Shown: positions 1 through 64,000, numbered from the stretch's first letter. The stretch is DNA of 64,000 nt from Octopus sinensis (GCF_006345805.1 NC_043011.1:35290464-35354463), one strand, 5' to 3'. Translations and numbers: made by a program. The notes: generated from the letters alone by a model not told the origin.

Positions 1-882
1 CAGTGACTGCGCCAAAACACTAACATATAATTAAGGGACGCTTAACACGTATCTCTTCGTTATACATTATAATTTTTCAGTCTGAAACTGCGCTTGCGTG
101 GTGAATTTGAAGAATTATAATGTATAACGAGGAGACATTATAATGTCAGTTCTTTCATTCATGCCTTCAGGATCAGTAAGAATCGATGCTATCGACTAAG
201 TTACTCTCTGCACAACCGCTCGCTTTGTGTCTAAATTATTAATGTACTTCAATATGCTCGAGAGCATTTCTGCGTTGGACTATCACCATCTCAAAGTCCT
301 CAATCAAGAAGATAACTACTCCTAATCAGCGGCCTTTTCGGTTATGATAAGTTAGTAGAGGAGTGATCAATTTTACTCCATCATCCAAATGTATTTTTAT
401 AATCATATGGTTGGTCCAGTTAGCGTCGACATCTCTTAATTAGCAATTCCACTTTGTCTTCATAGAATTCCATTAGAAAAGCATCTACGTTTCACGCAAC
501 CATTAAATCCAAGTATCGCGGTATTTGTGTATGGACGATTGTATGACGCACCAACTTGGCCTACCTCTTTAACCAATACTCAGTTTTGAAAACAAAGCGC
601 GCGTGGTTCTGTAACTCTGACATTGACAGATAGTAGAGACACAGTCTCACAAATTGGCCCTTTGCGGGCACACTTAAAACCTCTCCGCTTTTCGAGAGGC
701 AGAGCTATATACTTTTTCTTTTTGCCTTTTGTTCGATAAAATCGTCAAGCAAGAAAACTCATTTATTGTGGTTTACATCTACTATTTCCTGTATGTTTTC
801 AGAGAGCTAAACCATGTGTAATGCCGCTTTTTGGCTCCAAACATTAGAAAAGATATTTATGACACTTTGTAAAATTTACGAA

Positions 883-1300
883 GCAGGAGTGGCTGTATGG
901 TAAGTAGCTTGCTTACCAACCACATTGATCCGGGTTCATTCCCCCTGCGTGACACCTTGGGCAAGTGTCTTCTACTATAGCCTCGAGCCGACCAAAGCCT
1001 TGTGAATGGATTTGGTAGACGGAAACTGAAAGAAGCCCGTCGTATATATGTATATATAAATATATATATATGTATGTACATGTGTGTATATGTTTGTATG
1101 TCTGTGCTTGTCCCCACAACATCGCTTGACAACCGATGGTGGTGTGCTTACGTTCCCGTAACTTAGTGGTTCGGCAAAATAGACCGATAGAATAAGTACT
1201 AGGCTTCCAAGAATAAGTCCTGGGGTCGATTTGCTCGACTAAAAGGCGGTGCTCCAGCATGGCCGCAGTTCAAATGACTGAAACAAGTAAAAGAGAAAAA
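883..1300 (+). mobile_element. tRNA-headed SINE family A (CORE-like), full length
   Basis: Head gcaggagtggctgt.tggtaag...gggttca, internal (TA/TG)n, tail ...gactgaaacaagtaaaagag. More than 15 copies in the window. Confidence 0.85.
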
Positions 1301-1880
1301 AAAAAGAGATAGCACATTGTTGTGAAAATTATTTTGGTTATTACATTGCAGATTTCTACACTTATGTTTTTTTTTTCTGTAAATTTTACGAAGTGTCAAT
1401 GTGTATGCTTGTGTTTGTAAATCGCATCTGTTTGTTTAAATTGTTACCATTCTCTTTTTTATTTGTCTAGAATTTATTTTCATTCTGTATTTTTTCATTT
1501 TCACAATCTTTAACTATTTTCCCTCGTTTTCCCGATATTTCCTCTTGCCTCTACTCCAGACGAGGAAGAAGCCATCTTTAAAGATTTGGAAATGAACGAT
1601 TTTTCTTTTCCTTTTTTTTTTGTTTTTATTTTAAAAAGTTAAATAAATGCTTAAAAGACAAATATTTTGTCAAGATTTCCAGAAATCTCTTGTTTGCAAA
1701 TAGTCCAATTTTTTTTTTCTTTTTTCATTAAATGAAATATGGCAGAACCCAGTATTGCTGAAAGCGAAGCGAAGCACGACCGATGTCAACAAAAGCAAAA
1801 TTTAAAAAATAACAACTGTTATTAAGGAGAAAGATGGTCAGTTACATCGACCCCAGTGCGTGACTGGTATTTATCTCATC

Positions 1881-1989
1881 TAGCTACGGCGGTACATATT
1901 CTAAAATTGGAACGATACGGAGAAGATTAGCATGGTCCCTGCGCAAGGATGACATGCAAATTCGTGAAGCGTTCCATAAAAAAAAAAAA
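1881..1989 (+). pseudogene. U6 snRNA retropseudogene with poly(A)
   Basis: Near full-length match to U6 (ctaaaattggaacgatac.gagaagattagcatgg.ccctgcgcaaggatgaca.gcaaattcgtgaagcgttccat). The ACAGAGA box is mutated to ACGGAGA and an A-run replaces the terminal U-run. Confidence 0.95.
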
Positions 1990-1993
1990 TTAT

Positions 1994-2224
1994 GGCGGCG
2001 AGCTGGCAGAAACGTTAGCACGCCGGGCGAAATGCGTGGCCGTATTTCGTCTGCCGTCACGTTCTGAGTTCAAATTCCGCCGAGGTCCACTTTGCCTTTC
2101 ATCCTTTCGGGGTCGATAAATTAAGTACCAGTTACACACTGGGGTCGAAGTAATCGACTTAATCCGTTTGTCTGTCCTTGTTTGTCCTCTCTGTGTTTAG
2201 CCCCTTGTGGGTAGTAAAGAAACA
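1994..2224 (+). mobile_element. SINE family B (ggcggcgagctggcagaa head; Nin/Deu-like domain)
   Basis: A/B-box-like head with gagttcaaattcc and body gcctttcatcctttcggggtcgataaattaagtaccag. Many copies in the window. Confidence 0.85.
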
Positions 2225-2439
2225 GGTATTTATCTCATCAACCCCGAAAGGATGAAATGCAAAGTTGACCCCGGCGGAATTTGTACTCAGAAGGTTATCG
2301 CGAAAACCAAAAGAAACTCCACTCCGTACTCAAATTGATATGAAAATACAGGAAACTACTGAGAACTGCAGACGTACATCTAAGGGATAAAGTTGACCTA
2401 ATTCCATCTAAAGCAGAAAAATTTCACAGAGGTATGGCA

Positions 2440-3540
2440 AAGTCAGATGGTCTAAAAACATTTAGAGAAAAATTACAAAAAATCTCTGGAGGACCAATTC
2501 CCACTTCGCACTTAGGACACTGATTGAGACCAAACCCAAAACCATCAGTGGCTGTGAAGTTCTAGATTAAAGGCTGAAACAGAAGGTTTTATTTGCGCTG
2601 CCGAGGATCAGAGCCTCTATAGAAGAAATTATCAGACAAATATTCTTAGAAACGGAGCAGATACCAAATGCGAGATACACAACGCACAATTTGAAACTAC
2701 TGATCATATAATATCATGATGCCCCACACTAACAGCAACTGAATATAAGACCAGACACGATAGCGTGGTGAAATATATCCCCTGGATAATATGCAAACAC
2801 TATAATGTAGAACTTAGAGAAAACTTGTATGAACACAAACCACAACTAGTAACTGAAACTGAAGGGGTAACAATCCTTTGGGACTTTAGCGTCCACACAG
2901 ATCGTATTATCAATGCAAACCGCCCTGGAATTATTATTAAAGATTTTAAAAAGCTAGACCTGCTTTCTCGTTGACATGATTATACTGATGATGGAAATGT
3001 GTCCGCAAAAGGGACGAAATACTTGCAAAATACAAGAATCTTGAAACTGAGATAAACAAATGTGGCATCTTAAAAGCCCAACTATTCCGATAGTGATAGG
3101 AGCAGTAGCTGTCATAAAAACAAGTTTTTCAATACTGTGATAGTGGGGTTGAAAATATGTCATGCAGAGTGAAGAAAGAACACCATCGGTGGCTAGAGAC
3201 TAGAGATATCTTAAAAGTTACTGAAGAAAAGGAAGAACAACTGAGGAAGCAGATGGAAAGAAATGGAGTAAGAAGGCCAATCAATGCAAAAAAAAAAAAA
3301 AGAAACGAGAATGCTGGAAGAACGCTCGCTGCGGCTGTAAGTGGCAACTCGAAACAAAAGACCGAAGCCCTAATTACAACTTTCCGGAAACAAACCATTA
3401 TGACGAATTTGATAAAAACAAAGATCGACAAAACTCAGTCAGACAGCAAACGTAGAATCTGCAGAAAACGGGACGAAATCATCAATTATCTCTTGAGTAA
3501 GTGCAGTAAGATGGCACAAAAATGTATGTGTAGACATGAA
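2440..3540 (+). mobile_element. Decayed R4/Dong-like non-LTR retrotransposon fragments (CCHC knuckle plus REL endonuclease)
   Basis: Translates to LKAETEGFICAAEDQSL...C..H....ETTDHII..CP...YKTRHD...ILWDFSVHTDR...NRPGIII. A second fragment gives KTEALI...KRRICRKRDEIINYLLSKC. Stops and frameshifts present. Confidence 0.8.
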
Positions 3541-3689
3541 TTTTAATCCTTTTACCCTTTTACTTGTTTCAGTCAATTGACTGCGGCCATGCTGAGCACC
3601 ACCTTCAGTCGAACAAATAGACCCCAGGACTTATTCTTTGTAAGCCTAGTACTTATTCTATCGTTCTCTTTTTGCCGAAACGCTAAGTG

Positions 3690-3990
3690 ACTGTCAGCCT
3701 TTCTCTGCAATTCCAGCTTCTCTGTGAGGATATCGCACGAGTGGCTTTTACAGCTATGCGTATAACAGCTGGTCTTTTCTTAGCCACAAGTTTATCGTCT
3801 TACTCTCGTCTTCGTCTAGAATGGAAAACAGTTCCAGGATAGTTCTTTGAGCTTCGGAGGACATCATCAAATAACGTACGTACATTAAGAAAACCATCTG
3901 ACCACTTGCCATTCTGTTTCCATCGACTGAATTGCAAAGGAAGCGAAGTGCCGAAATCAAATTCACCAGCAAACTCTCTTGTAGTGACCT
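3690..3990 (-). mobile_element. Decayed RTE-clade LINE 5' (APE N-terminus) fragment
   Basis: Minus strand encodes LNVRTL followed by decayed RR..LVA..L.RY.IA-like sequence, resembling the RTE APE start. Confidence 0.45.
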
Positions 3991-4947
3991 CCGTTTTACA
4001 TCATCCCATATATTGCGTCACCAGGTTGTGGCTAGTTGTGTGGAACAGAAGACCGGCCTGAATTCTTGCCTTTAGTTTTAAAGACCATGTACACACTCTC
4101 AAATTCACCACCTTATTCATTTAAGAGTATACGCTGACCTTTACGCTGCCAGATTAAGTGAACCTGCTCCTTTCCAGTCCCCGAATAATTTCTCAGGCAA
4201 GGAGGCACACGCTTTTGTAACATACGTCTACTACACTGCTTTATTTCACTGGATACGATCTGTGTTTACACCTGCCTGTTTTGTAATACAAACAATGAAT
4301 ATATTTTATTAATATCTTGTAAATATTCGTCGTTGCTCTTGCTGTTAGTACTTTTCATGTCGGTCATATTTGTATTTTCAAGTGCCAAATAGTGATTATA
4401 TTTGTGAGTCTGTTTCATAATAATTTCGTAAGTTTATATAGTTACAAAAAAATTTCATTTATCCTTTTATTTTTTTTAAATTAGTTTCTGTGGAATTAGA
4501 AACTTATCTTATGTTTTTTCAGGAATTTATAAAGTACTTCATTATTTGCTTTTAGCTCCTCTTTCTCCTTCACCAGTAGAAAAAGTCTTATTAAAAAATG
4601 TAAAGAACAATTTTCCAGAGAAATTTAATGTCTCAAACACAGATCTATTGTTTACCCTAAGAACCAGAATAGACGTGCAAACATCTGTTTGTAAAATAAT
4701 CGAATTTAAAAAAAAATTATTTCCAGCGGTAGGCAAATACATCTGTTTACAATGAAACGAGAACAATAACAACAATGATACTACTACTACTACTACTACT
4801 TACTACTACTACTACTACTATACTACTACTACTACTACTACTCTATTAATAATAATAATGATAATGATAATTCTTATCGTTATTCTTATCACTATTATTA
4901 TAAGTTATTATTATTATCATTATTGTTATTGTTATTATTATTATTAT

Positions 4948-6068
<1,121 letters not shown>

Positions 6069-6205
6069 CTGAAATAGTGGAAACTACGTCCGACTGTGCG
6101 GAATTTGAGTGGCTAGCACTGAATGGTGGTTTTGCCTACAAATATTATTGTAGCATGCCACAGTTGTTCGCTTCTCCTTTAGTATCTCAAATTCGTCAGA
6201 CTTAC

Positions 6206-6325
6206 CCTTGTCGTAAAATTTACAGGCTCATGTAGCATTTCCGTTTCCAACTTCGGCTTCAACTCCAATGATACTTGAAGATGATGTGTGCTTAGCCTGA
6301 GGGCGGAAGATCCGTCCTCAAACAT
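6206..6325 (-). CDS. Candidate first coding exon of an unidentified second gene
   Basis: ATG at 6325, 40 open codons (MFEDGSSALRLSTHHLQVSLELKPKLETEMLHEPVNFTTR), then a consensus donor AGG|gtaagt. Non-repetitive sequence. No homology recognised. Confidence 0.35.
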
Positions 6326-6343
6326 TGCAGCAACAGAATTTCT

Positions 6344-6357
6344 TTTGTCATGGCAAC
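6344..6357 (-). promoter_or_regulatory. RFX X-box-like motif
   Basis: GTTGCCATGACAAA on the minus strand against the X-box consensus GTTNCCATGGNAAC, about 20 nt upstream of the candidate ATG. Confidence 0.4.
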
Positions 6358-6452
6358 AACGCTTTTCCTTGCCAAAGAAATTTGATGGATCACTTTGCTT
6401 GTCTGCCAGTCTGTTTGCCTGCCTGTCTGTCTGTCTGCCCACCTTCTCAATC

Positions 6453-6488
<36 letters not shown>

Positions 6489-6733
6489 TTCGCTACGTTG
6501 CACTATGAGAAAGTTTGAGAGATGTGGTCTGTAACCGCTTCTCATAGAAATAGTTGATACGTAAGCTGCTAGAACGGTGCAATCAAGAATCGACAAGCAG
6601 TACAGTAAGAAACGATGATAAAACAACGTGTGTGTATATTTGTGAGTAAGAGAGAAAGAGAGAGAGAGCGAAAGAGCGTGTGTGTGTGTGTGCGAGTTCG
6701 TATACACACACACACACACACACACATACACAC

Positions 6734-6766
<33 letters not shown>

Positions 6767-6875
6767 CACTTGTGTGTATATGCATATTTTGTTTATATAT
6801 TTATATATATATATATAGAGAGAGAGAGGGAGACACAGAGACAGACAGATAAACAGTCAGTTAGGGGAATACATC

Positions 6876-6998
6876 GATAGTTATATAGATAGATATATAG
6901 ATAGATGCATATGTACGTACACAGACAGACAGAGAGGCAGACAAACGGGACGGACAAGCAGACAGACAGACAGATAGATAGATAAACAGACAGACAGA

Positions 6999-7069
<71 letters not shown>

Positions 7070-7073
7070 TAGA

Positions 7074-7107
<34 letters not shown>

Positions 7108-7110
7108 AAC

Positions 7111-7163
<53 letters not shown>

Positions 7164-7172
7164 TATATATAT

Positions 7173-7243
<71 letters not shown>

Positions 7244-7255
7244 GATAGATCGATC

Positions 7256-7311
<56 letters not shown>

Positions 7312-7312
7312 T
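6876..7312. repeat. (GATA)n/(GACA)n microsatellite
   Basis: Direct reading. Confidence 0.95.
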
Positions 7313-7697
7313 AAATTCTGAATTCACGAATATGAAGTTATAACCTGATATATATACATTGCTGGAAATGTATCATCATCATCATCATCATCATAATTTT
7401 GATCATAATTTTCTTTTTTATTATTATTAACATCACCACCTTCGTCATCATCACTAGTATCGTTATTGAATTGGAATAGACAAAATTATTTTCTGAAAAA
7501 ATATATTAACAACAACAACAAAAATAAACATGTAGTATTATTTTTGGAGATGATCCAGAGAGATATGCGTGCGTATTGGCATCATCGAAGTCAGATAAAA
7601 TGCACTGCAGTGTGTCCAAGGATAGAGAGCGGGGCCCAACATTGGCAGAGGAGAGATTTTAAAGATTTTGGCAGGAAAACCGTTCTAAAAACATATA

Positions 7698-7758
<61 letters not shown>

Positions 7759-7779
7759 ATCATTATCATCATTATTATT

Positions 7780-7814
<35 letters not shown>

Positions 7815-7826
7815 TATTATTATATT

Positions 7827-7861
<35 letters not shown>

Positions 7862-7872
7862 GATCATGATCA

Positions 7873-7909
<37 letters not shown>

Positions 7910-8469
7910 CATTATTATTATTATTGATAGCGAGGCAAATCTGTGTGTTTGCGATGTAAATGTGTGTAGTTATTTTCATGTGTATGTGTACGTGTGTATA
8001 TATTTATGTATGTGGGTACGTTTGAACGACTACTAGTTGGATTACTGACGTGTATTGACGATTCATAGAGTAGGTTGGATGGATAAGTTCCAATCGGGGT
8101 GCGAGATGCGATTTTCGAGGTATAAAAAAAAAAAAAATAATCAACGGAGGAAGTGATTAGAGATTATTTTCTTTTAAGACGAAAAAAGGAAATAAGCCGT
8201 CAGACGAAAACACATACACACCTATACATTTAGACATAAAACAAAAAACAAAAAAAACACAAATATACACGTAAGCACAAATACATACGTGTGTGTGTGT
8301 GTGGGGGGGAGTTCTTTTTTTCTCATATATCAGCGTCCTGGTTTTCAAATAATGTCTATCGGTATGCACTGAGCCTGAAGCTTGTTTGCGGATACATGGC
8401 ATATTATATATTATTAAAGCTGTTTTTAATTCCAGTACATACATACATACATATATGTGTTCATGTGTT

Positions 8470-8502
<33 letters not shown>

Positions 8503-8523
8503 TGTGTGTTGCGCACATATATA

Positions 8524-8720
8524 CAGGGTTGGCCAAAAGTCACCTGATAGTAAATCAAAACCATTTAATTCCAAGATTTATTTGTGTTTAACAACTGAAT
8601 GAAATTTAATAAAAACATCTAAATATGAAATATCATGAAAATTGTTGAGGGCGACACCATTTTACCAAATGAATAAATAAAATTTAATATCAAGTATTTT
8701 TGGCCTTTGGGCAACCCTTG
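8524..8720. mobile_element. Tc1/mariner-type MITE, degenerate
   Basis: TA|cagggttggccaaaagtca...tggcctttgggcaaccct imperfect TIRs. Confidence 0.55.
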
Positions 8721-8869
8721 GAGCAAATATCAGAATTAATCAGCCGAAATTTGCTATGATGATCCGGTTCCTGACTGAAGATTAAAGGCTTCGAATGACC
8801 CGTCTGTTTTCTGTGTTCGTCCCTTTGTGTATTTCACGTTCTTGTTTCTTTATATATAATTTTTATACC

Positions 8870-8931
<62 letters not shown>

Positions 8932-9196
8932 TGTGTGTGTGTGCGTATGTACTTGTGTGTATTTGTGTGTATGTATGCGTGTGTGTGTGTGAGTTTTTGT
9001 GTATCTGTGTTTGTGTCCCCACCATCGCTTGACAAACGCTGTCGATGTGTTTAAGTCCCCGTAAAAGAGGCCGATAGAATAAGTAGTACTAGGCTTACAA
9101 CGAATAAGTCCTGGGGTCGATTTGTTCGACTAAAGGCGGCACTCCAGCTTGGCTGCAGTCAAATTACTGAGACAAATAAAAGAATACAAGAATATC

Positions 9197-9303
<107 letters not shown>

Positions 9304-9963
9304 CATACATTTTAATTTACGTCGTTACAGTCCATGCACCTGTAAATGGGTAACGTTTTGACGGAACAGGCTTCTCTGATCACGCCAAGACAGCGGAGCG
9401 GCGTCACTTGAAAGCTAAATAACGGCGAAGCGCATTGTGACAACCGATGTATAACACACGATAGTCTGGTTGATACCGCGTCACCGTGAGACAAGGCCGT
9501 GTCGAAGTTATACATTGCTACTGTTAAGAACATTGCGCATTTACGAAATTGCAAGATGGACGTGAGCAAATTCGTTCTGAAAGTTCAGGCTCTATTGATT
9601 TCGGTCAACTGGGTGTGTATAAAACGTGTGAGTGATTATGTATACATAAGCGCGCGTATGGAAAAGTATCGACGCGTTTATAGCTATTCATAGTTTTCAG
9701 AAAAGACAAAAATCGTTGCGTGTTCAGAGAAATTGTCAACGGTTATTAACGCATAGCTTACATACATACATACATAAACAAACATAAATATATACAAAAT
9801 ATACATCTATATATATACGTATATACATATGAATATATCTATACATATATATGTATATATATATGTATGTATATATATATGTATGTATATACTCAGTAAA
9901 TAATATATATGCGTGTATAGTATGTATGTATATGTGTATCTATATATATATATAGAGTGTGTG

Positions 9964-10025
<62 letters not shown>

Positions 10026-10678
10026 TGTATGTATGTATGTATGTATGTATGTATATATATATATATATATACTTATATGTACTGTATATACATTACTATT
10101 CATACTCCTAGGTCTGTGTATATCAACACACACACATTCATTTATATTCAAATACGTATATCTACATATACTCACGTATATACATACAGAGACAGATATA
10201 TATGTGTGTGTGTGTATGTGTGTGTGTGTGTGCCTATGTATCTATCTATGTATTATATGCCTATAAATACATACACATCTATATGAGCACATGTACATAT
10301 GTATATATATATATACTTATATAGATCTAAATATTTAAATATATATCTATATACATATATATAATTAAATGTATGGGGATGTGTGTGTGAGAGAGAGAGA
10401 GGGGGAGAGAGAAAGAGACAGACAGAAAGAGACAGACAGACAGAAAGAGAGATATGGATGGTAAAAGAGAAAGTATATATAACATCCATACTCTATATTT
10501 TCTCTTGAAGAAGGGGTCGAAGTTCAAGCCATAATTTAGTTAGTTGTCTTTATAAAGATTTAAAGTGGAACCTCCTGGCACTGCGCTGTTTTAATGGTGG
10601 CTTTCATTTTTTTTATGCCATTTATATATTTTTTTCTACAGAGTTATAAACATACATACATGAGTGTATGTATGTATG

Positions 10679-10713
<35 letters not shown>

Positions 10714-10930
10714 GTATATATGTATATGTATATATATATGTATATATGTAAAGATACATAACATATAATAGATATATATGCATATATATCTATATTCATA
10801 TATAAATATCTAGCAAGCTAGCTATATGTGCGTGTGTGTGTGTGTATATATCTACGCTTAAAAGGTATTGAATTCTTAATTAACGTACAGTCTTCCTAAT
10901 TGTTTGATGAAGTGTACTACACACAAATAT

Positions 10931-10989
<59 letters not shown>

Positions 10990-11126
10990 ATATATATTTA
11001 TATATATATACACATATGTATATATATATGCATATTTAGCGCATATATGCATATACATTCATATACTTCTTACATACGTACACACATATATGTAAAAGAT
11101 GTGTATTGATATATATAGATAGATAG

Positions 11127-11191
<65 letters not shown>

Positions 11192-11272
11192 TCTTTCTAT
11201 TCATCTATTTATTTATCTATTTATCATAAACATACATACATACATACATACATACATACATACATACATACA

Positions 11273-11304
<32 letters not shown>

Positions 11305-11735
11305 CATATATATGTATGTTTGTATATACATATATGCTTAAAATATCGGCATACATATAGGTGTGTTTGTTTTTTGCTAGTTCTCTTTTATTTATTTTTC
11401 TTCTGCACCAAACGAAAATAGAAAATATTTTGAAGAGGAGCGAATGAACATCAATAATAACTTAACAATTATATATATAAAAGAAGAAAGTAATTATTTT
11501 GCGAAAAATCACTTTGACAGCTGTGTCACATTAAAAGTCAAAAGAATAGGCGAACGCTTGTGTCCGAGGAAACTAGTGATGGCTTGCGTCATCAAAAGGC
11601 CAGGTCGCCATTTTGTGAACTTTAACGAAGATAAAGGAAGCCTCCTAATATTGTTCCCACCGAGCAAAGCCGGAAAATAAAACGTAAGTAGTTGAAAGGT
11701 CATCGCTAATGGTACTTATGATGAATTGCTTTCGT

Positions 11736-11795
<60 letters not shown>

Positions 11796-11851
11796 GTGTG
11801 TGTGTGTGTGGTGTGTGTGTTTGTGTGTGTATGTTTGTATATTTATGTATG

Positions 11852-11886
<35 letters not shown>

Positions 11887-11982
11887 ACAAACATGTATAT
11901 ATGTATATGTACATATACATATATATATATATATATATGTATGTCCACATATATGCGTATTTGTATATGTAAAATTATATAT

Positions 11983-12014
<32 letters not shown>

Positions 12015-12363
12015 ATATTATATATATATATATTTATGTATATGCAATAATTTTCACATATATATATATATATAGTTATCTAATGCTAATAATAATAGTA
12101 ATAATAATAATAATAATAATAATATCAGTTTATCGTATGTAAAATTATATATGTATGCGATGTATGTAATTGTAGACTATGTACATAGTAAGGTTTGTGT
12201 GCGTGTATTTATGTGCGTGTGCGTGTGTGTGTGTGTGTGCGTGTGCAAGGGTTTCTAATTTGTGTATCATATTTATTTACACGACTTAAAATACCAACAT
12301 CGTTTAAGTTGCATTGGGCTTGAAGCGGACCCTTTATGTCTTGCAATATATGACACATATATA

Positions 12364-12553
12364 AGGCAGCGAGCTGGCAGAAACGTTAGCACGCCGGGCG
12401 AAAGGCTTAGCAGCATTTCGTCTGTCTTTACGTTCTGAGTTCAAATTCCGCTGAGGTCGTCTTTGCCTTTCATCCTTTCGGGGTCGAGGGTCGATCTAAT
12501 CGACTTGGCCCCCTTCCCCAAAATTTCGGGCCTTGTGTCTAGAGTAGAAAAGA
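12364..12553 (+). mobile_element. SINE family B
   Basis: Same head and body as 1994-2224. Confidence 0.85.
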
Positions 12554-12844
12554 ATATATGACACATATGTGCAGGTGTATACTACCATACAGGGCCTCCA
12601 AAGGTTCACTCGATTTGCTAGACATAGCACTAGAAAATCACTCAGAGCCTTAGACTTAAGCTAACATTGGAATTCGTAGATCTACATAAATTATATCTGA
12701 GGAGGGAGCAGAAAGGAAGGACGGTTCTGGGTGGAATGCTTTGATGTCTAGGATCTCTGGATGTATTTATATATTTGAATATATATACACATATATGTAC
12801 ACGTGCACACATACGTACACACACATATAACTGTGTGTGTGTGT

Positions 12845-13040
12845 GTAGTTGAAATTTACAGAAAAACAAAATACGAAGACAGGTGTATAAACAACAAACA
12901 TGCGTATTAGCTTAACGCTCGGGAAGATAAGAAAGTCTTTTACGTTTCGAGCCTACGCTCTTCAGCAGAAAGGAACACGATGAAATAAGCAGAGAGAAAA
13001 TAAAAACACTTTTGGAGCTAGCGGTCAATCATGGCGGCTA
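12845..13040 (-). mobile_element. Penelope-like pLTR remnant with a degenerate hammerhead core (12935-12972)
   Basis: Minus strand ctttCTGCTGA-A-GAGC gtag GCTC-GAAAC-GTA-aaag, adjacent to (TG)n. Confidence 0.65.
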
Positions 13041-13357
13041 GACGCAGGCATGGCTATGTGGTAAGAAGCTTGCTTCTCAACCATATGGCTCTGGGTTCAG
13101 GCCATTGTGTAGAGTCTTGGGCAAGTGTCTCCTACATCTGTCTGACTGAAGCCTTGTAAATGGATTTGATAGGCAGAAACTGAAAGATGCTAGTTGTATA
13201 CACACTCACACACACATACACACCGATGCATATATATGTGTGTTTGCATACATATTTATATATGTGCGTGTGTGCATACATATTTATATATGTGTGTGTA
13301 TGCATACATATTTATATATGTGTGTGTGCATATATATTTATATATTATGTAAATACT

Positions 13358-13392
<35 letters not shown>

Positions 13393-13456
13393 GTATTTAC
13401 ACACATTCACTTGTATAAATGTAATGTGCATCCATATAAATATATATGTATGTGTG

Positions 13457-13506
<50 letters not shown>

Positions 13507-13964
13507 GATATATACACACACACTGAAACAAACACCTATATATTATATGTATATAATTAAACACCTATTTCTGCCTTGGCAGCAGATATTTATTTTACGG
13601 CTACAGCGGCGGCGGCGGTGGTATTGGTTGTGGTGGTGGGAGGAGGTGGGGGGTGTTGATGGTGGTGGTGAAGACGGTGACGATGGTGGTTGTTGTAGGA
13701 GATAATTCTCACAGCGGTTGTCGACAACCGACTTTTTGAAAATCATCTCGTACCGACACAACCACCACCACCACCACTTCCACTACCACCACATGAAACA
13801 TTTACTGTGTTGTGAACCAAAGTTCAAAACAATTAGCGACATTCATAGCAACATAAACATAGCAAAAGCTTCCAGGAAAAGAAAACCCACACGGACGATA
13901 TGGGTGATAATGAGGACGACACTGATTTACAACAATGTAAATATATTCGTGATAATAACCGTCA

Positions 13965-14473
13965 AACTGGCACTCCGTCGGTTACGAGGACGAGTGTTCC
14001 AGTTGATCCGAACAGGATCAGCCTACTCATATATTTTACGTGATGGGAGCCCAGAGAAAACACGTATTGCCAACAGCAGACCCAAAAGTGCCGTCCCTTT
14101 AATAGTGCCGCCCAGGGTGTACCCCACTACTGCCCTCCACTAGCTACACTAGTGGTTAGCTGATCATTTCACAGACACATGTACCCTTAACGGAGTTTTC
14201 TGGAAGTTTTATGCATGACACTGACAGCGACAAAGTTGGCCCTTTGAAATACAGATACTACTCATTTTGCGAGCTGAGTGGACTGGAACAGCGAGAAATA
14301 AAGTGCCTTACTCAAGGACACAATGCACTACCAGATACTAACTCACGGCCTTGCGACATTCATAGCAACATAAACATAAAAGCTTCCAGGAAAAGAAAAC
14401 CCACACGGACGATATGGGTGATAATGAGGACGACACTGAGACAAACGCCCTAACCACTAAGCCATGCGCCTTC
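13965..14473 (-). mobile_element. SINE family C-related copy, interrupted by insertions
   Basis: Tail gcactccgtcggttacga...ttccagttgatccg and tRNA-like head ccctaaccactaagccatgcgccttc. Confidence 0.7.
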
Positions 14474-15116
14474 GCCAATAACTGCCATAACAAACACAAC
14501 ATCTATAACAAGACCAATGGTGGGAGTGACAATATCGTCAACGGAATCGGTTTAAAGTAGCAGAGGTTATGAGCGATATAAGGACGACGAAAGCAGAAAT
14601 ATACTTTCCCGAAGAGATTATACTCATATATATTTGGGTCTTAATATGATTGCACTGGTGTGGTCGCGTGGTAAGAAGTTTCCTTCCCAAGCAAAAACAT
14701 TCAGGGTTCAGTTCCATTACGTTGCACCTAGCACAAGTGTCTTCCACTATACTACGAGGCCTATTAAAGCCATGTGAGTTAAATTATTAGATGGAAACTG
14801 AAAGAAGCCCGTCGTGTATGAATGTGTGTGCATAGTTAACTGGTTTCGGTCATTAGACTGTGGCCGTGCGGGGGCACCACCTGGAAGAGATGTAATCAAA
14901 TGAATCAACCACAGTATTCATTTTTAATTAAGTCTGCTATTTTCCATCGATGCCTTTTGCCGAATCGCTTAGTAAATGGGATCGTGAATACTCCAACATC
15001 GGTCACCAAACGGTGGTGAAGGAAAATTCAGACACAAAGGCACATACGTATATATAGGAGGGGCTTCTTTCAGTTTCTGTCTAATACACACACACATGCA
15101 TACATACATACATACA

Positions 15117-15186
<70 letters not shown>

Positions 15187-15254
15187 AACATATGGTATAA
15201 TTATAAACAGGGCAAATTTTGCCATTTCTCCGCAGACTGAAAAAAATGATGAAC

Positions 15255-15301
15255 GACCTTAATCGATTTTCGAATCTCACTGAGTTCTCATCAGATGCGT
15301 C
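15255..15301 (-). ncRNA. Minimal type I hammerhead ribozyme motif in a Penelope-like remnant (15190-15480)
   Basis: gacgcat-CTGATGA-GAACTC agt GAG(A)TTC-GAAA-A TCGA T-TA-aggtc: intact core, helix II and a palindromic helix III loop. The remnant is flanked by (TA)n on both sides. Confidence 0.75.
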
Positions 15302-15488
15302 TACATCATTCTGACAGTCTCCAGAGAAACAAGTAGCCAAACTGTTTATATACTCAACAGATGCAGTAGTTACTCTATGAAGGATTCCCTAATTTGCATA
15401 CTGAAAGTGTTTAACACTCTATAAATACCAGCAGCCTCTCAACGGGGATCTTAGTCCACACAGTATCGGGGTATGATATAATATTATG

Positions 15489-15534
<46 letters not shown>

Positions 15535-15537
<3 letters not shown>

Positions 15538-15837
15538 CGATAACTCTGGAGATCTGAGAATTGAGATCGCCAAGATGTGGCAGCTACGAGAGTCAAATAT
15601 ATAGGTTGTGCCTATTGTCATTGTAGCATTGGGTTAAATACTACCCAAACTGAAGAAATATCTCTAAACTTTAGAAATACCCTACAATCTAGGTGTATTG
15701 CAAAAATCAGCGTAAATATTGCGTAAAGCTCTGTCTTCTAAGGTCCTTGTTGCGAATTGACAAACAGTACAAACCGATGGTAGACACAACATCTTCAGTC
15801 AACCATATCAGGATATTAGATACTGTACGACGTCTTA

Positions 15838-15902
<65 letters not shown>

Positions 15903-15925
15903 TGATGATGATGATGATGATGATG

Positions 15926-15978
<53 letters not shown>

Positions 15979-15997
15979 AATAAATTATAATATTAAC

Positions 15998-16052
<55 letters not shown>

Positions 16053-16439
16053 GTAACAATAACAACAATAATAATAGCAACAACTACAATAATAATAGTA
16101 ATAATAAAACAGGATTAATGTGAAAGAAGAAGAAAAACAAACAACTATGGCAATTTAAAATAAGAAATACGAAGGCTTTCGTCACTGAAGAGAGTAGACG
16201 CGATACCAATAGACATTAGTGCACTTAGAAGTATCAGCAGTCAACTACCAGCATAGCTGAAAAAGATCGGTGCAAGTGTGAAGGTAGAACACCAACAAAA
16301 ATCAGCATTGCTTGGAACTGAAAGAATTCTTCGCAGGGTTCCTGAAGCATGACCAGTAAACAAGTGTCACCTTAGTCTGCTGGCTGTGAACAGCTGATAC
16401 TTTCCATCATTCCCAGCAAAATAAGCTGTGTGTTTTCAT

Positions 16440-16440
<1 letters not shown>
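15535..16440 (+). mobile_element. Two R4/Dong-like LINE 3' fragments separated by (TAA)n/(TGA)n
   Basis: DLRIEIAKMWQL...VPIVIVALG...LQKSA and QKSALLGTERILRRV termini, each ending in (TAA)n. Confidence 0.7.
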
Positions 16441-16496
<56 letters not shown>

Positions 16497-16499
16497 TAC

Positions 16500-17035
16500 T
16501 GATTGGAAGTGTTATCACTTCTGATCTTAACTGATTGGAAGTGTTATCATGTACATTGTTTTGTCTTGGTATAAAAGATGGGCTACAGCAAATATTATGC
16601 TCAATACCAAAGATTTGCTGGTCAGTTGTTTAACCTTAAGCTTTTGGCCATGTCCCTTAGTGGTTGACGATATGTGCATCTCTGATCACAAGCAGAAGTA
16701 GTGGGGGAGCATCATGTGTTGAGAGGAATTCTTTGGAGTTTGAATATTTCACCTCTGGAAATATGGGTGCTTCGTTCAACATCCTTAAACAACCCTTATT
16801 CAAGGACCTTTTGAGCGGGATAGTTTACTCGACCAGAAGAAAATTCTAACTGGGCCCCACCTGCAAGGTCATGCGCTGTTTATCTTGATATGAGATCACC
16901 ATGTCGTGCACATATGGTTGTGATGCATGTGCCTGGTGTACCCTTATCAGACGTGTAGTCATGATGGGTATATTGGGCTTCGTATATTTTACCCCAGTGT
17001 CACTTTGATGGCATGAACTGCTCTCTCACTCAATA
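16500..17035 (+). mobile_element. Interspersed repeat ending in (TAA)n (probable LINE 3' UTR); second copy at 18920-19290
   Basis: Two highly similar copies ending ...ctgctctctcactc(aat)n. Confidence 0.7.
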
Positions 17036-17059
17036 ATAATAATAATAATAATAATAATC

Positions 17060-17096
<37 letters not shown>

Positions 17097-17399
17097 GAAT
17101 ATTTTATTATAGGCACAAGCCTAAAATTTTAGAGAAGAGGGATAATCAATCCCAGTGTTCAAATGGCACTTATTTTATCGATCTTGAAAGGATGAAAGGC
17201 AATGTTGAGCTGGGCGGCAATTGAACTCAGAATGTAAAGACAGACGAAATGCCGCTATGTATTTGTTCGTCGCACTAACGTTACTAACTACTGTAAAATG
17301 CAATAGTAACAGCAACAACAACAGCAGCAATGATAATATTAATTAACAATAATGACGATGATAATGATAATGATGATGGTGTTACTAAAAATGTAACCC

Positions 17400-17705
17400 C
17401 CCCCTTAGGTCATGAATGACCATGGGATTGCAATTAGAAAGTTCTCCTCTGAGGCACAAGTCTGAGCAATGTTGTTTATAGAAGACCAACGGTCGTCCAT
17501 GCATACCAACCTCCCTTCTCTACGCCACCGATGTTATCCAAGTGAAAGGGCAAAGGCCGATACAGATTGGCACCAGGGACGTCGGAGCTCATTTCTACAA
17601 ATGAGTTAACAGGAGCAACGTGAAAAAAAAGCGTTTTACTCAAGAGCACAACATGCAACCCGGTCCGGGAATCGAACTCACTACCTTGTGATTGTGAACC
17701 CGACG
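17400..17705 (-). mobile_element. SINE family E (tRNA head; head-only copy at 59703-59845 +)
   Basis: B-box gagttcgattccc, then gtgttgtg.tcttgag.aaaac.cttt.tttcacgttgctcc shared between the copies. Confidence 0.65.
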
Positions 17706-18043
17706 CATAGGATCGTATACTTTGCAATGTTATATGATAGTGGAGAGAGCAACAAAGAAACTGGTAAAATTGTCAAATACGAAAACTTAACCAAAGAGAT
17801 AAAGGATTGTGGAATACAAAGGTGAGAAATAATTGGTGTACTTGGTACAATAGCCAAAGTGTTCTCAAAGAGACTGAAAGCTATTGGAATAGATATAGGT
17901 ATTATATGGAATTGAAGAATAATGCCATACTGTATTCTGCAATATTTCCAAGAAAGATTGAGATTTTAGGAGACCTGTAGTTACCAAGCCTCAAGAAAAC
18001 AGCAACGACAACAACAACAACAACAACAATAATAATGAGTTAC

Positions 18044-18161
18044 TTTTTCTCGCAGAATTTCCAGTCTTAAGAGCCTTTCAGTTTCTTCACTTTCTTTCAA
18101 TAGTTTTTTCTCTTGCAGTTCTTGAATTCTCTTCAACCATTCTTTTTCGCGATATTTTATT
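18044..18161 (-). CDS. CCDC148: CCDC148-like coding exon (last one located)
   Basis: Acceptor atactccag|A and donor AAA|gtaact. Encodes RIKYREKEWLKRIQE...ERLLRLEILREK (cf. RVKYRQELLERR...ERARRLEALRKQ). Not present in the ORF track. Confidence 0.85.
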
Positions 18162-18201
18162 CTGGAGTATAATTAATAAATATGAAAATAACAAGAAATA
18201 T

Positions 18202-18255
<54 letters not shown>

Positions 18256-18281
18256 AACAAATAAAAATGATGATGATGATG

Positions 18282-18327
<46 letters not shown>

Positions 18328-18347
18328 TGATGATGATGATGATGATG

Positions 18348-18880
18348 ATGTGGAATAACAGCAGAAAAAACATGGTATAGGCACACCCCAGAAAATATCA
18401 CAGAAAATGAGAAAGCAACCATACTCTGAGATATACCAATACACAAAGATAGAGAAATCAAGTCTAATAGACTGGATGTCAGAGGTCACCAAGGAAAAAA
18501 ACGGCTTCTAATTGATGTATCAATACCAACAGATGACAATGTTTCTCTCAGAGAAAAGGAGAAACTTTCAAAATACAAAGACCTGGAAATAGAGGTAACT
18601 CGAGTCTGGAATCTAAAATCAGAATCAATTCCTATAATAGTAGGTACATTAGGTATGCTGAAAAAAACATTCAGACAAATACATGACAAAATACCAGGAC
18701 TAACAAACATGTATAACGTACAGAAAATAGCACAACTAGGCACTGCACACATCGTACGTAAAACGCTTTCAATATAGTGAAAATAAGAGCATCACAACTA
18801 ACCACAGCATATACCCAAGCCACACAGAGCTAAACTCGGTAGTGCAGTGAAAGCACGTGATAAAAATAAGACTACTGAAT
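18348..18880 (+). mobile_element. R4/Dong-like LINE 3' end (REL endonuclease)
   Basis: WYRHTPENITENEKATIL*D...LLIDVSIPTDDNVSLREKEKLSKYKDLEIEVTRVW...IPIIVGTLG...QKIAQLGTAHIVRK, flanked by (TGA)n. Confidence 0.85.
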
Positions 18881-19525
18881 GATGATGATGTTGATGATGA
18901 TGATGTTGATGATGATGATGATATTTGCATCTCTGATCACGAGCAGAAGTAGTGGGGGAGCATCATAGCCATGTGTTGAGCGGGATTCTTTGGGGTTTGG
19001 ATAATTCACATCTGGAAACATGGGTGTTTCGTTCAACATCCTTAAACAACCCTTAATCAGGGAACTTTTGAGCGGGATGGGTTACTCGCCCAGAAGAAAA
19101 TTCTAACTGGGCCCCTCCTGCAAGGTCATATGCTGTTTATCTTAATATGAGATCACCATGTTGCGCACATATGGCTGTGATATATGTGCCTAGTGTATCC
19201 TTATCAGACGGGTAGTCATGATGGGTATACTGGGTTTCGTATATTTTACCCCAGTGTCACTTTGGTGGCATGCACTGCTCTCTCACTCAATAATAATAAT
19301 AATAATCCTTTCTATTATAGGCACAATGCCTGAAATTTGGGGGTTTGGGGGAGGAGACTAATTGATTACATCGACCCCAGTTTCACTGGTACTTAATTTA
19401 TCGACCCTGAAAGCGTGAAGCAAAGTCGATCTCGGTGGTATTTGAACATCAGAGCACAGCGACGGACGAAATACCGCTGAGCATTTAGTGCAGCGCGCTA
19501 TCGATTCTGCCAGCTCGCTGGCTTA

Positions 19526-19641
<116 letters not shown>

Positions 19642-19722
19642 GATGAAGAAGAAGAAGAAGAAGAAGAAGAAGAAGAAGAAGAAGAAGAAGAAGAAGAAGA
19701 AGAAGAAGAAGAAGAAGAAGAA

Positions 19723-20016
19723 AAGCTCATTGTATGCTTTCCCAGATTACACACGCAAATTCACAGATGAAATATGCATTTAAAAAATTAATAAATAAAT
19801 AAATTCATGAATGGATGTTTTGTGCTGAGAAGAGCATTATCGCTGTGAAAACAACATCCATTCATGAACTTATTTATTTATTATTCTTTTAAATACATAT
19901 TTTATCTGTGAATTTGCGTGTGTAATCTGCGAATGCATACAATGAGCTTCTCTGCCCTAGGTGTACGGTAAACACTCGGCGAGAAACGGAAGAAAATTTG
20001 GAGAAAGAAGGAAAAT
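19723..20016 (+). mobile_element. Fold-back cassette (about 100-bp inverted arms plus unpaired tail), probable Penelope-like remnant
   Basis: aagctcattgtatgc...ggatgttt pairs with aacatcc...gcatacaatgagctt. A ~65-nt tail follows. Sits between (GAA)n and (TAA)n. Confidence 0.65.
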
Positions 20017-20089
20017 GATAATAATAATAATAACAACAACAACAACAACAACAACAATAATAATAATAATAACAACAACAACAACAACA

Positions 20090-20441
20090 ACAAGAGCACT
20101 CAGAGAGCGCAAACCTCCGCCAAGTCAATACCAACTTCCTCTCAAAGATTAGCCGGAGATGATTTTTAAAATGAGAATATCTGAAATAAACTCGACTGCT
20201 CTCACAAACGAGAATACTAAAAATGAACCCGACCGCTCTCAAAAATTAACGGAAAAATAATCCAGAATCCTTGTCAGGTACCGGATAAATTCCAAAGTCT
20301 AATCAGTCCGTGCCAGTCACAAGGCCAAACATCCCTGAAAGTTTCATCCGAATCCATTCAGCGGTTCTTGAGATATCTCGTCCACGGACAAACAAATACG
20401 ACTGAAAACAATATATCCGCCTTCGCTAAAGCGGAGGTAAC
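20090..20441. mobile_element. Non-autonomous Helentron-associated (HINE/DINE-like) element
   Basis: Starts acaagagcactcagagagcgca. Subterminal IR acctccgc (20114) / gcggaggt (~20432), terminal stem-loop ccgccttcgctaaagcgg, and acggacaaacaaa motif, inserted in (AAC)n. Confidence 0.6.
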
Positions 20442-20453
20442 AACAACAACAAC

Positions 20454-20487
<34 letters not shown>

Positions 20488-20623
20488 CCGAATCGCTTGT
20501 CCAATGGTTATTCTGGAAGCGTGCCTGTCGAGAGGTTGTCAGACTGAAGGCGAGAAATTTTCAAATGGCAGAATATCTTCCCCGAATACGAGAGCTACTG
20601 CCTGGTACTGCATCAGGGCATTT

Positions 20624-20662
<39 letters not shown>

Positions 20663-20749
20663 GTCATCGTCATCATCGTCATCGTCATCGTCGTCGTCGT
20701 CATCGTCATCGTCATTATTATTATTATCATTATTATTATTATTATCTGA

Positions 20750-21585
20750 GAGAATCGTTAATGTGTCGAACAAAATGCTCAGCGGCATTTCTTCTGGCTC
20801 GTTACGTTTTGTGTCAATATCCTGATAAGATCAATTTGGAGTTTTCCTCCTTTAGGAGTCGATAAAATAAAGTACCAACTTGGGCCGATGTAATTGACTA
20901 GCCCAACCCTGCACCAAAACAATTGCTGGCTTTGTGCCAAAGTTTGAAACCATTTTAATTATGATTAAGACGGCGAGCTAGCAGAATCGTTAATACGCTG
21001 GGCAAAATGCTAATCAGCATTTCGTCCGTCTTTGTTACGAGTTCAAATTCCGCTGTGGTAGACTATACTTTTCATCTTTTCAGAGTCGATAAAATAAGTA
21101 TCACTCAAGTGCTGGGGTCAATGTAATCGACATACCTCCGCACCCCCGCACTTACTAGCCCCGTGCCAAACATTTGAAAGCATTATTATTTTCGTTAGAA
21201 AGGCAGTGAGCTGGCAGAAACGTTAGCACGCCGGGCGAAATGCTTAGCAGTATTTCTTCTGTCTTTATGTTCTGAGTTCAAATTCCGCCGAGGTCGACTT
21301 CACGTTTCATCCTTTCGGAGTCGATAAATTAAGTACCAGTTACGCACTGGGGTCGATCTAATCGATTTAATCCCTTTGTTTGTCCTTGTTTGTCCCCCCT
21401 GTGTGTGACTCGTTGTGGGCAGTAAAGAGATAAGAAACGTTAGCACGCCAGGTGAAATGCTTAGCGGTATTTCGAGACTTTATATTATGTGTTCAGCGTC
21501 GATAAATTAAGTACCAGTTGCGTACTGGGATCGATTTAATCGAATGCCCCCTCCCCTAAAATTTCGCGCCTAGTGTAGAAAATAT
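20750..21585 (+). mobile_element. Cluster of SINE family B copies
   Basis: Repeated ggc.gcgagctggcagaa heads and gtcgataaa.taagtaccag bodies. Confidence 0.8.
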
Positions 21586-21727
21586 TATTTAATTACGAAT
21601 TTTAAAATTTTTAAATTTTTAAGATCGATTCTCACCATATCTAACTTTTGTTTTAATTCTCCCAGGAGTAGGTGATCATTATTTTCTTATTTTACTAAAG
21701 TCATTTTATGAAAAAAAAAAAACTTAC

Positions 21728-21846
21728 CGCTTCCAGTTTCGTTTGTTTTGTTCTTCTAATTCCTCTTGGATCTCTGCAAGACGTCGTCTGCAGTTCTCTT
21801 CTTCTTGTTGCTGCTCTGCTAACTTCTGGTCTTTGTATTGTTTTAT
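21728..21846 (-). CDS. CCDC148: CCDC148-like coding exon
   Basis: Acceptor tacctcag|ATA and donor CG|gtaagt. Encodes IKQYKDQKLAEQQQEEENCRRRLAEIQEELEEQNKRNWKR. Confidence 0.85.
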
Positions 21847-21960
21847 CTGAGGTATATATATATAGTTAATCCAAACATGCAAACACAAAGAGAAATACAA
21901 CATGAGGACGTGGAACAAATATAGTATTATTGTACGCTCAGGAAGGAAGGAAAGAAGGAG

Positions 21961-21997
21961 GGTTTAACGTTTCGAGCGGAGCTCTTCGTCAGAAACA
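21961..21997 (-). ncRNA. Minimal hammerhead ribozyme motif in a Penelope-like remnant (21866-22062)
   Basis: gtttCTGACGA-A-GAGC tcc GCTC-GAAAC-GTTA-aac: intact core, helix I gttt/aaac and palindromic AACGTT. Confidence 0.75.
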
Positions 21998-23139
21998 TAG
22001 GAAAAGGAAAGATCCAAAGAAGGGAAGACGGAGGGAAAAAATCGCCAACGGTACACACGCAGTCGAGTTTCTTTAGTTAGAAGTCTTTAATTATACAGCG
22101 TGGTGCACGAAATGCAGTCTGTGTTCCCGCAGGATAATGTAAATACAGAAATAAACTTATACATACGAAAAAGCACTCAGCCATTCGTTTGCAAGAGTCG
22201 TTTCTGTTATCTCGATTACTTGTAATTGCTGGACAACGATGAGACACTTGTCAGCTCTTTGTCATATTATACTCACCACATCCTTACCACATTACTTGAC
22301 AGTAAGATTACACTGAGTGAACATTTTGCGAGATGACGAACACAATAGCGGAAAGTGAGGAGATTGTGGAACTGTTTGTTAGAACGGCTTCTGTTAAGCA
22401 TACTCTGTATTTACACAAGGCTACGGAACCTGGGCTACTTTTTTTTTGTGTCACACTACATCAAAAATTCTTAAGAGAAAACTCATATCGACTCAGATAT
22501 TTTGGAAGAAAAATGTTGTACTGTGTTAGGCGCTTTTCGCTGATTTTAACTTTCCAAACACAGGTGCTCTAAGGTAATCTGTGTAAAGCTGATGATTTCC
22601 GGTCCAGTTTCAGATTTAGAATAGTTTTTAAAATTTTATTTTCTAATTCCTTCTCGATCTAGATATTTTGGGATTTGCCTAGTTCAGATGATTCATACAT
22701 ATCCCACGACGAAGGTTTCCACAATTTGTCCCCTGCATTATTTCTTCAGATATTATCTCATTTACTTCATCACATGTCTACCATGCAATGAGAATTATAT
22801 TGGCCAAACGGGATAAAAATTACTACATTGGGTTAGGGTACATAAGCAACAAAATGGATTCATCTTTTACTAATGTTTCATCTTAAACATAAATAGAAAA
22901 CTCAAAATATCCCAATTTTTAAAATGAAGCAAGAAAAATATAAACTACGAAAAGAAAAAGAATATTTTGTAAGAATTTTAAATCCGAAATAAATCAAGAA
23001 TATTCAAGATAACCGCTACTAAAAACAAACTTTTACGGATTATTTTATGATACGTGTTTTTGAAAACCTGAAAATAGTGAAAAGCGCTAAAACAAAACAT
23101 GAAATCTACCTTACAAAATGTTTTTAAGAAAATCATTCT

Positions 23140-23184
<45 letters not shown>

Positions 23185-23989
23185 ATATATATGGGTTGTG
23201 CGTGTGTGTTTATACATACATATATATGTTCTTTATATTATATCTATACTCATTCTAGAATACATACACACACAGACACACACACACACACACAAATATA
23301 TACGTATATACACACACACACACATATATATATATATAGATATACATGCATATATACAGTCATTTTCCTTTGCATTGAATCCCAGCGTCAAGAACTTATC
23401 ACAAAATAAGATACCCTTACCCAACAGGACCATTGTCCTAATATCTCTCTCCGTATCTTCTTCTATACAATGTTATGTAAATATAACAGTTTACACTTCT
23501 CGGAACTTGCAAGCTGTGACGATGGTTTATTAATGTCGTTTGAAATCTAAATTGTGGGTTGTCGCGTAGACATAAAACAAAATTGCAAGGTAGAACTTTA
23601 AATTAGTGACAGCAATATTAATCGTTTGATAATTTAAATAACACTATAGTTTTCAAATGGTTAACGAGGAGGGTGGCACCATTCACCTCTTAATCACTGC
23701 GTATCACTATTACATTCCGCTTTAACGACTTTGATTTTAATCATAGTTTTATTCTATATGAACGTGAGGTTCAACGTTTTGGGTGGTAATAAATTCGCTT
23801 CCCAGCCACACGGTTCCGAGTTCAGTCCCACTACACGACACCTTCGGCATGTGTTTTCTACCATAGCCTCAGGCTGACCATAGCAGTGTGAGTGGATTTG
23901 GTTGTCGGTCGGAAACTGAAACAAGTCTGTCCTATACATAAATGTGAGTGCGCGCGCGCGTTGTGTCTGTATGAGTATGTATGTATGTA

Positions 23990-25196
23990 TTGGACTGGCA
24001 ACTAAGTTCCTACTGTTTTTTAAAATTTAAATTTTTTAAAAAGTTCAATAAAAAATAACAACAAATTAATGTATTCTCCCTCGTTGTTTACAACTTCTTC
24101 CCAACGTTCAACAAGATTTTTAATACCTCGTTGGTAGAAATCACTCGATTTCGACTCGAAAAATTGATCCAACCACGCTCTCAATTCTGCATAAGTATTG
24201 AACGAAACTCCGCGCATAGCATTTGAAAGAGATCGAAAGAGGTGGAAATCCGTTGGTGCCAAATCAGGAGAGTACAGCACTTCCCAGCCATGCGTTTGAA
24301 TGGCTTCCTTGGTCATATTGGCGATATGAGGGCGGGCGTTGTCGTGCAGCAGAACTCCATGCTGCCGATTAGGTCTTTTCTCTTGAATAGCCGTGTTGAG
24401 TCGTTCCATCTGTTGAACGTAGAGTTCCGCGTTGACCGTTTGGTTTTGTTCAAGCAATTCGTAATGGATAATCCCTTTCCAATCCCACCATACGCTCAAC
24501 ATCGTTTTTCGCGGATGAAGATCTTGCTTTACGCGCGGTGTCGCTTGTTTACCGGAGCTAAGCCATTCCTTACGCTGCTTCATATTGATGTACAGGCACC
24601 ATTTTCCGTCGCCAGTAACGATTAGGTAAAGAAATCGTTGCTTGTGTCCATGAGTTGAGCGGTGACGAGCAAGCAAACCAGCGGAGATTGTGGCTTGTTG
24701 ATTTTTGTTGTTATCACTTCACTTAAAGCATGCGGAACTTATGCTCCATACTTCTGAACCTTTCCCATCGAGTGAAGATGCTTCTCTATAGCAGTGCGGG
24801 AGCATTTCATTTTCTCTGCCAGTTCCCTTGTCGTTAGACGAGAACTTTCGTGCAAAAGTTGGTTTAATCGCTCTTCATTGAACTCAACTGGACGGCCAGA
24901 ATGAGGTGCGTGTTTGAGGTTAAAAATTCCGTTTTTGAAATTGGCATACCAATCACGAGCGATTCTTTCAGTTATGGCACCTTCTCCATACACAGCACAA
25001 ATGTCGCGAGAAGCTTTTGCGGCCTTAGAACCTTGATTAAAAGTAAACAGAAGGAGGTGTCGAAAATGCTCGTTTTTCTTAACTTGACATTCCATTTTAA
25101 TGATCTGAAAATTAACAAGAATTAACTAATATTAACAAGAAAAAAAAAAGATTCCAAAATTAAAAAAACACGTCGGGAACTTAGTTGCCAACCCAA
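23990..25196 (-). mobile_element. Full-length mariner (DD34D, mellifera-like), transposase disrupted
   Basis: TA-flanked TIRs ttgg..tggcaactaagttcc. ORFs 25095-24739 (MECQVKKNEHFRHLLLF, HTH) and 24676-24020 (VTGD, HDNARPH, YSPDLAPTD). Stop and frameshift at the WVPH motif near 24720-24740. Confidence 0.95.
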
Positions 25197-25212
25197 TATA
25201 TACATATGTGTA

Positions 25213-25286
<74 letters not shown>

Positions 25287-25300
25287 CATATATACATATG

Positions 25301-25390
<90 letters not shown>

Positions 25391-25395
25391 GTGTG

Positions 25396-25455
<60 letters not shown>

Positions 25456-25741
25456 TGGCGTTATGTATGTCTTCGTGTTTTTCCCTTCCAATGCTTTATG
25501 ACTGCTGTTGGGTTGATCACGTACTTGTAACTTAGAAGTTTGGCAAAAGAAACAAATAGAAGGGTTTAAATAAATTAAGCTCTGATGTCGATTGTTCGGC
25601 TAAACCCTTCAACACGGTGCCCCATCATGGCCGCACCCTAATGACTGAAACAAGTAAGAGATAAAAGAGAAAAGAACTGCAATGAACGACAGTGTACGCG
25701 TGGCCTTCCTTTCTCCTTTCTCTCCTTCTTTCTGGAATTAC

Positions 25742-25882
25742 CTCCTGCTTGGTTTGGTCTCTCTTTTGTTTCATCATCTCCATTCTCTGCCGTTCATTCC
25801 TTGCCATTTCCTCAGATTTCTTCTCCAGCAATTTCATCTCCAGCAACATCTGTTCGTATTTATTCTCACGCCAAGATGTTAC
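25742..25882 (-). CDS. CCDC148: CCDC148-like coding exon
   Basis: Acceptor tttgttttgattag|GTA and donor GAG|gtaatt. 141 nt encoding the coiled-coil-like VTSWRENKYEQMLLEMKLLEKK... Confidence 0.85.
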
Positions 25883-26215
25883 CTAATCAAAACAAAAATG
25901 TGAAATCAAGTGTTAAAATATGATAAATATACTTACGAGAGTCGGTTGACAAGTCCATGAGAACTACCTTAAGTGTACACTTGTCTGTGGAGTACTCACC
26001 CACTTGCACTTCAATTTCCTGAGCAGACTGTTCCGTTGATCGATCTAACTGGAACACTTGTAGTCGTACCCGACGGAGATCCGGAGGATATGCAAATAAA
26101 GCAGCTGATGGGGCGCATCATCCCTAGGTCCGTTGGAGAGTCTGTGCGGAACTTTCTTTCGGATGCAGTTCCGTGACATGTTTTATCGCCACCCCCACCG
26201 CTGGGACCCCTAACG

Positions 26216-26246
<31 letters not shown>

Positions 26247-26247
26247 T

Positions 26248-26279
<32 letters not shown>

Positions 26280-26412
26280 CGGATCAGAGGGAACTTGGGT
26301 GTTATAGTGGATTCGAGATGGTTCCTCCCCTCCACATTTCCCAAAACCCTGGAACTCAGGGACCAAGTCCCCATTACCGGATGTAATTTGAAGTCAAACC
26401 CAAGACAATATA

Positions 26413-26623
26413 CAGGGTGGCCCAAACGTAGGTTTACAGTTATTCAACTATTTCTTTCGCATTCATATATTAGCAGTTTTGATCTTAATTATAAATAAAT
26501 ATGAAACCATTATTCTATGCTAATTTAGTTAATTGTAAGATAGAAATTTAAATGCTATAAAATGTTTTAAAAGAAATATAAAATGCCTACGTGATAACTG
26601 TAAACTACTTTTGGGCCACTCTG
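26413..26623. mobile_element. Tc1-type MITE
   Basis: TA|cagggtggcccaaacgtaggtttacagttat...ataactgtaaactacttttgggccactctg|TA. Confidence 0.85.
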
Positions 26624-26633
26624 TACATATATA

Positions 26634-27199
26634 TTGGGTTGTCCGGAAAGTTTGTGCCGATCTTTAAAGGAAAGAAAAAGGTCAATAAATACTTGCCATT
26701 ACATTTTTAATCAACCAAATATGAACCATTGTGTTGCACAATGCGTCTCCACCTTTCCTTTAACTTGAAAATACTCTCTTCTCAGAATTGAGGTGGTTTC
26801 ATGGCAAAGAATTCATCAAGGTATCTTTTTACGTCATCCAAGGAATTGGAATTTTTACCATTAAGACTATTCTGTTGAGACCTGGATAAGTAGAAATCCG
26901 AAGGAGCAGTATCTGGTGAATATGGAGGTTGGGGTAACACATCCCAGCCGAGCTGCAGCAATTTTTGTCTAGTTCCCAAAGTATCAAGTGCCGAAAATGA
27001 ACTTTCTTATCTTCCATTTTAAAGGGTTACAGAATTAACACAGGTTATAGGAACATAAACCTTCTTCAACGAAAAGATAGCTTAAACTGTGCTCTAAATG
27101 GAGGTGTAGTCAAATCCTATTTTATGGACTAAACCATGATCTAAAATAAGTCGAAAGGTAAGCTACTATAAATCGGCATGAACTTTCCGGACAACCAAA
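26634..27199 (-). mobile_element. Internally deleted mariner with both TIRs
   Basis: TIRs tt(g/t)ggttgtccggaaagtt..tgccgat with TA flanks. N-terminus MEDKKVHFRHLILWE is joined directly to C-terminal QKLLQLGWDVLPQPPYSPDTAPSDF. Confidence 0.9.
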
Positions 27200-27246
27200 T
27201 ACATACATAAATGCTTGAATACATACACGTTTCGTAACATAGGTAC

Positions 27247-27600
27247 ATAAAAGGTCTGTCCCAAGAAGTGTCGGGAATGGTGGTATAAAAAAACCAGAAA
27301 AGTTCCTACAACATATATCAATTTGGCATTTAACCCCCTTTGAAGTAGTCCCCTTTTGAAGTCGCAGACTTTATCCAGCGTCGTTTCCATTGACGGAAGC
27401 ATTCCTGGGACTTCTTTTGGAGGGTAGCGAGCAAACTATCTCGTCACATTCTCTTGGATTTCTTCGTAGTCTTGAAATCTTGTTCCTTTCAAGCGGGATT
27501 TGATTATTGTCTTGGTTTCGGGGCCATAGCCATAGACCCATGAGGCGTCGTCACCTGTAATAACTGTTTTCAAAAAGTCTTTTTGTCTTTCTCGACACAG
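27247..27600 (-). mobile_element. Decayed mariner fragment (irritans-like)
   Basis: Minus strand FLKTVITGDD.SWVYGY.PETK and a W...KGDYF.G terminus. Confidence 0.6.
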
Positions 27601-27799
27601 TCACTCTACACATTTTACTTCCAAGCACTGCTTATAAACAACGGAATGACTGAAACAAGTAAAAGAGTAAGAGTAAAAGAGAGTACTCTAACAGAGTACT
27701 GAACCTTTTAATAGTGGGCCGCTCGGAGAGAGAATGAGAGGAGAGAGAGAGAGAGAAAGGGAAACTGAGAGAAAATGAGAGAGAGAGATTATAACTAAC

Positions 27800-28006
27800 T
27801 TTCTCATACAGTTGATCACAGAGCTCACTTTGAGCTTGTTTATTTTTCATCTGGGTTTCGTCAAGTTCGTAAGTGAGGCAAACTTCGGCAAATATGATGC
27901 ATGTCTTTTGGAATAGCTCAGTCCTTAACCGATGCCACGCTCTAAAGAGATTGCTGCGGTGGTTGCGGTAAAAACGCCAGCAAATCCACCATTTCTGATG
28001 CTGGAT
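27800..28006 (-). CDS. CCDC148: CCDC148-like coding exon
   Basis: Acceptor attttcttacag|ATC and donor AAA|gttagt. Open 207-nt exon encoding IQHQKWWICWRFY...ELFQKTCIIFAEVC...QSELCDQLYEK. Confidence 0.9.
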
Positions 28007-28478
28007 CTGTAAGAAAATATTAAAATAATTATCAATTCATACTTAACATTAAAACACATAAATGTTAACCGAGCAGCTTAGAGAGAGAGAGAGAGAGAGA
28101 CATTAAAAGACATTTTTAATTTTTTTTTTACGAAACGAAATGGATTTAAATTGAAGTATTTTGCTATTGGGTGATTAAGGCAGTTTCGAGGTTTCCTTTT
28201 GCAAATTCTCGTTCATATTTTACGATCAGAAAAAGAAAGTAAAACAAAGAGAAAGGTGCATTTTTTTTTTAACATTAAGACATTAAGTAGCCCAACTGCA
28301 CTCAAACGAAAGCTTCGTTGCTATTGATAATGCGCTGCGTGTATATGACTACATATATATATATACAGACACCTACGTATATACATATACATACATATAT
28401 ATATTACATGTACATATATATACATACATGCGTACTTATATAGATACATATGTATTTATATCTATATCTATATCTATA

Positions 28479-28523
<45 letters not shown>

Positions 28524-28759
28524 ATATATATATATATTTTTTTTTTGAGTATATGCATGTATATACGTAAATATGTATATATGAATATATGCATATGTAT
28601 ACATATATATGTATATATAAAGTGAGATGATTGAAAGGAATCTATTCCTCCATTTTCTTATTTGTATATATATATATATATATAAGTATATTTTAACCTC
28701 TAATTAAATATATATTTATATATATGTTATATATATAAATTTAGATATATATATATTAT

Positions 28760-28817
<58 letters not shown>

Positions 28818-28887
28818 TATATTTTAACCTCTAATTAAATATATATTTATATATATGTTATATATATAAATTTAGATATATATATTC

Positions 28888-28931
<44 letters not shown>

Positions 28932-29521
28932 CACCTACGTATATACATATACATACATATATATATATACATATATACATATATATAAGTATATATATAA
29001 ATATGTTTATGTATATATGTGTGTTTGTGTGTTTTGTGTGTGTATGCTTAATCTTAAAATGAAAAAAAAAACACAAACCTTGAGCGAAACATTAAGACAT
29101 TTAAAATTTTTTTTTTCTTCTTACTGATGAAAAAGGATTTAAATTAAAAGTATTCTGCTGTTGGATGATTAAGGTAGTTGCCAGGTTTCATCTATATGAT
29201 TCGAATGAACAGAAAACAAAGACAAAGACTAGCGAGGGAACAACAAGTAGATGTGGTGGGGGACACGTGAGCTTGCATGTGTATATATGCATGTATGTTT
29301 GAACAAAAGTTATGTAGAAGTACAAACAAACAGAATAACCGAAAGAAACACACATAGAATATCGCTAAATCCTCATCAATTATCGTCCAAAGGATCACAA
29401 CAATTTCGCGCCCTTAACGTTAATATTGTTCCCCTCTGCTGGCGTCAACGACGAGAAGCCATTCGGAAATAGCGTGCAAGCAAACAAGGGACCGAATACG
29501 ACGTATGTATGTGTGTACGTG

Positions 29522-29828
29522 TGGGGGGCACATGGCCTAGTGGTTAGAGCAGCGGACACGCGGTCGAGGGATCACGGGTTCGAATCTCAGACCGGGCGAT
29601 GTGTGTGTCTATGAGCGACACACCTAAGCTCCACGCAGTTCCGAAAGAAGGTAATGGCGAACTTCTGCTGACTCTTTCACTACAATTTTCTCTCAATCTT
29701 TCCTCCTGCATCCTGCAGCTCACCTGCGACGGACCGGCGTCCCGTCCAGGTGGAGAACCTATACGCCAAGGAAAGCGGGAAACCGGCCCTAATGAGCCAG
29801 GCGTGGTTCGAGAAGGAACAAACAACAA
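29522..29828 (+). mobile_element. SINE family D (tRNA head plus V-domain-like body); second copy at 39680-39965 (-)
   Basis: Head tggcctagtggttagagc...gggttcgaatctc and body cctgcgacggaccggcgtcccgtccagg. Confidence 0.75.
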
Positions 29829-29829
29829 A

Positions 29830-29966
29830 ACATGTATGTATGCATGTATGTATGTATGTATGCTTGTATGTATGTATGTGTATATGTATGTTGTATGTAT
29901 GTATGTATGTAGTATGTATGTATGTATGTATGCATACATGTATGTATGCTTGTATGTATGTATGTG

Positions 29967-29998
<32 letters not shown>

Positions 29999-30109
29999 TG
30001 TATGCATGTATGTATGTATGCTTGTATGTATGTAAGTGTATATGTATGTATGTATGTATGTATTATGTATGTATGTATGCATGTATGTATGCTTGTATGT
30101 ATGTATGTG

Positions 30110-30141
<32 letters not shown>

Positions 30142-30170
30142 TGTTTGTATGTTTGTATGTATGTATGTAT
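29830..30170. repeat. (TATG)n microsatellite
   Basis: Direct reading. Confidence 0.95.
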
Positions 30171-30214
30171 GACAGAAACAACAAAAATAGCAACAAATCT
30201 GTGACGATATTAAC

Positions 30215-30362
30215 CAATTCTTTTCTGGATATTTGTGGCATTTGTTTCATGAGTCGGTCAAAGACCAGCCATGACTTTTGCGGATTATCGGAACTATACT
30301 GCTCCAGGATTGATACGAACTCTCGATGATCATCTTCACTCCAGCCGCCGTATTCGCCATGC
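30215..30362 (-). CDS. CCDC148: CCDC148-like coding exon
   Basis: Acceptor ttttttcgttgtag|G and donor TTG|gttaat. Encodes [18 protein letters not shown]...[18 protein letters not shown] (cf. LSEEDHWIYQAILDQY...LYLDMLQRYFPHKSRHDL). Confidence 0.9.
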
Positions 30363-30879
30363 CTACAACGAAAAAATACACGTAAAGAATCTGAGCCAAA
30401 AAGGAATAAGGAAGTGTACCTAAGGATTGAAGAAATTGGAGTTCTGTAGCGTATTCCGATAGCAAATTCATCACATGACGATGTTTTAGCTTTCATGTGC
30501 CAGCATCGATTATACATACATATATACATACATACATACATGCATACATACATATATATATGTGTGTGTGTGTGTGTGTATACATATATATGTGTGTGTG
30601 TATGCGTATGCATGCATTTATGTATGTAGATGTTTGTGTTTGTAAATAGTGTGTTCCTACCACTTATTGTGTCACGTTAAGGAAAGTCAAAGCAAGAAAG
30701 ATTTGGTGGTGGTGTAGAAGGAGAGATATCTGTGTCTACATACGTATGTACATATATATACACACACATATGTATATATATATATATATATTCAATATAC
30801 ATATATGTATATTTATGTGTGTATATATATCACACACACGCATATATACATTTATATATACATATATATATATATATAT

Positions 30880-31264
30880 ACAATTTTAAAATACGATAAA
30901 ATCTTTACAAGAAATTATCAAGTAGTTAGCGTGAAAAACCTCATAAGGGAAAAGTTTTCCTTTTAAATATATATATATTTATATTTAGGGCATTACTATA
31001 CATAAATGCCTCACGCTAGGAGGGACTCTTAAAGTCAAAACTACCATAATAAACACATTGTACCAAACGCGAGGGAATGTGTGGCCATGTGGCAATCCCC
31101 AGTTAGGGACCCAATACTGCGTCCACACAAATTATAGCCGCACCTGGGGACGGTTAGATTGATCTGGCAAGCGCACAGCCTCTGGTGCAATGTGGCACTG
31201 ACCACTCGAAAACCCCTCGCGTTCGGTACAATGTGTTTATTATGGTAGTTTTGACTTTAAGAGT
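30880..31264 (-). mobile_element. Fold-back cassette (51-bp arms 31025-31075 / 31214-31264) plus tail
   Basis: actcttaaagtcaaaactaccataataaacacattgtacc(a/g)aacgcgaggg inverted, 1 mismatch. Confidence 0.7.
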
Positions 31265-31302
31265 TCATGCAATACGCTCGAATTTCGTCTCCTTTTCCTT
31301 AC

Positions 31303-31498
31303 CTTAAAATGTCCCTGTTACTGTCTTTCAGACTCTGGAACTTGTCGTTGTATTTTTCATCTATGACTAAGAATTCCTTCAAAACACGACTCTTCAGATC
31401 TTCATCCGGGCACTCCAAATCTATGGCTTCCCAAGGAATCCCTTGTACAGGTTTCTGAATGCAATCTGAATTTGTTAAAGACACTATGACTTCTCGAC
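31303..31498 (-). CDS. CCDC148: CCDC148-like coding exon
   Basis: Acceptor tattttcag|GT and donor AG|gtaagg. Encodes GIPWEAIDLECPDEDLKSRVLKEF...EKY (cf. LESLECPYPDLKSSILSEF). Confidence 0.9.
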
Positions 31499-33129
31499 CT
31501 GAAAATATAGACAGAAGAACCGAACAAAAGAACATAAATGCCTCTTGAGTTCATTTTGATTTCAAAATCAACTATAATAGAACGCTATGCAAATAGTAGC
31601 TTGCACCTAAGTGGTAAACACAAGGTGAGGGATAGAGAGAGGTGATAAAGCGACAGAGATGAGAAAGGACCTGAAAATAAGTTGGTTTATAGCGACAGTA
31701 GCTTGGTAGGTGGAAGTGTGGCTAGACTACAACGGTAACAGCTTACAAAGAGGCTTACAGAGGCTTAATCTCAAGTCATGGATCACAAAGAACTAAATAG
31801 AAAATTCCATGTTGTTAGAACGAAATTTTTCTCTTCGGCTTTTCATCTCTCCGATAAGATAAATAAGTACCAGGTTTGTAAGTATCATGTTGTCTTCTTC
31901 TTCTTCTTCTTCTTCTTCCAACCAGGACTCATGCCATTAGCCACAAAGAATAATCTCTAATTCGAGCCTACTCTAAGCTACTAAGAATGCATGTGGCAAC
32001 TTGAAGATCCACCCACCACACGCGATAGACTGACGGTTGCACGGGCACAAAAGCTACGTTGTTATCCTTATTCCGTAAACGGTGGCTTTTAACGGGTGGA
32101 GAGCTGAACCATCCTGGGGTACAGCGGATTCGCAATCTAGACTAGGGTCTGAAAGTTTACCACACCATAGTGGGTTACACCATGGTTCCTCTGCTTTGTG
32201 GCAGAAGTAGGAAGAAGGATTGAGAGAAAGTTGTGGTGAAAGAGTATAGCGGGGTTCACCCCCCCCACCCCTACGCCGGAGCCTTGTGGAGCTTAAGTGC
32301 TTTTGCTCAATAAACACTCACAATGCCCGGTCTGGGAATCGAAACAGCGTTCTTACGACCACGAGTCCGTTGCCCTAACCACTGGGCCATTGCGCCTCCA
32401 CTCGTGTTGTTGTTGATGATGATGTCTATATAATCATGAACCAGGTATAAATACACATTTTAACTTTCTTACTCTCGACCCAGTGAAATATCCAAGATGT
32501 GGCTGTTGGAAGAACTGAGAGTTATGCATGCATCTTGGTTGATATACTGAAGCAACATGAAATGAAATGCTTTGCTGAAGAAAATACGCGCCGCTCGATC
32601 AAGGAACTGAACCCGCGATCTTGCAGTCAGGAGTCGAACACACTAACCACTATGTCATGTGTAACTAATACAAACACGTATCTAATATGTTCGAAGTTAG
32701 AGATGGAACATGAATATAAGCTGTACAAGTTATAACAATAACCCTAGTAGAGCAACAGATGACCTATGATCCAATCAGTTCCAGCCATGACCATCCTGTG
32801 TGATATCTTTCAAAATAATGTCTCCCGCTCTGTACTATAAACAATGTGTCCTATTTTTCAAGATGGTAAGAATGTTATTTAAGGAAGATTTTGACTGCTA
32901 TTTTTAGCAGGTCCGGCTACTGCATAGGAGGCTACTTCATTTCCTCGATGATGGAGTTGTTGTTGTTGTCATTGTAGTCGTTGTTGATGTTGTTGCTGTT
33001 GCCATCGTTATTATTGTCTTGTTTTTCCTATTTAGTCTTAGCTTAGCCCTAATCAAATATCAAACGGCCTATGCCCATAAACAATTCAATCGTGACCATT
33101 ACGTCTTAGGCTATCATACATTAATACAG

Positions 33130-34148
33130 TCTCTTGCCACACACACATAGTATTCAAAAACCTAATAAAAGGTATCAGTAAACGGATTTCGATCTTATCT
33201 TCAAATAAAGATATTTACAACGCAGCGGCTCGCGCTTATAATGAGGCGCTAGTGGCCAACGGTTTGAAGGACCATATAGTATATACACCATGATTGAGAA
33301 ACCATAAAAGAAAACGCCGCCGCAAAACCTTATGGTTCACTCCCCACTTTTCCCTAAACGTCCGGACATGCGTAAGATTTTTCTTAGGTTAGTTGATAAA
33401 CATTACACGCGATCACACAAATATAGAAAGATCTTTAACAGACATAATTTAAGAATCTCTTTCAGTTCTGCACCCGATTTTAAGAAAAAAATACTTAGCA
33501 CTCCTAAACCACGGACAGAGGCAGGTTGTTCATGCAGGATTAGAAATGAATGCCCAGTAGACGGTCGATGTAACACCAAGGTTACAGTGCACCAAGCACA
33601 GGTAGCCTCAAAAAGAAGCAGCACAAATATAAGTAACATCAATGCAAACACAGGGATATACTAAAATTTATGCCAGATTTTGTGAATCCAAATTTCAAAT
33701 TTGCCTGAACAACCAGAGATCTTTCAGGGTCCCATACGTATGGTGCCTAAAGGACGATCATATGCCTTTTCACATCAGGTGGAAATTACTGGAAACTTGT
33801 GAACCTTATCGCAATGGAACAAGACTATGTAAATTGCGTATGGCATATAATCCTCTTGAACTCACTTGAGCCAGGAGGCTACCTGAATTCCAGGACGGAA
33901 ACCGTGGGGAGTTGTCCACGTTCTCGGAAATTTTTATTTCAAAATTAGAAAACCTAGCTATCAAGTGAAGGAAGACAACTCGCCCGGCCATAATTTCTTA
34001 AGAGGAATATTTCTTGAACTATCACCAGCGTTCTTGTGTTTAAAAAAAAGCATTCTTTGCAGAGAACAGTTATCGTTTAGAGAAACGGAAGAGATATCGA
34101 GTTCACGCTATGTATGAAACCAATGTTTCTTTCTAAACTGTTACTTTA
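33130..34148 (+). mobile_element. Penelope-like retroelement 3' part (RT C-terminus, Cys linker, GIY-YIG region; Naiad-like), decayed
   Basis: KGISKRISILSSNKDIYNAA...YNEAL; RKRRRKTLWF.P; KIFLRLVDKH...KIFNRHNLRISFS; CSCRIRNECPVDGRC; YVWCLKD...IRWKLLETCEPY.NG..LCKL. Degenerate hammerhead near 34085-34130, followed by (CA)n. Confidence 0.8.
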
Positions 34149-34155
34149 CACACAA

Positions 34156-34204
<49 letters not shown>

Positions 34205-34639
34205 ACACACACACACACACACACATACACACACACACACACACACATACATATATATATACTTATTTTTTAAAACTTGGTACTTATTCTATTGGTCTCT
34301 CTTTCCGAACCGCTAATTTACGGAGATGTAAACACACCAGCATCGGTTGTCAAGCGGTGGGGGAGGGGAAAAGCATCGACACAAAGACCCTGTCACACGC
34401 ACACACATACACACACACACAGATATATATGTATATATACACACATATGTATATACATACATACACTTAAACACACACACATACATACACACATATATAA
34501 ACACACATATACACACATATACACACACATATATACACACATATATAGACACACACATACTGTACTGTATATTTTAAAAATATTTTTTTAATTTGCATAT
34601 ATTTATTTTAATCATAAATTGAAAACAACACCACGGAGA

Positions 34640-34716
34640 AATCGACATGGTTTAAATAATAAACCGCGATATGTGAACTGCGATAAGTGAATCGCAATAT
34701 GGCGAGGGATTACTGT
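34640..34716. mobile_element. pogo/Tigger-like MITE end
   Basis: ...gcgatatgtgaactgcgataagtgaatcgcaatatggcgagggattactg|TA. Confidence 0.5.
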
Positions 34717-34740
34717 ATATACATATATATATTTATATAT

Positions 34741-34792
<52 letters not shown>

Positions 34793-35502
34793 TGACTACA
34801 TTATCTAATATGCCGTTTCCTTAAACAAGACAGAGCTGTGTGATTTTGAGGGGGATTTGAGTGTTATTTCTCTTGTATAATAGGTAATTTAGAATATATT
34901 TGGCGATTTAATCGATATCTTCTGAAACTGGGTGACATGTTATTAATGTAGGTAATCGATACTTTCTATTAGTGTAGATAATCAATAGCTTCTATTAATC
35001 CAGGTAATCAATACGTTCGATATAGCAAAATATCAATTCCTTAATTTTACACAATCGATGTTAGATGTTAACCCCTTTTTTTTCTTTTTTTTTGTTTCAA
35101 ATGAACAAAATTAAGACAGGCACAAGTATGACTGTGATGTTAAGAAGCTCGCTTTGCAACCATGGGGTTTTCGGTTCAGTGCCACTGCGTGACACTTCCG
35201 GCGACTGCTTTGTATTATGTCCGCGGGTTGACCAATGCCTTGCGAGTGCATTTGATACAGGAGGAAACTGTGAGGAATCTATTGCATGTACAGATATGTG
35301 TGTGTTTTAGTGTCTGCGTACCTCAACCACCGCCGACAACAACAACAACGACGCCTGACTGCATTTTTTTAATATGTCCCCGTAGCTTAGAAGTGGGAGC
35401 AATATTCCATTCTAGGTCTCGCCTGGGCTTTCAATCTCCTCTAAAACATGGCATTCTATGTTTTTGAAAGAAAAACATACATAGCATAAAGTAGTTCAAT
35501 AT

Positions 35503-35951
35503 ACAGGGTGGCTACAAAGCTACTCCCCATGGGAGATATCAAGTATGCTTTATTAGCAACGAAGTAGGCAATCCGTTACAAATGCTCAAAGTGTTGGCCA
35601 CGGAGCTCAAAACAAGTGGTCATACGGAATTTGAAATTGCGATGAACCCTCTCGAATAGCTTTTCATTGCCGTTGACTTGTTCACACGCTTCAATAATTC
35701 TTTGAAGATGTCCTTGGTCACGAACCTTCTCAGAATACACAAGGGATTTTATGCAGCCCCAGAAGAAAATGTCCATGGGAGTTAAATCTGGCGACCGTGG
35801 TGCCCATTCAATTGGCCCGCGACTCCCGAGCCATCTCCCTGGAAAATGTTTATTCAGAAAATCACGAACCCGTAATGCATAATGGGGTGGAGCCCCATCC
35901 TGCTGAAACCAGACAGGATTTCCCCTTCCAAGTGAAAGCACATGGGGGATC
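35503..35951 (-). mobile_element. Tc1/mariner DD41D (rosa/Visitor) transposase 3' fragment with one TIR
   Basis: WFQQDGAPPH...WAPRSPDLTPMD has exactly 41 residues between the second and third D. TIR TA|cagggtggctacaaa. Truncated by a SINE array. Confidence 0.85.
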
Positions 35952-36436
35952 ATCTTATTTCTTTATTGCCCACAAGGTGCTAAACATAGAGGGGACAAAC
36001 AAGGACAGACAAACGGATTAAATCGATTACATCGACCCCAGTGCGTAACTGGTACTTAATTTATCGACCCCGAAAGGATGAAAGGCAAAGTCAACCTAGG
36101 CGGAATTTGAACTCAGAAGGTAGCGGCAGACGAAATACCTATTTCTTTACTTCCCACAAGGTGCTAAACATAGAGGGGACAAACAAGGACAGACAAACGG
36201 ATTAAATCGATTACATCGACCCCAGTGCGTAACTGGTACTTAATTTATCGACCCCGAAAGGATGAAAGGCAAAGTCAACCTAGGCGGAATTTGAACTCAG
36301 AAGGTAGCGGCAGACGAAATACCTATTTCTTTACTACCCACAAGGGGCTAAACACAGAGAGGACAAACAAGGACAGACAAACGGATTAAGTCGATTATAT
36401 CGACCCCAGTGCGTAACTAGTACTTATTTAATCGAA
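35952..36436 (-). mobile_element. Tandem array of SINE family B body units (~180 bp x 2.6)
   Basis: Near-identical units cccacaagg.gctaaaca.agag.ggacaaac...gacgaaatacctatttcttt. Confidence 0.9.
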
Positions 36437-36880
36437 AGAAAGATGAGAAGAAGAAGGAGAAGAAGAAGAAGAAGTAGAAGAAGAAGAAGGAGAGAGAGGA
36501 GGAGGAGGAGGAAGGGGAGAGTAAGAAGAAGAAGAAAGGGGAGGAGAAGAAGAAGAAAGAGGGGAATGGGGAGGAGGAGAAGAAGAAGAAGAAGAAGAAG
36601 AAGAAAGAGGAGAAGAAGTAGAAGAAGAAGAAGAAAGAGGAGAAGAAGTAGAAAAAGAAGAAGAAGGAGAAGAAGAAGACGAAGAAAGAGGAGAAGAAGA
36701 AAACGAAGAAAGAGGAGAAGAAGTAGAAAAAGAAGAAGAAGGAGAAGAAGAAGACGAAGAAAGAGGAGAAGAAGAAGACGAAGAAAGAGGAGAAGAAGAA
36801 TTAGAAGATGAAGATGAAGGTGAAGAAGAAGAAGAAGAAGAAGAAGAAGAAGAAGAAGAAGAACAACAACAACAACAACA
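36437..36880. repeat. (GAA)n/(GGA)n polypurine tract
   Basis: Direct reading. Confidence 0.95.
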
Positions 36881-37343
36881 TACTAACCAACATAAGTTAA
36901 AACACTGCTTTTATCTCTAATAGAGATTTTCTTAACGAACTTGTTTGTTAATTTGCAAAGCCAGGGACTGTGTGACACTGTTTTTCTATATATTGCAAGC
37001 TAGGGTGAATTACTGCTATGTCTAGCAGACAAGTATCCATCACTAAGATGATTATATAAGATCGAAATCACTTGATTTCATGGTCTCTGAGCTAGGTAGT
37101 TCCCTCGCCGCTTGTATCGAGCGAAGCGCACTGAATAACCACGTGTAGGAGGATTCCTCTTGGGGTTAATATAGCAGTATCGACTGTTCTTATAGAACAC
37201 CCACGCTTAGGTCGCGATAAACATCACCTCTTATATATTTATAAGGCCAACAGGTTTTGGGATCTGACGATACGCCATAAAGCTAAACCCTTTATGGACG
37301 GGAAACCTAAGGTAATCCCATAGACCGGCCTTTCTTATTTTTA

Positions 37344-37383
<40 letters not shown>

Positions 37384-37741
37384 CGGTGTGTATAAACATT
37401 TACGACACTAACTGTAATTACTTACATTATTTACATTTGACGGATATCTTGTGCCTAAATTATTTAAAATATTTTGTGTATTGTAGAAGTATATGAAATT
37501 TATTGCACATAAATTTCAACAAACCTTATATGAACCCCCAAGGGCCATGTAGACCCCGGTTGAGAACCTATGCCATAACGAAATCGATAAACGAAGTCCT
37601 GTGCTTTCACCACAATATCCTGTTTGGGGAGCTTCTCTGAGACAAAAATATTTCACTTAGTACTGCTCTATATTTGTATACACATTATAAATACATACAC
37701 ACACTAGTATTTTAACCCAAGGTTGTTTCAAGTGTGTATAC

Positions 37742-37955
37742 TCTCTTTTACTCTCTCTTTTACTTGTTTCAGTCATTTGACTGCGGCCATGCTGGAGCAC
37801 CGCCTTTAGTCGATCAAATCGACCCCGGAACTTATTCTTTGTAAGCCCAGTACTTATTCTATCGGTCTCTTTTGCCGAACCGCTAAGTGGCGGGGACGTA
37901 GACACACCAGCATCGGTTGTCAAGCAATGCTAGGGGGACAAACACAGACACACAA

Positions 37956-38002
<47 letters not shown>

Positions 38003-38163
38003 CGACAGGCTTCTTTCAGTTTCCGTCTACCAAATCCACTCACAAGGCATTGGTCGGCCCGGGGCTATAGCAGAAGACACTTGCCCAAGATGCCACGCAG
38101 TGGGACTGAACCCGCAACCATGTGGTTGGTTAGCAAGCTACTTACCACACAGCCACTCCTGCG
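37742..38163 (-). mobile_element. SINE family A, full length
   Basis: Matches 883-1300 in reverse. Confidence 0.9.
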
Positions 38164-38474
38164 TATATGTGTATATTTTATTTCATTTTTAACAGCTTTC
38201 GCAGAAATCAGTAAATGTTTTCTTTATCGATTCTCATAGCAGAACATGCATTTTCCGGCTTTGCACTGAACATTTGCGGTAGTCATTACTTGCAGAAACC
38301 AAATGCCTTGCTTGAAACCACCACTATTTTGAATGAAACTCTGTGCCTTCACCAGTTTCTCAAACAACTACTGCTCTTCTACATTTGTTCCATATCATAA
38401 ATTTGCATACAAATCGGTATTTTAATGTAAAACTGTTTTAAGCGCGTATATTTAATACTGGAATTGGAACTGGA

Positions 38475-38856
38475 AGCACTCCGTCGGTTACGACGACGAG
38501 GGTTCCGGTTGATCCGATCAACGGAACAGCCTGCTCGTGAAATTAACGTGTAAGTGGCTGAGCACTCCACAGACACGTGTACCCTTAACGTAGTTCTCGG
38601 GGGATATTCAGCGTGACACAGAGAGTGACAAGGCCGGCCCTTTTGAAATACAGGTACAACAGAAACAGGAAGTAAGAGTGAGAGAAAGTTGTGGTGAAAG
38701 AGTACAGCAGGGATCACCACCATCCCCTGCTGGAGCCTCGTGGAGCTTTTAGGTGTTCTCGCTCAATAGACACACACAACGCCCGGTCTGGGAATCGAAA
38801 CCGCGATCCTATGACCGCGAGTCCGCTGCTCTAACCACTGGGCCATTGCGCCTCCA
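38475..38856 (-). mobile_element. SINE family C (tRNA-Arg-like head), full length
   Basis: Head gtggaggcgcaatggcccagtggttag...ggactcgcggtc...ggtttcgattccc. Other copies at 40892-41274, 51625-51993 and 32200-32401. Confidence 0.9.
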
Positions 38857-39342
38857 CAAATACTAGATGCAATGTTTAATACAAGATGCAATGTTATTAC
38901 CAGTTCAAACTGGTCTAGGAATATCCATTCTATTTGATTACACCGAGAAATTTCCTCCATGGCGAAACACACAGTTCGAACGTACCTCAAGCATACCTAC
39001 GCTCCCAATCCGTAATTTAATTCTAGACCCCCTAGCTTTTGCATACATCAGTAACTGTTTCCTTCACTGATATCTATACTGGAAGAAATTATCCTCGGCC
39101 TTACTCAGAATGTCTAGGGTATTCGTGACTGAGAAGACGGAATTATCTCGAAACACCGACTCTGTTTCTTTTGTTCTTTATTTTTTTTTATCAAACATGT
39201 CTGTTTAAAAAGCTTTCCTTAGACAACATATCACAACTGTTACCGTTCCCCATTATAATTGTGCGTGCATGCGGATATTTTAATCTCAATCTGTTTCAAA
39301 TGCGTATATTAATTTAAAGAAATATAAAAACACACTTCTTAC

Positions 39343-39530
39343 AGATATCATTAATTTCGTCTTCAAGACTTCTTTGTTCCATGGCAAGCTTGTACAGAAT
39401 CGCTTGTTGCTGCTCTTTCACTGATGAAATAACGTCTCCAATTTCCCTGGCGTTCTTCTGCACTGACCTCGTTTTCGTTTTGTTAATGGGGCCAGTTACA
39501 TTTTCGCACAACCAAACCTTCAGGTCTTCA
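39343..39530 (-). CDS. CCDC148: CCDC148-like coding exon
   Basis: Acceptor ctttctcttcttccttgaag|T and donor T|gtaaga. Encodes (Y)EDLKVWLCE...VKEQQQAILYKLAMEQRSLEDEI (cf. RADLKY...[23 protein letters not shown]). Phases 2/1 match both neighbours. Confidence 0.85.
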
Positions 39531-40891
39531 CTTCAAGGAAGAAGAGAAAGAATACAACAATGAATAAATGAACGAGGTAAACTGAATTAAAATAGCAAAT
39601 ATATATATATATATTATATATAATATTATATCATATTATATTATATGTATGTATTATGTACGATTTTATGTGAATATATTGTTTGTTCATTCTCGAGTCA
39701 TGCCTGACTCATAAGGGTCGGTTTCCCGGTTTCCTTGGCGTATAGGTTCCCCACCTGGACGGGACGCCGGTCCATCGCAGGTGAGTTGCAAGATGCAGGA
39801 GGAAAGAGTGAGAGAAAGTTGTGGTGAAAGAGTCAGCAGAAGTTCGCCATTACCTTCTGCCGGGGCCGCACGGAGCTTAGGTGTTTCGCTCATAAACACA
39901 CACATCACTCGGTATGAGATTCGAACCCGCGATCCCTCGACCGCGAGTCCGCTGCTCTAACCACATGAGAATATATATATATATATATATCCACATAAAC
40001 ACACACATACATACACACACACACACAATTGCTGGCTTTGTGCCTATAGTAAAAAGGATTATTCTTCTTCTTGTGTTAATATGTAAGGATGTAATCGATG
40101 TATTTCCTTTAAATTCTAGATTTTTCTCTGAGTTTTCTAATGAAGGCAAAGCAATGTTTGTAAACAAGGAAGTTTGGAAAATTTGAACGGCTTCCTACTT
40201 GTATAGAGAAAAGATTTAACTTTTAGTCATTTATTTTATATTTAAAGAAAAAATTGTTCATATTTGCCTGTCCACCTATTCGTCTGTTCGTCCATCTTAC
40301 GTTATTTCAATGCTTTCATAAGACAAGACATTCTTGTAGAATTCGAAGAAATATTCTATGCTGGCGTCATTACTATCATGATTTTTCACGACAAACAATT
40401 AAAGGAAGATAATATCTTTGATATTTTTTTCTTTGTTCTATATTTCGTTAGAAAATTTCGATCCAGTTTCATTATGACGTCATAATTTGCCGATTTCCTT
40501 TATAAATATGTGGTCGATGATTTTCAAGTATTTTTATTTGGCGAAACAATAAAAAAAAATGTGTATTTATCTGAAATTATTCATTGAATTCACAGCTACA
40601 ACGGAAGGAATAAAAGGCTTGTATTTTATCTTTGGTCAAAGTTTATTTTTTTCCTCGTACACCACCGAACAAAGAAATGACTGTGAACATTTCTCTTTCA
40701 AATACAATAGAGCGTACAATGAAAGAAAAATGATAAAGACAGCGAAATGTGAAGACGTATGAGAAAAGTCATGAAAATATACCACATTTGTTAAAAACTA
40801 CAACCAGCATAACATGTTTCCGACAATTCAATGTAGTTGCTTTACCCTCTTGAAACTACATACTTTTGTGATGGACAATGTATATTACAAA

Positions 40892-41274
40892 GTGGAGGCG
40901 CAATGGCCCAGTGGTTAGGGCAGCGGACTCGCGGTCGTAGGATCGCGGTTTCGATTCCCAGACCGGGCATTGTGAGTGTTTATTGAGCGAAAACACCTAA
41001 AGCTCGACGAGGCTCCGGCAGGGGATGGTGGTGATCCCTGCTGTACTCTTTCACCACAACTTTCTCTCACTCTTACTTCCTGTTTCTGTTGTACCTGTAT
41101 TTCAAAGAGCCGGCCTTGTCACTCTCTGTGTCACGCTGACTATCCCCCGAGAACTACGTTAAGGGTACACGTGTCTGTGAAGTGCTCAGCCACTTACACG
41201 TTAATTTCACGAGCAGGCTGTTCCGTTGATCGGATCAACCGGAACCCTCGTCGTCGTAACCGACGGAGTGCTTC
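40892..41274 (+). mobile_element. SINE family C, full length
   Basis: Inverted near-identical partner of 38475-38856. Confidence 0.9.
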
Positions 41275-41693
41275 AAAAAAAAATATTACAAAAACTTTCA
41301 GTAAGTAAAGCAATTAATTCTGCTGTTTATAAGATGATTATTTTCTAAGATATTCGTTGATATACAATTTTGAAATTTCTTTAATGAAAAATTCCTTATC
41401 GAAAATAAAAAATAATTCACTTAAACTTATCATTAACCACTTTGTTTATGTATGAAGGAGTTTGGACTCAGGTATTTCACAGGAGTGATATGTTAATTTA
41501 GACAATTATTATTATTATTAAAAATACTTTCCTTTGACACTAATCATCTGCCACAAATATTACTGACATACATACACGTATTCACAAATGTTAGAACATT
41601 TATATGGTTGCTCGACCTGCTAGAAACAGCAGGCAAGTAGCCTCCAAATCAAGCAGGAAGACATATCATACAAATGAAGATAGAGCCACAACA

Positions 41694-41740
<47 letters not shown>

Positions 41741-41751
41741 ACAAATACGAT

Positions 41752-41787
<36 letters not shown>

Positions 41788-41826
41788 ATAAATACGATGA
41801 TATATATATATACCATAAATACGATG

Positions 41827-41884
<58 letters not shown>

Positions 41885-41901
41885 ATATGTATATGTACAT
41901 A

Positions 41902-42279
41902 TCAGGACAATGCGCGATCCCACACTGCAAAGATCACATCACAGAAGATCGAAGAGCTTGGTTGGGAAAGAAATTCTTCATCCACCTTATTCTCCCGACC
42001 TTGCTCCTTCAGACTACCGTTTGTTTCGTACTTTACAAAATCAATTGGGGGACATAACTTTCGCAAACCAGGAGGAGGTCGAAACTGACATTTCAGAGTT
42101 CTTCGCTTTGAAACCAAAAGAGCTTTACATTAATGGGATTAAAAAGCTTGTAAATAAATGGAAGGAAGTCATAGATAATCATGGAAAGTACATTGGCAGA
42201 TTAAATTTGAATTAAATATAACATTTGCTCGCTTGTTTTCTTTATTCAAAATTCGGACAGAACTTATGGGATGACCTGA
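41902..42279 (+). mobile_element. Mariner 3' fragment with TIR
   Basis: QDNARSH...HPPYSPDLAPSDYRLF...GIKKLVNKWKEVIDNHGKY and TIR gaacttatgggatgacctga|TA. Same family as 63841-64000. Confidence 0.9.
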
Positions 42280-42295
42280 TATATATATATATATA

Positions 42296-42590
42296 TAATA
42301 TTAATTAGAGACAAAACCACTATTATGCAAATCAAACAAAGAAAGACTTAATCCAATACATAAAAAATTTTATATAAATTAAATAAAATTAAGATATCTT
42401 AATTTTATTTAATTTATATAAAAATTTTTATGTATTGGATTAAGTCTTTCTTTGTTGGATTTGCATAATAGTGGTTTTGTCTCTAATTAATATTATATTA
42501 TATTTTACTATAAAATTGGATTCAACCCTAAATCTGATTTTTCCCTGTAAATTTGGATTTATTCCCTAATATTTATTATTATTATTATTA
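42296..42590 (+). mobile_element. Loopless ~200-bp palindrome plus conserved tail (fold-back cassette)
   Basis: Centre aagatatctt at 42391-42400. Arms and tail shared with 61921-62300. Confidence 0.8.
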
Positions 42591-42609
42591 TATACATATA
42601 TATATATAT

Positions 42610-42659
<50 letters not shown>

Positions 42660-43020
42660 TATACATGCATACTTCATATGTGTGTGTGTGCGCGTGTGTG
42701 TATAATAAATTAATTAAAGAATATATTAACGTCTTAAAGAGATGATTACATCAAAGAAAACACTCGTTGTTTACCGAATATTTTTGGAAAATAAAATTTC
42801 CCCTAAATCAATAGGTATATATTATGCATATAATCCATATTCAACATGTAATCTTTTAATATATATCTTTTTTTCCTTGTTAATATTTTGCTCATATTTT
42901 ATAAATGCAAATTTAAAGCAGAAATTTTTAATTTATGTAATGAGCACAAATGGAAGCATCTGTAGGAAGTAAAACTTATCAATTTATTAATAAATAATTA
43001 ACTTTCAACTTTATGGATTT

Positions 43021-43066
<46 letters not shown>

Positions 43067-43374
43067 TATATTATTTATGTATGTATTTATACAAGCATAT
43101 ATGGGTTATATATATATATATATATTATATATATATATATGTGTGTGTGCAGGCATATCTTGAAAAATCTGAAACCGGTCCCGGTCCCACATTATCCCTT
43201 TCTAGTTGTTTCATCTTTCAGATGTTCTCCCTGGAGGTAAGACAATTTTTTTCAAGTGTGTTGCACTCACGCATTTTTGCTAGTACATACGCGGTGAAGC
43301 TATACATCAGCGTCGTATTATTACGTTCGCTATTTTCCAGTAAATATCGGTACTTCGCTGTGCCATATATTTAC

Positions 43375-43409
<35 letters not shown>

Positions 43410-43411
<2 letters not shown>

Positions 43412-44235
43412 GAAAGGGTATCCAGTAGTAACGGGAAACGTTCTCTGGGGACAAACCCATTGTAGTTCAGGGTTCCCCCATTTGATGCGACCCTTAGACA
43501 CCAGTCTACCGATCGGCGTTGTCAAGTGATGCCGTACTACTACATAGTGTTTCTTTGTTTTGCACTGCTTCTCCCCTGTTCGTCGATTTTTCAAATGGCT
43601 GAAACGAAGGAACAGCATGCTTCCGTGAAACTTTGTTTTCTGCTGGGGGAAAGCGGCGGCCGAAACAGCTGTCATGCTTCAAACAGCTTACAAGGACGCT
43701 TCCATGAGCAAATCACAAGTTTACGAGAGGTTTTCATACTTTAGGAATGGTCACTTGTCGCTTGAGTACAAACCTCGTTCAGAGTGACCGTCGACCTCCT
43801 TAAAATCACGAAAATTCATGAGGCCCGTTGCCGAACAATTGAATAAACTTGTTGATATGGCTGGTGTGTCCTGGAGCTCATGCCAACGAATTTTGAGCGA
43901 GGAATTGCGAATGAAAAGAGTTGCTGCAAAATATGTGCCTCGCTTGCTCACAGAAGATCAAAAGCAGTCACGACTGAATGCAAGTCGTGAACTGCAAGAA
44001 CAGTTGGAAGTTGATCCGGACCTTTTTTCGAAGGTCATCACTGGTGACGAAAGCTGGTGCTACGGAATTTTCAGATGTGGGAAAAGGTGAAGAAAAAGAC
44101 CACGGAAACGTTAAATGGCATCACTTCACAAGAGTTCCAGCATTGCTTCGAATAGGAGAAAACGCGTCTGGACCGATGCATTGCTTCAAATGGAGACTAC
44201 TTTGAAGGAGATAACAGTGTAAACATGTAAAACTA
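43410..44235 (+). mobile_element. Internally deleted mariner (irritans-like)
   Basis: MAETKEQHASVKLCFLLG..., MKRVAAKYVPRLLTEDQK...VITGDESWCY, then jumps to C-terminal RLDRCIASNGDYFEGD. Confidence 0.85.
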
Positions 44236-44486
44236 TATATATATATAGTTATTTACATCGTTCTTTATTTGAAGAACGATGTCAATAACTGTTTAATAAA
44301 ATTTGGACGAGCAAATCTCCGTTCTTTTGATCTTCATTAATTTCATTGTTTTCTCTACAGAAACTATGCAGTCCTTATAAGGGCACTCGGATATACCAAG
44401 TGCGGATTGTCGAATATAGCAAATTTTAACTAACTTGAGTTTCACCAACTCTCACTGTGGCCACCCGGCGATGACGACCCTCGATA

Positions 44487-44523
<37 letters not shown>

Positions 44524-44529
<6 letters not shown>

Positions 44530-44975
44530 AATAAGCAACAAGAATATTTTCGGTAATTTGGTACGATCGTTTCACGCTACATCATTTTATTAAACATTGT
44601 AAGTATTACAACAGTTTTAAAATGTTGAGCAATCATCAGCCATTTATAGAGGTTTTCCATTAATACATATTTTCATATTAATTGATAACATTATAGAGAG
44701 GGTAGATATATATAGACAGAGATGTCTATATTAATGTTATCAATTAATATGAAAATATGTATTAATGGAAAACATCTATAAATGGCTGATGATTGTTCAA
44801 CATTTTAAAACTGTTGTAATACTTACAATATTTAATAAAATGATGTAGCGTGAAACAATCGTACCAAATTACCGAAGATATTCTTGTTGCTTAATTTGAT
44901 TATAACCACCACATGGATTTATATGGATAACACCATAAAAATTCTGGTGCATCTAACTTAAGTACCATATTCATT

Positions 44976-44977
<2 letters not shown>
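44524..44977 (+). mobile_element. Fold-back cassette with ~170-bp arms and a hammerhead core in each arm
   Basis: Arms about 44524-44695 / 44730-44901. tggCTGATGA...GAAAC(a/g)atcGTAcca at 44783-44866 (+) and 44559-44643 (-). Flanked by (TA)n. Confidence 0.8.
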
Positions 44978-45058
<81 letters not shown>

Positions 45059-45200
45059 GAAACAGAACCTCCATAAAGTAATTCAATTAATAATGAAAGA
45101 TGTTATCTATAATAAAATATAAATTTGAATATATTATTATTAATATTGTACTAAAAAGTTCTATACAAAATAATACATTAAAAAATACACATTAAAATGA

Positions 45201-45307
45201 CGACGTACGTTTCATGACAATGTATTCAAATCAACAATATCAAAATCGATAATCTCAAAAATTAATATTTCTTCGATACAACGGTACATAACCACTCTTC
45301 AGGTCTC
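45201..45307 (-). ncRNA. Hammerhead-like core with a long helix II insert in a Penelope-like remnant
   Basis: gagacCTGAAGAgtgg...(~70 nt)...tcatGAAACGTAcgtc, in a (TA)n-flanked block at 45053-45316. Confidence 0.5.
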
Positions 45308-45316
45308 AATAACACA

Positions 45317-45350
<34 letters not shown>

Positions 45351-45840
45351 TTGTATATTTGTCCAGAATCACGCCAGACACGGAGGAGGCGGGAAAATAG
45401 TAATTCAGTGAAGAAGTGGTGAGAATAATAGCCCTGACTGAGATGGAGTGAGAGAAAGTAATAGCAATGAGAAAAAGGAAGGAGTGATAGATGAATAAGG
45501 AAGTAGGGGGGAAAAATCAGAGTTTCAACTCTGTGTGAGTATATGTGTGTATGTGTGTGCGCGTTCAAGAGAAGTATGTGAATGTTTGCATGTGTGTGAT
45601 TATTATGTACCTTATTTGGTACCTTATTTCTATATAAAATGATACAATTAGCCGTCATCATTGATGGCACGCGGTCAACTAGTGCATATATGAATATATA
45701 TATATATATACATATATGTACACATGTGTGTACGTGTAGGTGTGTGTATAAACAGTTTGATGGCATTTGTTTCTGTAATGCCGATATGAATCAAGTCATG
45801 AATACAATACTTAATCACAAGATATATGTGTATATATATA

Positions 45841-45898
<58 letters not shown>

Positions 45899-47820
45899 GT
45901 TATATACACAAAACATCTATGCAGTTCCCTAGACGCTTGTATACATATATATGTATGTGCGTGTGTTTTGTCTATTTTTGTCTATTTTTGTGTGCATGCG
46001 GGTGTCTGTATGTACCCCTGTATATGTATGTATTTGTGATCGATACATTTTAATCTCGTAACCGGTATTGATTTGGAGGCGTTACAGAACAATACCAAAC
46101 TGTCGTAGAATGTTTAAGTTTGCCTCATTAATCAACCCCGCCATAATGTTTTCTAAAGGTCAAGAGTGGTTACGGGGGGTAAACCTAACGATCGAGAATT
46201 TCTACATGAAGGTAGTCAATACAACGGCTCTCTACGCGCTGATCTGCGTGCTTTTCCACGGACATAGTTGTTCAAGACACTTATGACTCATTTCTAACTG
46301 CCTGCTGAATGTGGGTAAGATACCTTCTGGCACAGCCGTTTTGGCGCCGCCTATGTGGCGTCGCTGATTCGGCGCTGATGTATTTGACATTAGACTTTTT
46401 TATGTTTCTCTCCTCTCTCAACCCCTCCCTTTTCTCTCTCACTTTTCTTTCTCTCTGTCTGTCTATCTGTCTGTCTTCTCTATTTCTCTCTCGCTCTCTC
46501 TCTCTCTGTTTATGTGTACGAACATATTTCTCGTTATATGTATAAAGTGAAAAAAAGAGTTTACGCCAATCGTATTCAATTGATACAATGTAATGTCTCT
46601 TTTACTCTCTCTCTCTCTCTCTCTCTCTCACCTTCTCTCACTCTTTCAACTTGTATGTGTATATTTCTACGCGAATGTGTGAGTGTGTATAGGTTTGTAT
46701 GTGTGTATGTCTGCATGTGTTTTTGCCATCAGTACCAAAATGTACTGTCGCCAAAATAGGCTGAATGTCCTGTCAGCCGTGTTAAATCACCCGCGTTTAA
46801 ACGGCTGCGTCCAATCGACTAACTCCATGGCGAGTGCGCTGTTTATTTCTGCCAACGTTGACTACACCAATACAAAGCCGGTATTTTAAAAGGGCGATGG
46901 AGAATTATGTGTACTGGAGATATAGAGACTCGGCAGAAGAATGGGACGTGACATTCGGATGTGGCGTGGCAGTCGAGCGTGTTGTCGCGGCAGATACAGC
47001 ATATATCTATACCTGTCTTTCAGTTTCTATTTACCAAATCCGCTTACAAGGCTTTGGTCGGGCCGAGGCTAAAGTAGAAGACACTTGCCCACGTAGCGGG
47101 ACTGAACTCGGAACCCTGTAGCTGAGAAACAAACGTCTTACCACTCAGCCACATCTGCGTTTTATTACCACGACCACGCCAACTTCGCTTAAATCAATCC
47201 TAAGCTGTTGTCGATCACTTCCTCTCCTGTCTATCTTAAAACTAGATCAAACTGATTTAAGCGAAATTGTGGATGTAATTTGTGTTAGCGCTGAGATATA
47301 GATACAGACAATCCAGCATAGCTTTTTTTTAGTCTTCTATTTAAATATTAGCTAAAAAGAATTTTCATGTAACATTATGATAAACTACGTTTTAGCAACA
47401 ATCACAACAACTATAACAATATACTTCGAAACGCGAATAAGTAAGGAAACAAAGCCGACTATATACCACCCGTATATATGAATTATAAGCAATAAACTGA
47501 AGTTTAATATGAAAGAAGTTGTATGCATTATGTGCACTTTTCCATACATGCAATATAAGCCGTCTCTCCACTCGTAATGTAAGATAACGTCCTAACTTAT
47601 GTGAGTATATCAATGCATATGAAAATATGTGGTGTCTTTAATTTCGCTGGATCATATCAAGTAATGGGATGTGAATGGATTAGTAAAAGTTAGGGGCCAT
47701 GCATAATAAAATATTGTCGAAATTTGTCGGTAGTTCTTAACATACAATAAAGTCGGCCACTGCACCTGTAACGCTTGATAACATTCCGACATTTTAGTGC
47801 ATTTATATGTATAAGTAGAT

Positions 47821-48840
47821 CGTGAACCGACAATTCTGCGCATGACAATTCAGCACCGACAATTCCGCGCATGACAATTCAGCACCGACAATCCTTCGCT
47901 GACATTTCCGCGCATGACAATTCAGGGCAAAGATAATTCACTGCATTATATTTATACTCTTTACTCTTTACCCTTTTACTTGTTTCAGTCATGTGACTGT
48001 GGCCATGCTGGAGCGCCACCTTTAGTCAAGAAAATCGACCCCAGGACTTATTCTTTGTAAGCCTAGTACTTATTATATCGGTCTCTTTTGCCAAACCGCT
48101 AAGTTATGGGGACGTAAACACACCACCACCATCATTTGTCAAGCGATGTTGGGAGGACTAACACAGACACACAAACATACACACACATACATATATATGT
48201 ACATATATATGACGGGCTTCTTTCAGTTTCCGTCTACCAAATCCACTCACAAGGCTTTGGTCGGCCCGAGGCTATAGCAGAAGACACTTGCCCAAGGTGC
48301 CACGCAGTGGGACTGAACCCGGAATCATGTGGTTGGTAAGCAAGCTACTTACCACACAATAAATTTTAATTTAATTTATTTTGTTTTCAAAATTTCTAAA
48401 CTTTTCAACTTCGTGACTAAGTGGTTATGTTTTAGATTGTTAACACTAACAACCATTGAATAAGTGGTAGCATTTTCAATTGTTGATATTCCAAAAACTT
48501 TTTTTTTATTTATACGAACATATCATTTCATTACTGTTACTTTGAAAACTTAGGACAGTATTCTTTTTTCCCTTTTTTTAGGATTCCAGTTGGTTACAAA
48601 CATTTACTAATTTAAAAATAAAAAAAAAAACCCTATGGAGCGGATTTAATGAGAGAAAGGGCGCGAACACATTTTGCTAAATATATTTTGCTATCGTTAG
48701 ATTTTGCTATCGTTTAGATAGATAACTTCCAAATGGAAAAGATGCTCTGAATTGCCTTTGCACCGAATTGTCCTTGTGCTAAATTATCCTGCGCGGAATT
48801 GTTGGCGCTGAACTGTCATGCACGGAATTGTCATGGAACC
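47821..48840. mobile_element. Foldback/MULE-like non-autonomous element with 15-bp subrepeat TIRs
   Basis: Left arm is tandem gacaattc.gc.c.. and the right arm is its reverse complement. Flanked by ataagtagat / aaaagtagat (probable 10-bp TSD). Contains a SINE A at 47955-48358. Confidence 0.7.
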
Positions 48841-49047
48841 AAAAGTAGATATGTGATGTATTAAATTTTGCACAATCGTCGCAAGGTGGCATTGAGAAAG
48901 TTTTTGTAAAAGTGGTGATGTATAAGACACTGTGGAAGTTTATAGATAGTTCGATTATGTGTAATAAACTTTTCCACTGCTCCTGTAACCTTACGTGACC
49001 ATCTGATCCGTGCGTGGATGTATATATGCATTTGTAAATATTGTAGT

Positions 49048-49338
49048 CAGTGGCGGACTGGTCAGGTTGCCAGCTTGCGCGATAGCAAGTGGGCCCCTGC
49101 GCCATTAGAATCGATATGTAGGGGCTTATGTTAGTATCTAAAGGGCCCATCCCCTCAAGTTTGAGAATTTTTTATTCACTCCTGAAATAATGCATTAATT
49201 ATTTCAGCCTGGTTGTGTTTGAAGACAGTTGAAAAGAATACTTTTAACAAATAAAAAAATTAAATTATCGCAATGTAGTTGCGGGTGGGCCCCCTTAGTC
49301 TCCTGGCAACCGTTATTCTTAGACCCAGTCCACCACTG
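49048..49338. mobile_element. hAT-type MITE
   Basis: TIR cagtggcggactgg / ccagtccaccactg with a perfect 8-bp TSD attgtagt. Confidence 0.9.
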
Positions 49339-51137
49339 ATTGTAGTGTATTAAATTTTGCAGAACCGTCGCAAAGAGGCGTTAAAAACGTGTTGGTGAAA
49401 GAGAGATAACGACAGTTCAAAAGTTTGATTCTGAGATCTCAATATCACCTCATTTGTGAGATTCACATAAAACGTCACCCGGCATAACTCCAAAAGAATT
49501 TCTATGTCGCTTATTGACCAACTAAAAATAACAGTTAAATCTCCATCTCACACTCTATCGTTTTAAAGAGAGGGATATACTGGATAATGCGTTCTGGGAT
49601 ATTCCATACCATCTGAGCCATACTATGCCAGAAACGAAAAAAATTGGCGATGACTGTAGGACGAAAGAGTTTCGTTATAAGCTTGCTCAATCACATTGAA
49701 GTTCAATACGTTTAATTAATAAACAGCAAAATTGCTTGTTTTACAAACTTAGAGTTTTATAAAATATTTTATCTACCTCAGAAATGCGTACTTTCAAAGT
49801 GGGCAAAGAAACTGCATTGAATAATTCGAAGCAGATATTCTGGTGACGAAGAGACAAAGAGGTAGAACAGGTGCCTTGCTATAACTCAGTAGACTCTATA
49901 ACGTGATTGGTGTTAGGAAGGGCATACAAAACAGACAGTGAAGCCTGGTGCAGTCTTCTGCTTAGCCAGCCCCTGTCAAACCGTCCAAGCCATGCCAGCA
50001 AGGAAAACGGATGTTAAATCTTAAATGATGACATATATGCGTGTGTGTGTGTATGTGAGTGTGTGTTTGTATATACAAGTTGCGACAGAAATAACGCATT
50101 TTTTGCATTTAATAACTATAAAATAACTTTTATAGTATATAAATGTTTATCAAGTAATTTTTTATTGAACACAAATTTATTGCATTACTTAAAGAAACGA
50201 ATAATAAGCTAAGGGGAAAAATCGCAGAAGTTTTAGGAAATTTATTAAGTATTGTTTCATAAAAATAATATGATTCAATATTATAAGGCACAAAAAGAAA
50301 ATGACTCTCCCCAGATACAACAGAAAATCAGTAAACTTTGGCCTTTATATTAAAATTTTGATTCTCTCTTCGAATTTATTTCCACAGTTAAACGGTTAAA
50401 TGTGACAAGTAGAATAATATTGTAATCAGTCTTCACCTTATAAGATCTTTTGTTTTATGTTCTAAATTACTTTTTTATCTTTTACTTGCTTCAGTAATTA
50501 GACTGTGGCCATGCTGGGTCACCGCCTTGAAGAGTTTTAGTCGAACGAATCAACCCAAGATCTTGTTTTTTTAAAGCCTAATACTTATTCTATTGCCGAA
50601 CCGCTAAGTTACAGGGACGTGAACATACCGACACCGGTTGTTCAAGCGGTGGTGGGGAATAAATACAAACATACAAACACGCCTTTACATATAGGTATAG
50701 ATGTACACGTTGGGATTCTTTCAGTTTCTATTTACCAAATCCGCTTACAAGACTTTGATCGGGCCGAGGCTAAAGTAGAAGACACTTGCCCACGTAGCAG
50801 AACTGAACTCGGAACCCTGTAGCTGAGAAGCAAACTTCTTACCACTCAGCCACACCTGCGTTTTATAACCACGACCACGCCAACTTCGCTTAAATCAATC
50901 CTAAGCTGTTGTCGATCACTTCCTCTTCTGTCTATCTTAAAACTAAATCAAACTGATTTAAGCGAAATTGCGGATGTAATTTGTGTTTGCGCCGAGATAT
51001 AGAAAGAATAAAAGGAAATAAAATTAAATATTTTGCTTGGCCTGGCTTAGCAGTTTGTCTTCCATTAAATTAGATGCTCTATTTGCTTCTAAGATCGCAG
51101 TAGCTAATTTGATTGACGAAGGAGCGAAAGTTATTGA

Positions 51138-51520
51138 AGCGGCGAGCTGGCCGAATCGTTAACACGCTGGGCTAAATGCTTAGCGGCATTTCGTCTGCCG
51201 CTACGTTCTGAGTTCAAATTCCGCCGAGGTCGACTTTGCCTTTCATCCTTTCGGGGTCGATTAAACAAGTACCAGTTACGCACTGGGGTCGATATAACCG
51301 ACTTTATCCGTTTGTCTGTCCTTGTTTGTCCTCTCTGTGTTTAGCCCCTTGGGGGTAGTAAAGATATAGGCATTTCGTCTGGTTTCACGTTCTGAGTTCA
51401 AAATCCGCCGTAGTTGACTTTGCTTTTCGTCCTTGATAAAATGAATACCAGTTAAGTACTGGGGTCGATGCAGTCGACCTACCCACTCTCCAAAATTGCT
51501 AGTCTTGTATCAATATTCGA
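51138..51520 (+). mobile_element. SINE family B with duplicated body
   Basis: Head plus 1.5 body units. Confidence 0.85.
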
Positions 51521-53339
51521 ATATATATTGGCATATTTCTCATTGGTACAGAAGATGTGTTGTTGGAATCACTCAAATAGACTTCGGCCATTTTCTCATC
51601 CGATGAGGTTATACTACGGCAATCCGTTGGATACGACGACGAGGGTTCCAGTTGATCCGATCAACGGAACAGCCTGCTCGTGAAATTAACGTGCAAGTGG
51701 CTGAGCACTCCACATACACCGTGTACCCTTAACGTAGCTCTCGGGAAGATTCAGCGTTACACAGAGTGTGACAAGGCTGGCTCTTTGAAATACAGGCACA
51801 ACAGAAACATGAAGAAAGAGAGAAAGTTGTGGTGAAAGAGTAAAGCAGGGTTCGCCACCACCCCCTGCTGGAGCCTCGTGGAGCTTTAAGTGCTTTCGCT
51901 CAATAATCACTCACAATGCCCGGTCTGGGATTCGAAACCGCGATCCTATGGCCGCGAGTCCGCTGCCCTAACCACTGGGCCATTGCGCCTCCACGATGAA
52001 CTAATAAACCTATTCTTCCAAGCTATTATTTATCGCTGTGTTCCCTGCGAGGTACGCCATTCAAATTATATATTTACATACGTCTCTTTGCTTCGATATT
52101 TGTATTTTAATGAATTAGTTGATTTTCTTCTTCACTGCATTAAGTATGACGGCACTAACTTGACTGTTATTTTTAGTGCAGATAGCGTAACTCAGACATT
52201 AAATTAAAATTTATTTGCCGATAAAATAAACTAAATTAAACCGGATTAGACTAGATTAAAACTAAATTAAGACTAAATTACAACTAGATACAAATCTAAA
52301 TTAAAATTAACTACATTAATTGAAAGTGGATAAGAAATTAATTTCTTTAAAAAACGTTTTTTATACAAAATTGAAACTATTAATGAAATCTAATCGAAAT
52401 TCAGTCTAAAAATAAAACTTTAAAATTTCAATCGATATCAAATTTAAGTTGTTTTTTGTTTTCGTAAAAAAAATATTGATTTCTAACATCGGTACAAAGT
52501 TTGGTAAACAAATTGATAAATAAAATTTCTCTCGGCTGGGGTGTAGGAAGAATAATTGAAGAATAATAATTTCTACTATAGGCATGGACCTGAAATTTTG
52601 GGAGAGGGTTTAAGTTGATTATATCGACCCCAGTGCACAACTAGTACTTATTTTAACGAACTCCGAAGGGATGAAAGGTACAGTTGATCTTAGCAGAATT
52701 TGAACTCAGAACGTAAAGACGGAGAAATACCTACTTCTTTACTACCGACAAGGGGCTAAACACAGCGGGGACACACAAGGACAGACAAACAGATTCCGAA
52801 TGGCCTCCGCAGATAGCTGTGGAGGTCATAAGGTTTCCCTTGTGGGAAAGGCTTAAAGGATTTGGGGAGGAGTGTCGCATATGGCCGGGTGGCCCTTACA
52901 CGACTTACATGTCCTACTTGGGTGTGGCATGGGAAATGGCGGGATACAGGAACTCAAGCGGCATTGAAGATAATGATGAGTATCTCGATGGATATATCGA
53001 AGAGTAGGAGGTGAAAGAACCTCGTTACAGGGTTTGAAACCTCACCTTATTGGATTATTTTGTAGTGGTTTATAACCTCAATTTTGTGTTTTAAGAAAGA
53101 AAAGAAAAAAAAAAGAAAATATGTTAAGTAAGTGGTTTTAGTGCCTCCTTCTTGTAAGAGGTTTGAAACCTTATATTGATTTTTATAAAAAAAAGAAAAT
53201 ATGTTTTCGAGAAAAATCCAATCGGCGGGTGTTGGGTTTCGTCTCTCATTTATTCATTATATTTCATTTTCATTCATTAATGTGTTTGTCCAGCCCGCAA
53301 AGCTCTTTGTACTGTCTATATGACAAATTTATGAAATAA

Positions 53340-53715
53340 AGTAGCTTGCTTACCAACCACATGGTATCGGGTTCAGTATCACTGCGTGGATACTTGGGAA
53401 AGTGTCTTCTACTATAATCTCGGGCCAACCAAAGCCTTGTGAGTAGATTTGGTGGACGGAAACTGAAAGAAGCCCGTCGTATATATGTATGTGTATATAT
53501 ATATGTGTGTGTGTTTGTGTGTGTGTGTTTATCCCCCCTAACATCGCCAGACAACCGATGTTGGTGTGTTTACGTCTCTGTAACCTAGCGATTCGGCAAA
53601 AGAGACCGATAGAATAAGTACTAGGCTTACAAAGGGGGGCGATTTGCTCGGCTAAAGGCGGTGCTCCAGCATGGCCGCAGTCAAATGACCGAAACAAGTA
53701 AAAGAGAGTAAAAGC
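53340..53715 (+). mobile_element. SINE family A
   Basis: Matches the family consensus seen in this window. Confidence 0.85.
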
Positions 53716-54084
53716 GAGTATATATGTGTGTGTGTATATATATATATGCGTATGTATATGTGTGTGTGTGTGTTTTTACGTATGTATCTATATGAATGTA
53801 CACACACACACACACACATCGTCACATAGGCCCTTTTTGGTTCCTGTTTTTCCTTTTCTTCTTCTGTTTGACCCCTGTCTTTGTTTCGTCCTTTTGTCTT
53901 CTCGGCTCCTATGTTTCCTTTACAACGCCTAGCAACGCTTTAAGCCAACACATTCATTAATGGCTCCAAACCATTTTAAGTTTATTTTCTGACAATTGAT
54001 ATTTACAAAGCAAATATTATCTTCTTCTTATTTCCTCATTACCCACCCCTACTCCCTACACACCCCGTTTCACTCGGTGCTTAT

Positions 54085-54800
54085 CTTCCCACCACCAACA
54101 CCACCACCACCACCATCAATCACCACCACCACCACCATCAATCACCACCACCAACACCACCACCACCACCATCAATCATCACCATCATCACCACCACCAT
54201 CACCGCCACTATCATCATCACCACCACCACCACCATCACCACCACTATCACCACCACTATCATCATCACCACCACCACAACCACCACCATCACCACCACT
54301 ATCATCATCACCACCACCACCACCACCACCACCACCACCACCACCATCATCACCACCACCACCACCACCACCACCATCACCGCCACTATCATCATCACCA
54401 CCACCACTATCATCACCACCACCACCATCACCACCACCACCACCACCACCACCACCACCACTATCATCATCACCACCACCACTATCATCACCACCACCAC
54501 TATCACCACCACCGCCATCATCACCATCACCACCACCATCAATCACCATCACCATTACCACCACTACTATCATCACCACCACCACCGCCAAAATCATCCC
54601 CGCCACAACCACCGCCGCCGCCACCGCCGCAACCACCACCACTGAAACCATCACCAACAACAACACTACACGGCCACCATTGGCTACTAATACCACCTCT
54701 GCCATCAATACCACATCCGCTACCACCATTATCATCTCCACCACCACCACCACCACCACCACCACCACCATCACCATCACCACCACTACCCTGTTCACCA
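54085..54800. repeat. (CAC)n/(CAT)n compound microsatellite
   Basis: Direct reading; produces spurious Pro/Thr/Gly-rich ORFs. Confidence 0.9.
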
Positions 54801-55433
54801 TCATACTGCGTTGCATTATTTGATATTAAGGCTCGGCCTCGTCTCCCCAACCTGTGCTCTGTTTGGACTTGAACGACATGTAAGTCAGTGTTTATGTGTG
54901 TTTGTGTGTATGTGTGTGTATGTATGTATGTGTGTGTGTGAGTGTGTAACCGTGTATACAAGTGTATACACAGAAACACAGACGCACGATTACATTTATT
55001 GACGGTCCAGGGGGTAAAGTATTGTAAGTCGCTGCTAGAGAAATCGATACGGTATGTCGGACTACCATACCGAAAATTAAGGATACAACGGAGACTACGG
55101 GCCGCTGATTAATCCATGCATAATATAAGTCTATCGTTTCTTTTACTGTGAAGGTGGCGCCCTCTCACGTTTTTAGTACAGTAGCTGGTCTATGACCCAT
55201 TAAAGATGTCCCTGGCTGGGCGGTTATTATGTTTTAGCATCTATGTTATCTTGTTCAATCTTAATTGTAAATGGCGTAGGAGTGGCTGTGTGGTAAGTAG
55301 GTTACTTACCAACCACATGGTTCCGGGTTCAGTCCCACTGCGTGGCACCTTGGGCAAGTGAGTTCTATTATAGCCCCGGGCCGACCAAAGCCTTGTGAGT
55401 GGATTTGGAGACGGAAACTGAAAGAAGCCGTCG

Positions 55434-55465
<32 letters not shown>

Positions 55466-55471
55466 TATATA

Positions 55472-55502
<31 letters not shown>

Positions 55503-55523
55503 ATATTATATATATATATATGT

Positions 55524-55740
55524 ACTTTATTAAAGCAGCAGAAAATTCAACAAAACCTGTTACTTGTTTCACGTCGCCGTTCATCGGACTCTAGCAAAAA
55601 CTGGTCCGATGAACGGCACGTGAAACTCAGAGTAACAGGTTTGTCGAATTTTCTGCTGCTTTAAATAAAGCATATTACTCTACCACTGGTATTTAGTACT
55701 TTTTTTCCACCTTGTTCACATTTATGGTTTTACTCCGGTA
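55524..55740 (+). mobile_element. Fold-back cassette with a variant hammerhead core
   Basis: Arms about 55524-55589 / 55603-55669. CCGATGA-ACG gca CGT-GAAA-CTC a GAG-TA at 55606-55635. A ~70-nt tail follows; (TA)n flanks. Confidence 0.7.
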
Positions 55741-55756
55741 TATATACTATATATAT

Positions 55757-55811
<55 letters not shown>

Positions 55812-55977
55812 TGTATATAAGTATATGAAGAATGGAGTTGAACGACTAGTTAACAAATATCCTTTATTCTCGACATATGTTTCGAAGGCTGCATATCCTA
55901 ATTCCTAATGTGAATGGTACCCAGGTATCGGTTAGCTTTCGAATTATCCTAATACAGATAATTCATGTCAATTACTC

Positions 55978-56013
<36 letters not shown>

Positions 56014-56031
56014 TATATATATATATATACC

Positions 56032-56065
<34 letters not shown>

Positions 56066-56793
56066 GCCGTGTGTGTGTGTGTGTGTGTGTTTGGGTCTGT
56101 GTTTGTCCCCCCAACATCGCTTGACAATCGATGCTGGTTTGTTTACGTCCCCGTAACTTAGCGGTTCGGCAAAAGAAGCCGATGGAATAAGTACTAGGCT
56201 TACGAAGAATAAGTCGTCGGGTCGATTTTCTCGAATAAAGGCGGCTCTCCAGCATGGTCACAGCGAAATGACCGAGGGAAGTAAAAGAGAGTAAAAGAGA
56301 AACCATGGTGAGGTACAGCTGGTTGATTTAAATAGAACTACCATTCCATGTACAATAAAGGTGTCCAAAGATTAGAAGCAATGTTTGGGAACGATATATA
56401 GAAAATACTGAATGATACATTCACTGATATTGCAGAATGTCTGCAGGGTTAGATAAAAACTCGGTGTCCGAAACGGAAGAAAAACAAAAAAAATATCGAA
56501 TGAAAATGAAAGTTGATATCTGGAGGGTTTGAAATCAGGATATAAAGGTAGGTGACTAAATTTCATAATACCTTTTAATCCGACACAATAAACTTTTCTC
56601 TCAGCATGCACCCTTCCTTCCCTCAACACACACACACACACACACACATACACACACACACACAAAATATTTCAAAGTTCCGTGAGAATTATGCCGGATT
56701 TGAAATCCTTTCAGTTGGCACTTCATTGGGTTAGGAAAAATGCCAGAATGCCGATGCTGCTGCTGCTGTTGCTTCTGATAGTAGAAGACCTGC

Positions 56794-56863
<70 letters not shown>

Positions 56864-57457
56864 ACCACTGAGGCTGCAGAGATTTTCGCGCCAATATTTG
56901 TCGGATTTAGTAAGCGTTTGACAGGCTTTTTCAAAAACTGTCTTTTAGACGGAAGATTAAAGAGCTAAGAAAGAATGACTTCACAGCAAAGGTCAAAACT
57001 CTTTGGTATTTATAAATCTATAAATATCGACGTCTACAAAAGTGCGGGGTGGGGGTCATGATGTGTGTGTTTGCGCGTGCGGGCACCGGCGTGTTTATAT
57101 TCATGTAAACTTATATATCTATACCTCCTCATCATTTTCTTTCTATCTGGTTGTATGCATATATACATACATACATACGTATATACACATACATACATAA
57201 ATATACAGAGAGAGAGAGAGAGAGAGAGAGAGTGATAGAGAGGGAGATGGATAGATAGATAGATACATACATACATACGTACATACATACATACCTACAT
57301 GCATACGTACATAAATACGTACATACATATGTACACACACAAACACACACACACACACATATATATAGGTAAATAGATAGATGGATAAATAGATAGATTC
57401 ATACATACATACATACATACATACATACATGCATACATACATACATACATACATACA

Positions 57458-57491
<34 letters not shown>

Positions 57492-57599
57492 CATATAAAA
57501 TATCAGAGATAAAAATTCGTGAAAGGAATTGTATGCACAAATACACGTACACACATACATACCTTTATGCATATATACATATATACATGCGCGCACGCA

Positions 57600-57633
<34 letters not shown>

Positions 57634-57769
57634 AATGCACATCATTGCTATTATGTTAAACTGTCGTGCGTCCAAATTTGGCCAAATGCGTTTCTTATCA
57701 ATATTTAATTTTGTCTACAATAGCCGGTTCTTTTGGTCAAACTATCGTATCTCCAGCTGCTTCAGATGT

Positions 57770-58101
57770 CAAGATATGAAAATTGTCAAAGTGTTGTACA
57801 ACGGCAACCGTGGAGAATGGCGACGTACCGTAAAAGAGGGAATACAAAGGAGTGACAGAGAGAGAGAGGAGAAATGGAAAGAAAAAGAGACGTCAACAAG
57901 AGACTATGGCATTACAACCAGCCAGGAACAGTCTTCGCTACATTTGGCGGTACCTGCCAGAGGGAGTGTTTGTCCAGGATAGGACTACACAGCCACAGCA
58001 GAAGGTATCATGGCAGGACATGAAATATAAAAGCCGGACTAGACTACTTTATGCGCAACTCCATTGTCCCCGAGACAGAAAGGATGCCAACAACAACAAC
58101 A
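57770..58101 (+). mobile_element. RTE-clade LINE 3' end
   Basis: NRGEWRRTVKEG...EEKWKEK and the C-terminal finger CQRECLSRIGLHSHSRR, a short 3' UTR and a (CAA)n tail. Confidence 0.8.
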
Positions 58102-58558
58102 AGTACAACGGTTTAGCATTTTTCAAAAGTGTTAGTAAGTCCCACATACGACAGTTTTGCAAAAATATTTGACTGAAAATATCGTATATGAATGGAGTTT
58201 ATATTTTATGTACCCAACACAGTAGTATTGTTAAGCTGAGACTGTTGATAAGGTAAAGAGGATGGGAACAGTGATACTTTTGCATAATAGCAACGATATG
58301 CACACACACCACCACACACCACACACACACACACATACATATATATTATATATATATATATATATATACAAGCATGTATTCAAACCGCTACACAGCTACA
58401 AACATACGCATACACAGATGCATACATGAATACATACATACATACATACATGCATGCATACATACATACATACATACATACATACATACATACATACATA
58501 CATACATACAAGCGCATCTAAATATGCATGCGTATACGTGTACATAGTTGCAGAAATA

Positions 58559-58594
<36 letters not shown>

Positions 58595-59129
58595 GCATAT
58601 ACAACAATGTACTCCAAAATTAGCTAAATATCGGTTAGTAATCTCAGTAAAGTTGAAAAGCAAGCAAATACACCGTTCAAATCATTGCAGTTCCTTATAT
58701 TTGTATCCCCAGGATTACCTTTGCTATAGACTGCATTCCACGACGTTCTGTCATAGCATCATGCCTAATAAATAGACAATACTCTGATGATATTGTCAGA
58801 CAAGTACTTATTAAAATGCTCGTGTCGTCAGCATTAATTCTACGAAGTCTGCGTTTGTTGTCGTATCTAAATAGTTTATCTACATCTCTATCCCCTTTTC
58901 TGCATTAAGTATTTTGTTATTTTTCGTTCCTGTGCTACAAAAGGATATACTTCAAAGTGAGAACTAACATCCTGGTTGTTAATCCAAGATAATCTACTTT
59001 AACTTATGTTGCTGTCGTTTTGAAACTTTCAGATAAGACAACCATGTGTGATCTTCTGTTGATATGCATCGTGCTTTTGATCTGATTGCTTGTTGCGACA
59101 GCTTTGCAACTTCTTAAGGTGTATGATAA

Positions 59130-59675
59130 TCCTTTCTACTGTAGGCACAAGGCCGGCCCCAGTGTTTCACTGGTGCTTAATTTATCGACCCGGAAAGGAT
59201 GAATGGCAATGTCGACCTCGGCGGAATTTGAACTCAGAACATAGTGACGGGCGAAATACCTATTTCTTTACTACCCACAGGGGGATAAACACAGAGAGGA
59301 CAAACAAGGACAGACAAACCGATTAAGTCGATTATATCGACCCCAGTGCTTAACTTGTACTTATTTAATCGACCCTGAAAGGATGAAAAGCAAAGTCGAC
59401 CTCGGCGGAATTTAAACTCAGAACGTAACAGCAGACGAAATACCTATTTCTTTACTACCCACAAGGGGATAAACACAGAGAGGACAAACAAGGACAGGCA
59501 AACCGATTAAGTCGATAATATCGACCCCAGTGCATATCTTGTACTTATTTAATCGACCCCGAAAGGATAAAAAGCAAGTCGACCTCGGGGGAATTTGAAC
59601 TCAGAACGTAGCGGCAGACGAAATACTGCTAAGCATTTCGCCCGGCGTGCTAACGTTTCTGCCAGCTCGCCGCCT
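59130..59675 (-). mobile_element. SINE family B with tandemly repeated body (~3 units)
   Basis: Head at 59675 followed by repeated ~180-bp units. Confidence 0.9.
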
Positions 59676-59886
59676 TTCTTATGTTGTATGGTAATGACGC
59701 ATGGTGAAGGCGCATGGCTCAGTGGTTAAAGCGTCGAGCTTACGATCGTGAGGTTGTGAGTTCGAATCCCAGACCGGGCTGCGTGTTGTGTTCTTGAGCA
59801 AAACACTTTATTTCACGTTGCTCCAGTTAACTCAGCTGTAGAAATAATAATGACGACGATGATGATGATGATGATGATGATGATGA

Positions 59887-60040
59887 CATAGAAAAATACC
59901 TTAGGAATGAGAAACAAGGTTCGAAATTTCCCCCAAGACACCTGATGAAGGCTTGGAGGGTATATCAACCGAAACGTTGACTTAACAACAAATAAGAAGA
60001 GGTCAAATATCCATCAAATGTAAATAATGTAAATAATGTA
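59887..60040 (+). mobile_element. Penelope-like pLTR remnant with hammerhead core
   Basis: acacCTGATGA-A-GG cttg...caa CC-GAAAC-GTT at 59938-59980 and tail aatgtaaataatgtaaataatgta. A similar tail is reversed at ~37415-37450. Confidence 0.7.
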
Positions 60041-60659
60041 TTTCAAAGCTCCTATACCGTTATTTGGCTTCCATATGTTATACTACAATAGGATATTTTC
60101 CTGGGGTGGATCCACATGTGGAACACCTCTATGCATAAGATGAATATAGGAATAGTATAACAGAAGGATGAAAGATACCAGACTTTAATAGTATATCACA
60201 ACATATGTTTCTGCACCCCACACCAGCTTTAGGTGTTGAGTTTATTTTCATATACCAATATACAAGATCGTTATTTATAATTACTATACAGTTCAATATT
60301 TTTCAGCAATAACCGTGGGTGCGCTCACAAACGGGTGGAATATCATTGAGCACAGTTGTTGGTTAAAGATATTCGACTATAAGGAATTACATAGAATGAA
60401 CTTCTATAATGGTATATAAATAGAAACTCAGTAATTTAAAACTGGTGTATGGTGCATTGAAGCCTCATATCATCTATTTTCGTGTTATATTATTTATATA
60501 GATATTTATATGTGTGCGCATATATATATATATACATTTACACATATATATATATATATATATACACATATATATATATGCTTATATATATACATATACA
60601 TATATAAGTATGCATATATATATATACATATACATATATATGTATGTATATATATGCAT

Positions 60660-61138
60660 ATATAATTCATAAATGAGGGTGAAAAATTTGTTATTAATTT
60701 AATAATACCATCAATTTAACACCAAGTGGATTAGCACATAAAAAACCAGGGATACAATCCCAATTTATACATAAATATAAGAGAGCGACCACTATGTGGT
60801 CTACTCTAGTGCTAAAAATAGATCCGCTATGGAATAGCCACTAAAAAATTGTCTCCGTGTAGAAATACCACAACATATAACGTGGCGATTTAATAAATTG
60901 TATTATAGACAAATGCCTGCTGATGATTTATAGATGTTATGTAAGTAAAATTACATTTACGTTAATAATGAAACAATTGTTCAGGGTTAATCTATTTTTT
61001 CGTTATTTTTTATTTGCCCCAAGTTAAATGTTGTGGTATTTCTACTCGGAGACAATTTTTTAGTGGCTATTCCGTAGCGGATCTATTTTTAGCACTAGAG
61101 TAGACCACATAGTGGTCGCTCTCTTATATTTATGTATA
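60660..61138 (-). mobile_element. Fold-back cassette (~120-bp arms 60766-60885 / 61013-61138) plus tail
   Basis: tatacataaatataagagagcgaccactatgtggtctactctagtgc... is present in inverted orientation; (TA)n flanks. Confidence 0.75.
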
Positions 61139-61328
61139 TGCATATATATATATATTCATATATACAAACATTCATATATGTATAACATACATATATATGT
61201 ATATGTATATATATGTATATATGTATATATACATTTATGTGTGTGTGTGGTGTGTGTGTGTGTGTGTGTGTGTGTATACACAATGCATACTTATGAATTT
61301 AATTTTGAAAACAATATCTGCTACTCAC

Positions 61329-61713
61329 TATAAATTCCATACTGGTGTCACTGTTTGGTCTTTAAATGTTACCATTCCTTTGTTGTATTCCGATTTGATG
61401 TTTTCAATTTCTTTGTAAACGAATTGTGTCGGCGAAGAATCTTGCAAGTTCTCTGTGATCAGACGTGCTACATCCGTTTCTACAGAATGACGCTGATCTT
61501 TCAGTTTCAGTAATTCTTTGTTCCATGCCAGTTGATGCTGTCGATTCGTGTTGACTTCCTTGGTCTGAAGGTTCTTGTGTTTCAAACGTTGCATGTGGAT
61601 GAGGGAACCGTTTGCGGCGAGTTTCTTTTCCAGAACATCTGACAGCAATTCGTCGTAATTTACGGCACCGTATTTGTTGCTTCCTAAACCTGATACCATT
61701 CTGGTAATCAAAC
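61329..61713 (-). CDS. CCDC148: CCDC148-like coding exon (most 5' exon found; internal, with an acceptor)
   Basis: Acceptor ttttaaccag|G and donor TA|gtgagt. Encodes RMVSGLGSNKYGAVNYDELL...QHQLAWNKE...VTPVWNL, resembling the remembered CCDC148 N-terminus (KYKPVDYQQL...QHKQVWWQE...INPIQQL). Length 385 nt, phase fits the next exon. Confidence 0.85.
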
Positions 61714-61809
61714 CTGGTTAAAAGACATTGTATATATATATATCAACTCGTGCGTTCCTTTTCAACCTTCTACATATATATATATTATATATATATAATT
61801 ATATATATA

Positions 61810-62341
<532 letters not shown>

Positions 62342-62949
62342 TCACACACACACACGTGTGTGTGTGTATAGTTTATATTTTGGAGACAGGTGTCAATGTA
62401 TATAGAAACACTTCGATGTGCTCAAGAGAGTAAAACTTCAGCCGTTATATAAGTAAAGCAACGACAAAACAAGCTAGGTACGTCTATTAACACAAATAAG
62501 ATACATCTAATTGAAAAGAAAAATGTAAATGTGTGTGAATATTAAGAATACATAGTCCAACTACATAGCAAAAATCTCTACCTATCTTATCCCAAATAAG
62601 ATAGGTAGAGTTTTAAGAGTCCTACTGCCATTTCGGGTGGGGTGGGGGCTTTGTGGTCCTGGCGTATGACAAATATTAGGATCCATTATTGGATAACACC
62701 GCCTCCTTCTTCAAGGGAAATCTTTTTCTATTAAAACATTTTACATTTGAAATGATGGCATGAACCTCTCCGCCAAGTCACCTGAAACGGCCGTAGGACA
62801 TTTAAAACTCAACCTATTTTATTCATGATATCTTTTTTTTATTTAATCTGCCTTATGTATTCTTAATATCCACAAACATTTACATTTTTCTTTTCGATTA
62901 AATGTATCTTTATGTGTAAATAGACGTACAGAGCTTGCTTGTCCTTGCT

Positions 62950-63809
62950 TAGGAGTGGCTGCGTAGTAAGTAGCATGCTTATCAACCACATGGTTCCGGG
63001 TTCAGTCCCACTGCGTGGTACTGTGGGCAGGTGACTTCTACTATAGCCTCGGGCCGACCAAAGCCTTGAGTGGATTTGTTAGAGGGAAACTGAAAGAATC
63101 CCGTCGTATATATATATATATATGCGTGTGTGTGTGTGTGTGTGTGGTGTGTGTGTGTGTGTGTGTCTGTGTTTGTCCTCCGACATCACTTAACAACTGA
63201 TGCTTGTGTGTTTACATCCCAGTAAACTTGGCGGTTCGGCAAGCAGACCGATAGAATAAGTACTAGTCTTACAAAGAATAAGTCCTAGGGTTGATTTGCT
63301 CGACTAAAGGTGGTGCTCCAGCATGGCCGCAGTCAAACGACTGAAACAATTAAAAAATAAAGGAGTAAAAGAAAATGAATAAAGGAATATATATATATAT
63401 ATGCGCAGGTGTGGCTGTGTGGTAAGTAGCTTGCTTACCAACCATATGGTTCCGGGTTCAGTCCCACTGCGTGGCATCTTGGGCAAATGTCTTCTACTAT
63501 AGCCTCGGGTCGACCAAAGCCTTGTGAGTGGATTTGGTAGACGGAAACTGAAAGAAGCCCGTCGTATATATGTATATATATATATGTGTGTGTGTGTGTT
63601 TGTTTGTCTGTGTTTGTCCCCCTAGCATTGCTTGACAACCGATGCTGGTGTGTTTATGTCCCCGTTACTTAGCGGTTCGGCAAAAGAGACCGATAGGATA
63701 AGTACTGGGCTTACAAAAAGAATAAGTCCCGGGGTCGAGTTGCTCGATTAAAGGCGGTGCTCCAGCATGGCCGCAGTCAAATGACTGAAACAAGTAAAAG
63801 AGTAAAGAG

Positions 63810-63810
<1 letters not shown>
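62950..63810 (+). mobile_element. Two head-to-tail SINE family A copies
   Basis: Copies at 62950-63370 and 63402-63810. Confidence 0.9.
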
Positions 63811-63840
<30 letters not shown>

Positions 63841-63842
<2 letters not shown>

Positions 63843-64000
63843 CCGGTCATCCCATAAGTTCTGGCCGAAATTTGAATAAAGATAACAAGTGATCAAATCT
63901 TATATTTAATTGAAATTTAATTATCAATTTACTTACTCTGATTATCTATGACTTCCTTCCATCTGTTTACAAGCTTTTTAATCCCATCAATGTAAAACTC
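63841..64000 (-). mobile_element. Mariner 3' end with TIR (runs off the window)
   Basis: TA|tccggtcatcccataagttc, a reverse match to 42120-42279. Confidence 0.85.

Follow-up and report, generated by a model that had tools for sequence, protein, structure and literature searches.

A stretch of 64,000 nucleotides from Octopus sinensis (G000:C15:35290464-35354463 in an assembly of 2.72 Gb), hereafter the window (64 kb), carries at 1866-2239 a U6 snRNA sequence with a complete SINE downstream of it. The question raised by this locus is whether the two parts arrived together in one insertion and, if they did, whether the locus records an event of its own or is one copy of a U6-headed composite family.

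A U6 copy and a SINE within one target-site duplication

The 15-mer GGTATTTATCTCATC has two exact occurrences in the window and only two, at 1866-1880 and 2225-2239 (neither assigned a strand), the two positions given in an earlier note made from this DNA; no third copy was found in the 64 kb with up to two mismatches allowed, where dinucleotide shuffles give an expectation of 0.25. The flanking repeat can be extended to 17/18 bases (1863-1880 and 2222-2239), and C1880 can alternatively be assigned to U6 as its base 4. Between the two copies lie, in the same orientation and with U6 placed 5' of the SINE, a U6 retrocopy of the variant found in the tandem gene array (variant A; 1881-1978, plus strand, identified by Rfam and by comparison with the genes), 15 nt of linker (1979-1993, plus strand) and a full-length SINE belonging to a young subfamily of the repeat that we call family B (1994-2224, plus strand; GGCGGCGAGCTGG ... 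GTAGTAAAGAAACA). The linker is made up of 11 As at 1979-1989, or 12 if A1978 is counted, and of TTAT at 1990-1993. The SINE copy is 231 bp long, runs from GGCGGCGAGC to GTAGTAAAGAAACA with its start at 1993/1994, and has ...AAAGAAACA as its final bases. The order of a near full-length U6, an A-run and a SINE that the earlier note had described thus stands, while two of its details are amended: the As number 11-12 and are followed by TTAT, and the U6 is without its 5' 3 nt.

The sequence on either side of the insertion belongs to the same SINE family. We found that the flanks at 1842-1880 and 2240-2295 form a single older copy of SINE B in antisense orientation, covering SINE positions of about 67-161; this diverged target is split into a left piece at 1842-1865 and a right piece at 2240-2295 (both minus strand), with the left copy of the 15-mer also lying within it. 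When the insert and one repeat are excised in silico, the flanks align to the SINE with no gap at the joint and with a local score of 125, against 104 for the same alignment with both 15-mers retained. The proposal that the target was an older antisense copy of the same SINE, resuming past the second repeat, is borne out by this empty-site alignment. Because the flanks are free of gaps once the insert and one 15-mer are removed, we take the 15-mer to be a true target-site duplication (TSD) and not sense SINE consensus; ordinary family B copies end in AAAGAAATA and are followed by unrelated TSDs, which rules out the possibility that the 15-mer is part of the consensus at both positions. No duplication was found around U6 alone or around the SINE alone, nor any further flanking direct repeat at the locus.

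The first seven bases of the right-hand copy are GGTATTT. As the duplication starts with this heptamer, microhomology is plausible, and these bases could instead derive from the 3' tail of the SINE RNA; the real duplicated length may then be 8-15 bp.

Two further observations were made on the locus. A sub-threshold Rfam match to MIR5998 at 2063-2291 on the minus strand (56.3 bits, against a gathering score of 180) was rejected as a microRNA gene, since the two SINE copies, new and old, stand as inverted arms and so produce the match. Sequencing runs exist for five organisms; contigs assembled from reads over 1985-2700 were swamped by SINE copies and broken at 2252-2254, none of them spanning the break, and the unique right flank of the insertion is present in four sequencing runs.

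The window U6 and the U6 genes of the genome

The Rfam U6 model (RF00026) matches the window at 1880-1983 with 87.5 bits, against a gathering score of 44, and over model positions 1-105 of 105. Compared with the U6 genes of the genome, the window U6 is mismatched at three of 98 bases, and the initial 3 nt (GTA) are missing; one of the three mismatches sits in the ACAGAGA box, which here reads ACGGAGA. The body of the U6 is complete to CCATA at 1978, with no T-run after it and the A-run in its place. Upstream lies the old SINE, and no similarity to the promoter of the array genes was found there. Judged by its sequence, the window U6 is a retrocopy and not a functional gene, being without promoter and without T-run and having an altered ACAGAGA box. 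The insertion product was dead on arrival, and the presumed internal promoter of the SINE would leave U6 out of the transcript.

The genome has its U6 genes in tandem on C1, in an array that occupies about 141.83-141.96 Mb. A junction query of 135 bases, spanning the U6/linker/SINE joint of the window, gave 40 scored matches genome-wide, of which 26 fall in this array. The array genes (L015-L030 and L058-L060) recur with a period of about 1.1-1.4 kb, have an octamer-like motif, a TATA at about -30 and a T5-T10 terminator, and read TTTTT(T)CTT past the U6 body. Damaged terminators are seen in some of them (ATTTTATC, ATATTTTC and ATCTTTTC).

Three variants of the U6 5' stem could be distinguished, each represented by a promoter-bearing gene with octamer-like motif, TATA at about -30 and T-run. 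Variant A is that of the tandem array on C1. Variants B and C are each represented by a solitary gene with an array-like promoter layout and a T6 terminator, at G000:C2:121641130 (L168, minus strand) and G000:C19:30763154 (L163, plus strand), respectively. By eye, the stem differences among the variants look compensatory.

Ends and targets of the SINE-B element

A first look at the genome gave 4307 SINE-B candidates, and the element is short and high-copy, with discrete ends and variable TSDs. Ordinary young copies start with (A/T)GGCGGCG after 0-6 extra A/T-rich bases and have TSDs of about 7-38 bp. Given these extra bases at the 5' joint of ordinary insertions, part of every chimera 'linker' is a normal 5' joint; the last bases of the window linker resemble them. 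In about 465 kb examined around sampled loci, copies that reach the SINE-B 3' end start either at position 1-10 (87 copies) or at about position 50 (19 copies). A partner LINE was looked for in the same 465 kb, and no tail-only copy leads into coding sequence.

A GGTATTT-like heptamer follows 31 of 93 distinct SINE-B 3' ends, and 24 of these 31 had inserted at about position 50 of another SINE B, which explains the tandem-looking partial units. A further 29 of the 93 are followed by TA. The SINE-B 3' tail reads ...GTAGTAAAGAAATAGGTATTTT, and the data suggest that the SINE RNA ends in ...AAAGAAAUAGGUAUUUU and that priming would favour targets able to pair with that tail. The microhomology between the SINE 3' end and its target that the earlier note had invoked is plausible in the light of these counts and of L043, a locus described below, which shows ...AAAGAAATAGGTATTTT at a junction other than the target joint. 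Elsewhere in the window, at 35958-36435 and 59154-59674 (both minus strand), a SINE B is followed by head-to-tail partial units covering positions of about 50-230 at a spacing of 181-184 bp; these units fit nested insertion, several times over, at the GGTATTTCG site of the SINE itself.

We also looked for a tRNA in SINE B: ARAGORN found 0 genes, and Rfam gave no tRNA match at E up to 1. The only promoter-like motif visible in the window SINE is GAGTTCAAATTCC, which we presume to be B-box-like. A control scan of 20 ordinary SINE-B loci against Rfam gave 0 matches. We infer that the SINE RNA is a Pol III product; of the earlier statement that two Pol III RNAs are joined at this locus, the joining stands, and the Pol III origin of the SINE part is presumed.

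U6-repeat joints recur across the genome

Besides the array genes, the 40 scored matches of the junction query include 12 more loci with U6, linker and full SINE B, at 87-94% identity, and one further locus in which U6 is joined to a SINE B truncated at about position 80. An exact pattern running from the U6 3' end into the SINE head gave 19 matches, against 0 for the reversed control, and 11 of these are new loci. A more general pattern, for U6 3' ends not followed by a gene-type T-run, matched 147 times, with 0 matches in the control, and the listed matches were sampled; our working set consists of 99 distinct U6 3' ends, of which a sub-sample of 82 fits the pattern exactly.

Among these 82, five were set aside (three array genes and two in palindromic loci), and 68 of the remaining 77 lead into a recognisable repeat head within about 25 nt. 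With family labels that are our own, based on recurrence among the sampled loci and not on a repeat database, and with families C and D split by motif (L064 and L127 by eye), the partner is SINE B in 21 of the 77, a short 'C' element in 26, a CORE-like SINE D in 16 (one of them an internal duplicate), 'family G' in three and another tRNA-like head in two; one of the 77 has an A-run only and eight are unclassified. A 'C' element has the structure GGCGGTGC...CAGCATGGCC, followed by a hairpin, GAAAC and a tail of simple repeats. Variants A and C of U6 are each found with families B, C and D, and variant B with B and C.

The chimeric U6 sequences among the 99 are 5'-truncated at many positions, and the repeat part starts internally in L008, L124 and L128 (family B), L095 and L130 (C) and L077 (D). 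Most chimeras, unlike that of the window, retain 1-6 Ts after U6. Their linkers are often T(3-5)-C-T-A-A-like, which may stem from U6 transcripts that extend slightly further at the 3' end or from a leader at the 5' end of the SINE.

Several loci of other structure were met in the course of the search. L087 (G000:C3:80175159-80176377) and L109 (G000:C8:60689923-60691145) are palindromic, with U6 or its 3' half plus about 90 bp of downstream sequence inverted, and are not U6-SINE chimeras. L080 (G000:C3:7290644, plus strand) and L081 (7297022, minus strand) present the same U6-'C' chimera twice, in inverted orientation and about 6.4 kb apart, which suggests a local inverted duplication rather than two insertions. 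At L092 (G000:C4:42403762-42404984, minus strand), a full-length U6 of variant A is followed by ATATT and A9 and then by an antisense SINE-B head, which makes it a retrocopy of U6 plus A-run with no sense SINE partner. At L077 (G000:C2:167547009-167550031), the U6 3' end and its linker (…GAAGCGTTCCATATTTTCCTAAGG) stand twice in tandem, followed by the 5'-truncated CORE-like SINE.

Target-site duplications around other chimeras

An automatic search of 98 sites found TSDs of at least 10 nt at 23, against 10 in a shifted control; the search is noisy because of TA repeats and SINE-in-SINE nesting, and only non-simple duplications at exact element ends were accepted. Accepted TSDs bracket the two-part unit at L007 and L035 (17 bp each), L006 (16 bp), L014 (14 bp), L012 and L096 (13 bp each), L082, with SINE D as partner (17 bp), and L124, in which both parts are truncated (15 bp). 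They differ from one another in sequence, and the junction whose recurrence the earlier note had raised is thus found at many loci with distinct TSDs, such as L007, L035, L006 and L014. Together, these comparisons show that the genome must hold dozens of separately formed U6-repeat chimeras.

One locus is tripartite. L043 (G000:C30:7955107-7958147, at 1150-1765, reverse strand) has, in order, a full SINE B, GGTATTTT, U6 of variant B, TTTTTAAAAA and a second full SINE B of a different subfamily, all within one 11-bp duplication, AGAAACCAACG. On this arrangement, the unit shows what would be repeated joining inside one event. The 5' joint of L043 has an odd CGGCGAGAAAAA stutter.

Template switching and prior ligation as possible mechanisms

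The earlier claim that a single integration event joined the U6 copy and the SINE copy is upheld by the single TSD, by the lack of one for either part and by the same arrangement at other loci. We consider it probable that 1866-2239 is a single-insertion U6-SINE chimeric retrocopy that arose through a template switch by a LINE reverse transcriptase. Target-primed reverse transcription would have begun on a target of the GGTATTT type, which the SINE prefers and which corresponds to the probable 3' tail of its RNA. Reverse transcriptase would then have copied the SINE RNA to its 5' end, added a few extra bases as at ordinary insertions, and switched to a U6 RNA, starting from the 3' end of this second template. 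The U6 RNA would have had no U-tail and borne about 12 As, and the enzyme presumably fell off 3 nt short of its 5' end. The long A-run without the U6 T-run is unusual, and an extra assumption is needed for it: either an oligoadenylated U6 minus its U-tail or untemplated addition.

Alternatively, an RtcB-type ligase could have linked the two RNAs beforehand, U6 by its 3' end and the SINE by its 5' end, the fused RNA then being reverse transcribed in one pass. Since template switching and prior ligation yield the same DNA product, with one TSD and with U6 5' of its partner, the native 5' ends of the partners and the extra bases at the joints would serve as indirect hints between them. The primary transcript of Pol III carries a triphosphate at its 5' end. 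We found that the native 5' end, with a few extra bases, is the starting point of 31 of the 34 SINE-B partners, and at this end the triphosphate, not the 5'-OH used in ligation, is expected; the native end is also where a reverse transcriptase would exhaust its template, which favours template switching. Internal partner starts, as ligation via 5'-OH ends expects, are rare among the SINE-B chimeras. The extra joint bases vary and are present at ordinary 5' junctions too, which fits untemplated addition by the reverse transcriptase. According to the available part of PMC6789731, ligation requires a 2',3'-cyclic phosphate on the U-tract of U6 and a 5'-OH on the partner, whereas the window U6 has an A-run instead of a U-tract. 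In favour of ligation, U6 is chosen as the 5' partner by a wide margin, which is what a role for its special 3' end would lead one to expect, and the same part of that source gives experimental support for RtcB ligation before reverse transcription in the case of human U6/L1 (PMC6789731). On balance, we regard prior ligation as an unlikely origin of the window copy and retain template switching as our reading of it.

Independent formation of the window chimera

That U6 3' ends are joined to SINE 5' ends at dozens of loci, that the window linker is without a T-run, so that Pol III could read through it, and that some linkers are held in common (L011/L014, L007/L008 and L003/L009) would all be expected if the window element were a member of an amplifying composite SINE with a U6 head, spread from one or a few master loci. 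The junction does recur, but the conclusion that the earlier note had attached to such recurrence, a U6-headed composite SINE, does not follow, as linkers, U6 variants, partners and SINE lineages all differ. The 19 exact-pattern matches carry 19 different linkers; three U6 variants occur in mixed combination with several repeat families; and 38 of the 99 linkers retain at least four Ts. Among the 34 B-type chimeras, identical linkers are confined to L011/L014 and L007/L008, and L003 and L009, which share TAAAAAGAAA, nevertheless differ in their SINE subfamily markers and have no U6 substitution in common. Limited re-mobilisation of these few linker-sharing chimeras is possible but unsupported.

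The closest relatives of the window SINE are ordinary copies: the 29 best matches in the genome share 96-98% identity with it and have TSDs of their own, and none of the 29 has U6 upstream, while the SINE parts of other chimeras reach at most 93.6% identity to it. A tree built from 26 chimeric and 45 ordinary SINE-B copies has the chimeras scattered, with at least 13 label changes needed; shuffled labels need more, because the ordinary set is biased towards the young subfamily of the window. The chimeras form one clade in 0% of 200 bootstrap trees, and a single chimera clade is rejected (P = 0.00013, lnL difference 99.3, by AU test). The U6 part of the window element differs from its gene by about 3% and the SINE part from its relatives by 2-4%, and the two agree as expected for one event.

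A master copy was also sought. Among the 99 U6 sites, only four, all array genes, match the upstream promoter region of the array, and no chimera does. These comparisons show that the window copy can hardly be the daughter of a composite family and must have formed independently. For this copy, descent from such a family appears largely refuted and is, in our estimate, highly improbable, and a U6 gene that lost its terminator and reads through into an adjacent SINE, as one example of a master, is just as hard to credit.

Two sequential insertions, of U6 and then the SINE or the reverse, that abut by chance at one joint are barely credible: SINE B does have strong target preferences, and nested and adjacent independent insertions occur here, but each SINE-B insertion makes a TSD of its own whereas neither part has one in the window, where the sole duplication brackets both, an arrangement also seen at many other loci, whose TSDs again enclose the two parts together. 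We therefore keep to one insertion as the account of the window chimera.

Comparison with known chimeras

The U6-SINE chimera class is known from vertebrates, and the comparisons that follow draw on those parts of the cited reports that were available to us. U6/L2 and U6/Mon-1 chimeras are described in platypus, and U6/L2, U6/RTE and U6/AnolisSINE2 chimeras in Anolis (Doucet et al. 2015, PMC4476161), where it is concluded that template switching from LINE/SINE RNA to U6 is a general property of non-LTR retrotransposons. The octopus chimeras resemble these in having U6 5' of the SINE or LINE tail, in the same orientation and with one TSD around both; in having a SINE partner without a poly(A) tail, so that the LINE is likely of the 'stringent' type; and in having U6 sometimes 5'-truncated and events that are independent and form no family. 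They differ in that the host is a mollusc and not a vertebrate, with at least four repeat families involved; in that U6 is mostly full or near full length, whereas almost all are truncated in platypus; and in that TSDs are 8-17 bp, against 1-9 bp in platypus. In the window copy, the U-tract is replaced by an A-run, unlike in the vertebrate chimeras as far as they are covered in that part of the report (PMC4476161).

Human U6/L1 and rare U6/Alu chimeric pseudogenes are treated in the same report (PMC4476161), and PMC11838501 provides a catalogue of them. As in human U6/L1, a full-length U6 is fused via its 3' end to a retroelement, TSDs are 10-20 bp, and the candidate mechanisms are again template switching or ligation (PMC4476161, PMC6789731). 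According to the text available, an L1 with poly(A) and a variable 5' truncation is the usual partner in human, and U6/Alu is very rare (PMC4476161); in contrast, most octopus partners are complete SINEs, and joints of this kind are common.

Two systems beyond U6 chimeras offer further points of comparison. SINEU comprises snRNA-headed SINE families with U1 or U2 heads (Kojima 2015, as cited in the available part of PMC4758252), and is similar in having snRNA sequence at the 5' end of a SINE-like unit. However, SINEU amplifies with a fixed joint between head and body, while the octopus joints vary by copy and do not belong to one lineage. The tripartite chimeric retrogenes of Magnaporthe grisea (PMC2104539, in the part available) resemble the SINE-U6-SINE unit of L043 in having double template jumps in one insertion; they involve a fungal LINE and different RNAs, and the window's own element is bipartite.

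Implications for U6 annotation and retrotransposition

The literature searched, which for the most part did not include subscription journals, yielded no paper on mollusc or cephalopod U6 chimeras, and the chimera described here is apparently the first mollusc instance of the class. U6-retroelement chimeras in mammals serve as markers of template choice and template switching by LINE reverse transcriptases. The octopus set is notable mainly for its frequency and for the diversity of its partners in a protostome, with several SINE families, at least three U6 gene variants and one double jump.

A wider reading can be offered, though we think it rather improbable. Capture of U6 by the cephalopod retrotransposition machinery might be frequent enough for nearly all dispersed U6 copies to be fused to the 5' end of a SINE, and the joints might preserve U6 3' ends of the germ line (U-tails, short extensions and oligo(A) such as the A12 of the window); a terminator-less subset, including the window copy, could then be readable from a U6-type promoter and constitute a first step towards a SINE with an external type-3 promoter.

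For annotation, the dispersed U6 matches in this genome are best treated as dead chimeras, and the real genes are those of the tandem array together with a few solitary promoter-bearing loci. The set of loci provides a natural experiment on how the 5' and 3' ends of SINEs are defined, on the choice of GGTATTT/TAT targets and on the heterogeneity of cephalopod U6 3' ends. If our reading is true, template switching to U6 would be general across bilaterian non-LTR retrotransposition, and not just a feature of vertebrate L1, L2 and RTE.
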